A stretch of 32,141 nucleotides of DNA from an uncultured Candidatus Saccharibacteria bacterium (GTDB lineage Bacteria > Patescibacteriota > Minisyncoccia > UBA6257 > UBA9933), in the NCBI GenBank assembly GCA_964362515.1, contig CAYIEP010000002.1, forward strand, positions 1 to 32,141, read 5' to 3'. Of the stretch, positions 1-32,141 are shown in pieces (positions within the stretch are counted from its first letter, which is position 1; each line of letters begins with the position of its first letter). The position numbers and the translations under genes were made by a program. The notes below the pieces were generated by a model that made no database searches, had not been told where the DNA came from, and saw only the letters and a list, made by a program, of their open reading frames with translations.

Positions 1-29
1 TGGAGTTCAGACGTGTGCTCTTCCGATCT
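1..29. other. Illumina sequencing-adapter remnant at contig edge (technical artefact, not biology)
   Basis: Bases 1-29 read tggagttcagacgtgtgctcttccgatct, the 3' part of the standard Illumina adapter GTGACTGGAGTTCAGACGTGTGCTCTTCCGATCT. The dnaE frame opens directly after it. Confidence 0.9.
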
Positions 30-31
30 AA

Positions 32-1120
32 GCCATCGGTAAAAAAATTAAATCCCTGCTGGACTCTCAAAAAGAAATATTAATAAAAGGAATGATTAAT
101 AACGGAATACCGGAAAAGACCGCCAAAACCGTTTGGGAACTTTTCCCGCCGTTCGCGCGCTACGGATTCAACAGGTCTCATGCCGTCTGTTACGCCTTAA
201 TAGGGTATCAAACCGCTTATCTTAAGGCTCGCTGGCCCATAGAATTCGTTACTTCTCTTCTTAATTCCGATTCGGGAGATATTGAAAGAATAACTTTTTT
301 AATTTCCGAAGCCAAAAATATGAACGTAAAAGTTCTTCCGCCGGATATTAATAAAAGTTTCGTGGATTTCGCTCCCGAAGAAGGAAATATAAGATTCGGC
401 CTTCTGGCCATTAAAAATGTGGGCAAAAATATTGTCGACGCCATAATAGAAGAAAGACAAAAATCCGGTCCATTCAAAAATTTCACGGAATTTCTGAACA
501 GGATAAATCATAAAGACTTGAATAAAAAATCTTTGGAAAGCCTTGTAAAAGTCGGCGTGTTTGATTCTTTGGGAATTGACCGCGGAATATTATCTTTAAA
601 TATAGAAGAAATTATTTCTTATTTTCAAAATATCAGGAAATCAAAAAATTCTTCGCAAAACAGTCTTTTTGGAGACAATCCTTATTCAAACAATTTTAAT
701 TTTTTAAAAAATAACGCTAAAGTTCCGGTAAAGGAAAAGCTTGGCTGGGAAAGACAGCTTATCGGTCTTTATATTTCCGGACATCCTCTTGACCCGCACA
801 AAAATACTCTTGCTTTAAATAACGTCAGATCAATAAAAGAATTGACGGCAAATAAAAACGGCAATAACGGAAACGGCTTAAAAAGAATCGGCGGCGTTAT
901 CTCTTCTCTTAAAAAAATAATGAGCAAATCGGGACAAATCATTCTTTTCGTAAAAATTGAAGATTTCACTGGTTTCTTGGAAACGGTTGTTTTTTCCGAT
1001 ACGCTTTCTAAAAATCCCGCCGCCTGGAAAGAAAACAATACCGTTATGATAGAAGGAAAACTTTCCTGGAGAAACAACGAACCTAAATTTGTTTGCGAAA
1101 AAGTGGTAGAATTACAATAA
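32..1120 (+). CDS. dnaE: DNA polymerase III alpha subunit, C-terminal fragment (5' truncated by contig end)
   Basis: The frame is open from base 32 (AIGKKIKSLLDSQKEILIKG precedes the first Met at 92). FARYGFNRSHAVCYALIGYQTAYLKARWPIEF matches the conserved YGFNKSH...TAYLK...P.EF region of Pol III alpha. An OB-fold-like tail follows. Confidence 0.9.
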   Translation, partial: AIGKKIKSLLDSQKEILIKGMINNGIPEKTAKTVWELFPPFARYGFNRSHAVCYALIGYQTAYLKARWPIEFVTSLLNSDSGDIERITFLISEAKNMNVKVLPPDINKSFVDFAPEEGNIRFGLLAIKNVGKNIVDAIIEERQKSGPFKNFTEFLNRINHKDLNKKSLESLVKVGVFDSLGIDRGILSLNIEEIISYFQNIRKSKNSSQNSLFGDNPYSNNFNFLKNNAKVPVKEKLGWERQLIGLYISGHPLDPHKNTLALNNVRSIKELTANKNGNNGNGLKRIGGVISSLKKIMSKSGQIILFVKIEDFTGFLETVVFSDTLSKNPAAWKENNTVMIEGKLSWRNNEPKFVCEKVVELQ

Positions 1121-1124
1121 CAAC

Positions 1125-2843
1125 ATGATTGAAAATATTCGCCATTCATTAAGCCATGTCTTGGCAATGTCTGTTTTGGAAAAGTTTCCAAAAGCAAAGC
1201 TTGGGATAGGACCCGTTATTGAAAACGGTTTTTATTATGATTTTGGCAATATAAAGATTAATCCGGAAGACTTGACGATTTTTGAAAAAAGGATGCGCGA
1301 ACTTGTAAAAACGGGTCTTAAATTCGAAGGAAAGAAAATATCGCCGAGTGAAGCTAAAAAACTTTTTAAAAATCAGCCGTATAAATTAGAGCTCATTAAA
1401 GAATTTTCAAAAGATAAAAAACAATTAACCGCTTATAAAAGCGGGCATTTCATTGATTTATGCAAGGGCGGCCATATTAAAACAACCAAAGAAATAAACC
1501 CCGACTCTTTCAAGCTGATAAAACTCGCCGGCGCCTACTGGAAAGGAAGCGAAAAAAACCCGATGCTCACAAGAATTTACGGCGTAGCTTTTGATAATAA
1601 AAACGGGCTGGAAGAATATTTAAAAAAACAAGAAGAAGCCCGGCGTTGCGACCACAGAATTATTGGAGAAAAATTGGAACTTTTTATGATTGACGACGAT
1701 ATCGGAAAAGGGTTGCCGCTTTATCTGCCTAACGGGTATAAAATAAGAAAAAAACTTGAAGATTATATTTATAACATAGAAAAACAAAACGGCTATCTCC
1801 ACGTCCTTACCCCTCACATCGCCAAAGAAGCGATTTATCTAAAATCCGGACATTTAGCTCATTACAAAGAAGATATGTATCCCCCTATTTTGATTGATAA
1901 CGAGCGTTATTATCTTAAACCGATGAATTGCCCCCATCATCATTCAATTTATAAAAATAAGCAAAGAAGTTATAAGGAGCTTCCCTTAAGAATTGCCGAA
2001 TTCGGAACCGTTTATAGGCGCGAAATGTCCGGCGTTGTCTCGGGTCTTATAAGAATGCGCGGCTTTACTCAAAACGACGCCCATATTTATACCAACGAAG
2101 AGAATCTTGAAAAAGAGCTTACAAGTATTCTGAAATTTCATAAAAAAATTTATGACGATTTAAATATTAAAGATTATTGGTACAGGCTTTCTCTTCCGGA
2201 TTTCAAAAACAAAGAAAAATTCGGCGATATAAAAAATAAAAAAATGTGGCAAAAAGGCTCGTTAATATTAAAAAAAGTCCTTAAAGATAATAGTTATGAA
2301 TTTGTTGAGGGGAAAGGCGAAGCCACTTTCTACGGGCCGAAAATTGATATCCAGAGCAAAGACCTTTACGGCAAGGAAGACACAATAGCCACCATTCAGG
2401 TTGATTATTATTCCGCGTCAAAATTCAATCTTTCATATATAGATAAAAACGGCAAGGAAAAACCGGCGATTATTATTCATAGGGCTATTTTGGGTTCATT
2501 TGACAGATTTATGGCTTTTTTAATAGAAAAAACCTGCGGTAATCTGCCATTTTGGCTTTCACCCGTTCAGGTTAAAGTTCTTACCGTAAGCGAAAAACAA
2601 AAAGAATACGCCCAAAAAGTATTTCTTGAGCTTCAAAAAGTCGGGATTGACGCGAGCCTTGCTCCGTTTGATGAAACTCTCGGGAAAAAAATCCGTGAAG
2701 CGGAAATTAAAAAAATACCGTATATCGTTATAATTGGAGAAAAAGAAACGGAAAAAAACACGATTAATATCAGAAGACTCGGCAAACAATACGAAACGAC
2801 GATGGAAGAATTTAAAAATTCTCTAACTAAAGAGTTGCGATGA
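1125..2843 (+). CDS. thrS: threonine--tRNA ligase, starting at the editing domain (no N-terminal TGS domain)
   Basis: Editing motifs RHSLSHVL and LCKGGH. Class II core MNCPHHH, FGTVYRREMSG, RGFTQNDAHIY, FYGPKID. C-terminal anticodon-binding domain. 572 aa. Confidence 0.93.
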   Translation: MIENIRHSLSHVLAMSVLEKFPKAKLGIGPVIENGFYYDFGNIKINPEDLTIFEKRMRELVKTGLKFEGKKISPSEAKKLFKNQPYKLELIKEFSKDKKQLTAYKSGHFIDLCKGGHIKTTKEINPDSFKLIKLAGAYWKGSEKNPMLTRIYGVAFDNKNGLEEYLKKQEEARRCDHRIIGEKLELFMIDDDIGKGLPLYLPNGYKIRKKLEDYIYNIEKQNGYLHVLTPHIAKEAIYLKSGHLAHYKEDMYPPILIDNERYYLKPMNCPHHHSIYKNKQRSYKELPLRIAEFGTVYRREMSGVVSGLIRMRGFTQNDAHIYTNEENLEKELTSILKFHKKIYDDLNIKDYWYRLSLPDFKNKEKFGDIKNKKMWQKGSLILKKVLKDNSYEFVEGKGEATFYGPKIDIQSKDLYGKEDTIATIQVDYYSASKFNLSYIDKNGKEKPAIIIHRAILGSFDRFMAFLIEKTCGNLPFWLSPVQVKVLTVSEKQKEYAQKVFLELQKVGIDASLAPFDETLGKKIREAEIKKIPYIVIIGEKETEKNTINIRRLGKQYETTMEEFKNSLTKELR

Positions 2844-3724
2844 AGATAATTGTCATTCTCGGGCCGACCTCTTCGGGAAAATCGGATTTAGCGGTAAAAC
2901 TGGCCCAAAAATTTAACGGAGAAATAGTTTCCGCCGACTCCAGACAGGTTTATAGGGAATTAGATATTGGAAGCGGAAAAATAACGAAAAAAGAAATGAA
3001 AGGCGTTAAGCATTATCTCCTTGACGTCGCCGACCCCAAAAAAAATTTTACGGTTGTTCAATACCAAAAACTGGCAAAAGAAGCCGTTAAAAAAATAGTC
3101 AAAAACGGCAAATTGCCGATTATCTGCGGAGGAACGGGTTTTTATATTGATTCTTTAATATACGATTACAAATTTCCCGAAACTAAACCGCGCTTAAAAT
3201 TAAGAAAAGAGCTTGATAAAAAAGAGATAAAAGAACTTCTTAAAATTTTAGAAAAAATAAATCCGAAATTTTATAAAAAAATAGACAAAAATAACAAAAG
3301 AAGAATTATCCGCGCCATTGAACTGACGAAAGAAATCGGAGATATTCCGAAAATTATTAAAAATTACCCCTATCAATACTTGAAAATAGGAATTAAAAAA
3401 GATTCGGGAACTCTTAAAAAACTGATATATAAAAGGCTTAAAAAAAGAATAAAAGCCGGAATGCTCAATGAGGTTAAAAAACTCATAAAAAAGGGCGTGA
3501 GCCATAAAAGATTGGAAGATTTGGGGATGGAATACCGTTATGTTTCCCGTTATTTAAGAGGGTTAATCAACAAGCAGGAAATGATTGATTTAATTAACAG
3601 AGAACACCGACGCTATTCAAAACGCCAAATGACGTGGTTTAAAAAAGACAAAGAAATTAATTGGATAACAAGAGAAAAAGAAGCCTACGACCTTATTAAA
3701 AATTTTATGTCACCCCGGCCTTAA
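2840..3724 (+). CDS. miaA: tRNA dimethylallyltransferase
   Basis: P-loop GPTSSGKS, SADSRQVYRELDIGSGK, CGGTGFY, YSKRQMTWF. ATGA start/stop overlap with thrS. Confidence 0.92.
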   Translation: MKIIVILGPTSSGKSDLAVKLAQKFNGEIVSADSRQVYRELDIGSGKITKKEMKGVKHYLLDVADPKKNFTVVQYQKLAKEAVKKIVKNGKLPIICGGTGFYIDSLIYDYKFPETKPRLKLRKELDKKEIKELLKILEKINPKFYKKIDKNNKRRIIRAIELTKEIGDIPKIIKNYPYQYLKIGIKKDSGTLKKLIYKRLKKRIKAGMLNEVKKLIKKGVSHKRLEDLGMEYRYVSRYLRGLINKQEMIDLINREHRRYSKRQMTWFKKDKEINWITREKEAYDLIKNFMSPRP

Positions 3725-3772
3725 TTCTCTGTATTTTCTTATTTTCTCCAAAAAATCCTCCAATTCCTCTTC

Positions 3773-3795
3773 AGGGATTAATTCTATTAATCCCT
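3773..3795. terminator. 10-bp hairpin between convergent miaA and gatB (candidate bidirectional terminator)
   Basis: agggattaat-tct-attaatccct is a perfect inverted repeat in the 145-nt convergent spacer. The U-tract is only moderate in either sense. Confidence 0.35.
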
Positions 3796-3869
3796 CTAAT
3801 TCTCTTAATGCCCTCTGTCTTATATTTTCCTGATTTTCTTTTCCATCTCTTCCGCCATCTGGAAATTTC

Positions 3870-5312
3870 TTAATTTCGCCCATAATTTATCAGTTCTCTA
3901 AAAATATTTTTTAATTTTTCCGGATCGCCGCGACCTTTAAGCTTTGCCATCGCTTGGCCTATTAAAAACTGCATGACATTATCTTTCCCTTTCTTATAGT
4001 CTTCAACCGCTTTTATATTGTCCTTTAAAACCGACACGGCCGTTTCTTTAATAATGTCATTATCAAAAATTTTTCCCAATTCTTTTTCCTTAATAATATT
4101 ACGTGGGTCGTCTCCGGTCAACATCATTTCTTTAAGAATTTCCTTAGCTGTTTTGCTTAGTATTTCTCCCTTAATTATCATCGTGATTAAATCGGCGAAA
4201 TTTTCCGGCGTTATTTTAATCCCCGTTACTTTCAGGTTGCTTTCGTTCATTAATCCTTTAAGGTCGCTTGTTAAATAATTAAACAATAATTGGCAATCGG
4301 CATCCGGCGATTCGGATTTTAACTCCGATACGGCTTCTTCAAAATAATCAGCTAAAAATAAATCAGAAATCAAAACCTCCGACTGTTCGCGCGACAAATT
4401 ATATTCTCTTAAAAATCTGCCCCTTTTTTTTTCAGGAAGCTCCGGAATTTCCATTTTCAATTCGTCTGTTCTAAATCCTTTAATATCAAGCGGCGGCAAA
4501 TCTGGCTCCGGAAAATAACGATAATCATGAGCTTCTTCTTTCTTTCTTTGGGGAAAAGTGCTTTTTTTGTTTTCGTCCCACCCTCTTGTTTCTTGAGTAA
4601 CTTTATTTCCCGTTTCTAAGATTTCTTTTTGCCTTTTAATTTCATAATCTATAGATTCTTCAACCGCCCTGAAAGAATTAAGGTTTTTTATTTCAACTTT
4701 TGTCCCCAGATTTTCGTCTTTAGAAACGCTTATATTGGCTTCCACTCTCATATGGCCTTTTTCCATATCCGCGTCGGAAATGCCAAGATATTTTAAGATT
4801 AATTGAAATTCCTTGGCAAAAGCAACCGCCTCTTTGCCGTTTTTTATATCCGGTTCGGTGACAAGCTCCATTAACGGCAAACCCGCCCTGTTAAAATCAA
4901 CCAGTGAAGATTTTCCGTCATTGGAATGAATAAGTCTTCCCGTGTCTTCCTCTAAGTGTATTCTTGTTAATTTTATTCTTCTATTTTCAAAAATGTCCAA
5001 GTATCCGCCGGAACATAATGGTTCGTCGTATTGAGATATTTGGTATCCCTTCGGCAAATCCGGATAAAAATAATTTTTTCTGTCAAATTTAGACCTCTCG
5101 GGAATTCTTGAGTTAAGAGCTATCCCCGCTTTTAAAACGGCTTCAATGGCTTTTTTATTGGCGAATGGCAACGCGCCCGGATGCCCCAAGCAAACTTGGC
5201 AAACATTAAAATTAGGCCTTTTTTCATCAGGATTATTAACACAACCGCAAAACATTTTAGTTTTTGTTTTTAATTCAGCGTGAACTTCCAATCCAATGGT
5301 TGGCTGATACAT
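3870..5312 (-). CDS. gatB: Asp-tRNA(Asn)/Glu-tRNA(Gln) amidotransferase subunit B
   Basis: MYQPTIGLEVHAELKTKTKMFCGC, LGHPGALP, NYFYPDLPKGYQISQ, MRVEANISV and a C-terminal YqeY-like tail. Typical GatB, 480 aa. Confidence 0.95.
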   Translation of the reverse strand: MYQPTIGLEVHAELKTKTKMFCGCVNNPDEKRPNFNVCQVCLGHPGALPFANKKAIEAVLKAGIALNSRIPERSKFDRKNYFYPDLPKGYQISQYDEPLCSGGYLDIFENRRIKLTRIHLEEDTGRLIHSNDGKSSLVDFNRAGLPLMELVTEPDIKNGKEAVAFAKEFQLILKYLGISDADMEKGHMRVEANISVSKDENLGTKVEIKNLNSFRAVEESIDYEIKRQKEILETGNKVTQETRGWDENKKSTFPQRKKEEAHDYRYFPEPDLPPLDIKGFRTDELKMEIPELPEKKRGRFLREYNLSREQSEVLISDLFLADYFEEAVSELKSESPDADCQLLFNYLTSDLKGLMNESNLKVTGIKITPENFADLITMIIKGEILSKTAKEILKEMMLTGDDPRNIIKEKELGKIFDNDIIKETAVSVLKDNIKAVEDYKKGKDNVMQFLIGQAMAKLKGRGDPEKLKNIFRELINYGRN

Positions 5313-5419
5313 ATCATAATTATATAAATTTTAATCATAAGCGCAAAAAAGGGACGGCTTTCGCGCCTATACTAATACTAATCAATCTTACTAATGCTAA
5401 TCGATCTAGTGGCTAGTGG

Positions 5420-5845
5420 CTAGTCTTCAATTTCTATTCCCATCGATCTCGCTGTGCCCTCTATTATTTTGCAAGCCGCTTCAATATCGTTGGCGTTTAA
5501 ATCTGCCATTTTCTTTTCCGCAATCTGCCTAATTTGTTCTTTTTTAACTTTGCCGACTTTACCTTTTAAGGGATTAGACGCTCCTTTATCAATTCCCGCC
5601 GCTTTTCTCAATAAGTCCGACGCCGGAGGAGTTTTTAGCTTAAAATCAAAAGTTCTATCTTCGTAAACGGTAATTTCCGCGGGAATAATATCGCCGGCCA
5701 TATTTTTGGTAGCTTCGTTAAACTGTTGGCAGAATTGCTGGATATTTACTCCATGCTGACCCAAAGCCGGACCAACCGGAGGAGCGGGGTTTGCCGTTCC
5801 CGCTAAAATCTGTAATTTTACTATTGTCTTTATTAATTTAGCCAT
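5420..5845 (-). CDS. rplK: 50S ribosomal protein L11
   Basis: [34 protein letters not shown] is the L11 signature. It starts 9 nt after the rpsE stop. Confidence 0.96.
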
Positions 5846-5854
5846 AATTATTTT

Positions 5855-6313
5855 TTAATATTTTTTTTCCTTAATTCTCTTTAAGGCTTCGATTGTCGCC
5901 AAAGCGTTTGTTAATTTATTTTTTGTTCTTCCTAAGCACTTGGCGCTGGCATCCCTGACGCCCGCCAAGAGAAGAACTTGCCTCACTGCTCCGCCGGCCT
6001 TAAGACCATGCCCGGCCGGAGCCGGCTTAATTATTACTTTAGCGGCGCTAAATTTAGCTTCAACTTCATGTGGAATGGTGGTGCCAAAGATGGGCACGTT
6101 TATTAATTTCTTCCTCGCGGAAATCTTGGCTTTATCAACCGATTGCGCCACATTTAATCCTTTATCAATACCCACCCCGACCCTTCCTTTTTCATCGCCG
6201 ATAACAACCGTTGCCCTAAAACGAAAACGCTTTCCTCCGGCAACAACTCTGGTTACCCTTCTTAGGTCTAAAACTTTTTCTTTAAATTCCGATGTTTTTT
6301 TTGCGTCTCTCAT
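5855..6313 (-). CDS. rpsE: 30S ribosomal protein S5
   Basis: RVTRVVAGGKRFRFRATVVIGDEKGRVGVG ... AGHGLKAGGAVR. Position after L18. Confidence 0.96.
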   Translation of the reverse strand: MRDAKKTSEFKEKVLDLRRVTRVVAGGKRFRFRATVVIGDEKGRVGVGIDKGLNVAQSVDKAKISARKKLINVPIFGTTIPHEVEAKFSAAKVIIKPAPAGHGLKAGGAVRQVLLLAGVRDASAKCLGRTKNKLTNALATIEALKRIKEKKY

Positions 6314-6318
6314 ATCTA

Positions 6319-6672
6319 TTAAAAAATTAATCCCGCCTTTCTTGCTCCTTCCGCGATATTCTTAACGCGACCGTGATATTTATAATGACCTCTGTCAAAA
6401 ATTACTTTCTTAATTCCTTTATCAACGGCTTTTTTCGCGATAAGTTCTCCGAGAATTAAAGACTTGTCTGATTTTTTTCCTTTTGTTTTTAATTCTTTCG
6501 TAGAAGCGCTCGCTAACGTTAATCCTTTTTCGTCGTCGATTATTTGGACATAAGTATGACGGCTTGACCTGAAAACCGAAAACCTCGGCCTATCATTGCC
6601 GCCGTATATTTTAGCTCTTGTTCTGGTTTTTCTTCTTTCCTTTTTCTTGTTTAATTTAATTCTCTTGTTCAT
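6319..6672 (-). CDS. rplR: 50S ribosomal protein L18
   Basis: RPRFSVFRSSRHTYVQIIDD ... FDRGHYKYHGRVKNIAEGARKAGL. Confidence 0.95.
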   Translation of the reverse strand: MNKRIKLNKKKERRKTRTRAKIYGGNDRPRFSVFRSSRHTYVQIIDDEKGLTLASASTKELKTKGKKSDKSLILGELIAKKAVDKGIKKVIFDRGHYKYHGRVKNIAEGARKAGLIF

Positions 6673-6687
6673 ATTATTTTATTTCTT

Positions 6688-7233
6688 TTATTTTATTCCT
6701 TCCGCCATTTTCTTGCCGGCTTTTATTTTTACTATTTCTCCTTCATATCTTATTCCTTTCCCCTTATAGGGCTCCGGTTTTTTAAAAGCCCTTATATCGG
6801 CCGCTGTTTGTCCTACAAGATTTTTGTCTATTCCTGAAATTTTAATAATATTTTTTTCAACGACTATCTTTATTCCTTCGGGAGTATTGAATTTTACAAC
6901 GTGAGAAAAACCTATGTTTAAAATCAAAGAATTACCGTCGAGATTAGCCTTATACCCTATCCCTTCTATTTTTAAAACTTTTTCAAAGCCCCGATCCACC
7001 CCGATTATAGCATTATTAACTAAGGCCCTCATCGTGCCCCAATTAGCCATAACCTGTTTGGAATTATTCCGCGGAGAAAAATTAATATTGTCATCCTTAA
7101 CCTCTATATTTATATTATTAAGAATCCTAAGGCTTATTGTTCCGTTTTTTCCGTTAATTACAATAACGCCGTCTTTGATATCAACGGTTAATCCTTGAGG
7201 AATTAATATTGGTTTTTTGCCTATTTTGCTCAT
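6688..7233 (-). CDS. rplF: 50S ribosomal protein L6
   Basis: MSKIGKKPILIPQGLTV ... PEPYKGKGIRYEGE. Operon position. Confidence 0.95.
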   Translation of the reverse strand: MSKIGKKPILIPQGLTVDIKDGVIVINGKNGTISLRILNNINIEVKDDNINFSPRNNSKQVMANWGTMRALVNNAIIGVDRGFEKVLKIEGIGYKANLDGNSLILNIGFSHVVKFNTPEGIKIVVEKNIIKISGIDKNLVGQTAADIRAFKKPEPYKGKGIRYEGEIVKIKAGKKMAEGIK

Positions 7234-7238
7234 AAATT

Positions 7239-7619
7239 TTACCAGATTTGAAAAAGCGCTTGTCCGCCGACTTTTATTTTTCTGGCTTCTTGGCCGGTTA
7301 TTATTCCTTTCGGAGTGGAAATCAGCAATAAGCCATAACCTCTTTTCACCGGTTTTATATCTTTATATCCGAGATATATTTTTCTTGACGGTTTGCTTAT
7401 GAATTTAACGCCGTTAATCGCGCCTTTCTCATCGTGATATTTTAATTCAATATCTAAAATCTTGTTAACCCCCTTCCCTTTTTTATCAACTCCTGAAAGA
7501 TAATTGTTTTTGACAAGTATTTCAATTATCCGTTCATCCATTTTAGAATAGCGGGATTTTACGCTTTTTGTTTTAATTAATTGGGCGTTTTTAATTTTAG
7601 TGATAATATCCGTATACAT
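7239..7619 (-). CDS. rpsH: 30S ribosomal protein S8
   Basis: DIITKIKNAQL ... GLLLISTPKGIITGQEARKIKVGGQALFQIW. Confidence 0.95.
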   Translation of the reverse strand: MYTDIITKIKNAQLIKTKSVKSRYSKMDERIIEILVKNNYLSGVDKKGKGVNKILDIELKYHDEKGAINGVKFISKPSRKIYLGYKDIKPVKRGYGLLLISTPKGIITGQEARKIKVGGQALFQIW

Positions 7620-7625
7620 ATTTTT

Positions 7626-7811
7626 TTACCAGCTTGATTTTTTAACTCCCGGAATTTCTCCTCGACTCGCTAATTCTCTGAAACAAATTCTACAAAGCCC
7701 GAAGTCGCTCATGTATCCCCTTTTCCGGCCGCACCTAAAACAACGCCTGACGATTCTAGTCGAATATTTTGGCTGCTTTTTAGCTCTTGCTATTACAGAT
7801 GTCTTTGCCAT
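7626..7811 (-). CDS. rpsN: 30S ribosomal protein S14, short zinc-binding type (61 aa)
   Basis: [25 protein letters not shown] has the CxxC...CxxC pattern. Position between L5 and S8. Confidence 0.95.
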
Positions 7812-7828
7812 AAATCATTAATCATTGA

Positions 7829-8383
7829 TTAATTCTTCTTGAATGGGATTCCCATTAATTTATATAATTCTATTGCCTCTTCTTTATTTTTGGCGTTACT
7901 CACAATACTTATTTGAAGACCGAAATTAACTTTTGAATTTTCCGGGGAAATTTCAGGAAAAACCGTTTGCTCTTTCAAGCCGATAGTTAGATTGCCGTTT
8001 TTATCAATATTTTTTAAATCAATTCCCTTAAAATCTCTTACCCTCGGCAAAATAATATTAATCAATTTATCCAAAAAATAAAACATTTTTTCTTTTCTTA
8101 ACGTAACTTTCATGCCTATTATTTGGCCTATTCTTGTTTTAAATCCGGCAATTGATTTTTTTGCTTTTGTGGCAATCGGCCTCTGACCGGTAATCGCGGC
8201 TATTTCTTTTATTAATTCAGGAAGAATTTTATCTTCAAAACTGGGCTGTTGGCTAAGTCTTCCAACGCCGCTATTAATAATTATTTTCTCTATTTTCGGG
8301 ATAGCAAACTGATTTTCATAACCGAACTTTTCTTTCATATCTTTCATAACTTCTTTTTTATATTTTTCAACTAATGTTTTCAT
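7829..8383 (-). CDS. rplE: 50S ribosomal protein L5 (start placed at internal Met; the ORF could extend to 8422)
   Basis: FAIPKIEKIIINSGVG, ITGQRPIATKAKKSIAGFK. MKTLVEKYKKEV matches the usual L5 N-terminus. The 8422 start would overlap rplX by 28 nt. Confidence 0.9.
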   Translation of the reverse strand: MKTLVEKYKKEVMKDMKEKFGYENQFAIPKIEKIIINSGVGRLSQQPSFEDKILPELIKEIAAITGQRPIATKAKKSIAGFKTRIGQIIGMKVTLRKEKMFYFLDKLINIILPRVRDFKGIDLKNIDKNGNLTIGLKEQTVFPEISPENSKVNFGLQISIVSNAKNKEEAIELYKLMGIPFKKN

Positions 8384-8394
8384 ATAACGGGTAA

Positions 8395-8700
8395 TTATAT
8401 TTTTGATGAGCACTTTTTGCAAATCCTAAACTTTTTTTCTCCTTCAATTTTAAATCCTACTCTTGCGCTTTTACCGCAAGAAGAACAGACAAGCATCACA
8501 TTAGATAAATCTATGGGCCTGGGAACCATCACTATTGAGCCTTTTTCTCCTTGTTTTTTCGGTTTTGCGTGTTTTTTGTATAAATTAAGCCCTTCAATTA
8601 AAATCTTGCCTTTATCGGGAAAAACCTTTAAAACTTTTCCCGTTTTTTTGCCGTCTTTTCCGACCAATATTTTAATTGTGTCTCCTTTTTTTATTTTCAT
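8395..8700 (-). CDS. rplX: 50S ribosomal protein L24
   Basis: MKIKKGDTIKILVGKDGKKTGKVLKV (KOW motif). A CxxC...CxxC-containing tail. 4-nt overlap with rplN. Confidence 0.94.
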   Translation of the reverse strand: MKIKKGDTIKILVGKDGKKTGKVLKVFPDKGKILIEGLNLYKKHAKPKKQGEKGSIVMVPRPIDLSNVMLVCSSCGKSARVGFKIEGEKKFRICKKCSSKI

Positions 8701-9065
8701 ACTATTTCTTCCGCCATTGTTACTATTTTCTCAAATCCTTTTTCTTTCAATTCTCTTGGAATCGGACCGAATATTCTCGTGGCTCTCGGCTCTTTCTTGA
8801 CATCCACTAAAACAACCGCGTTTTCATCAAATCTGATGTAAGAACCGTCGAATCTTCTGAAACTCTTGCGCTGTCTTACAAGAACAACTCTTACGATTTC
8901 TTTCTTTTTAACCGTTTTTCGCGGCTCGGCCTCTTGAACAGAGGCGACAAAAATATCGCCGATTCTTGCATATCTTTTTCTTGTAGCGCCTAAAATTCTA
9001 AAACAACGGACGATTTTAGCTCCGCTGTTATCCGCTACTTTTAAAATTGAACGTTCTTGGATCAT
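8697..9065 (-). CDS. rplN: 50S ribosomal protein L14
   Basis: MIQERSILKVADNSGAKIVRCFRILG ... TRIFGPIPRELK. Confidence 0.96.
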   Translation of the reverse strand: MIQERSILKVADNSGAKIVRCFRILGATRKRYARIGDIFVASVQEAEPRKTVKKKEIVRVVLVRQRKSFRRFDGSYIRFDENAVVLVDVKKEPRATRIFGPIPRELKEKGFEKIVTMAEEIV

Positions 9066-9080
9066 TGTTTTTGCCCTGAA

Positions 9081-9311
9081 TTAACTACGCGATACTATTC
9101 TCCATCTTTTTTCTTTTGATAACGGCCTTGTTTCTTCTATGAAAACATTGTCTCCTGTATGATATTCGTTTTTCTCGTCGTGCGCTTTAAATTTCCGAGT
9201 TATTTTATAATATTTTTTATAACGCGGATGTTTTTTTAATCTGATAACCGCGACAACTCGCGTCTTGTCCATTTTGTCTGAAACAATTATTCCTTGTAAT
9301 TTACGCTTCAT
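9081..9311 (-). CDS. rpsQ: 30S ribosomal protein S17
   Basis: [19 protein letters not shown] ... [18 protein letters not shown]. Confidence 0.94.
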
Positions 9312-9501
9312 GTTTCGAATTTATTATAGTTAATATTCTCGCTATCGCCTTTTTTGTTTCTTTAACTTCCTTGATATTCTTAACTTTGCCGGCGGCCAAG
9401 TCAAATCCAAGATTCCTTAATTTCTCCCGATAATCAACAAGGCTTTTTTCAAGCTCGGGCAATGATTTGTTTTTGATAATTTCAAAATCTTTCCTTTTCA
9501 T
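9301..9501 (-). CDS. rpmC: 50S ribosomal protein L29
   Basis: 66-aa helical protein ([26 protein letters not shown]) in the canonical slot between L16 and S17. Confidence 0.9.
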
Positions 9502-9506
9502 GTTTT

Positions 9507-9923
9507 TTACCGAATATTCGAAACTATTCTTGTTTTAACCGGCAATTTATGGCCCGCCCTTCTTAGCGCTTCTCTGGCCAGAGCTTCGTCCAATCCGTCA
9601 ACTTCAAAAAGGATTCTTCCTGTTCTAACCGGAAATACATATCTGTCAACGGCTCCTTTCCCTCCTCCCAGAGTAGTTTCCGGCGGTCTTTTTGTAACGG
9701 GCTTATCGGGAAAAATTCTTATCCAAATCTTCCCTCCCTTTTTGGTAAAATGGGTTATCGCTTTTCTGGCCGCTTCTATTTGTCTCGAATCAATCCAAGC
9801 GTTGCTTGTCGCCTGAATGCCAAAAGTTCCAAAACTCAAAAATATTCCTCTTGTTTCGACTTTGCGGTTTTTCGACCTGCCTTTTTGCCATTTTCTATGT
9901 TTTACTTTTTTCGGTATAAGCAT
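9507..9923 (-). CDS. rplP: 50S ribosomal protein L16
   Basis: MLIPKKVKHRKWQKGR ... IWIRIFPDKPVTKRPPETTLGGGKG. Confidence 0.96.
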   Translation of the reverse strand: MLIPKKVKHRKWQKGRSKNRKVETRGIFLSFGTFGIQATSNAWIDSRQIEAARKAITHFTKKGGKIWIRIFPDKPVTKRPPETTLGGGKGAVDRYVFPVRTGRILFEVDGLDEALAREALRRAGHKLPVKTRIVSNIR

Positions 9924-9931
9924 AACAATTT

Positions 9932-9966
9932 ATGTTTCACGTTTCATGTTTCGTGTTTCGTGTTTC
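9932..9966. repeat. Five tandem heptanucleotide repeats (minus sense GAAACRY) spanning the rpsC 3' end, its stop codon and the rplP upstream spacer
   Basis: The plus strand reads atgtttc acgtttc atgtttc gtgtttc gtgtttc. It encodes the S3 tail HETRNTKHET and the TGA stop at 9937-9939. Confidence 0.85.
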
Positions 9967-10632
9967 ATGATTAAATACTTCTCCTTTGTAAACCCAGACT
10001 TTTACGCCTATTGTTCCATAGGTAGTAAAGGCGGTAACTTGCCCGTAATCAATATCCGCTCTTAATGTTTGAAGCGGCAGTTTCCCTTGTTCTAAGTGTT
10101 CGGTTCTGGCTATTTCCGACCCGCCTAGTCTCCCGGAAACCATAATCTTGGCCCCTTTAATGTTTTTGTTCTGGAGAATCTGGTCAAGGTTTCTTTTCAT
10201 TATTCTTCTAAAGGGAAGTCTTTTTTCCAAATCCCAAGCTATATTCTGAGCGACCACCCTTGCCGAAACATCGTGTCTTTTTACTTCCTCTATGTTTAAA
10301 TTCAAGAAAACCGGCTCGTTTATTTTATTTTCTCTTCTTAATTTTCTAATTTTATTTTCAAGAAGCTTGGTTAAGTCTTCTATCCCTTTTCCGCCTCTTC
10401 CGATAACTAAGCCCGGTCTTGCCACCCTTACGGATATTTTATAATTATTCGCTATTCTATCTATATTAATTTTATCAATGCCCGCAAGCTTAATCTTTTC
10501 TTCTATTAATTTTCTTAATAAAACGCCTTCTTCCAATACATCTTTAAAACGCGATTTCTTTGGAAACCAATTTAGTGACCATCCCTTAGTTATCCCTATT
10601 CTTAATGAATCCGGTCTTATTTTTTGTCCCAT
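9937..10632 (-). CDS. rpsC: 30S ribosomal protein S3
   Basis: MGQKIRPDSLRIGITKGW, KH-domain GLVIGRGGKGIEDL, GAKIMVSGRLGGSEIAR. Confidence 0.96.
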   Translation of the reverse strand: MGQKIRPDSLRIGITKGWSLNWFPKKSRFKDVLEEGVLLRKLIEEKIKLAGIDKINIDRIANNYKISVRVARPGLVIGRGGKGIEDLTKLLENKIRKLRRENKINEPVFLNLNIEEVKRHDVSARVVAQNIAWDLEKRLPFRRIMKRNLDQILQNKNIKGAKIMVSGRLGGSEIARTEHLEQGKLPLQTLRADIDYGQVTAFTTYGTIGVKVWVYKGEVFNHETRNTKHET

Positions 10633-10636
10633 AATT

Positions 10637-11152
10637 TTATACGTTTTTCCTTCTGAATATTTTTCTCATAAATCCTTTTTCTCTGGGTCGGGAAATTTTT
10701 GGTGCTTCTTTTTCCGGTATTTTCGGCTTATCCCGTTCTTTTTCCGCCTTAATTCTCTCTAATTTTTTCTTTGAAATTTTTTCCGGCTTGACTATATTAA
10801 ATCTTGAAGGCTTAATTTTCTCGCTCTCGGCTAAATTCAACGTAATATGGCTGCTTTTCTTTTGAATCATATCCGCTCTCCCCAAAGACCTGGGAAATTG
10901 TCGCTTAAGCATCGGTCCTCCGTCAACTCTTATTTCTTTTATGAATAATTTATCCGCGTTAAATTTCTGATTCTTGGCGTTGGAAACGGCTGACCTAAGA
11001 AGTTTTAACAGCGGTTCGGAAGATCTTCTATCGCCGATTAAAAGCTGGGCTTCGGCTTCGGAAACGGTCAACCCCTTAAGCGTGTTGGCGACCGCCCTTA
11101 CTTTTCTTGGAGCTATTTTTAAATAATTTAATTTCGCGGTTTGGATTTTCAT
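10637..11152 (-). CDS. rplV: 50S ribosomal protein L22 with a basic C-terminal extension (171 aa)
   Basis: LKIAPRKVRAVANTLKGLTVSEAEAQL ... IRVDGGPMLKRQFPRSLGRADMIQKKSSHITL, then about 50 extra K/E/R-rich residues. Confidence 0.94.
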   Translation of the reverse strand: MKIQTAKLNYLKIAPRKVRAVANTLKGLTVSEAEAQLLIGDRRSSEPLLKLLRSAVSNAKNQKFNADKLFIKEIRVDGGPMLKRQFPRSLGRADMIQKKSSHITLNLAESEKIKPSRFNIVKPEKISKKKLERIKAEKERDKPKIPEKEAPKISRPREKGFMRKIFRRKNV

Positions 11153-11156
11153 TGAT

Positions 11157-11462
11157 TTATTTTTGCGGCGGCGGCGTTTCCGATTTCTTTTCTAAATCTC
11201 TCTGTATTTTTCCACCGTGTCTTACGAATTTTTTTGTCAGAGAAAACTCGCCTAATTTATGTCCTATCATTTCCTCTTTAATTCTAACGTTAATGAAATC
11301 TTTACCATTATGAACTCCGAAAATAAAACCCACCATTTCCGGCGATATCTCCGAACTTCTTGCCCAAGTTTTAATAACGGTTTTATCGTCCGCCTTTAAA
11401 CCGGCTATCTTTTTTAGAAGCTTTTTATCAACATATGGACCTTTTTTTGATGAACGTGACAT
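11157..11462 (-). CDS. rpsS: 30S ribosomal protein S19
   Basis: [18 protein letters not shown] ... [34 protein letters not shown] lies 10 nt upstream, inside the rplB end. Confidence 0.96.
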
Positions 11463-11464
11463 AT

Positions 11465-12286
11465 TTATTTTCTCCTTTTAATTATTAATTTGTTGCTCCA
11501 TTTCTTTTTCTTCCTGGTTTTCCTTCCGCCGGTAACTTTCCCCCATTTTGTTTTCGGTCTTTTTGTTCCTCGCAGGGCCTTCCCCTCGCCTCCGCCATAA
11601 GGATGGTCTCTGGGATTCATAGCCGAACCCCTTACTGTCGGTCTTATTCCTAAAATTCTTGATTTGCCGGCTTTCCCTATATTAATTAAACCGTGGTCGG
11701 GATTGGAAGCCTGACCCAAAGAAGCGAAATTATCCCACAATACTTTTCTTACTTCTCCGGAGGAAAGTTTTAATTGAGTATAGCTATCGTCGTGGGCTAA
11801 GATTTCCGCGTAAGAACCCGCCGATCTCGCGAATTGTCCCCCTTTCCCTTTATTTAATTCAATATTATAAACCAAATAACCGACCGGAATATTTTTCAGT
11901 GTTAATCTGTTTCCTTCTTTAAGCTGGGCGTTTTCGGAAGTTATTATTTCATCTTTAACTTTCATATTTTTAGAGGCAAGAATATATCTTCTTTCGCCGT
12001 CCAAATAAACAACCAAGGCTATAAAAGCCGTTCTGTACGGGTCGTATTCTATTGTTTCAATTCTCCCGGGAACATTAATTTTATCTTGCTTAAAATCGAT
12101 AATTCTAAAAAGTTTTTTGTTTCCTCCGCCCTGATGCCTGACGGTTATTCTTCCTTGATTATTTCTGCCGGACCTCTTGGGAAGCCTTATTAATAATTTT
12201 TTAAAAGGCTTAGCCGCGCTTAACGCGCCGTAATCAACGGTTATCATTTGTCTTCTTGACGGAGTTGTCGGATTATAATTTTTCAT
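11465..12286 (-). CDS. rplB: 50S ribosomal protein L2
   Basis: [40 protein letters not shown]. Confidence 0.97.
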
Positions 12287-12295
12287 AATTATTTT

Positions 12296-12619
12296 TTAGG
12301 CGGAAATCATTTCTATTTTATGCCCCTCCTTAAGGGTAACTATGGCTTTCTTATAAGCCGAAGTTCTCCCAACGGTTCGCCCCAATCTCTTGGATTTTCC
12401 TTTTGTATTGATAATATTGACGTCTTTTACTTTTACTCCGTAAAGCGCCTCTACGGCTTTTTTCGTTTCCGATTTATTGGCGCCTCTGTCAATTATAAAA
12501 ATATATTTTCGCATGTCCGCCATGTCTCCGGATTTCTCCGTAATCCAATTCCGCTTTATTAAAAACATATTCTTTGAATCAACGGTCTTATTCTGTTTTT
12601 CTTTGGTAAAAATTTCCAT
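12296..12619 (-). CDS. rplW: 50S ribosomal protein L23
   Basis: ITEKS ... YIFIIDRGANKSETKKAVEALYGVKVKDVNI ... KKAIVTLKEG. Confidence 0.93.
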   Translation of the reverse strand: MEIFTKEKQNKTVDSKNMFLIKRNWITEKSGDMADMRKYIFIIDRGANKSETKKAVEALYGVKVKDVNIINTKGKSKRLGRTVGRTSAYKKAIVTLKEGHKIEMISA

Positions 12620-12623
12620 ATTA

Positions 12624-13253
12624 TTATTTCTTATAATGATTATTTATTTCTTCTATCGAATCTTTTTCAAAAACTAAATTTTTATTTTTTAATAAATCAT
12701 GGACGTTAAGAGAACGAGGACTGATTGCGTCAACGTTTTTAATATTGGAAACGGCTTGATGAATAGATTTCTTCGATGACTTCGGAATTAACAACGCTTT
12801 TGATTTGAAATCATGGATGATTTTTAAGAAATTCACCCAATCTTTTGTTTTAGAAAAATTGTCATTGAATTTATCAATTATTTTAATTTCGTTATCGGAT
12901 AACTTCTTTGAAAGAACGGAAAAAACGGCCAGATTCTTCATCTTCTTGTTTATCTTTCTTTTAAAATTCTCTTCTTTGGTCGGGCCGTGAGAAACTCCGC
13001 CGCCGCTCCAAATCGGCGACCTTATTGAACCGTGCCTGGCCCGTCCGGGTCCTTTCTGGCGCCATGGTTTCTTGCCGCCGCCGGAAACTTCCCCTCTTCC
13101 TTTGGTATGGGCCAATTTTTCCCTTCTATTGGCAAGCTGAACCATTAAAGCCTGATGCACCAAATCAGCGTTCCATTTTGCGCCAAAAATTCTTTCCGGC
13201 AAATCAATTGTCCCCGCTTTTTCGTTTTTTTGATTAATAATATCTATTTTCAT
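12624..13253 (-). CDS. rplD: 50S ribosomal protein L4
   Basis: AHTKGRGEVSGGGKKPWRQKGPGRARHGSIRSPIWSGGGVSHGP. Confidence 0.96.
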   Translation of the reverse strand: MKIDIINQKNEKAGTIDLPERIFGAKWNADLVHQALMVQLANRREKLAHTKGRGEVSGGGKKPWRQKGPGRARHGSIRSPIWSGGGVSHGPTKEENFKRKINKKMKNLAVFSVLSKKLSDNEIKIIDKFNDNFSKTKDWVNFLKIIHDFKSKALLIPKSSKKSIHQAVSNIKNVDAISPRSLNVHDLLKNKNLVFEKDSIEEINNHYKK

Positions 13254-13264
13254 AATTCTGAATT

Positions 13265-13864
13265 CTATTTTCTAATTTCCAATAAGGTTCCTTTCATTCC
13301 CGGAACCGCGCCTTTTATCGTTAAAATATTTTTTTCTTTATCCACTCCGACTATTTCTAAATTTTTAACGGTTGTTCTTTCCAGTCCCATCCGACCGGCC
13401 ATTTTTCTGCCCTTTATCGTTCTTTGCGGCGCCGTGGCGCCGATTGAACCAGGAGCTCTGTGTCTGTCTTTCTGGCCATGGCTTTTTGGCCCGCCGCCGA
13501 ATCCGTGACGCTTAACAACGCCCTGAAATCCTTTTCCCTTACTTAATCCGCTTACCTTTATTTTGTCTCCTTCGTTAAATTGGCTCACATCAAGAATGTC
13601 TCCGATTTTTAACTGCGGATTTTCAATTCTGAATTCTTTAAGATTTCTGAAATTGCCTAATTCTTTTAAGTGACCCTTTAGGGACTTGTTTAATTTTTTC
13701 TTTGACGGATCAAAACCCGCTTGAATGGCGTCGTAGCCGTCTTTTTCTTTACTTTTTATTTGGGTTACTGAAACCGGACCGGCTAAAACCAAAGTAACCG
13801 GCACAATTTTGTCGTTTTTCCAAATCTGCGACATTTTAAGTTTTTTTCCAAGAATGAATGGCAT
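13265..13864 (-). CDS. rplC: 50S ribosomal protein L3
   Basis: ILGKKLKMSQIW ... GKGFQGVVKRHGFGGGPKSHGQKDRHRAPGSIGA. Confidence 0.96.
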   Translation of the reverse strand: MPFILGKKLKMSQIWKNDKIVPVTLVLAGPVSVTQIKSKEKDGYDAIQAGFDPSKKKLNKSLKGHLKELGNFRNLKEFRIENPQLKIGDILDVSQFNEGDKIKVSGLSKGKGFQGVVKRHGFGGGPKSHGQKDRHRAPGSIGATAPQRTIKGRKMAGRMGLERTTVKNLEIVGVDKEKNILTIKGAVPGMKGTLLEIRK

Positions 13865-13880
13865 AATTATAGATAACTAA

Positions 13881-13906
13881 AAACAGCCAAACTTAGCCGG
13901 CTGTTT
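13881..13906 (-). terminator. Candidate attenuator/terminator hairpin 16 nt upstream of the rplC ATG
   Basis: Minus sense AAACAGCC-GGCUAAGUUU-GGCUGUUU, running into UUUUUAGUU. Its 5' arm can instead pair in an upstream helix set: UUAGCC 13928-13923 with GGCUAA 13898-13893, and GCUGU 13916-13912 with ACAGC 13904-13900. Confidence 0.35.
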
Positions 13907-13973
13907 CTGCTACAGCTTTGTTGGCTAAATCTTTGCGTATTCAAACCATGGTTCCGGTAAAAACCATTGAATA

Positions 13974-14002
13974 AAAGTAGCAGATAAATAAGATTGTGTC
14001 AA
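13974..14002 (-). promoter_or_regulatory. Candidate sigma70-type promoter for rplC and downstream genes
   Basis: Minus sense TTGACA (14002-13997), 17-nt spacer ending in TGC (extended -10), then TACTTT (13979-13974). It lies about 290 nt downstream of a strong terminator. Confidence 0.35.
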
Positions 14003-14020
14003 TTTTTTTTAAACACGCAA

Positions 14021-14100
14021 AGCCGTATAAGCGGCTACGACGGTGACCTCCAATTTTTTTTAGATTTGTGAGTGCTCGGTTCGTAGCCGCTTATACGGCT
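14021..14100. repeat. Perfect 20-bp inverted repeat with a 40-nt spacer
   Basis: agccgtataagcggctacga (14021-14040) is the exact reverse complement of tcgtagccgcttatacggct (14081-14100). Each arm can also fold alone as AGCCG-6 nt-CGGCU. Confidence 0.9.
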
Positions 14101-14138
14101 CTATTGGTCGTTTATATATTACTTTGAATTACGAAATT

Positions 14139-14229
14139 AGACAAACCCAAAATTCTTTCTGAAATCTTAACGGAAGCGGGCGTAAGCGGTCCGCCGATTG
14201 GCGGAGAAGAAATAATTTCGGGTTTGTCT
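14139..14229 (-). ncRNA. 91-nt long imperfect hairpin with a GC-rich apex (candidate small structured RNA or regulatory stem; family unknown)
   Basis: 14139-14154 pairs with 14214-14229 at 15 of 16 positions. The single A-C mismatch on the plus strand is a U-G pair on the minus strand. The helix continues at 14156-14160/14208-14212. Apical hairpin tccgcc-gatt-ggcgga at 14190-14205. A TTCGCA-16-TATTAT promoter-like pair lies at 14265-14238. Confidence 0.35.
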
Positions 14230-14290
14230 GATAGCTAATAATATATTTGAGTCCGGCTTTGCGAAAGAAATCGTTTCTATTTCTGAAAGT

Positions 14291-14316
14291 AAACAAAACC
14301 CCGCCTTTCGGCGGGG
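14291..14316 (-). terminator. Strong intrinsic terminator 88 nt downstream of rpsJ
   Basis: Minus sense CCCCGCC-GAAA-GGCGGGG (7 G/C-rich bp with a GNRA loop), followed directly by UUUUGUUU. The plus-sense reading has no U-tract. Confidence 0.7.
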
Positions 14317-14403
14317 AATTGGAAGGACATTCCTCTGTCGATATCGTCGCAAGGGAATATTCAACACTCACAAAATGAATTATATACGCGTATTAACCAA
14401 AAG

Positions 14404-14736
14404 TCAAATCATTTTAATTTCCACATCGACTCCGGCCGGCAAATTAAGACTTGAAAGCGCTTCAATTATTTTTTGACTGGGATTTAAAATATCAATAAGA
14501 CGCTTATGGATTCTTAACTCAAATTGCTCTCTGGAATCCTTATGAACAAAAGTTGAACGATTAACCGTGTATTTCTTGAATTCCGAAGGCAAAGGAACCG
14601 GACCGATAATTTCTCCGCCGTTTCTTACGGCGGTTTCAATTATCTGCTTGGCGGAATTATCTATCAGCTTATGGTCGTAAGATTTTATTTTCAGCCTTAA
14701 TTTATTTTGTAAATTTTCTTCCTTCTTCTTGGCCAC
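14404..14736 (-). CDS. rpsJ: 30S ribosomal protein S10
   Basis: KLRLKIKSYDHKLIDNSAKQIIETA ... GPVPLP ... FVHKDSREQFELRIHKRLIDI. Confidence 0.96.
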   Translation of the reverse strand: MAKKKEENLQNKLRLKIKSYDHKLIDNSAKQIIETAVRNGGEIIGPVPLPSEFKKYTVNRSTFVHKDSREQFELRIHKRLIDILNPSQKIIEALSSLNLPAGVDVEIKMI

Positions 14737-14749
14737 GCTTAATATTTAT

Positions 14750-15949
14750 TTAATTTATAATTTTAGTAACAACTCCGGCGCCAACCGTTTTGCCTCCTTC
14801 TCTGATGGCAAATCTTTGTTTTTCTTCAAGAGCGACCGGGGCAATTAGTTTAATCACAATATTAACGGTGTCTCCGGGCATAACCATTTCAATCCCTGAA
14901 GGTAAAATTACTTCTCCGGTGACATCGGTTGTTCTCATATAGAACTGCGGTTTATATCCCTTACAGAATGGGGTATGACGTCCGCCTTCTTCTTTGTTAA
15001 GAACATAAACTTCCGCCTCAAATTCCGCGTGAGGAGTAATGCTCCCCGGCTTCGCGAGAACTTGGCCTCTTTCAACGTCTTCTTTTTTAAGACTTCTTAA
15101 AAGTATCCCCACATTGTCTCCGGCGCGGCCTTCATCAAGAATCTTATTAAACATTTCAATTCCCGTAACAATAGTTTTCTGGGTCGGTTTTATTCCGATT
15201 ATTTCCAATTCTTCATTAACTTTAACGATTCCTCTTTCCGCTCTTCCGGTAACAACGGTTCCTCTTCCTTCTATTGAGAAAATGTCTTCTACCGGCATCA
15301 AAAACGGCTTATCTATTTCTCTTACCGGCTCGGGAATATATTCATCCAAAGCCTTAATAAGCTCCAAAATCGGCTTAATAGCTTCGTCATCGACTGATTT
15401 CGCCTCTAAAGCTTTAAGGGCGGAACCTTTTATTATCGGGATTTCATCTCCCGGAAAATTATATTTTTTCAAAAGTTCCCTTATTTCCGCTTCAACCAAA
15501 CTAACGAGTTCCGGATCATCGACTTGGTCAACTTTATTTATAAAAACCACGACCGCCGGAACGCCAACTTGTCTAGCCAAAAGAATATGTTCTCTGGTTT
15601 GGGGCATCGGGCCATCAGTCGCGGCAACAACTAAAATAGCGCCGTCCATTTGCGCCGCTCCGGTAATCATATTTTTGATATAATCGGCGTGGCCAGGAGC
15701 GTCAATATGAGCGTAATGCCTTTTTTCCGATTGATATTCGGAATGATGAAGCGCGATGGTAATGCCTCTGGCTTTTTCTTCCGGAGCATTATCAATATCG
15801 TCAACCTTTTCGGCTTTTTCAATAAGCCCCTTTAATTTAAGAACATTCATTATCGCCGCGGTAAGGGTTGTCTTGCCATGGTCAACGTGGCCGATTGTTC
15901 CAACGTTGATGTGCGGTTTAGTTCTTTCAAATTTTGCTTTTTCCGCCAT
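14750..15949 (-). CDS. tuf: elongation factor Tu
   Basis: [31 protein letters not shown], and a full-length match by eye to EF-Tu (399 aa). Confidence 0.98.
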
Positions 15950-15996
15950 AATAATTTTAATTTAATTACTGCTATTATATTTATCGACTCTTAAAA

Positions 15997-16023
15997 TTTA
16001 TATCATTCAATAATTATTGTCAA
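15997..16023 (-). promoter_or_regulatory. Candidate promoter upstream of tuf
   Basis: Minus sense TTGACA (16023-16018), then either a 15-nt spacer with TGA-TATAAA or a 17-nt spacer with TAAATT. AT-rich context, so a chance match is possible. Confidence 0.3.
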
Positions 16024-16041
16024 TATTCGCGTTTCTTAAAC

Positions 16042-16392
16042 TCAAACCAGCTCCACTATAGACATTCTCGCTCCGTCATTTTTTCTTCTTTTAACTCCTT
16101 TGATTATTCTTAAATATCCGCCATTTCTGTCTTTGTATCTTTTCGCGATATCGTAAAAAAGTTTCTCTGCCGACTTCTTGCTTATCCTGCTTATTATTAC
16201 TCTATGCGAAGCTAGATTCTGTTTTTTGGCCAACGTTATTAATTTCTCAACTTTCGGTCTTAATTCTTTCGCTTTTGCTTCCGTTGTTTCAATTCTTTCT
16301 TTTAAAATAATATTATTAACCAATCCCTTGAAAAGAGCTGTTCTTTGGCCTTTTTCTCTGTGAAATTTTCTTCCTTTGTTTAAGTGCCTCAT
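16042..16392 (-). CDS. rplQ: 50S ribosomal protein L17
   Basis: MRHLNKGRKFHREKGQRTALFKGL ... ETTEAKAKELRP ... YLRI. Confidence 0.95.
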   Translation of the reverse strand: MRHLNKGRKFHREKGQRTALFKGLVNNIILKERIETTEAKAKELRPKVEKLITLAKKQNLASHRVIISRISKKSAEKLFYDIAKRYKDRNGGYLRIIKGVKRRKNDGARMSIVELV

Positions 16393-16394
16393 TT

Positions 16395-17096
16395 TTACTC
16401 TTTTATTTTGATGTCTGAAATTTTGCTGAAATGGTCAATTAAAACATTACAGGCTTTATGCAGGGCGCTTGACGGAGAAATACTTCCGTCTGTTTCTATA
16501 AAAAACTTTAATCTATTGTAGTCCGTTCTATCCCCCACGCGCATATTTTCAACGGAAAAATTAACCTTAACGATAGGAGTAAAAATAGCGTCTATGGCAA
16601 TCGTTTTAATCGGCAATTTTTCCATTTTTCTCGCTTCCACCGGAATATAACCAAGGCCCTTCTCAACGGTAATTTCCATTTCCAATTCAGAACTTTTTGA
16701 AGTTAATGTCGCTATATGGGCATCTTCGTTAATTATCTGAACTTGGTCGTTTGTCTTAATGTTTGAAGCTATTATCTTTTTCTCTCCTTTTGCTTTTAAG
16801 ATAAATACTTGAGGCTCTTCCGCGAAAAATTTAAATCTTATTCTCTTAAGATTAAGGGTTATTTCCATGACGTCTTCTTTTATTCCGGGAATTGTGGAGA
16901 ATTCGTGGTCAACGCCTTTTATTTTTATTTGAGTAACGGCCGCTCCGGGAAGAGAAGAAAATAAAACCCTGCGCAAAGCGTTCCCTGCGGTTAAACCGTA
17001 TCCGGCGTAAAGACCCTCCACCTCAAAAACTCCCTCTTTATCGGTTTCAGAAATTTTCTTTATTTTTACCGTTTCGCTTAATCTTGCGTATTCCAT
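16395..17096 (-). CDS. rpoA: DNA-directed RNA polymerase alpha subunit, N-terminal domain only (233 aa)
   Basis: GNALRRVLFSSLPGAAVTQIKIKGVDHEFSTIPGIKEDVMEITLNLK are alpha-NTD motifs. The ORF stops at residue 233 and rplQ starts 2 nt later. No linker or CTD sequence is present. Confidence 0.93.
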   Translation of the reverse strand: MEYARLSETVKIKKISETDKEGVFEVEGLYAGYGLTAGNALRRVLFSSLPGAAVTQIKIKGVDHEFSTIPGIKEDVMEITLNLKRIRFKFFAEEPQVFILKAKGEKKIIASNIKTNDQVQIINEDAHIATLTSKSSELEMEITVEKGLGYIPVEARKMEKLPIKTIAIDAIFTPIVKVNFSVENMRVGDRTDYNRLKFFIETDGSISPSSALHKACNVLIDHFSKISDIKIKE

Positions 17097-17713
17097 TATT
17101 TACTATAATAATCAACAACTAAATTAATATCAAATAAAATTTCTTCCGTCGTCGGCAAAGATTTCAGACGGCCCTCAAATTTATCTCTGTCAATTTCCAG
17201 CCAATGAGGGGAATTATGTTTCTTCATGGTAATCGGCAAATCATTAAAAATCAAGATGCCTTTTGATAAAGGATTTATGGAAATTATATCGCCAACCTTA
17301 ACAAGGTAAGAAGAAATTGTCATTTTCTTTCCGTTAACAAATATATGGCCGTGGCTGATTAATTGTCTTGCCACAACCCTTGAAGAAGAAAGCCCCGTTT
17401 TGAAAACAAAATTAGAAAGCCTCCTTTCAAGATTGGCTATTATGGTTTCTCCGATATTTCCCGTTCCCCTTTCAATGGCGGATTTAACCATTTTTTCAAG
17501 ATGAGCCTCGGTTAATCCGTAAGTGGCCTTTATTTTTTGTTTTTCCAGAAGCTGTTGGCTATATTCGGAAACGGTTCTTTTAAATCTTTTACCGTGCATT
17601 CCTGGACGATAAGGCCTTCTTATCATGACGCATTTGGGACCGCTACAACGCTCCCCTTTTAAAAAAAGTTTAACGCCTAAAGATCTTTCTCTTTTTTCTT
17701 TTATTCTTAACAT
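17096..17713 (-). CDS. rpsD: 30S ribosomal protein S4
   Basis: YRPGMHGKRFKRTVSEYSQQLLEKQK, S4-domain RRLSNFVFKTGLSSSRVVARQLISHGHIFVNGKK. TAATG overlap with rpoA. Confidence 0.96.
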   Translation of the reverse strand: MLRIKEKRERSLGVKLFLKGERCSGPKCVMIRRPYRPGMHGKRFKRTVSEYSQQLLEKQKIKATYGLTEAHLEKMVKSAIERGTGNIGETIIANLERRLSNFVFKTGLSSSRVVARQLISHGHIFVNGKKMTISSYLVKVGDIISINPLSKGILIFNDLPITMKKHNSPHWLEIDRDKFEGRLKSLPTTEEILFDINLVVDYYSK

Positions 17714-17718
17714 AAATA

Positions 17719-18180
17719 TTATACTCGCCTTACTTTGGGAGGCTTGGGACCGTTATGGGGAATCGGCGTCACGTCTTTTATGGAAAGTATATTAAATCCG
17801 TGACCGGCTAAAGACCTTACGGCCGAGTCCCTGCCGCTTCCCACTCCCTTAATCACCACATCAACATTAACCGAGCCTATTTTTTTAAGTTTTTCGGTTA
17901 TCGCGGCCGATACTTTTGAAGCCGCGAAGGGTGTTGCTTTTTTGGGACCGGAAAATCCCAATGCCCCGGCCGAAGACCAAGCTAAAATATTTCCATTCTT
18001 ATCGGCCGCGGCCATTATAGTATTATTATACGTCGCATTGATATAAATTTTTATATTGTCTATTTTAACCGTTTTTAACGAAGAGTCGCCCTTGGAAACT
18101 TTACTTATCGCGCTTTCCGATTTAGCGGTTTCTTTTAATATTTCTTCTTCGCTTTTTTTAATAACTTTTTTCTTCCCCAT
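17719..18180 (-). CDS. rpsK: 30S ribosomal protein S11 with an N-terminal extension of about 25 aa
   Basis: IYINATYNNTIMAAADKNGN ... GPKKATPFAA ... VVIKGVGSGRDSAVRSL ... DVTPIPHNGPKPPKVRR. Confidence 0.95.
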   Translation of the reverse strand: MGKKKVIKKSEEEILKETAKSESAISKVSKGDSSLKTVKIDNIKIYINATYNNTIMAAADKNGNILAWSSAGALGFSGPKKATPFAASKVSAAITEKLKKIGSVNVDVVIKGVGSGRDSAVRSLAGHGFNILSIKDVTPIPHNGPKPPKVRRV

Positions 18181-18188
18181 AAATTTAT

Positions 18189-18572
18189 TTATTTAAGTTC
18201 TGTTTTTCTTCTTCCGCTGCCGACTGTTTTCCTTACATTCCCTCTTACGGTTCTTGAATTGGTTTTTGTCCTTTGCCCTCTTACCGGAAGCCTTTTCGCG
18301 TGCCTTATTCCTTTATAGCTCTGGATTTCTTTCAGTCTATTTATATTCTGCCTGACGACTTGGCGGAGCTCCCCTTCAATCTTAAAGTTTTTTTCTATCG
18401 CCTCTTTTATTTTATTAACTTCTTCCGGCAATAAATCTTTCGCCTTTTTATTTAAATCTATTCCGGCGATTCCCAATATTTTTGCCGAAGAATAACGGCC
18501 TATTCCGTAAACATAAGTGAGCGCGATTTCAATCCGCTTATTATCGGGTATGTTTATTCCTATTAATCTCAT
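18189..18572 (-). CDS. rpsM: 30S ribosomal protein S13
   Basis: MRLIGINIPDNKRIEIALTYVYGIG ... YKGIRHAKRLPVRGQRTKTNSRT. Confidence 0.96.
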   Translation of the reverse strand: MRLIGINIPDNKRIEIALTYVYGIGRYSSAKILGIAGIDLNKKAKDLLPEEVNKIKEAIEKNFKIEGELRQVVRQNINRLKEIQSYKGIRHAKRLPVRGQRTKTNSRTVRGNVRKTVGSGRRKTELK

Positions 18573-18575
18573 TTT

Positions 18576-18692
18576 TTATCCCTGTCTTTGTTTATGTTTC
18601 GGACTTTTATCGCAAATAATGTAAATCCGTCCGTGTCTTTTAACGGTTTTGCAATTTTGACATATTTTCTTCACAGATGCTCTTACTTTCAT
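18576..18692 (-). CDS. rpmJ: 50S ribosomal protein L36 (38 aa; below the ORF-track length cutoff)
   Basis: Hand translation of the minus strand gives [38 protein letters not shown] then stop. ATGA overlap with the infA stop. rpsM starts 3 nt downstream. Confidence 0.92.
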
Positions 18693-18904
18693 AATCTTCT
18701 TGTTATTCTTCCTCTTTTTTTATCCGGACTAAGCTCAAGCAAAACCCTGTCCCCCGGCAAAACTCTTATGTGATTCATTCTCATTTTGCCGGCAAGATAA
18801 GCGATTATCTCATTATCATCGCCGAGTTTCACCTTGAAGGTGGCGGCCGGTAAGGCCTCCATAACGATTCCTTCAACGGGTTTCTCTTTTTTATTATCGG
18901 GCAT
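18689..18904 (-). CDS. infA: translation initiation factor IF-1
   Basis: [60 protein letters not shown] (S1-like fold signature). Confidence 0.95.
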
Positions 18905-18913
18905 GTAATAAAA

Positions 18914-18942
18914 ATATTACGGAGCAAAGACTTAAAAGTCAA
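18914..18942 (-). promoter_or_regulatory. Candidate sigma70-type promoter directly abutting the infA start codon
   Basis: Minus sense TTGACT (18942-18937), 17 nt, TAATAT (18919-18914), then 9 nt to the ATG at 18904. No Shine-Dalgarno sequence in between. Confidence 0.4.
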
Positions 18943-18952
18943 GCTTTATGAT

Positions 18953-20338
18953 TTATTGAATTTCTATTTCTATTTTTTCTTCGTTTAACGGCACTTTTTT
19001 AATCCATCTTGGCCAAAAAGAAATAGTCGCTTTTTCTATGTCGGAAACGGAATAAATAATATCTTTTAATTCTCCTTCCTTTTTCCCCGCCACGCTCTTT
19101 TTAAAATCATTGATGTTTATCGACTTTTCAAAAATTCCATAGAAATTAACGGCAAAGGAAATTTGCCCGGCTTTAATGTCCAATCGCGGAGCGCCATATT
19201 CAAGCTTATAGGTTTTTAATTTAAATTCGGACCTGATATTTCCTTCGGCTAATTTTTCAAAAAGATTTTTTATGTCTGATTCTTTAAAAACTATTATTGA
19301 ATATTCCCCTTCCATAAATATTCCGTAATTGCCTTTTTCGTCCGGCGATTGAGAAATTTCTTCTTTAACAACCGTAAATTGTTTCCCGCCGTCGATAATT
19401 TTAAAGTCCCGCGGTATCTGAAGAATTAAAAACGCTTCTATGATTTTTTTTAAGTCTTCGGCCGCGCTTAATCGAGCTTTTTTAATATCTTCTTCCGTCG
19501 GGAAAGATTCCTCGCCGATAAATCCTCCCTTCATCGGTTCTTTGGACTCCGCGTAAAAACCTTGATATTTGGGAGACCCTTCAAATCCCGGAATAGAAAA
19601 TCTTCCGACCGAGCCGATATTGTATTTTTCGCCCGGCTCGTCCGCGGTTATTCCCGCTTCAACGCTCGAAGGAACTATTTTGCCGTCGGTTATTTTCGCT
19701 CCGGGAACTATAAATTCCGCGTTCAAACGAAAAATTTTCCCGTCCGGAGAAGAAAGCCTTGTTCCGACAACCAATTTCTGGATATCGGAGCTGTAAGCGT
19801 TATAAATTATTATTTTCCCGGAAGCTTTTCTTTCAACGTTTCTTTTGCCCGTTGCCTGAAAAGAAAAATTAAAATTCTTTTTTTGGGAAAAAATTTCCGC
19901 CGGAATTTGTTTTGAGGACACGTCTATTTCGCCGGTATTTTTTGAAGCGATTACCGAATCAATATAATTCCATTCATCTTTCTTGGTTATTATTTTTATT
20001 TTTGTTTTAGCCATTAAGGTGGGGATTAAAATGGCCGTCGCTAAAATAAGAGCTAAAATTAAAGAAACTAAAATAAGTTTTTTGTATAATTTCCTGTTTT
20101 TTGCCTTTCTCTCTTTTTTTTCTTTATCCTCTTCTTTAAATTTTTCTATTTCTTTTTCTTCAAATTCTTCAAATTTCCGTTCAAATTCTTTAACTGTCTT
20201 TTCTTCGTTTTTCTCTTTCTTCTCTTTTAAAGATTTAAAAAAAGAGCCGTCCTTGTTCGTGTTGGCTGGCGCGGAATTAGAAGGCGCGGAGGCCGGCCTT
20301 ATTATATCCGTCATTTTTACTTTTTTCTTTTCCTCCAT
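18953..20338 (-). CDS. hypothetical membrane-anchored protein (K/E-rich N-terminus, one TM helix, about 340-aa external domain)
   Basis: 461-aa ORF. Charged low-complexity residues 30-85, hydrophobic segment LILVSLILALILATAILIPTLMA, then a beta-rich-looking domain. From memory it resembles proteins annotated baseplate J-like in CPR genomes; unverified. Confidence 0.6.
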   Translation of the reverse strand: MEEKKKVKMTDIIRPASAPSNSAPANTNKDGSFFKSLKEKKEKNEEKTVKEFERKFEEFEEKEIEKFKEEDKEKKERKAKNRKLYKKLILVSLILALILATAILIPTLMAKTKIKIITKKDEWNYIDSVIASKNTGEIDVSSKQIPAEIFSQKKNFNFSFQATGKRNVERKASGKIIIYNAYSSDIQKLVVGTRLSSPDGKIFRLNAEFIVPGAKITDGKIVPSSVEAGITADEPGEKYNIGSVGRFSIPGFEGSPKYQGFYAESKEPMKGGFIGEESFPTEEDIKKARLSAAEDLKKIIEAFLILQIPRDFKIIDGGKQFTVVKEEISQSPDEKGNYGIFMEGEYSIIVFKESDIKNLFEKLAEGNIRSEFKLKTYKLEYGAPRLDIKAGQISFAVNFYGIFEKSININDFKKSVAGKKEGELKDIIYSVSDIEKATISFWPRWIKKVPLNEEKIEIEIQ

Positions 20339-20409
20339 TTTATTAATTGCTTAATTACTAAAATACTATTCTTTTCCGTTTTTATCAATATTATCCATTA
20401 AAAAATTTA

Positions 20410-22113
20410 TTATTTAAAAACATCCGCCCTGACTCTTCTTGTTCCGACTCCAACGGCCTCTTCTTTAAGTATCTTAAATTCTCCTATTTCTGAAAGCTTC
20501 TCCACGTGAGGACCGCCGCAGAATTCTTTGCTAAAAGCGTTTTCAATGGATTTCCCCATATAATAAACTTTAACTTTGTCGGGATATTTTTCTTTGAAAA
20601 AATGAAGCGCTCCGGTTTTTTCCGCTTCTTCTTTGGGAAGTTCGATGAAGTTAACGGAGTGGCCTTCTTTTATTTTTTGATTAATCAAAATTTCAATTTT
20701 TTTCTTTTCTTCTTCCGTAAGTTTTCTTGAAAAAGAAAAATCAAAGCGCGTTCTTTCCGATGCGATGTCCGAACCCATTTGTTTTACGTCTTTTCCCAAG
20801 ACTTCTCTTAATGCCCAATGGAGCAAATGGGTGGCCGTATGAAGCCTTGTCACTTTTTTTAATTCTTCTTCATTCGCCGCCCTAAGTTCGCCGGTATTCA
20901 GTATCAGTCCGTGACCGCCGAATTTTTTCTCCGCGCCGGCCCTTGATAATTCTTGATGTTTTTCGAATTCTTTATCAAAAGATTCTCGGGTAAGATTTTT
21001 CGCTTTCTCACCGCTTAAATCTTTAATCGCTTCGTAAGGCAATCCATAACTTTGAAAAATTTTAAACGCCGAAGATGTATCAATAATATCCAACTTATCT
21101 AATTCACGACTACCAATGGCTAGTGTTTTTTCAAAGTTTGATAATTCTTCTTTGAAAACAACAAAAATTTTATTACGATTTAAATTCGGATATATACTTT
21201 TATAAGAATCAATTATCTTGTCTAAAAGAGTATAAAATTCGTTCGAAAAGCCTAATATTTTCACAATATAACGACGAGCAATTCGACGCAGAATATATCC
21301 GGCATTTTTATTGGAAGGCAAAACTCCGTCCGCTGTCAAAAAAACAATAGCGCGAGCATGATCAATAATTACTCTTTTTATTGAATCGGATAAATGTTTT
21401 GGCAAGTAATCGATAAAAGATTTAAATAAATCCGTTTCAAAAATAGTTTTCTTTTTTTGAACTGCCATCGCGAGCCGCTCAAGTCCCATACCCGTATCCA
21501 CGCCCGGATTTTTTACTTTTTCAAATCTTCCGTCTAAATGTTTATAGTATTCGTTAAAAACCAAGTTCCAGATTTCCACGCCATTTACGTATATTTCAGT
21601 TGTCGGTCCGCAAGGACCTTCATTGCCGGTCGGACCCCAAAAATTATCCTCCCGTCCCATTTTTTTTATATTTCCGATTCCCAACGATTTCCAAATCTTT
21701 TCAGAATCGTCGTCGGCCGGAATCTGATTATCTCCTTTAAAAACGCTCACATAGTCAATCGTAAGCTTCATTTCTTTCGTTATAAATTCGTGCGCGTACC
21801 TAATCGTCCCCTCTTTGAAATAGTCGCCGAAAGAAAAATTTCCCAACATTTCGAAAAACGTGAGATGTGATTCGTCTCCCACATTATCAATATCGGACGT
21901 ACGAAACGATTTCTGAATTGAGGCGACATTCTTATTCCCGAAATCCTTCATCGGATCGGCTTTGCCCACGAAATAGGGCTTAAATTGCTGCATTCCGGCG
22001 GTAGTTAAAAGAACGGAGGGATCGTCCGGAATCAAAGATGAAGAGGGAATTATTTTATGGCCTTTTTTCTCAAAAAATTCCAAAAAAGATTTTCTAATTT
22101 GTTCGGAATTCAT
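20410..22113 (-). CDS. alaS: alanine--tRNA ligase, short form (567 aa, ends after the editing domain)
   Basis: MNSEQIRKSFLEFFEKKGHKIIPSSSLIP, TTAGMQQFKPYF, GNFSFGDYFK, DTGMGLERL. Editing motifs HTATHLLHWALREVLG and CGGPHV. Stop shortly after GVGTRRVRA. Confidence 0.93.
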   Translation of the reverse strand: MNSEQIRKSFLEFFEKKGHKIIPSSSLIPDDPSVLLTTAGMQQFKPYFVGKADPMKDFGNKNVASIQKSFRTSDIDNVGDESHLTFFEMLGNFSFGDYFKEGTIRYAHEFITKEMKLTIDYVSVFKGDNQIPADDDSEKIWKSLGIGNIKKMGREDNFWGPTGNEGPCGPTTEIYVNGVEIWNLVFNEYYKHLDGRFEKVKNPGVDTGMGLERLAMAVQKKKTIFETDLFKSFIDYLPKHLSDSIKRVIIDHARAIVFLTADGVLPSNKNAGYILRRIARRYIVKILGFSNEFYTLLDKIIDSYKSIYPNLNRNKIFVVFKEELSNFEKTLAIGSRELDKLDIIDTSSAFKIFQSYGLPYEAIKDLSGEKAKNLTRESFDKEFEKHQELSRAGAEKKFGGHGLILNTGELRAANEEELKKVTRLHTATHLLHWALREVLGKDVKQMGSDIASERTRFDFSFSRKLTEEEKKKIEILINQKIKEGHSVNFIELPKEEAEKTGALHFFKEKYPDKVKVYYMGKSIENAFSKEFCGGPHVEKLSEIGEFKILKEEAVGVGTRRVRADVFK

Positions 22114-22170
22114 TCTCTTAGTTGTAAGATTTCATAGCGTCGTTTACATTTTACAGCAGAAAATCTTTTC

Positions 22171-22357
22171 CCGCCAGCAAGAGAAAAAGATGTTTTTTCA
22201 ATCCGCTCACGGATTTGTTTTTTCAGAACCAGTTTAGCCAGCAAGAAAAAAGATTTTTACTGAAACCTTAATCCGTCAGCTGACGGACAGCCTCGCCATT
22301 TTCGTAAAAATGGCGGGCGTGAGCGGATTGAAGAAAAATCTTTTTTCTTGCTTACGG
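22171..22357. repeat. 187-nt inverted-repeat element: about 40-nt imperfect terminal arms plus an internal third copy of the arm core
   Basis: 22171-22211 pairs with 22318-22357 (a perfect 15-bp core at 22197-22211 with 22318-22332, then an A/T-rich extension with a few mismatches). gcaagaaaaaagattttt at 22241-22258 is the perfect reverse complement of 22334-22351. Internal hairpins lie at 22294-22315 and 22271-22288. Confidence 0.8.
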
Positions 22358-22400
22358 ATATGTCTCCAATAAAGTAAATTGTTTTGAAGAACATCCCGCA

Positions 22401-22455
22401 GTCCCGATTGGCTTGGTTCCCGTTCCGCCAGCTAGCGGAACAGGACAATCGGGAC
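22401..22455 (-). other. GC-rich 55-nt hairpin about 40 nt downstream of the rpoD stop
   Basis: gtcccgattg (22401-22410) pairs with caatcgggac (22446-22455). The inner stem 22418-22428/22435-22445 is continuous only on the minus strand (plus-strand C/A becomes G-U). No canonical U-tract follows. Confidence 0.5.
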
Positions 22456-22497
22456 GAGGGGGAAGAAAATCTTATCGCTGGAATAAAATTATTCCGG

Positions 22498-23766
22498 TTA
22501 GTATTCCCTTAATTGCTTTGCCTTATCGTGCTTTTTCATTTTTTCCAAAGCCTTGGCTTCTATTTGACGGATTCTTTCTCTTGTCACTCCGAATTTATTT
22601 CCCACCTCTTCAAGAGTATGAGTGATTCCGTCCCCTAGACCGAATCTAAGTCTTAAAATTTCCTGTTCTCTGGGAACCAAATCAACTAAAATTTCTTTTA
22701 TTTTATTTTTTAAAAGCGCTTGAGCCGCCATTTGAGAAGGCGTCAAGCTTTTTTCGTCTTTTATGAATTCCGAAAGACTAGTCTCTTCATCGCTGTCTCC
22801 GACCGGCGCTTCCAATGAAATAACTTCTTGAGATATTTTTTGGAGATATCTTATCTTATCAACGGTTGTTCCAATCTCTATCGCTATTTCTTCGGCTAAC
22901 GGCTCTCTCCCTAATTCCTGTAAAAGCTTTCTTTTCATTTGGGTATATTTGGAAATTGTTTCTATCATATGAACCGGAATCCTGATGATTCTCGATTGAT
23001 CGGCTAAGGCCCTTGTAATGGCCTGTCTTATCCACCAAGTGGCGTAAGTTGAAAATTTAAATCCTCTTCTATAATCAAATTTATCAACCGCCCTTGAAAG
23101 ACCGATGTTCCCTTCCTGAATTAGGTCCAAAATATTTAAATGAGGACTGCGATATGCGTATCTTTTTGCTATTGAAACGACAAGTCTTAAGTTTGCCGTA
23201 ATAATTTTATGTCTAGATTTTTCGTCGCCTTTTTCCGCTTTTTTCGCCAAATATTTTTCTTCATCTCCCGTTAAAAGAGAAACCTTGCCTATTTCTTTAA
23301 GATACATTTGGACCGCGTCCGGCAATCCAAGGCCTTTTATTTCTGTCGCTTCTTTTAATTCTTCTTCTGATACCTCAATTTTATCCGGCGAATCAACCAA
23401 TTGGGCCGTTTCAATAATTTTTACCTTGGCGGCGTTTAATTGGCCGTGAATATATTCAAGAAAAGGCGTGTCTTCCTCCGCTTTCGGAAAATAAGAGAAA
23501 ATCTCCAAATCCGTCACATACCCTCTATCCTTGGCGGAACTTATAAGTTCGCCCATAACGCTTTCTTTTTTTTCTTTTTTCGGTTTTTTAACGATCGGCG
23601 AAGCGGATTTTTTTATCACAGAGGCTTTTTTCTTTTTGAGCTTTTTCTTTTTTTTCTTAACAAGCTTTTTTATTTTCCTCTTTTTCTTAATAAGCTTTTT
23701 TGTCTTCTTCTTTTTTTTATGGCGCTTAGCCGCAATATTTTTCTTCTTTTTTCTTTTTTGTTTCAT
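22498..23766 (-). CDS. rpoD: RNA polymerase sigma factor (sigma70/RpoD family) with a poly-lysine N-terminal region
   Basis: Regions 1.2-4.2 recognisable ([69 protein letters not shown]). The first 70 residues are almost all K/R. Confidence 0.93.
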
Positions 23767-23772
23767 AGTTTT

Positions 23773-25578
23773 TTAACCTTGTATCAATTTTGAAATTTCA
23801 TCAAATTCTTTTAAGGCGGGCTCCATTTTTTCATTATCGCTTTTCAATTCCGCTTCTTTTATTGAATAAGATATCTGCTTTCTCTTTTCTTTTAAGTATT
23901 CCGCTCTTAATTGTCCCAATACTTCTTTAAATTCTTCTTCTATTTTTTCAGAATCAAAAGCGGCCGCCTCAATCGAAGAACGAAGCGATATAAAATTCAA
24001 CATACCGATTAATCTTTCGCTGTCTAAATGTATCCTTTCCGTAATGCTTCTTAAAATCAAAAGGTATTCTTCCGGCAAATACTCAAGATGGCCGTCGACT
24101 TTAGAGCGAAAATCTTCCCTTACTATTAAGAGACTTATAAGTCTTTGGGCTATCAGTTCTCGTCTGGATAACGCCGGCGCGTTCGGACTCATTATCATTG
24201 CCGAATTTTGTAAAGACTGTTTCGAACGGGTTGCTTTAAGGCCGTCCATTTCTTCCAATAAGGACTTTTCGTCTATTTTGACGATATTGGATAATTCCTT
24301 AATCCAATGGGCTTTTTCAACCGCGCTGGCCAGATTTTTGATTTTTCCCAAAATAATTCTGATATTTTTCTTAAATTCGGGCATATCAAAATTTTGAATT
24401 CTTTCTTCCGCGTTCTGAATTACTTTGAGGTATCTTTTAAAATAAAATTCCACGGCCGGAACGGAATTTTTGAGAAGTTCCGCCATAACGCCCGGTTTTT
24501 TTAAAACAGCTTCCGCCGGGTCTTTATAATCGACAATCGCCAAAATCTTTACCAGAAAATCGTTGGCGCCGGCCAAATCAATGGCCCTCTCGGCCGCATT
24601 AAATCCGGCTTCATCAGAATCAAAACATAAAGTAATCTGGTCGGTTAATCTTTTTAGAGTTCTTAAGTGGTCTTCGGTGAGCGCCGTTCCGGAGGTGGCA
24701 AATATATTTTTCACTCCGTCTTGATAAAGCATTGCGAAATCCATCTGCCCTTCGACCAAAACGGCAAATCCCTCTTCTTTTATGTTTTGTTTTGTCTTGT
24801 GAAATCCGTATAAAATTTTCGATTTATTAAAAATAGGAGTTTCGGGACTGTTTATATATTTCCCGAATTCGCCGTTATCGAATTTCGGAAGGATTCTTCC
24901 GGAAAAACCGACAATTTTTCCGGCGCTGTTATGAATCGGAAAAACCACCCTTCCTCTGAACCTGTCAATATAATTTCCTCTTTCGCTTTTCGACGCCAAA
25001 CCCGCTCTTTCAATGTCTTTAATGTTATAGCCGGAATTTATCAAATGAATTATTGAATTATCAAAAGCATTTGGAGTAAAGCCTATTTCAAATTCATCGA
25101 TTGTTTCTTTTTTAAGCCCTCTTTCAATTAAATAATCGCGGGCGTCTTTATTATTTTCAAGTTCTTTTTTGAAAAAATCTTTGGCGGATTCGTTTATATC
25201 ATAAAGAATTCCGAATTGCTTATAATCCGACGGGCTTGTTTTTTTTAATTCAATTCCGGCTTTCTCGGCCAACACTTTTAAGGCTTCGTAAAATTCCAGA
25301 TTTTCGTACTTCATCAAGAACTTAAAAATATCTCCTCCTTCTCCGCAGGCGCCGAAACAATGCCAAGTTTGCCTTTCCGGTGAAACAATGAAAGAAGGGG
25401 TTTTCTCTTTATGAAAAGGGCAATTGGCTTTGAAATTTTTTCCCGCCGGAAAAATCGGAATATAAGAACGGATAAATTCCGCTATATCAAGCTTATCTTT
25501 AATTTCCTGAACGGGAGAAGTAATCATTTGTTTATATTCTAACGCTAAAAAACAATAAGGCAATAATTCCTTACTCAA
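23773..25578 (-). CDS. dnaG: DNA primase
   Basis: Zinc-binding region CPFHKEKTPSFIVSPERQTWHCFG, TOPRIM region VLVEGQMD ... LCFDSDEAG. Immediately upstream of rpoD. Confidence 0.94.
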   Translation of the reverse strand: MSKELLPYCFLALEYKQMITSPVQEIKDKLDIAEFIRSYIPIFPAGKNFKANCPFHKEKTPSFIVSPERQTWHCFGACGEGGDIFKFLMKYENLEFYEALKVLAEKAGIELKKTSPSDYKQFGILYDINESAKDFFKKELENNKDARDYLIERGLKKETIDEFEIGFTPNAFDNSIIHLINSGYNIKDIERAGLASKSERGNYIDRFRGRVVFPIHNSAGKIVGFSGRILPKFDNGEFGKYINSPETPIFNKSKILYGFHKTKQNIKEEGFAVLVEGQMDFAMLYQDGVKNIFATSGTALTEDHLRTLKRLTDQITLCFDSDEAGFNAAERAIDLAGANDFLVKILAIVDYKDPAEAVLKKPGVMAELLKNSVPAVEFYFKRYLKVIQNAEERIQNFDMPEFKKNIRIILGKIKNLASAVEKAHWIKELSNIVKIDEKSLLEEMDGLKATRSKQSLQNSAMIMSPNAPALSRRELIAQRLISLLIVREDFRSKVDGHLEYLPEEYLLILRSITERIHLDSERLIGMLNFISLRSSIEAAAFDSEKIEEEFKEVLGQLRAEYLKEKRKQISYSIKEAELKSDNEKMEPALKEFDEISKLIQG

Positions 25579-27397
25579 CCGTCACGCTTTTGGCCAGATT
25601 TCTGGGTTTATCCGGGTCAATCCCCTTAAAAACAGAGCAATAATAAGCGAAAAGCTGAAGCGGAATAACCGACAATATGGGAGCAATTATTTCCATGGTT
25701 TTAGGCATATAGATAATATTTTTTGTTATATTTTTAATGTTTTTATCGCCTTCGGCGGCTATGGCTATTATCGGCCCTTTTCTAGCTTTTACTTCTTCCA
25801 AATTGGAGAGCATCTTTTCATAAACGCTATCCATCGGAACAATTCCAAAAACCGGAAAATTTTTATCTATTAAGGCGATTGGCCCGTGTTTCATTTCTCC
25901 GGCGCCGTAGCCTTCGGCATGAATATAAGAAATTTCTTTAAGTTTTAACGCGCCTTCAAGGGCAATGGGATAATTATATTTTCTTCCCATATACAAAAAA
26001 TTATTATATTTATGAAATTCTTTAGCCAGCTTTTTAATTTGAGGCGCTTGCTTTAAAATTTTCTTAACAAGATTCGGCAGATTAACCAATTCTTTGGCGA
26101 TCGCGCGTCCGTCAACCAATGACATATTTCTCTGTCTTCCCAGAAATAACGCTATTAACGCCAAAATTGCCAATTGCGAAGTAAAAGCTTTTGTTGAGGC
26201 GACTCCTATTTCCGGCCCGATGTGATTATAAACTCCTATATCCGTTTCTCTCGAAATCGAAGAACCGACGACATTGACCACTCCGATAGTTAGAATTCCT
26301 TTTTGTTTCGCTTCTTTTAAGGCGGCCAGCGTATCGGCGGTTTCTCCCGATTGCGACATAAAGAGCATCGCCGTTTTTTCGTTTAATATCGGCTTTCTGT
26401 ATCTGAATTCGGAAGCGTATTCAACTTCCGTCGGCAGTCCGGCGTATTCTTCAATCATATACTCTCCGACTAATCCCGACAGATAAGCCGTTCCGCAACC
26501 GCTTATTATAATTCTGTCGATATTTCTTAATCTCTCGGAAAAATTTTCAAAACCGCCGAACTTCGCCAAACCTTCTTTCTCTATCAATCTGCCGGCAACA
26601 GAATTTTTTAAAGATTCCGGCTGTTCAAATATTTCTTTAAGCATAAAATGCGGATAGCCGGATTTTTTCGCTTCTTCTATGTTCCATTCCAAAATTTCCG
26701 TTTTTTTATCAAATTTTTCGTTTGAAAGATTTATAAAATACAATTCTTTATCGTTCATCACCGCTATTTCTCCGTCATTAAGATAAACAACTCTTTTTGT
26801 ATAAGGCAAAATCGCCGAAGCGTCGGAAGCGACAATATATTCCTTGTCTCCCAAACCGATTAAAAGCGGAGAAGAATTTCTGGCGGCAACTATTTTATTT
26901 TCGTCTCCTTTGGAAATTGCCACCAAGCCGTAAGTCCCTTTAATGATTTTAAGAGCCTTGACCACCGCGTTTTCCAGATTCCCTTTAAAAAATTTTTCGA
27001 TTAAATGAGCCAAAACTTCCGTATCCGTTTCGGAATAAAATTTGTGGCCTTCTTTTTTTAATTTTTCTTTGAGCTCTAAATAATTTTCGATTATTCCGTT
27101 ATGAACGATGAATATGTTTTTTCCGCAATCATGATGAGGATGGGCGTTTTCTTTTGTAACTCCTCCGTGAGTGGCCCATCTTGTGTGAGCTATCCCCGCG
27201 TTTCCGTTCAGCTTGTCCGTATCAACCAAATTTATCAGAGAATCAATTTTACCGACGGCCTTAATCGTTTTTATACTAAAAGAGTCGCGAACGCTTATGC
27301 CGGACGAATCATATCCTCTGTATTCCAATCTTTTTAATCCGTCTAAAAGAACCGACGCCGCCTTTTTATTTCCTATGTATCCGACAATTCCGCACAT
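25571..27397 (-). CDS. glmS: glutamine--fructose-6-phosphate aminotransferase (isomerising)
   Basis: MCGIVGYIG N-terminal nucleophile, two SIS domains, C-terminal PRNLAKSVTVE. 8-nt overlap with dnaG. Confidence 0.97.
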   Translation of the reverse strand: MCGIVGYIGNKKAASVLLDGLKRLEYRGYDSSGISVRDSFSIKTIKAVGKIDSLINLVDTDKLNGNAGIAHTRWATHGGVTKENAHPHHDCGKNIFIVHNGIIENYLELKEKLKKEGHKFYSETDTEVLAHLIEKFFKGNLENAVVKALKIIKGTYGLVAISKGDENKIVAARNSSPLLIGLGDKEYIVASDASAILPYTKRVVYLNDGEIAVMNDKELYFINLSNEKFDKKTEILEWNIEEAKKSGYPHFMLKEIFEQPESLKNSVAGRLIEKEGLAKFGGFENFSERLRNIDRIIISGCGTAYLSGLVGEYMIEEYAGLPTEVEYASEFRYRKPILNEKTAMLFMSQSGETADTLAALKEAKQKGILTIGVVNVVGSSISRETDIGVYNHIGPEIGVASTKAFTSQLAILALIALFLGRQRNMSLVDGRAIAKELVNLPNLVKKILKQAPQIKKLAKEFHKYNNFLYMGRKYNYPIALEGALKLKEISYIHAEGYGAGEMKHGPIALIDKNFPVFGIVPMDSVYEKMLSNLEEVKARKGPIIAIAAEGDKNIKNITKNIIYMPKTMEIIAPILSVIPLQLFAYYCSVFKGIDPDKPRNLAKSVTVE

Positions 27398-27402
27398 TTT
27401 TA

Positions 27403-28188
27403 TTACTTTAACATTTTACTGAAAAAATCCGAAGACGACATCTTAAAATTTCTTTTTATTATTTCCTTTACCAAAGCGGCGTAAATATGGTGATTGCCGA
27501 ATCTTTTTATTTCTATTTGAGAAACCTCACTGTCCGTTAAAGACTTTAAAATGAAGTTCTGGCCGTCCATCGCCTTTTTTACGTTAATCGCCTGAAAATC
27601 GGCGCCGTCGGAAAAACCGTAAGTCAAAACTCTGCCGTCAAAATAATTTTTTAAATTTTTCACCCTTTCGTCGTCAAAGTTCAAAATGGCGATTCCGCCG
27701 AAAGACAATTTTTTTATAAGCTTTTCATACTCCTCCGCTATTTCGTCCAAATTTTCAAAATTTTCCGCGTAAATCATCGTTATGGTCGTAATAATCGCGG
27801 CATTAGGTTTAACTATGCTTAATAAATAATCCATATTGTCCGGCTTATCCACGGACATTTCCAAAACAAGATAATCGGTAATTGGCAGTTGACGGTTGGT
27901 AATTAATTTAAGCCCTTGCCATAAAATATCCAACCAGTTTAAAAACCTTCCTTCTCCGGAAGGAAGACCGAGTATTGATAAGGGAAGGCCTATTTCCGCG
28001 TTAAAATTTTTCTTATTGGCGCGCGCCGAAAAACTTTTTTCTTCAAGCGCGTTTTTAACTGTTTCTTTTATCCAATGTCTTCCGGTTGTTCCGGCAATTA
28101 TTATTACATAAGGGTTGGCGCGAAAAATATAGATTTTCGCCAGCCATTTCAAAATAAATTCTATTATTTTCTTAAAAACTTGTTTCAT
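27403..28188 (-). CDS. Mur ligase (MurF-like) central-domain protein with degenerate catalytic motifs
   Basis: VIIIAGTTGRHWIKETV ... NFNAEIGLPLSILGL ... VLEMSVD ... PNAAIITTI ... ILNFDDE tracks the MurF middle domain. The P-loop is GTTGRH instead of GxxGKT/S. The N- and C-terminal Mur domains are absent (261 aa). Confidence 0.55.
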   Translation of the reverse strand: MKQVFKKIIEFILKWLAKIYIFRANPYVIIIAGTTGRHWIKETVKNALEEKSFSARANKKNFNAEIGLPLSILGLPSGEGRFLNWLDILWQGLKLITNRQLPITDYLVLEMSVDKPDNMDYLLSIVKPNAAIITTITMIYAENFENLDEIAEEYEKLIKKLSFGGIAILNFDDERVKNLKNYFDGRVLTYGFSDGADFQAINVKKAMDGQNFILKSLTDSEVSQIEIKRFGNHHIYAALVKEIIKRNFKMSSSDFFSKMLK

Positions 28189-29366
28189 TTGTTAAAATAT
28201 TTATTTATTCTATTGAACGCTTCATTAATATCTTTCTCGCTCCTGCCAAAAGACATTCTTACGTGGCCCTCGCCGCTTGGCCCAAAAGCAATGCCCGGCA
28301 CAACCGCCACGCGGGATTTTTTAAGCAAATCGAGAGAAAACTTCCAAGAATCTTTGTTTTTCAAAGTTTTCGGAAAAACAAAATAAGAACTATTCGGCTT
28401 TTGATAAGAAAAATAATCAGATAATTCATCAAGCCTGCCGCATATCAAATCTCTTCTTTTTAGATATTCTTTTTTGAATTCTTTTATTTCTTTGTCGGCG
28501 TAATCCAGAGCCGCCATAGCCGCGTATTGCGATATCACCGGCGCGCAAGTAATCAAACAATCGTGGACTTTAATGATTTCTTTTATGTTTTCTTCGTCGC
28601 CGTGAATAAATCCTATTCGCCAACCGGTCATGGCATAGGCCTTGGAAATACTGAAAGCTCTTATTACCGTTTTTCTCAATTCCGAAATTTGAGCTATGGA
28701 AAAAAATGGGACTGCGGAATTATCATATATAAAGTCTTTATACACTTCGTCGCTGATTATGAAAAATTTTTTCTTTCGCGCTAATTCGGCGATTTTTAAT
28801 AAATCTTCTTTTGGGAAAATAGTCCCGGTGGGATTGTTCGGATTGCAGAATAATATCGCGGCTGTTTTAAAATTTATTTTCTTTATTAAGCTGTCAAAAT
28901 CTATCTGCCAACCGTCAGCTTGTCCTGAGTCTGCCGAAGGATTTTCAATCAAATTCACGAAAACCGGTTTTCCTCCGGCAACCTTTACGATTTCCCGATA
29001 AGAAACATAGGCCGGAGAAAAAATAATCACTTCGTTTTTTTTATCGTTTATTATCGAAATTAAAGAAGCCGTTATGCCTTCTGTCGCGCCCGCCGTAACT
29101 ATTATTTCTTCTTCAAAATCGTAATACATATTCTCTTCAGCCAATTTCTGCTCAATGGTTTCTCGCAATTCCGGCAAACCGTAAGTTAAAGAATACTTGG
29201 CTACAAGTCCCCTGTTTAAAGCCTTATGCGCCGCTTTCTTTATAACTTCGGGGGTGTCAAAAGAATGAACCCCTTGCGCTAAAGAAATAACATCGGGAAT
29301 TTTTGAAGCGAAAATTTCAATCGTTTTAATCGGAGAAAGATTTATGTTTTTAGTCCTTAAGAACAT
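28185..29366 (-). CDS. pyridoxal-phosphate-dependent aminotransferase, class I/II
   Basis: CNPNNPTG and SISKAYAMTGWRIGF (PLP-lysine motif). The track ORF begins at TTG 29369; the ATG at 29366 is taken as the start. Confidence 0.88.
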   Translation of the reverse strand: MFLRTKNINLSPIKTIEIFASKIPDVISLAQGVHSFDTPEVIKKAAHKALNRGLVAKYSLTYGLPELRETIEQKLAEENMYYDFEEEIIVTAGATEGITASLISIINDKKNEVIIFSPAYVSYREIVKVAGGKPVFVNLIENPSADSGQADGWQIDFDSLIKKINFKTAAILFCNPNNPTGTIFPKEDLLKIAELARKKKFFIISDEVYKDFIYDNSAVPFFSIAQISELRKTVIRAFSISKAYAMTGWRIGFIHGDEENIKEIIKVHDCLITCAPVISQYAAMAALDYADKEIKEFKKEYLKRRDLICGRLDELSDYFSYQKPNSSYFVFPKTLKNKDSWKFSLDLLKKSRVAVVPGIAFGPSGEGHVRMSFGRSEKDINEAFNRINKYFNK

Positions 29367-29433
29367 CAATATTATTATAGAAAAAAATCACGGATATTAA
29401 AAATGCGCCGAATTATTATTTTTTAAAGCGCAT

Positions 29434-29727
29434 TTAGTTCCCTACCAGTATCAAAAATGAATATACACACACATAGAACGCCACCAGACCTTTATAAATT
29501 CCCTCTCTCTTTTTATTATCAACAACGGCGATTTCTATTAAAACAATACCCAATCCATTCATCCATATTTTAGCGGTAGCAAGGCCCGCTAAGCCCACCG
29601 ATGAATAATAGAATTCTAAAATGGGATTAGCTTCTTTCGCTCCGAAAAAAGAAATCAAAATAATAGTGGCTATTAAATCGGCGAGGCATAAAAAAACAAG
29701 GATACGTCCGTAGCCATTCATTTTCAA
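29434..29727 (-). CDS. small integral membrane protein (97 aa, about 3 TM segments)
   Basis: Hydrophobic throughout. The LADLIAT...GAKEANPI pattern resembles DUF5658-type proteins from memory (unverified). GAGG lies 6 nt upstream of the ATG. Confidence 0.6.
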   Translation of the reverse strand: MKMNGYGRILVFLCLADLIATIILISFFGAKEANPILEFYYSSVGLAGLATAKIWMNGLGIVLIEIAVVDNKKREGIYKGLVAFYVCVYSFLILVGN

Positions 29728-29757
29728 CCTCTTTGGTTTTTAAGGTCCTGTAGGGTG

Positions 29758-29766
29758 ATTATAACA
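29758..29766 (-). promoter_or_regulatory. Extended -10 element (TGTTATAAT) upstream of the small membrane protein gene
   Basis: Minus sense TGTTATAAT lies just after the hydrolase stop, about 30 nt upstream of the ATG at 29727, with AAAGAGG as a Shine-Dalgarno sequence. Confidence 0.35.
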
Positions 29767-29768
29767 AT

Positions 29769-30800
29769 TTATTGACCGAAAACAACATCGGCAAGCTTGT
29801 TTCTTATAATATTTATAAATGACGGATTTTGCGGTTTTCTTTTTGGATAAGTGTAATTGGAAAGAATCACCAAGGCAACGCCTCTATTTATATCGCCAAC
29901 GCAAGAACATCCGGTAAAACCGGTCTTGCCGAAAGTCTTCCCGTCGCGATATTTTCCCATAAAACTCGGCTGATTAAGCGCCCAGCCCAAACCGAAACTT
30001 TCATTAAGATAACCAAGCTGATTAGTTGTCATTAATTCAATTATTTCTTTTGATTCGTTTAAAAGAGATTCCATAAAATTCAATAAATCGGGGACGGTTG
30101 AAAAAAGCCCGGCCGAACCGACAATCATTTTCTCTCTTAATTTATAAGCGCTTTCGTCGTGTGCTTCTCCTTGGATAATTTTTCCCCGCCAATCGTCAAT
30201 CTCCGTTGGAACAATTTCGTTTTTGCTGAAATTTTCCAAAGGTTTGAAAGAGGTTCTCTTCATTTTAAGGGGGTTAAAAAATATTTCTTGGGAAATATTA
30301 TCAAGCTTGTCTTTATAAATTCTTTCAATTGCCATTCCTAAAAGAATGCTTGTAGAGTTGCTGTAAACGAATGTTTTGCCGGGCTTTTCTCGAAATTCCG
30401 CAGTCAGTATTAATTTTAAAATCTCATCGGCTGATTTGTCTTTATGTTCGGAGAGTTTAAACCCGAAATTAACCGTATAAGTCAAAAGATGTTTTATTAA
30501 AACTTTTTCTCTTTGGCTGTTTTGAAATTCCGGAATGAATTTTATCAATTTATCGTCAATATTCAGTCTTTCTTCATTAATTAGTTTTAAAGCCAAAGAA
30601 GCGGTGGGAATTGATTTAGTTATTGAAGCAACGTCAAAAATGGAATCCTCTTTTACTAATGGAGAATTTTCGCCGTAAGTAAATCGTCCGAACGGCAAAA
30701 TAATTTTTTCGCCGTCTTTTTTGATAATTCCGATTACGCAGGCCGGAAAAATTTTTTCCTTGATGGCCGATAAAACTATTTGCTCAATTTTTTCTTTCAT
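29769..30800 (-). CDS. serine hydrolase of the beta-lactamase / DD-peptidase (class C-like) family
   Basis: All three signature motifs are present: SITK (SxxK), YSN (YxN) and KTG (FGKTGFTG). Confidence 0.85.
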   Translation of the reverse strand: MKEKIEQIVLSAIKEKIFPACVIGIIKKDGEKIILPFGRFTYGENSPLVKEDSIFDVASITKSIPTASLALKLINEERLNIDDKLIKFIPEFQNSQREKVLIKHLLTYTVNFGFKLSEHKDKSADEILKLILTAEFREKPGKTFVYSNSTSILLGMAIERIYKDKLDNISQEIFFNPLKMKRTSFKPLENFSKNEIVPTEIDDWRGKIIQGEAHDESAYKLREKMIVGSAGLFSTVPDLLNFMESLLNESKEIIELMTTNQLGYLNESFGLGWALNQPSFMGKYRDGKTFGKTGFTGCSCVGDINRGVALVILSNYTYPKRKPQNPSFINIIRNKLADVVFGQ

Positions 30801-30807
30801 TTTAATA

Positions 30808-31362
30808 TCAACCCCTTAAGAGTTTTTCAAAATGATGCCAGTCTTTTCGGTCTTTATATCGACCGCCCCATTGCCAGCCGTATTTATCAAAAATTTCTAC
30901 CACCGGCCCGCCATCAAAAATCGTGCCCGGCTTTTCCGGCAAATATCGCGCGCCCCGAGGATGAATGGAATAATCTCTCGCGACATAGGGATTAAAAAAC
31001 GGATTTATATCTATTGCCCGGCCATAAGAATGGTTGGATAATTCATTTGTCATATAAATAAACCTATAATTGAAAGCGGAAGAGTTATTATCCTCCATTG
31101 ATTTTTCGTCAGACCAATCGTATTTTGAAACCGGAATAATCTTGGCTATGGGAAATTTTCTATCTTTAAGAAAAGCAAAAATCCGCCCTACTTCATCAAT
31201 GAGCTTTTTATGAACGATTAATTGCCCTTGATGAGGCCTGTTGTCAAAAGACCAATGAATAATATCGATTATCCCCAGACTATCTTTAATGTCCGGCGGT
31301 ATGTCTTTGCCGGAAACCGCTTCTTCAAAAGTTGTGTCGCTGTCAATTATTATTTTTTCCAT
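30808..31362 (-). CDS. M15-family zinc D,D- or L,D-peptidase (VanY/endolysin-like fold)
   Basis: SNHSYGRAIDIN matches SxHxxGxAxD, and the C-terminal DWHHFE matches the second metal-ligand motif of the family. Confidence 0.8.
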   Translation of the reverse strand: MEKIIIDSDTTFEEAVSGKDIPPDIKDSLGIIDIIHWSFDNRPHQGQLIVHKKLIDEVGRIFAFLKDRKFPIAKIIPVSKYDWSDEKSMEDNNSSAFNYRFIYMTNELSNHSYGRAIDINPFFNPYVARDYSIHPRGARYLPEKPGTIFDGGPVVEIFDKYGWQWGGRYKDRKDWHHFEKLLRG

Positions 31363-31948
31363 CTAATTTATTTCTTAATAATAAAGCCGCGGAAATTCCG
31401 ACCAGCGCGAGAATCAGAAAAAATATAATATGACGCACGGCTTCAACTTCGGTAATGAAACGCAAAAACGAATTATGCGAATAAAATCCCAAAAAAACAA
31501 AAATTGGGGTATAAACCAAAAGCGCGACGGAGTCGTAAAATAAAAACTTATTCGGTTTCATTTTAATAATACTGGCGACAATCGGCGATAAAAAACGCAA
31601 CCCCGGAATAAAACGCATTACGAAAATAGTTCTTCCGATGTGTCGATGAGACATAATTTTATGATTAAAAAATTTATTATTTTTTATTTTTTCTTTTAAC
31701 TTTTCCGTATATTTGCTTTCTTGGGAGGACAATTTAAACAACAAAATATCACCCAATAAAATCGCGAAAAAACTTACAAATAAAACCGGGGATAATTTAA
31801 TAAGACCGGAACTGGATAAATATCCGGCGGCTAAAAGAATAATTTCCTCCGGTATCGGAAAAATAGAGCCGGAAAACAAAAGTAAAATAAAAATTCCGAT
31901 ATAAGAAAACTGCTCAAGGTATCCGATCGCCGAAAAAATATCCTGCAT
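31343..31948 (-). CDS. DedA/SNARE-associated family membrane protein
   Basis: FPIPEEIILLAAGYL ... FILLGDILLFKL ... FVMRFIPGLRFLSPIVASI are typical DedA-family motifs. 20-nt overlap with the M15 gene. Confidence 0.8.
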   Translation of the reverse strand: MQDIFSAIGYLEQFSYIGIFILLLFSGSIFPIPEEIILLAAGYLSSSGLIKLSPVLFVSFFAILLGDILLFKLSSQESKYTEKLKEKIKNNKFFNHKIMSHRHIGRTIFVMRFIPGLRFLSPIVASIIKMKPNKFLFYDSVALLVYTPIFVFLGFYSHNSFLRFITEVEAVRHIIFFLILALVGISAALLLRNKLDGKNNN

Positions 31949-31957
31949 GTTGTAAAA

Positions 31958-31986
31958 ATCTTAATAATATTTCAAAAACTTATCAA
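31958..31986 (-). promoter_or_regulatory. Candidate sigma70-type promoter abutting the DedA start codon
   Basis: Minus sense TTGATA (31986-31981), 17 nt, TAAGAT (31963-31958), then 9 nt to the ATG at 31948. No Shine-Dalgarno sequence. Confidence 0.35.
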
Positions 31987-32089
31987 TCCAATTTAAAAAT
32001 ATTTTTGATTTCTTCTATTTAATACCTCCGCTTTCTCCCGCACATGGCGGTGTCTGTTTGAAAATATCCGAACGGAACTGACTGGACTC

Positions 32090-32128
32090 GGCGGGCGGAA
32101 TTCCCCCCACACCCCCCTTCCGCCCGCC
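32090..32128. other. GC-rich 11-bp hairpin with a C6-ACA-C6 loop inside a roughly 70% G+C terminal segment
   Basis: ggcgggcggaa (32090-32100) is the exact reverse complement of ttccgcccgcc (32118-32128). By my count 44 of the last 61 bases are G or C, against an AT-rich contig. Confidence 0.6.
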
Positions 32129-32141
32129 TCGCCTTGAACCG

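Follow-up and report, generated by a model that had tools for sequence, protein, structure and literature searches.

Bacteria of the Candidate Phyla Radiation account for a large share of bacterial diversity and have tiny genomes. In the stretch of DNA analysed here, 32,141 nucleotides of contig CAYIEP010000002.1 (the window), the genes rpsJ (14736-14404, minus strand) and rplC (13864-13265, minus strand) are separated by a gap of exactly 539 nt, 13865-14403, just as an earlier note on this DNA had reported. The note took the gap for a single undescribed RNA module inside the S10 operon, which raises the question of what it contains and whether its contents belong together. Read on the minus strand, which is the strand of the operon, the gap falls into four parts: a predicted RNA that we call A, a long hairpin, a second predicted RNA called B, and a promoter (P2) with the leader of rplC. 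We consider it about 70% probable that these are independent operon-sense units, that is, a gene for A, a hairpin, B and a restarted rplC operon with its leader, and that A and B are a dedicated pair.

The gap between rpsJ and rplC

The spacer is not a chimeric join, an artefact against which the note had warned, because three independent Hainich H51 assemblies carry the same spacer with 3, 2 and 7 SNPs. Two premises of the note did not survive. A separation of a few tens of nucleotides at most is not the rule, as gaps of 150-1470 nt occur in many Patescibacteria and in Flavobacteriaceae among the 80 GTDB loci listed, some of the long gaps containing inserted genes; and the G+C content of the spacer, 0.39, is not clearly above the 0.371 of the window, neighbouring coding DNA reaching 0.49-0.54. 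By blastn, the spacer has no similarity to other long Patescibacteria spacers. It folds far below its shuffles on both strands alike (z = -8.7 and -8.8). A terminator scan gave eight terminator-like sites where 1.2 are expected from shuffles. A coding reading of the spacer was rejected: Pfam has no match for any of its three ORFs, of 80, 66 and 43 aa, and the start of the 80-aa ORF is the GTG of GUGAGUG, the 5' end of RNA A.

RNA A, RNA B and the hairpin between them

RNA A would be transcribed from P1 (14407-14379, minus strand), a predicted promoter of the form TTGACT-17-TATAAT that agrees with the consensus in 11 of 12 positions and bears out an earlier remark on a promoter-like site in the spacer. 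Its -35 box TTGACT (14407-14402) overlaps the TGA stop codon of rpsJ (14406-14404), and GUGAGUG begins 7 nt past the -10 box TATAAT (14384-14379). Hexamers and spacing are those of a sigma-70-type promoter (-35 and -10 boxes 16-18 nt apart), consensus matches not being proof of function. Relatives have the same layout, with TTGACA-17-TATAAT ending 6-8 nt before GTGAGTG.

RNA A itself has a predicted length of about 81 nt (14371-14291, minus strand) and was delimited by a covariance model, R1, and the terminator scan. It begins with 5'-GUGAGUG, continues with a hairpin and CCUUCCAAUU, and closes with a terminator capped by GAAA. GUGAGUG constitutes segment a1 (14371-14365), the hairpin hpA (14360-14327) has the loop GCGACGAUAUCGAC, and the single-stranded segment a2, CUUCCAAUU, is found at 14325-14317. 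The terminator that had been recognised by its GNRA cap, CCCCGCC-GAAA-GGCGGGG with a UUUUGUUU tail, spans 14316-14291 (hairpin and U run from 14316 to 14299) and combines the seven G-C pairs, the GAAA loop and the tail of an intrinsic terminator. R1 matches the window at 14371-14316 with 65.7 bits (E = 1.3e-14), and eight of the nine basal pairs of hpA show compensatory changes.

RNA B, with a predicted length of about 82 nt (14101-14020, minus strand), was delimited by an inverted repeat and the pattern of its loop, and has the layout GAGCACUCAC...UGGAGGUCACC. A stem of 21 bp (14101-14081 with 14040-14020) closes a loop of 40 nt; the perfect 20-bp inverted repeat described earlier (14021-14040 / 14081-14100) corresponds to the two arms of this stem. 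The 5' half of the loop carries b1, CACUCAC (14074-14068), with an A-rich linker next to it, and the 3' half carries b2, AAUUGGAGG (14055-14047), directly followed by UCACC (14046-14042). The loop also contains GGAGGU. This is a perfect Shine-Dalgarno sequence, yet the genome hardly ever uses such sequences: a 4-mer match, even a weak one, is present for no more than 7 of 38 genes. Across loci the loop is 35-40 nt long and near-invariant in sequence, an invariance that is partly by construction because the loci were retrieved with an exact 21-base pattern. The stem covaries: among 67 distinct B sequences with 50 distinct stems, the cognate helix has a mean length of 13.0 bp, compared with 4.6 bp for non-cognate combinations. 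This was measured with a register-free helix test in place of RNAalifold, which missed the outer stem on the MAFFT alignment of B, because the stems are out of register there, and proposed only an invariant pairing within the loop.

In related loci, -10 boxes stand 6-8 nt ahead of A and ahead of the B stem. In the window, the promoter-like sequence ahead of B is limited to a TATAAA at a distance of 9 nt, a convincing -35 box being absent, so that B may be made there by read-through. B looks single-copy in each genome, two contigs of 660 kb and 636 kb having one match each.

Between A and B, at about 14136-14232 on the minus strand, an inverted repeat and the fold reveal a hairpin of about 95 nt (91-97). 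The long hairpin that had been claimed is thus present, with 25-nt arms that are 88% complementary and a fold of -36.6 kcal/mol (z = -5.6), but it does not belong to a conserved module: it is lineage-specific and the only part of the gap that is not conserved, with nothing similar in L084, L090 and L087, which are the closest relatives, and no second copy in the window.

Pairing between A and B

A and B are complementary to each other at two places. The first to be considered, H2, joins the A segment CCUUCCARU over 8-12 bp to (A)YUGGAGG, which belongs to the 3' half of the loop of B, and because of its covariation we take pairing through H2 as shown at the level of sequence comparison. With an alignment of A made without reference to B, the position just 5' of UGGAGG and the one after CCA form C-G in 18 cases, U-A in 12, U.G in 2, A-U in 1 and a mismatch in 1. 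The pair after that holds in 32 of the 34 sequences and occurs as four pair types. In a joint alignment, pair 79/137 is G-C in 19 sequences, A-U in 13, G.U in 3, U-A in 1 and unpaired in none, and pair 80/136 occurs as five standard pair types. There, 94.1% of the cells are paired against 85.9% in shuffles, none of 500 shuffles reaching the observed value, although related sequences inflate a shuffle-based significance of this kind; in slid registers the figure is 37-50%. Cognate duplexes are more stable than swapped ones (-10.55 vs -9.4 kcal/mol), and none of 10,000 permutations is as stable. Intermolecular complementarity kept by compensatory change, which defines a base-pairing pair of small RNAs, is therefore found at H2.

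The second helix, H1, would involve the other half of the loop: over 7-8 bp the 5' end of A, GUGAGUG(U/C), would join (G)CACUCAC of the 5' half. The complementarity of 14065-14074 with 14365-14374, spotted earlier, is this helix, and the mismatch at 14364/14075, A-C on the plus strand and U.G on the minus strand, is its eighth pair. The case for H1 is one of conserved complementarity: it has no covariation, b1 being fixed by the retrieval pattern; a few variants of the A 5' end (GUGAGCG, GUGUGUG and GUGAAGUG) are uncompensated; and a search for b1 variants in four further relatives returned the canonical loop in all of them. In the window the predicted duplex energies are -14.5 kcal/mol for a1:b1 and -11.2 kcal/mol for a2:b2, and the B loop alone can fold on itself (b1 with b2), with an opening cost of about 7 kcal/mol. 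Energies were computed with RNAduplex and not with RNAcofold, whose model excludes pairing into a hairpin loop and which predicted no interaction. Together with the hairpin of A and the stem of B, H1 and H2 would close a four-way junction and so make up a structured RNA of two chains.

The promoter and leader of rplC

P2, read from the sequence as the promoter of the rplC operon, is of the extended -10 type and lies at 14002-13974 (minus strand), with the -35 box TTGACA (14002-13997), a 17-nt spacer ending in TG and the -10 box TACTTT (13979-13974). It scored below the threshold of the promoter scan; TTGACA-N17-TGYTAnnnT is found at the same position in at least ten relatives, among them L084, L087, L090, L099, L143, L146, L168, L132, L206 and L208. 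The first hairpin of the leader, from the minimum free energy fold, is at 13969-13946 (minus strand), and relatives have a hairpin of differing sequence, CUGAAAUAAAAUGUUAAUAUUUAUUUCGG, in its place.

Next comes element C (13932-13879, minus strand), a candidate attenuator picked out by the terminator scan and by conservation. It comprises an upstream strand, AGAUUUAGCC (13932-13923), and a terminator-like hairpin, AAACAGCC-GGCUAAGUUU-GGCUGUUU with a U run (13906-13879; 13908-13879 in the scan), whose 12 pairs and UUUUU conform to an intrinsic terminator and which ends 15 nt ahead of the rplC AUG. The hairpin loop (13898-13889) is complementary to the upstream strand. Element C is kept in at least 18 loci, where 95% of the helix between loop and upstream strand is paired, U-A alternating with U.G and C-G with U.G; changes in the pseudoknot are mostly one-sided (wobble), with a double change at one pair only. 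The stem alternates between CAGCC/GGCUG and UGAGGG/CCCUCA, and three strain SNPs in L081 preserve the pairing. The C-G/U.G alternation in H2 and in element C turns into mismatches on the opposite strand, and G.U pairs, promoters and terminators all favour the minus strand, in agreement with the earlier proposal of an operon-sense RNA.

The leader is independent of A and B, because element C occurs without them in L208, where rpsJ, a terminator, P2, C and rplC follow one another within 169 nt, in L207, where it stands behind tsaD, and in L087. It is likely to be an autoregulatory attenuator. The leader of the S10 operon of E. coli works by L4-mediated attenuation. Element C resembles it in that its terminator hairpin and U run precede by a few tens of nucleotides the first gene of a ribosomal-protein operon containing rplD (L4), and in being conserved with the operon and not with the upstream DNA. 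It differs in lying upstream of rplC and downstream of rpsJ, whereas the E. coli element is the 5' leader of rpsJ, in having no sequence or Rfam match to it, and in the pairing of loop and upstream strand, which the E. coli leader lacks.

Distribution across genomes

The exact 21-base pattern of the B loop matched 115 metagenome stretches, of which 80 were fetched; 77 are real and 3 are chance matches in G+C-rich coding DNA, about 2-3 chance matches being the estimate for this pattern. The covariance model R1 was built from A alone and had no role in retrieval. It finds exactly one A in 70 of the loci retrieved by B, and also in the window, L084, L090, L206 and L209; no A was found in 6 of the 75 loci in which it could be sought. 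None is found in 80 control S10 loci (505 kb) from a GTDB L3 scan, with an identity of at most 59% among the matches listed. Relatives at 78-80% L3 identity have the blocks A, B, P2 and C in common with the window. Harrisonbacteria, Zambryskibacteria and Wolfebacteria are among the carriers of A and B, and synteny is stable across lineages. On our reading, A and B are a dedicated pair that is found across Parcubacteria and is absent from Rfam.

In most loci A and B are adjacent and co-oriented, with an intervening region of about 30 to more than 300 nt that is not conserved. A lies 3.6 kb from B and on the opposite strand in L111, L150 and L158, on the opposite strand in L167, and 0.75-1 kb away in L121, L145, L093 and L130. 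Since they can be kilobases apart or on opposite strands and have their own -10 boxes, A and B would be separate genes for separately made small RNAs, with promoters and ends as predicted above. Roughly 27 of the 77 loci are between rpsJ and rplC; the other 50 or so are elsewhere, upstream of hpf, secA or murB. A/B is directly upstream of an hpf/raiA homologue in about 21 loci and of secA in about 9, the gene downstream in the window being rplC.

These neighbourhoods admit a different and rather unlikely reading, in which B is an RNA-responsive 5' leader of the hpf, secA, murB or rplC region and A acts in trans, binding the B loop at two sites and thereby choosing between the B stem and a terminator, or otherwise altering the fate of the mRNA. 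In about 40 loci, most of those outside the S10 operon, B is indeed followed after 13-130 nt by a co-oriented hpf, secA or murB gene; covariation backs the A:B pairing that such a leader would use; and in the hpf lineage (L098, L112, L124, L127, L136, L140 and L157) the 3' strand of B doubles as the 5' arm of a longer hairpin, which is followed by a U run, a classic mutually exclusive arrangement. This shared strand is limited to one lineage, however, and the gene downstream varies by lineage while A stays one-to-one with B. A single-copy B implies no regulon, P2 and its leader separate B from rplC in the window and its relatives, and compact genomes place RNA genes near the next ORF anyway. 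The likeness to T-box leaders and tRNA is that B, a structured RNA, would touch another RNA by way of two short helices lying far apart, and that the B stem competes with a terminator in one lineage. Yet the partner here is no tRNA, its helices with B have 7-12 bp instead of 3-4 bp, no T-box family matches, and B is not always a leader.

The module of the earlier note amounts to a single structured RNA or leader of about 0.5 kb, integral to the S10 operon, in which the A/B complementarity would be intramolecular long-range helices. All elements are on the operon strand, the terminator of A could be read through, and the usual adjacency and the folding score of -8.7 would suit one molecule. We nevertheless regard this as very improbable, and the distribution largely refutes it: some 50 of 77 loci are outside the S10 operon, A and B can be parted by kilobases or by strand, and the interval between them is free to vary. 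Strong promoter and terminator signals bound A, B has a promoter-like box of its own, the fold is as stable on the other strand, and the close relatives L208, L087 and L207 have the rplC promoter and leader without A/B. What stands of the note's claim is an undescribed RNA element that is real, covarying, on the sense strand and absent from Rfam; what falls is its unity.

Comparison with known RNAs

The note had judged by eye that the RNase P, SRP, tmRNA and T-box families do not fit, and the searches agree. Rfam 15 at gathering thresholds gave no match in the whole window; in E-value mode, 13700-14550 and ten other A/B loci gave only generic hairpins (miRNA, roX2, snoRNA) far below threshold, and six Flavobacteriaceae loci nothing relevant. 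ARAGORN found no tRNA or tmRNA gene in the window. Some candidates were dropped by eye: the GAGGAAUGUCC resemblance to RNase P is a strand of a covarying hairpin and the strand order does not nest, CUGAG is not the CUGAUGA of a hammerhead, and SRP helix 8, 5S rRNA and a tRNA-like cloverleaf were set aside likewise. Literature searches for non-coding RNAs of Patescibacteria or Parcubacteria and for the string GGAGGUCACC found no description, nor was a paper found on a lineage-specific non-coding RNA from Candidate Phyla Radiation bacteria.

One of the closest parallels is the raiA motif RNA (ModT) of Bacillota and Actinomycetota, which is usually located just upstream of raiA/hpf, with secA nearby (PMC10861870), and is one RNA of about 200 nt with the helices P1-P6(P8) and two pseudoknots (PMC10861870, PMC12968392). 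Like A/B it is a conserved, apparently housekeeping non-coding RNA with a gene of its own, and A/B adjoins the upstream side of hpf or secA in the loci counted above. The raiA RNA is, however, a single chain closed by P1, whereas A and B would be separate transcripts, each roughly 80 nt long, held together by two intermolecular helices; it belongs to other phyla, and the pair in the window is not beside hpf. Its covariance model has no match at E <= 10 in the window region and none at E <= 1 in ten loci, including L098 and L102 from the hpf context. More generally, a divergent form of a known housekeeping RNA (raiA motif, SRP, RNase P, 6S or two-piece tmRNA) would account for a single-copy, widely conserved element beside housekeeping genes, in a position that mirrors the raiA motif RNA (PMC10861870). 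[quoted passage not shown]

In their mode of contact, A and B recall CopA/CopT, RNAI/RNAII, U4/U6 snRNA and crRNA/tracrRNA, where a single-stranded segment pairs into the hairpin loop of another RNA; in U4/U6, too, two intermolecular helices flank an intramolecular hairpin to form a junction. A and B differ in being trans-encoded and not antisense, in having no plasmid, toxin or Cas context, and in being chromosomal, apparently single-copy and conserved over the whole superphylum.

Least probable of all is a DNA-level feature (a mobile-element remnant, a hotspot insertion or inverted-repeat sites for a protein). In its favour, the rpsJ-rplC junction of Patescibacteria is an insertion hotspot with toxin-antitoxin-like, HTH and DUF3850 genes in relatives, the fold energy is strand-symmetric and the non-conserved long hairpin could be a remnant, but there are no further copies in the window and no match to phage records or viral contigs, the stems vary in sequence with pairing kept, G.U-type substitutions are strand-specific, promoters and terminators are consistently oriented, and synteny is stable.

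A model for the locus and its significance

If the gap is a composite of independent units, the promoter of the A gene would sit on the last codons of rpsJ and the terminator of A would also end the tuf-rpsJ transcript, while the operon rplC-rplD-rplW-rplB and onwards would restart from P2. Binding of A would open and occupy the B loop, which by itself can fold back (b1 with b2), thereby masking the GGAGGU of B and fixing its stem. In the hpf lineage the pairing would set the read-through into hpf, because the B stem competes there with the downstream terminator. In the window, where an independent promoter follows B, A and B probably work as a free complex of two RNAs and not as a regulator of the S10 operon.

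A further-reaching idea, which we offer tentatively, is that A/B is an undescribed, superphylum-wide heterodimeric four-way-junction RNA that acts on the translation apparatus. The GGAGGU of B is among the very few perfect Shine-Dalgarno sequences of a genome in which initiation otherwise does without them. In most lineages A carries CCUUCC, and in some CACCUCC, look-alikes of the anti-Shine-Dalgarno sequence. The two RNAs could then act on free 16S 3' tails, either as a decoy and its antidote or as a sensor; alternatively, the core of their junction might bind a ligand or protein.

A and B are undescribed RNA elements with no Rfam 15 counterpart, and the evidence indicates that they are a conserved and probably single-copy pair that has been kept together across several candidate phyla. 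They would be a rare case of a bacterial structured RNA made of two separately encoded chains. For the ribosomal-protein genes, the analysis indicates that the classical S10 operon is split after rpsJ in this clade, and that the rplC-led operon of these organisms has a candidate autoregulatory leader. The neighbouring hpf, secA and ribosomal-protein genes, and a pairing that resembles that of Shine-Dalgarno and anti-Shine-Dalgarno sequences in a genome poor in the former, make a link to the control of translation directly testable. A decoy or sensor for 16S tails, if that is what the pair is, would tie it to ribosome hibernation, given the neighbourhood of hpf.

The gap between rpsJ and rplC

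On the minus strand, tuf (15949-14750) and rpsJ (14736-14404) are followed by rplC (13864-13265) and then rplD, rplW and rplB, leaving a gap of exactly 539 nt (13865-14403) between rpsJ and rplC. The structures that the earlier note had claimed for this spacer are all found in the sequence: a near-consensus promoter, TTGACT-17-TATAAT (14407-14379, minus strand), a GAAA-capped G+C hairpin with a U run (14316-14299, minus strand), a long hairpin (14136-14232) and a perfect 20-bp inverted repeat (14021-14040 and 14081-14100). The fold stands far above its shuffles on either strand (z = -8.7 and -8.8), and these near-identical values make the fold energy uninformative on strand. The gap is not an assembly artefact; a chimeric join had been considered, and the spacer is present in three independent Hainich H51 assemblies, with 2-7 SNPs. 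Two premises fell: the supposedly raised G+C of the spacer is 0.39 vs 0.371 for the window, with neighbouring coding DNA at up to 0.5, and a separation of more than a few tens of nt is nothing unusual in this part of the tree, many Patescibacteria gaps measuring 200-1470 nt (80 GTDB loci), some with inserted genes.

The proposed check against Rfam 15 matched no known family: the whole window has no match at gathering thresholds, and the E-value mode returns generic hairpin matches only. ARAGORN reports neither tRNA nor tmRNA, none of the three gap ORFs has a Pfam match, and neither a second copy of the spacer within the window nor phage similarity of the spacer was found.

The gene order rpoA-rplQ-tuf-rpsJ (14404-17096), with tuf straight after the alpha-operon end, is also seen in four relatives (L084, L095, L103 and L132 among our comparison loci from other genomes and metagenome assemblies). 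Elsewhere in the Patescibacteria, protein genes are inserted at the rpsJ-rplC junction (L001:1529-2991, L016:173-1577, L064:1930-3000, L087:1485-2560, L090:1836-2417), among them RelE/ParE-like together with CopG-like ORFs, a DUF3850 gene, one ORF of HTH/sigma type and others (150-210 aa) that lack annotation; the junction appears to be a hotspot for insertions and a point at which the operon breaks. Flavobacteriaceae have rpsJ-rplC spacers of 150-520 nt, at about 2350-3000 in each locus (L041, L048, L058, L059, L066, L067, L069, L076, L077, L079, L080), sharing a conserved block of ~90-180 nt with up to 96% identity between genera. It bears no relation to the spacer of the window, and the Flavobacteriaceae spacers matched no Rfam family at gathering thresholds.

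Conserved blocks and the rplC leader

Contigs encoding L3 relatives of 75-80% identity, a number of them assigned to Wolfebacteria by name, likewise carry long stretches of non-coding DNA ahead of rplC. Spacer-versus-spacer blastn among them separates four blocks that are conserved from one region that is not; in positions p counted from 14403 along the minus strand, block A (p33-113), block B (p303-384), the rplC operon promoter P2 (p402-430) and element C (p472-525) make up the former and the long hairpin (p174-268) the latter. P2 and C occur in L087 without A and B, the Wolfebacteria genome L208 holds rpsJ, a terminator, P2, C and rplC within just 169 nt, and L207 has element C behind tsaD. 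Consequently, P2 and C belong to rplC, and A and B form a separate insert.

P2 (TTGACA, a 17-nt spacer ending in TG, TAnnnT) is conserved in position in all relatives. Behind it lie first a hairpin, next the strand AGAUUUAGCC and last a second, terminator-like hairpin. The 10-nt loop of the latter, GGCUAAGUYU, is complementary to AGAUUUAGCC and is kept while its stem alternates between CAGCC/GGCUG and UGAGGG/CCCUCA. The loop/strand helix is 95% paired, with mainly one-sided changes (U-A/U.G, C-G/U.G). The leader has the look of an attenuator that includes a pseudoknot, a layout shared by several leaders of ribosomal-protein genes; its covariation is modest. In outline, element C works as the E. 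coli S10 leader does, but it falls outside that family. In L081, a strain variant from the same aquifer, three SNPs at 2019-2022 (window 13890-13893) all lie in the loop of hairpin C and keep or improve pairing with the AGAUUUAGCC strand.

Two linked putative small RNAs

RNA B has a loop of GAGCACUCAC, 10-20 A-rich nt and UGGAGGUCACC. An exact scan of the metagenome collection for this loop gave 115 stretches, of which 80 were fetched; three were chance matches in G+C-rich coding DNA, leaving 77. The flanks form a helix in these loci and its sequence varies by locus: over 67 distinct sequences the contiguous cognate helix averages 13.0 bp vs 4.6 bp with flanks swapped between loci, and there are 50 distinct B stem sequences. 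A TATAAT-like box usually ends 6-8 nt ahead of the stem. Contigs of 636 and 660 kb carry a single match each, which points to a single copy in each genome. The 5' half of the loop is partly duplicated just upstream of a complete B in L209 (1760-1830, GGAUCGAGCACUCAC twice) and ~60-90 nt upstream in L102 (CACUCACACAAUCCC...AAUUGGA). Exact-sequence look-ups identified the proteins encoded next to B and placed the loci in Harrisonbacteria, Zambryskibacteria, Wolfebacteria and unclassified Patescibacteria; a viral-contig search with the B motif gave no match. A literature search that included the loop string found no description, at incomplete coverage, and an earlier description is possible.

Only ~27 of the 77 B loci lie between rpsJ and rplC. 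Among the others, the next same-strand gene is an hpf/raiA homologue in ~21 loci (60-130 nt off), murB in ~11 (20-118 nt) and secA in ~9 (13-45 nt).

The RNA A unit of the window is found upstream of B in most loci, in the order strong promoter, 5'-GUGAGUG, hairpin, pyrimidine segment CC(C)UUCCARU and G+C-rich terminator; both units, A and B, are conserved, and each has transcription signals of its own. The A hairpin falls into two size classes, the short one with the loop GCGAYGAUAUCGRC, and its basal stem covaries in 8 of 9 pairs, so that covariation backs the structure of both RNAs. The A promoter sits in the end of rpsJ, its -35 box (14402-14407) overlapping the stop codon and its -10 at 14379-14384; in relatives, the conserved V-D-I codons at the S10 C-terminus supply the -35 TTGACA, and it is the -10 box that overlaps the stop.

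A covariance model trained on A sequences alone finds exactly one A in 70 B-retrieved loci, also matches the window, L084, L090, L206 and L209, and has no match in control S10 loci of other lineages, 505 kb in total. Since A was unused in retrieving the loci, finding it together with B is independent evidence for their belonging together. The linkage does not depend on which genes lie nearby. A usually shares its strand with B and lies 110-410 nt upstream of it; it is 750 nt away in L093 and L130, 1 kb in L121 and L145, and 3.6 kb on the opposite strand in L111, L150 and L158, and A and B also lie on opposite strands in L167. A and B are therefore separate genes.

At 14 non-S10 loci (L093, L100, L116, L121-L124, L126, L127, L130, L131, L145, L149, L169), A is preceded on its own strand, at a distance of 33-63 nt, by the gene of a GtrA-like membrane protein with the C-terminal sequence ...WNFxGYKFxVF, in a recurring arrangement of gtrA-like gene, A, B and hpf or murB. 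Among the genes near A and B, none for RNA binding and none of mobile elements was seen to recur.

Pairing between A and B

The long-range repeat picked out earlier (14065-14074/14365-14374) proves to be helix H1, between the A 5' end (a1) and the first half of the B loop (b1). The second half, (A)YUGGAGG, is complementary to CCUUCCARU of A (helix H2). In a test that aligned A (MAFFT) independently of B and set the register of B by its invariant UGGAGG, the base just 5' of this motif and the base after CCA form C-G 18 times, U-A 12, U.G twice and A-U once, with one mismatch; at the next position 32 of 34 sequences are paired, by four pair types. H2 covaries, and covariation thus backs an intermolecular helix. 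In a joint alignment of 36 A/B pairs 94.1% of cells are paired vs 85.9% when shuffled (a level that 0/500 shuffles attain), the covariation score stands at 0.313 vs 0.160, and sliding the register lowers pairing to 37-50%. Unusual loops have matching A segments by lineage: CCUUUGGAGGU with ACCUCCAAGG, AUCCUGGAGG with CCUCCAGGA and AUAGC..GGAGG with CCUUUCGCUAU. Cognate duplexes are also stabler than swapped ones (0/10,000 permutations).

Complementarity in H1 extends to 99% of cells, yet the helix is invariant, b1 is set by the search pattern and a few A variants lack compensation, so its pairing, read from the sequences, is only plausible. The C-G/U.G alternations are tolerable on the operon strand only, which agrees with promoter and terminator orientation and upholds the proposed sense-strand RNA.

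In the window the duplexes have energies of -14.5 (H1) and -11.2 kcal/mol (H2); the B loop alone folds b1 against b2, at an opening cost of ~7 kcal/mol. By strand order, H1, the A hairpin, H2 and the B stem would topologically close a four-way junction, which RNAcofold cannot represent. The two-site recognition recalls T-box and tRNA, and the junction of two intermolecular helices recalls U4/U6.

Possible function

We infer that A and B act as a two-chain RNA. By context the nearest analogue is the raiA motif RNA, an abundant RNA of Bacillota and Actinomycetota whose function is unknown and which lies upstream of raiA/hpf (PMC10861870, PMC12968392); it differs in being a single chain of ~200 nt, and the Rfam raiA model has no match here. 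A single RNA, a DNA element or a divergent known RNA is unlikely.

The main rival is that B is a leader responding to A. In L098, L112, L124, L127, L136, L140 and L157, the 3' strand of the B stem doubles as the 5' strand of a longer and stronger hairpin 0-80 nt downstream (-27 to -44 kcal/mol, with a U run after all except L124). Owing to this shared strand, B stem and terminator are mutually exclusive, like a riboswitch expression platform ahead of hpf, and in this one hpf lineage binding of A could tip the balance towards the B stem and read-through.

For the window, the most likely reading is that A and B form a free complex, which may act on the translation apparatus. GGAGGU is invariant in the B loop. 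Shine-Dalgarno sequences are little used in this genome: of the window's 38 genes (ORFs of at least 90 aa), just 7 have a match, weak 4-mers included, so that the B loop carries one of very few strong Shine-Dalgarno-like sequences there. The partner segment of A resembles an anti-Shine-Dalgarno sequence, exactly CACCUCC in some lineages, and the pair often adjoins hpf and other translation or secretion genes. The ribosomal-protein genes of the window start after A/U-rich leaders.

The original spacer observation is largely confirmed, and its interpretation is right in part: the sense-strand RNA elements are real and absent from Rfam, but they are not one S10 module. The entity of interest is a Parcubacteria-wide small-RNA pair, which in this clade just happens to lie in the S10 operon.

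Follow-up and report, generated by a model that had tools for sequence, protein, structure and literature searches.

Does the RNA polymerase of this bacterium work without the C-terminal domain of its alpha subunit, and if so, has anything taken that domain's place? The alpha C-terminal domain (alpha-CTD) is a textbook part of bacterial transcription: it reads UP elements, and CRP-type and many other activators dock on it. The question is raised by an rpoA gene in the window, by which we mean the whole 32,141-nucleotide stretch of DNA analyzed here, contig C2 of a 466,959-bp genome that is assembled in 47 contigs and rated 99.3% complete. This rpoA encodes an alpha subunit of 233 amino acids (aa), and lies among its neighbors as follows:

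16395..17096, minus strand: rpoA, 233-aa alpha subunit consisting of the N-terminal domain (NTD) only, without linker, tail or alpha-CTD (Pfam, TIGR02027 and structure alignment)
16042..16392, minus strand: rplQ, ribosomal protein L17 (PF01196, E 1.1e-31, full-length profile)
17096..17713, minus strand: rpsD, ribosomal protein S4 (PF00163 and PF01479)
14750..15949, minus strand: tuf, EF-Tu, the next gene past rplQ, 92 nt downstream of it

The protein contains the two domains that make up a bacterial alpha NTD. The RpoA insert domain, which contacts beta and beta', occupies residues 57-173 and matches its entire profile (PF01000, positions 1-119; E 3.4e-31, 108.4 bits against a cut-off of 33.9), and the Rpb3/RpoA dimerization domain spans residues 31-223 (PF01193; E 5.8e-21, 74.4 bits against a cut-off of 24), while a Pfam search of the 233 residues found no alpha-CTD (PF03118). 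The GNALRR assembly motif is present. The best match in the PDB is 8i23_A (E 3.9e-59), and residues 10-229 align with residues 14-234 of the 329-aa E. coli alpha subunit (chain 10ma_G). The classical boundary of the E. coli NTD falls at about residue 235, and since the alignment reaches residue 234, the window alpha ends at the NTD/linker boundary to within a few residues. It passes the TIGR02027 equivalog model (238.5 bits, cut-off 227.8) with a match that covers only positions 2-212 of the 298 in the profile, and the PRK05182 sub-models score below their cut-offs. The preliminary description had read the ORF as a dimerization and assembly domain that stops where the linker would begin, and both Pfam and the structure alignment agree. 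Full-length alignment to solved alpha-NTDs suggests that the protein would form alpha2 dimers and nucleate the polymerase core. An AlphaFold2 model was not used: its mean pLDDT was 50.6, because the underlying alignment (32 sequences of 71-78% identity) was too shallow.

Compared with canonical RpoA, as represented by the E. coli protein and TIGR02027, the window alpha thus shares an NTD built of PF01193 and PF01000, the GNALRR motif and the rpsD-rpoA-rplQ gene order, whereas it lacks both the inter-domain linker and the helix-hairpin-helix alpha-CTD of about 80 aa (PF03118). In being a two-domain platform (RNA_pol_L plus insert) with no DNA-binding appendage, it resembles archaeal subunit D and eukaryotic Rpb3, and it gives a weak match to the subunit D model PRK00783. 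Its affinities are nonetheless clearly bacterial (matches to alphas of bacteria have E values from 1e-40 to 1e-59), and in contrast to the archaeal D/L heterodimer it is predicted to be a homodimer.

The locus itself leaves no room for a missing domain. The ORF runs from an ATG start, which overlaps the rpsD stop codon in the sequence TAATG, to a TAA stop, and the rplQ start follows after 2 nt (...AAA GAG TAA AA ATG AGG...), so that there is no space for a linker or a CTD in any frame. The product of rplQ begins directly past the rpoA stop with its conserved N-terminus, MRHLNKGRKFHR, and the position of tuf, 92 nt past rplQ, excludes by context a CTD ORF further downstream. The earlier argument that the nearness of rplQ rules out a CTD hidden by a frameshift is thus borne out by the junction sequence. 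The operon position of the gene (rpsK-rpsD-rpoA-rplQ), conserved in bacteria, is kept in the window. At window positions 14404-18904, tuf-rpsJ comes directly after the alpha-operon block (infA...rpsM-rpsK-rpsD-rpoA-rplQ), an order that is repeated in three of four other assemblies that carry the gene.

These four assemblies also bear on whether the stop codon is real. It could in principle be an error of sequencing or assembly, or a recent pseudogenizing mutation in a gene whose true product is longer, given that the window sequence comes from a single metagenome-assembled genome and that its alpha is the shortest in the family, with those of relatives running 13-61 aa further. However, an identical 233-aa protein is encoded in ERZ1292627, ERZ1292643, ERR3858113 and ERR3858114, two of them ENA assemblies (0.1-um groundwater replicates from Hainich H51) and two Logan assemblies (ERR3858113 and ERR3858114). 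All four repeat the 2-nt gap between rpoA and rplQ, and three have rpsD directly upstream. With MRHLNKGRKFHR of rplQ directly past the stop, nothing is left from which an extension could be made, and alphas of similar length exist elsewhere: a database search returned another 233-aa alpha (P0023, 75% identical) and several with tails of 8-9 aa. We therefore give next to no credence to a longer alpha at this locus, and the four other assemblies all but rule out an artefactual stop. In the fourth of them (ERZ1292643, a 1583-bp contig with a coverage of 2.7), a 101-aa Sigma70_r2 fragment rather than rpsD abuts the rpoA start, and this contig is probably a chimeric assembly.

A CTD might still be encoded elsewhere in the genome. 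In a six-frame search of the whole 466,959-bp assembly, PF03118 had no match even at E<=10, while all 14 control genomes matched. In addition, six CTDs taken from close relatives were made into a custom profile, and a search with it (hmmsearch --max) of every stop-to-stop frame of 25 aa or more likewise yielded nothing credible in the six-frame translation of the genome. The best match to the custom profile (C3:14895-15446; E 0.0096, domain E 0.93) is an NMD3-family ORF, and was hence rejected as an alpha-CTD. With both profiles negative, the genome contains no recognizable CTD, fused or stand-alone. The preliminary description had named a profile search of the full bin as the check for a split gene, and its reading as a true loss holds: both profiles come back empty across the genome, and the NTD-only form recurs throughout the family, in each of the 35 genomes where rpoA was detected.

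Stand-alone alpha-CTD proteins do occur in a few relatives. One genome (G001) encodes a 387-aa fusion of Sigma70_r4 with an alpha-CTD (C1:388920-389090), and its rpoA is NTD-only; another (G025, contig C27) has a 211-aa protein with two tandem alpha-CTDs adjoining smpB, and no rpoA was detected in that genome; a third (G044) carries, on the 2.7-kb contig C84, a 109-aa protein with a single CTD, and its rpoA is NTD-only. In a fourth genome, from the same order (G042, C1:1440-2409, minus strand), an in-frame TGA interrupts rpoA after ...AQHFA, precisely where the NTD meets the linker, and past it the same frame continues with a GTG codon and an intact linker and alpha-CTD (88 aa). This gene could be a split gene, a case of stop-codon readthrough or a snapshot of CTD loss. 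Weaker PF03118 matches in other relatives, in frames of 560-740 aa and covering profile positions of about 33-66, were judged from frame length only to be generic helix-hairpin-helix motifs of DNA-repair-type proteins.

These cases lend some weight to a split alpha, in which the window organism's CTD persists as a separate protein, either encoded in a region missing from the assembly or diverged beyond what the profiles recognize: relatives possess stand-alone CTDs, the G042 gene places a stop followed by a GTG codon between NTD and CTD, and a small CTD gene could sit in a gap between the 47 contigs. Set against this are the lack of any PF03118 match at E<=10 in a 99.3%-complete genome, the equally empty search with the clade-specific profile, and the finding that, when 35 other genomes of the family were searched, 33 proved to contain no CTD that passes the Pfam cut-off. 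Moreover, the stand-alone CTD proteins are sporadic and of differing architecture, so that they resemble accessory factors rather than the detached end of a subunit. On this evidence we regard a split alpha as quite improbable, and favor a true loss of the domain.

Comparison with relatives shows how widely this loss extends. Among 61 relatives examined, all 35 family genomes with a detectable rpoA encode an NTD-only alpha, in open frames of only 250-280 aa with 62-76% identity and no internal stops. Across the family and most genomes of the order, the frames span 232-280 aa at 45-76% identity, again without internal stops, which points to purifying selection on the NTD-only alpha. Five genomes of the order keep a CTD at the rpoA locus, in proteins of 312-350 aa, and these full-length alphas are restricted to a few divergent families (G049, G054, G055 and G057). 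CTD loss is therefore a trait of the whole family and most of the order. At higher ranks, 301 genomes each were sampled from the class Paceibacteria and from the phylum Patescibacteria, and PF03118 is missing from 83 (28%) of the former and 37 (12%) of the latter. A survey of rpoA lengths across the CPR had been suggested as a further check; rpoA frame lengths show the NTD-only form in the family and most of the order, and PF03118 is missing from part of the class and phylum.

In a maximum-likelihood tree of 139 alpha-NTDs, which is a single-gene tree and weakly resolved, the window alpha falls inside a clade of 58 members that all lack the CTD (SH-aLRT 94); G055 and G057, which have the CTD, belong to the sister group of this clade. 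Another 25 alphas, of Yanofskybacteria, form a second clade without the CTD (SH-aLRT 95) elsewhere in the tree. Well-supported branches force at least two state changes, and hence at least two independent losses; parsimony counts 11 changes, a figure that we do not take as the number of losses, since the single-gene tree is too weakly resolved and only two are forced. Taken with the searches above, this makes it very likely that the window gene encodes a genuine, functional NTD-only alpha, and that the alpha-CTD was lost in an ancestor of the family and most of the order.

The CTD-less alphas of other Patescibacteria have in common with the window alpha the loss itself, membership of the same or sister clades and the operon context, yet they differ from it at their C-termini. 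The loci we fetched include 103 CTD-less alphas, of which 100 extend 13-61 aa (median 21) past the NTD, in a tail that is acidic or neutral at first and then has a lysine-rich run, which mostly lies at the very end, as in KELPAEIAPKAKEPKEKTEKPKKEKKTAKKK. Five or more lysines or arginines occupy the last ten residues in 88 of the 103, as against 10 of 355 ORFs of at least 150 aa in the window genome (2.8%). Two of the CTD-less alphas (L104 and L141) end in KKKRGRPKK, with an AT-hook-like RGRP core instead of plain poly-lysine. The three exceptions to the tail are one genome with a non-basic tail of 8 aa, G042, and the window. Where the alphas of its relatives keep a K-rich tail of 13-61 aa or an RGRP core, the window alpha ends at the last NTD helix: its tail is 0 aa long, and the lysine/arginine-rich end is absent. 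It is the most reduced state among the CTD-less alphas that we compared.

What these tails do can be suggested from their composition, in that a lysine-rich run could tether upstream DNA electrostatically. They are found in 100 of 103 CTD-less alphas and in separate clades, yet are short or missing in some, so that the tail is common but not obligatory. Because its length varies down to 0-9 aa, the tail may instead be dispensable, or a mere remnant of the linker.

With the CTD lost, its DNA contact might have been taken over by another part of the polymerase. Only two sigma-70-family genes were found in the genome, one at C9:12921-13124 and that of the primary sigma factor in the window, and no other subunit is recognizable as a reader of promoters:

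22498..23766, minus strand: rpoD, primary sigma factor, 422 aa, with about 70 lysine/arginine-rich N-terminal residues

One could thus imagine a compensated swap, in which this N-terminus of sigma-70 took over the DNA contact of the CTD; it contains 41 lysines or arginines in its first 70 residues, and stands where the normally acidic region 1.1 would be. The distribution of the feature argues against such a swap. A lysine/arginine-rich sigma N-terminus is present in 14 CTD-containing Paceibacteria (in a fifteenth, no sigma ORF was found) as well as in most of 14 CTD-less ones, and therefore does not co-vary with CTD loss. We find a swap hardly credible; at most, the basic N-terminus pre-dated the loss of the CTD and permitted it. 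More generally, the primary sigma factors of the sampled Paceibacteria (the window's and L147-L175) carry a lysine/arginine-rich N-terminal extension of 60-200 residues in place of acidic region 1.1, and the poly-lysine N-terminus, present class-wide regardless of the CTD, was ruled out as a correlate of its loss.

The remaining small subunit, omega (rpoZ, PF01192), was not found in the window genome at E<=1, while all 14 controls matched. Tails occur in at least two Paceibacteria clades that became CTD-less separately, and the window genome has no CTD, no tail and no detectable omega. Together these observations allow a broader reading, which we put forward tentatively and consider possible though rather doubtful: K-rich and AT-hook-like tails would be a convergent, minimal substitute for the contact that the CTD makes with upstream DNA, and the window organism would represent a natural 'null', whose RNA polymerase, of composition alpha(NTD)2-beta-beta'-sigma, would be the most reduced one known outside intracellular endosymbionts. 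Were this reading true, contact between alpha and DNA would be dispensable for a bacterial cell.

The behavior to be expected of the window polymerase can be modeled on truncated alpha of E. coli. Alpha(1-235) constructs (Igarashi and Ishihama; Hayward et al. 1991; Ross et al. 1993, cited in PMC8321222) support core assembly and basal transcription, with no response to UP elements and no class I activation (PMC8321222). Their end point is almost identical to that of the window alpha, which makes them a model for its behavior; they are, however, laboratory constructs, whereas the window alpha is the natural and conserved state of a whole lineage, whose function we infer by analogy. We propose that the host is a Wolfebacteria-family, ultra-small groundwater bacterium (Paceibacteria/Parcubacteria, Patescibacteria) that inherited its alpha from an ancestor, shared by the family and most of the order, in which the CTD was lost. 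By analogy with alpha(1-235), the NTD dimer would be enough to nucleate assembly of the alpha2-beta-beta' core and to sustain a basal level of transcription directed by sigma, while recognition of UP elements and class I activation through the alpha-CTD would be impossible. Having neither CTD nor tail, the window alpha probably makes no DNA contact at all. The absence of an alpha-CTD would leave promoter choice to the two sigma factors.

Natural loss of the alpha-CTD has been described before, in Hodgkinia, Tremblaya and Euglena chloroplasts, to which one sentence adds Parcubacteria (PMC8321222). Like the window alpha, those of Hodgkinia, Tremblaya and Euglena chloroplasts keep the assembly domain and belong to reduced genomes. 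In contrast to those of Hodgkinia and Tremblaya, the NTD of the window alpha shows no erosion, being fully intact and well conserved, and the lineage to which this alpha belongs is no intracellular symbiont but a large radiation of environmental bacteria. For Parcubacteria the sentence cites PMC4508563 (Nelson and Stegen 2015), and the accessible portion of that article mentions neither RNA polymerase nor rpoA nor alpha, which suggests that the distribution of the loss in Parcubacteria had not been documented. Our literature search found no systematic treatment of it beyond the one line in PMC8321222. Alpha-CTD loss in Parcubacteria is thus already known from that line, and the window alpha is an extreme, tail-less example of it rather than a new kind; the lysine-rich tails of CTD-less alphas and the tail-less alpha of the window are newly described here.

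The tail-less alpha of the window offers a natural control for the role of the lysine-rich tails of its relatives, and the polymerase to which it belongs is a compact candidate for structural studies and reconstitution. A published survey reports the notable absence from the CPR of full CRP/FNR-type regulators, those that combine a DNA-binding with a ligand-binding domain (PMC12531629), which is consistent with a CTD-less polymerase that relies on sigma. Classical activators are nearly absent from these bacteria, in keeping with loss of the alpha-CTD, and a large environmental lineage that lacks the domain shows that promoter recognition by sigma only is viable in nature.

Follow-up and report, generated by a model that had tools for sequence, protein, structure and literature searches.

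The spacer between rpoD and alaS in a Patescibacteria genome is probably a nested cluster of small palindromic repeats accompanied by a promoter module

Small palindromic repeats have been described in several groups of bacteria. Rickettsia palindromic elements (RPEs) are found in intergenic DNA and also in-frame within unrelated housekeeping genes, whose ORFs read through the insert (PMC10969869). The Correia elements of Neisseria (CREE) and other promoter-bearing MITEs lie immediately upstream of genes, provide terminal sigma70-like promoters, and fold into long hairpins in transcripts that read through them (PMC10969869). The pneumococcal BOX, RUP, and SPRITE repeats and the enterobacterial REP/BIME repeats are modular hairpins that cluster in spacers and insert into one another there, often just after gene ends (PMC10969869). 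Our searches of the available literature returned no descriptions of such elements in Patescibacteria. Here, we describe a spacer from a genome of this group that is probably assembled from repeats of this general kind.

The window, which is the whole stretch of 32,141 nucleotides that we analyzed, corresponds to contig C2 of a 467-kb genome that consists of 47 contigs, has a GC content of 38%, and is rated 99% complete. Based on the ORF list and Pfam, the gene order on the minus strand is glmS, dnaG, rpoD, a 384-nt spacer, alaS, and a 461-aa ORF. Pfam confirmed rpoD and alaS as the genes that flank the spacer, as had been claimed in an earlier note on this DNA made from the letters alone, and the spacer limits given there were also correct. 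The same note saw no credible ORF in the spacer, and we found just two ORFs, of 44 aa and 63 aa, both with TTG starts. The 461-aa ORF downstream of alaS (18953-20338) had no Pfam match. AlaRS is approximately 565 aa long and lacks the C-terminal domain after tRNA_SAD both here and in all 80 relatives retrieved; a short AlaRS is normal for the group of the host. An independent assembly from another sample (L254), which encodes an identical RpoD, has the same spacer architecture with approximately 12 base differences, and the spacer is therefore not an assembly artifact. L254 is the sole other contig with an identical RpoD and, having this same architecture, it provides no empty site.

The earlier note had proposed a search for further copies, with multiple dispersed copies as the mark of a mobile repeat. 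When the spacer was compared with its own genome by blastn, we obtained 101 matches on at least 15 other contigs. Repeat coverage extends from 22118, 4 nt away from the alaS ATG, to 22499, within the rpoD stop codon, and no base in this interval falls outside a module that is repeated elsewhere in the genome. Read in the sense of the genes, a 5'-truncated copy of one element (E) comes right after the rpoD stop codon and is followed by a full copy of a second element (F) in the opposite orientation, an inverted half-copy of F, and a short module, the A box, that abuts the alaS ATG (Table 1). On contigs C5 and C30, the order of E, F half-copy, and A box recurs in front of rpsP and a pilM/ftsA-like gene; the two composites are near-identical and the flanking genes are different. 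On both of these contigs, the left part of the spacer (22118-22220) directly adjoins the right part (22379-22499); therefore, the window carries an extra segment of approximately 150 nt with the full F.

The modules are also nested within each other. In the C30 and C5 composites, E together with its outer stem P0 lies within the apical hairpin of F, and inverted A boxes flank the whole composite. An 18-nt palindrome (C, 13 copies) is located inside stem P1 of E in three copies (C17, C21, and C6) and inside F in four. The junction fragment that precedes the full F resembles the 5' start of an oppositely oriented E when compared with E 5' ends. The repeated share of intergenic DNA amounts to approximately 5.7 kb of roughly 36 kb. 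Some contigs end inside E, F, or A repeats (C26:8034-8154, C7:15199-15246, C40:1-73, and C18:1-69), and the repeats thus fragment the assembly. Ten of the approximately 12 differences between L254 (4270-4652) and the window cluster in the 31-nt linker between E and F (22353-22383); these could be due to gene conversion between repeat copies or to repeat-induced assembly mixing. In one genus of relatives, F is regularly found 40-70 nt after E on the same strand (G044:C18, G045:C9/C2/C1, G043:C79, and G044:C7/C36/C3), a spacing that suggests an E-F composite unit.

Table 1. Positions of the repeat modules, their parts, and the flanking genes, in window coordinates.
Feature	Position	Strand	Details
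rpoD	22498-23766	minus	ORF list and Pfam
rpoD stop codon TAA	22498..22500	minus	within the first positions of element E; ORF list, Pfam, E alignment
Element E, branched palindromic repeat	22383..22509	minus	CM R1 112.9 bits, E-value 4e-30, filters off
E P1 stem	22490-22483 with 22475-22468	minus	loop UCCAGCG at 22482-22476
E linker UCCCCCUCG	22463-22455	minus	
E P2	22454-22446 with 22410-22402	minus	
E P3 hairpin	22445-22418	minus	
E bulge ACCAAGC	22417-22411	minus	
E 3' conserved CUGCGGGAUGUUCUUCAAA	22401-22383	minus	
Linker, displaced 3' flank of E (AAUUUACUUUAUUGGAGACAUAUCC)	22358..22382	minus	same junction on C12 (blastn C12:11941-11978); most L254 differences here
Element F, full copy	22237..22355	plus	CM R2 131.5 bits
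F outer stem	22240-22258 with 22334-22352	plus	19 bp, perfect
F core CUGAAACCUUAA ... GGCGUGAGCGGAUUGAAG		plus	
F internal hairpin C, palindrome AATCCGTCAGCTGACGGA	22269-22288	plus	13 copies in genome
F internal hairpin D	22293-22317	plus	
Junction fragment TTTTTCAGAACCAGTTTAG	22218..22236	plus	recurs on C12 (blastn C12:11994-12033, 92.5%)
F 3' half-copy, inverted relative to full F	22171..22217	minus	at least 13 copies (blastn); inverted repeats; same E, F-half, A order in C30 and C5
A box, putative sigma70-like promoter for alaS	22118..22158	minus	10 copies in genome
A box -35 ATGTAA	22149-22144	minus	
A box 17-nt spacer	22143-22127	minus	
A box -10 TACAAC	22126-22121	minus	ends 7 nt before alaS ATG (22113-22111)
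alaS start codon	22111..22113	minus	ORF list and Pfam
alaS, 567 aa	20410-22113	minus	ORF list and Pfam

Element E is a branched structure of approximately 115 nt in which the loops are conserved and the stems are copy-specific. The window copy lacks the 5' arm of the outer stem P0, because the rpoD stop codon occupies its first positions. P0 spans 15-28 bp and has a different sequence in each copy; the inner parts consist of a GAAC/GUUC pairing, the P1 hairpin with its UCCAGCG loop, and a CCC.CG...C.G.GGG closure around P2/P3 with the ACCAAGC bulge. Independent MFE folds of each copy from this genome and of copies from four other genera resulted in the same architecture. RNAalifold on a MAFFT alignment of nine E copies, an analysis that is independent of the covariance model (CM R1) built here, gave 33 pairs, 15 of them compensatory. 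In two alignments that were fitted to the CM and hence lean towards it, 93.9% of cells were paired among 44 copies (A2; slid controls, 36-52%), with double changes in 29 of 33 pairs and a covariation of 0.72 (controls, at most 0.15), and 94.0% were paired among 22 copies at the class level (A5; 39-45%), with double changes in 30 of 33 pairs and a covariation of 0.85 (at most 0.16). E has a conserved, covarying secondary structure across diverged sequences, and the covariation is very strong.

No Rfam family was found for E. The scan of the locus suggested by the earlier note (cmscan, Rfam 15, E <= 10, positions 21800-22800) yielded only chance miRNA-like matches far below gathering scores, and 13 loci of relatives searched at gathering scores gave only tRNAs and chance matches. 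With CM R1, E was detected in 34 of 51 genomes of the family (26/34 genera), with 0-12 copies per genome. At the class level, it was detected in 36 of 301 genomes that had been sampled evenly (12%). The genome under study has 8-10 copies, every one in the same sense as its flanking genes; 12 of 16 high-scoring intergenic matches and nine of 11 genic matches also show this orientation. From genome to genome, the neighbors of E are non-orthologous genes. In a distant complete genome (L080), positions 1786-1945 hold a complete E directly after rpoD, whose perfect 28-bp outer stem takes in the TAG stop codon of that gene and whose P2 (CCCCGATTG) resembles P2 of the window copy (TCCCGATTG). The presence of E after rpoD in both L080 and the window may reflect shared ancestry or repeated insertion.

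E is not confined to spacers. GC-richer variants were found in relatives inside long ORFs, on the coding strand in nine of 11 cases and with the reading frame open in all 11. Pfam identified the E-bearing ORFs as real genes with domains that the insert interrupts; they encode MnmA, a class-V aminotransferase (IscS-like), ParB, LepA, and a PMT-like membrane protein. We also considered whether low-scoring GC-rich matches were pieces of rRNA or introns, a reading that was rejected since these matches sit in protein genes. The insert in MnmA splits PF03054 at profile positions 131/132, the one in ParB falls in the N-terminal region, and the one in LepA lies between the GTPase domain and domain 2. 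Comparison of LepA and the IscS-like protein with their orthologs in the genome under study, which lack E, revealed clean insertions of approximately 41-49 aa.

The MnmA site, located after GHYVRL, is occupied by E in six genomes (the one under study and five others) from at least three families, with stems that are intact but different. Length differences between orthologous MnmA inserts are multiples of a codon, which suggests that genic E is translated. A conserved E peptide was considered and rejected, as reading frames differ between host genes. Because the insert is read in different frames depending on its host, conservation is at the nucleotide level and there is no family peptide. The mnmA gene of the genome under study (contig C10, approximately 9890-10073, minus strand) has a degenerate E at the same site as the five other genomes, and this copy retains a perfect 16-bp outer stem (GGCGAAGTTTCATCGC / GCGACGAAACTTCGCC) within coding sequence. 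On contig C11 (approximately 8990-9183, minus strand), the gene for a PMT-like protein contains palindrome C (GTCCGTCAGCTGACGGA) and a remodeled insert at the position where the relative L128 has a full E.

The window copy of F is 98% identical to C26:8034-8147 over 115 nt (blastn). The genome has at least seven copies of F in addition to half-copies. We folded 12 copies; those of this genome share an outer stem of 19-23 bp, a core of CUGAAA(U/C)CUUAA...GGCGUGAGCGG(A/G)UUGAAG, and an apical hairpin that varies. In some copies, the outer stem is wholly different in sequence but complementarity is kept. Like E, F is dispersed over sites that are not orthologous. Copies of F are mostly intergenic, occur in either orientation, and sit snugly against gene ends. 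CM R2 detected F in 17 of 51 family genomes (range 0-41 copies), with 41 copies in one genome, 16 in another, and 10 in a third, and the canonical form is clear in relatives. Elsewhere in the window, the gap between rpsJ and rplC contains a long hairpin (14137-14231) that is an F-family copy (R2 42.8 bits, core CTGAAATCTTAACGGAAGCGGGCGTAAGCGG, 20-bp outer stem), and the R2 search also gave a weaker F match at 14013-14108.

The A box has the consensus AAAATGTAAACAACGCTnnGAAATCTTACAAYTAA. Six of its 10 copies are correctly oriented and lie 2-25 nt ahead of a start codon, including those of alaS, rpsP, and the pilM/ftsA-like gene, and a copy in a relative reads TTGTAA-17-TATAAT. An SD-like motif is present within 20 nt of the start in only 29 of 427 genes, and TAnAAT hexamers show a sharp peak 6-8 nt ahead of the start codon (13 lie at 7 nt, in the 166 genes whose upstream region spans 40 nt or more). 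Together, the scarcity of SD-like motifs and the TAnAAT peak imply widespread leaderless mRNAs and suggest that these are the rule in the host organism. The -10 of alaS falls exactly on the genome-wide peak, from which we infer transcription of alaS from the A box without a leader. The alaS mRNA is thus probably leaderless, in which case the helices of the spacer would lie outside of it. A scan with a stricter canonical sigma70 consensus called no promoter in the spacer, the A box included.

The spacer is predicted to fold into a very stable structure, at -150.9 kcal/mol on the minus (gene) strand compared with -92.3 +/- 5.1 for shuffles (z = -11.5) and with z = -8.1 on the plus strand. The helices listed in the earlier note could be recovered. 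The F half-copy pairs with 22318-22357 to form the long-range helix described there for 22171-22211 (36 matches over 41 columns, one gap), and both hairpins that it named are present on the minus strand. Near-palindromes of the form GAAAA..TTTTC are present at 22159, 22183, 22245, and 22333, and a weaker one is found at 22464. The perfect proximal helix also exists, although it has 19 bp and lies one base off the coordinates first assigned to it. The mutually exclusive pairings of 22318-22357 are real as helices, and they exist because the spacer contains three copies of one A/U-rich arm of F, two direct and one inverted. We infer that the alternative helices are a by-product of these three copies and not the switch they had been taken for. 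The F half-copy contains, on the plus strand, a hairpin (22200-22215) with a T run after it, which resembles a terminator. This is the only such site in the spacer; no hairpin with a U-tract that could act as an intrinsic terminator after rpoD was found on the gene strand.

We looked for traces of mobilization. Comparison of the window with C30, C5, and C12, and of filled with unfilled composites, revealed no unambiguous target-site duplication, and no clean empty site could be defined. The search for a mobilizer covered Y1 and TnpB. PF01797 (Y1/RAYT) had no match in the genome while positive controls matched, and the only TnpB domain match was a sub-threshold one, to the zinc ribbon, in a 404-aa ORF on C4. 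We also examined a viral origin. A degenerate E pattern matched 73 IMG/VR contigs, none of which scored with the CM, and these pattern matches were therefore attributed to chance.

We favor, at a probability of about 0.7, the explanation that the spacer is a nested cluster of small non-autonomous hairpin repeats from families E and F, with the promoter module A traveling along. E and F would have spread as selfish palindromic DNA of the Rickettsia-palindromic-element or MITE type through a mobilizer that acts in trans. In read-through RNA from rpoD, the compound hairpin would then probably be only a stable 3' structure, and the A-box promoter would give a leaderless alaS mRNA, with none of the structure in an alaS leader. 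Selfish spread is favored by the dispersal of many copies, the variation in copy number, the near-identity of copies at unrelated loci, the nesting, and the absence of genic inserts from orthologs. The lack of a mobilizing enzyme in the Y1 and TnpB searches, of E in viral contigs, and of a target duplication, as well as the copy-specific outer stems, the strong sense bias of E, and the long-kept structure at the MnmA site, sit poorly with it or are left unexplained by it. Of the three readings offered by the earlier note (an alaS leader or operator, a stable small RNA, and a MITE-like insertion), the last is nearest to this evidence and largely holds, yet it is incomplete.

The sense bias of E, its shared site in MnmA, and its position after rpoD in L080 fit selection for a function at the level of RNA or single-stranded DNA. 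An alternative that we regard as possible, if clearly less probable, is that selection maintains E, and perhaps F, primarily for a function as a structured RNA or single-stranded-DNA signal, with dispersal being secondary. E could be a protein-binding, processing, or stabilizing module that acts after stop codons and is tolerated in coding regions, with the copy after rpoD serving 3'-end formation or stability of the rpoD mRNA. Consistent with this, the unpaired motifs UCCAGCG, CUCUCG/CCCCUCG, ACCAAGC, and CUNCGNGA are conserved and every stem covaries across the class; G.U pairs fall on the gene-sense strand; and intergenic copies have the orientation of the gene before them and begin 15-60 nt past its stop codon. 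Moreover, at least three families have E at the MnmA site with an intact structure, the copy in this genome keeping its perfect outer stem within coding sequence, and E comes after rpoD in the window and in L080, with the stop codon forming part of the outer stem in L080. However, E is patchy (12% of class genomes, 0-12 copies per genome), its positions are non-orthologous, and duplicates within a genome are near-identical and nested. The window copy, besides, lacks half of the outer stem, E is absent after rpoD in most relatives with rpoD near alaS, and the hairpins have no U-tract after them on the gene strand. It seems doubtful to us that E is a class-wide structured RNA or single-stranded-DNA module under purifying selection even in coding sequences, with the copy after rpoD as a working 3' signal. 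If this were true, E would represent a previously unknown functional motif; for example, a conserved factor of Patescibacteria might recognize or process it, or it might be a catalytic or intervening element that has gone unrecognized. Besides mnmA, it is also found in the gene for the IscS-like sulfur donor.

Improbable by comparison is a spacer that encodes one or more independent small RNA genes with their own promoter between rpoD and alaS. The very stable fold would suit such genes, and the earlier note's stable small RNA is reflected at most loosely, in that E is a conserved, covarying structure. Yet E is multi-copy, abuts stop codons, and also occurs inside coding sequences; in relatives, its copies lie in ORFs or start 15-20 nt after stops. 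We found no sigma70-like promoter in the spacer besides the A box and no terminator on the gene strand, and because E abuts the rpoD stop codon there is no room for a promoter of its own.

In E. coli, alaS is autorepressed at a palindrome, and aminoacyl-tRNA synthetase genes are known to have T-box leaders. The conservation check that the earlier note had proposed was run on 80 alaS loci of relatives. A subset has rpoD adjacent to alaS, with spacers of approximately 3 nt (L040, L066), 24, 45, or 75 nt and up to kilobases. CMs R1 and R2 detected neither E nor F upstream of alaS in any of the 80 loci. An alaS-specific leader or operator (a riboswitch, an attenuator, a T-box-like element, or a palindrome for AlaRS autorepression) that uses the exclusive helices as a switch, a reading that the position directly upstream of alaS and the two pairings of 22318-22357 favor, is largely refuted and is the least probable one, given that every module is multi-copy and next to unrelated genes, that neither a T-box nor any other Rfam family matched even at E <= 10, that relatives have spacers of 3-75 nt or other genes there without E or F, and that the -10 of the A box ends 7 nt short of the ATG, as in the leaderless pattern seen across the genome.

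The genomes of Patescibacteria (CPR) are among the smallest and most streamlined known, yet the intergenic DNA described here is colonized by two structured repeat families. E and F break assemblies and carry promoters, and in relatives essential proteins such as MnmA, the IscS-like protein, ParB, and LepA gain approximately 40 residues. CMs R1 and R2 can flag repeats that might otherwise be mistaken for riboswitches or small-RNA genes elsewhere, as in the gap between rpsJ and rplC. In addition, the conservation of E structure in place makes the function of "selfish" palindromes a testable question.

With respect to the closest known systems, the locus shows likenesses and differences to each. 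To the E. coli alaS palindrome and T-box leaders, the sole likeness is a position upstream of alaS together with dyad symmetry; there is no T-box match and no conservation in relatives, and the palindromes are multi-copy here. We also considered TIGR-Tas arrays and rejected them, as E and F are dispersed single units and not tandem arrays. E and F resemble MITEs in being small (<500 nt), non-coding, multi-copy, and dispersed over more than 15 contigs. Classical MITEs have conserved terminal inverted repeats, whereas the outer stems here are perfect inverted repeats that are copy-specific, and only short inner sequences are shared, GAAC/GUUC in E and CUGA/GAAG in F. Promoter-bearing elements of the Correia type have a counterpart in the A box, which is located at the composite end, 2-9 nt from start codons. 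However, terminal inverted repeats that are conserved and duplications of a TA target are features of Correia elements, and neither could be defined here; A boxes form inverted pairs only in some composites (C5, C30, and C8). The spacer is a mosaic of the same kind as those of BOX/RUP/SPRITE and REP/BIME repeats. The genome differs from REP/BIME systems in having no RAYT (Y1) gene, and E and F are larger and branched, with conserved internal loops.

The likeness to RPEs is one of description; the phylum is unrelated, and the sequences are presumably so too. In both cases, palindromic repeats of approximately 100-150 nt are dispersed in the very small genome of a host-dependent bacterium and have no associated transposase, here on the basis of the Y1 and TnpB searches. 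E keeps approximately 35 unpaired nucleotides and copy-specific stems, including the outer one, and it has no family peptide; the window copy is intergenic and truncated. These features set it apart from RPEs. As with RPEs, E is found in-frame in unrelated genes (those encoding MnmA, the IscS-like protein, ParB, LepA, and the PMT-like protein) as well as in spacers, and the ORFs are continuous. In this, E behaves like Rickettsia palindromic elements, to which the two repeat families provide an independent parallel.
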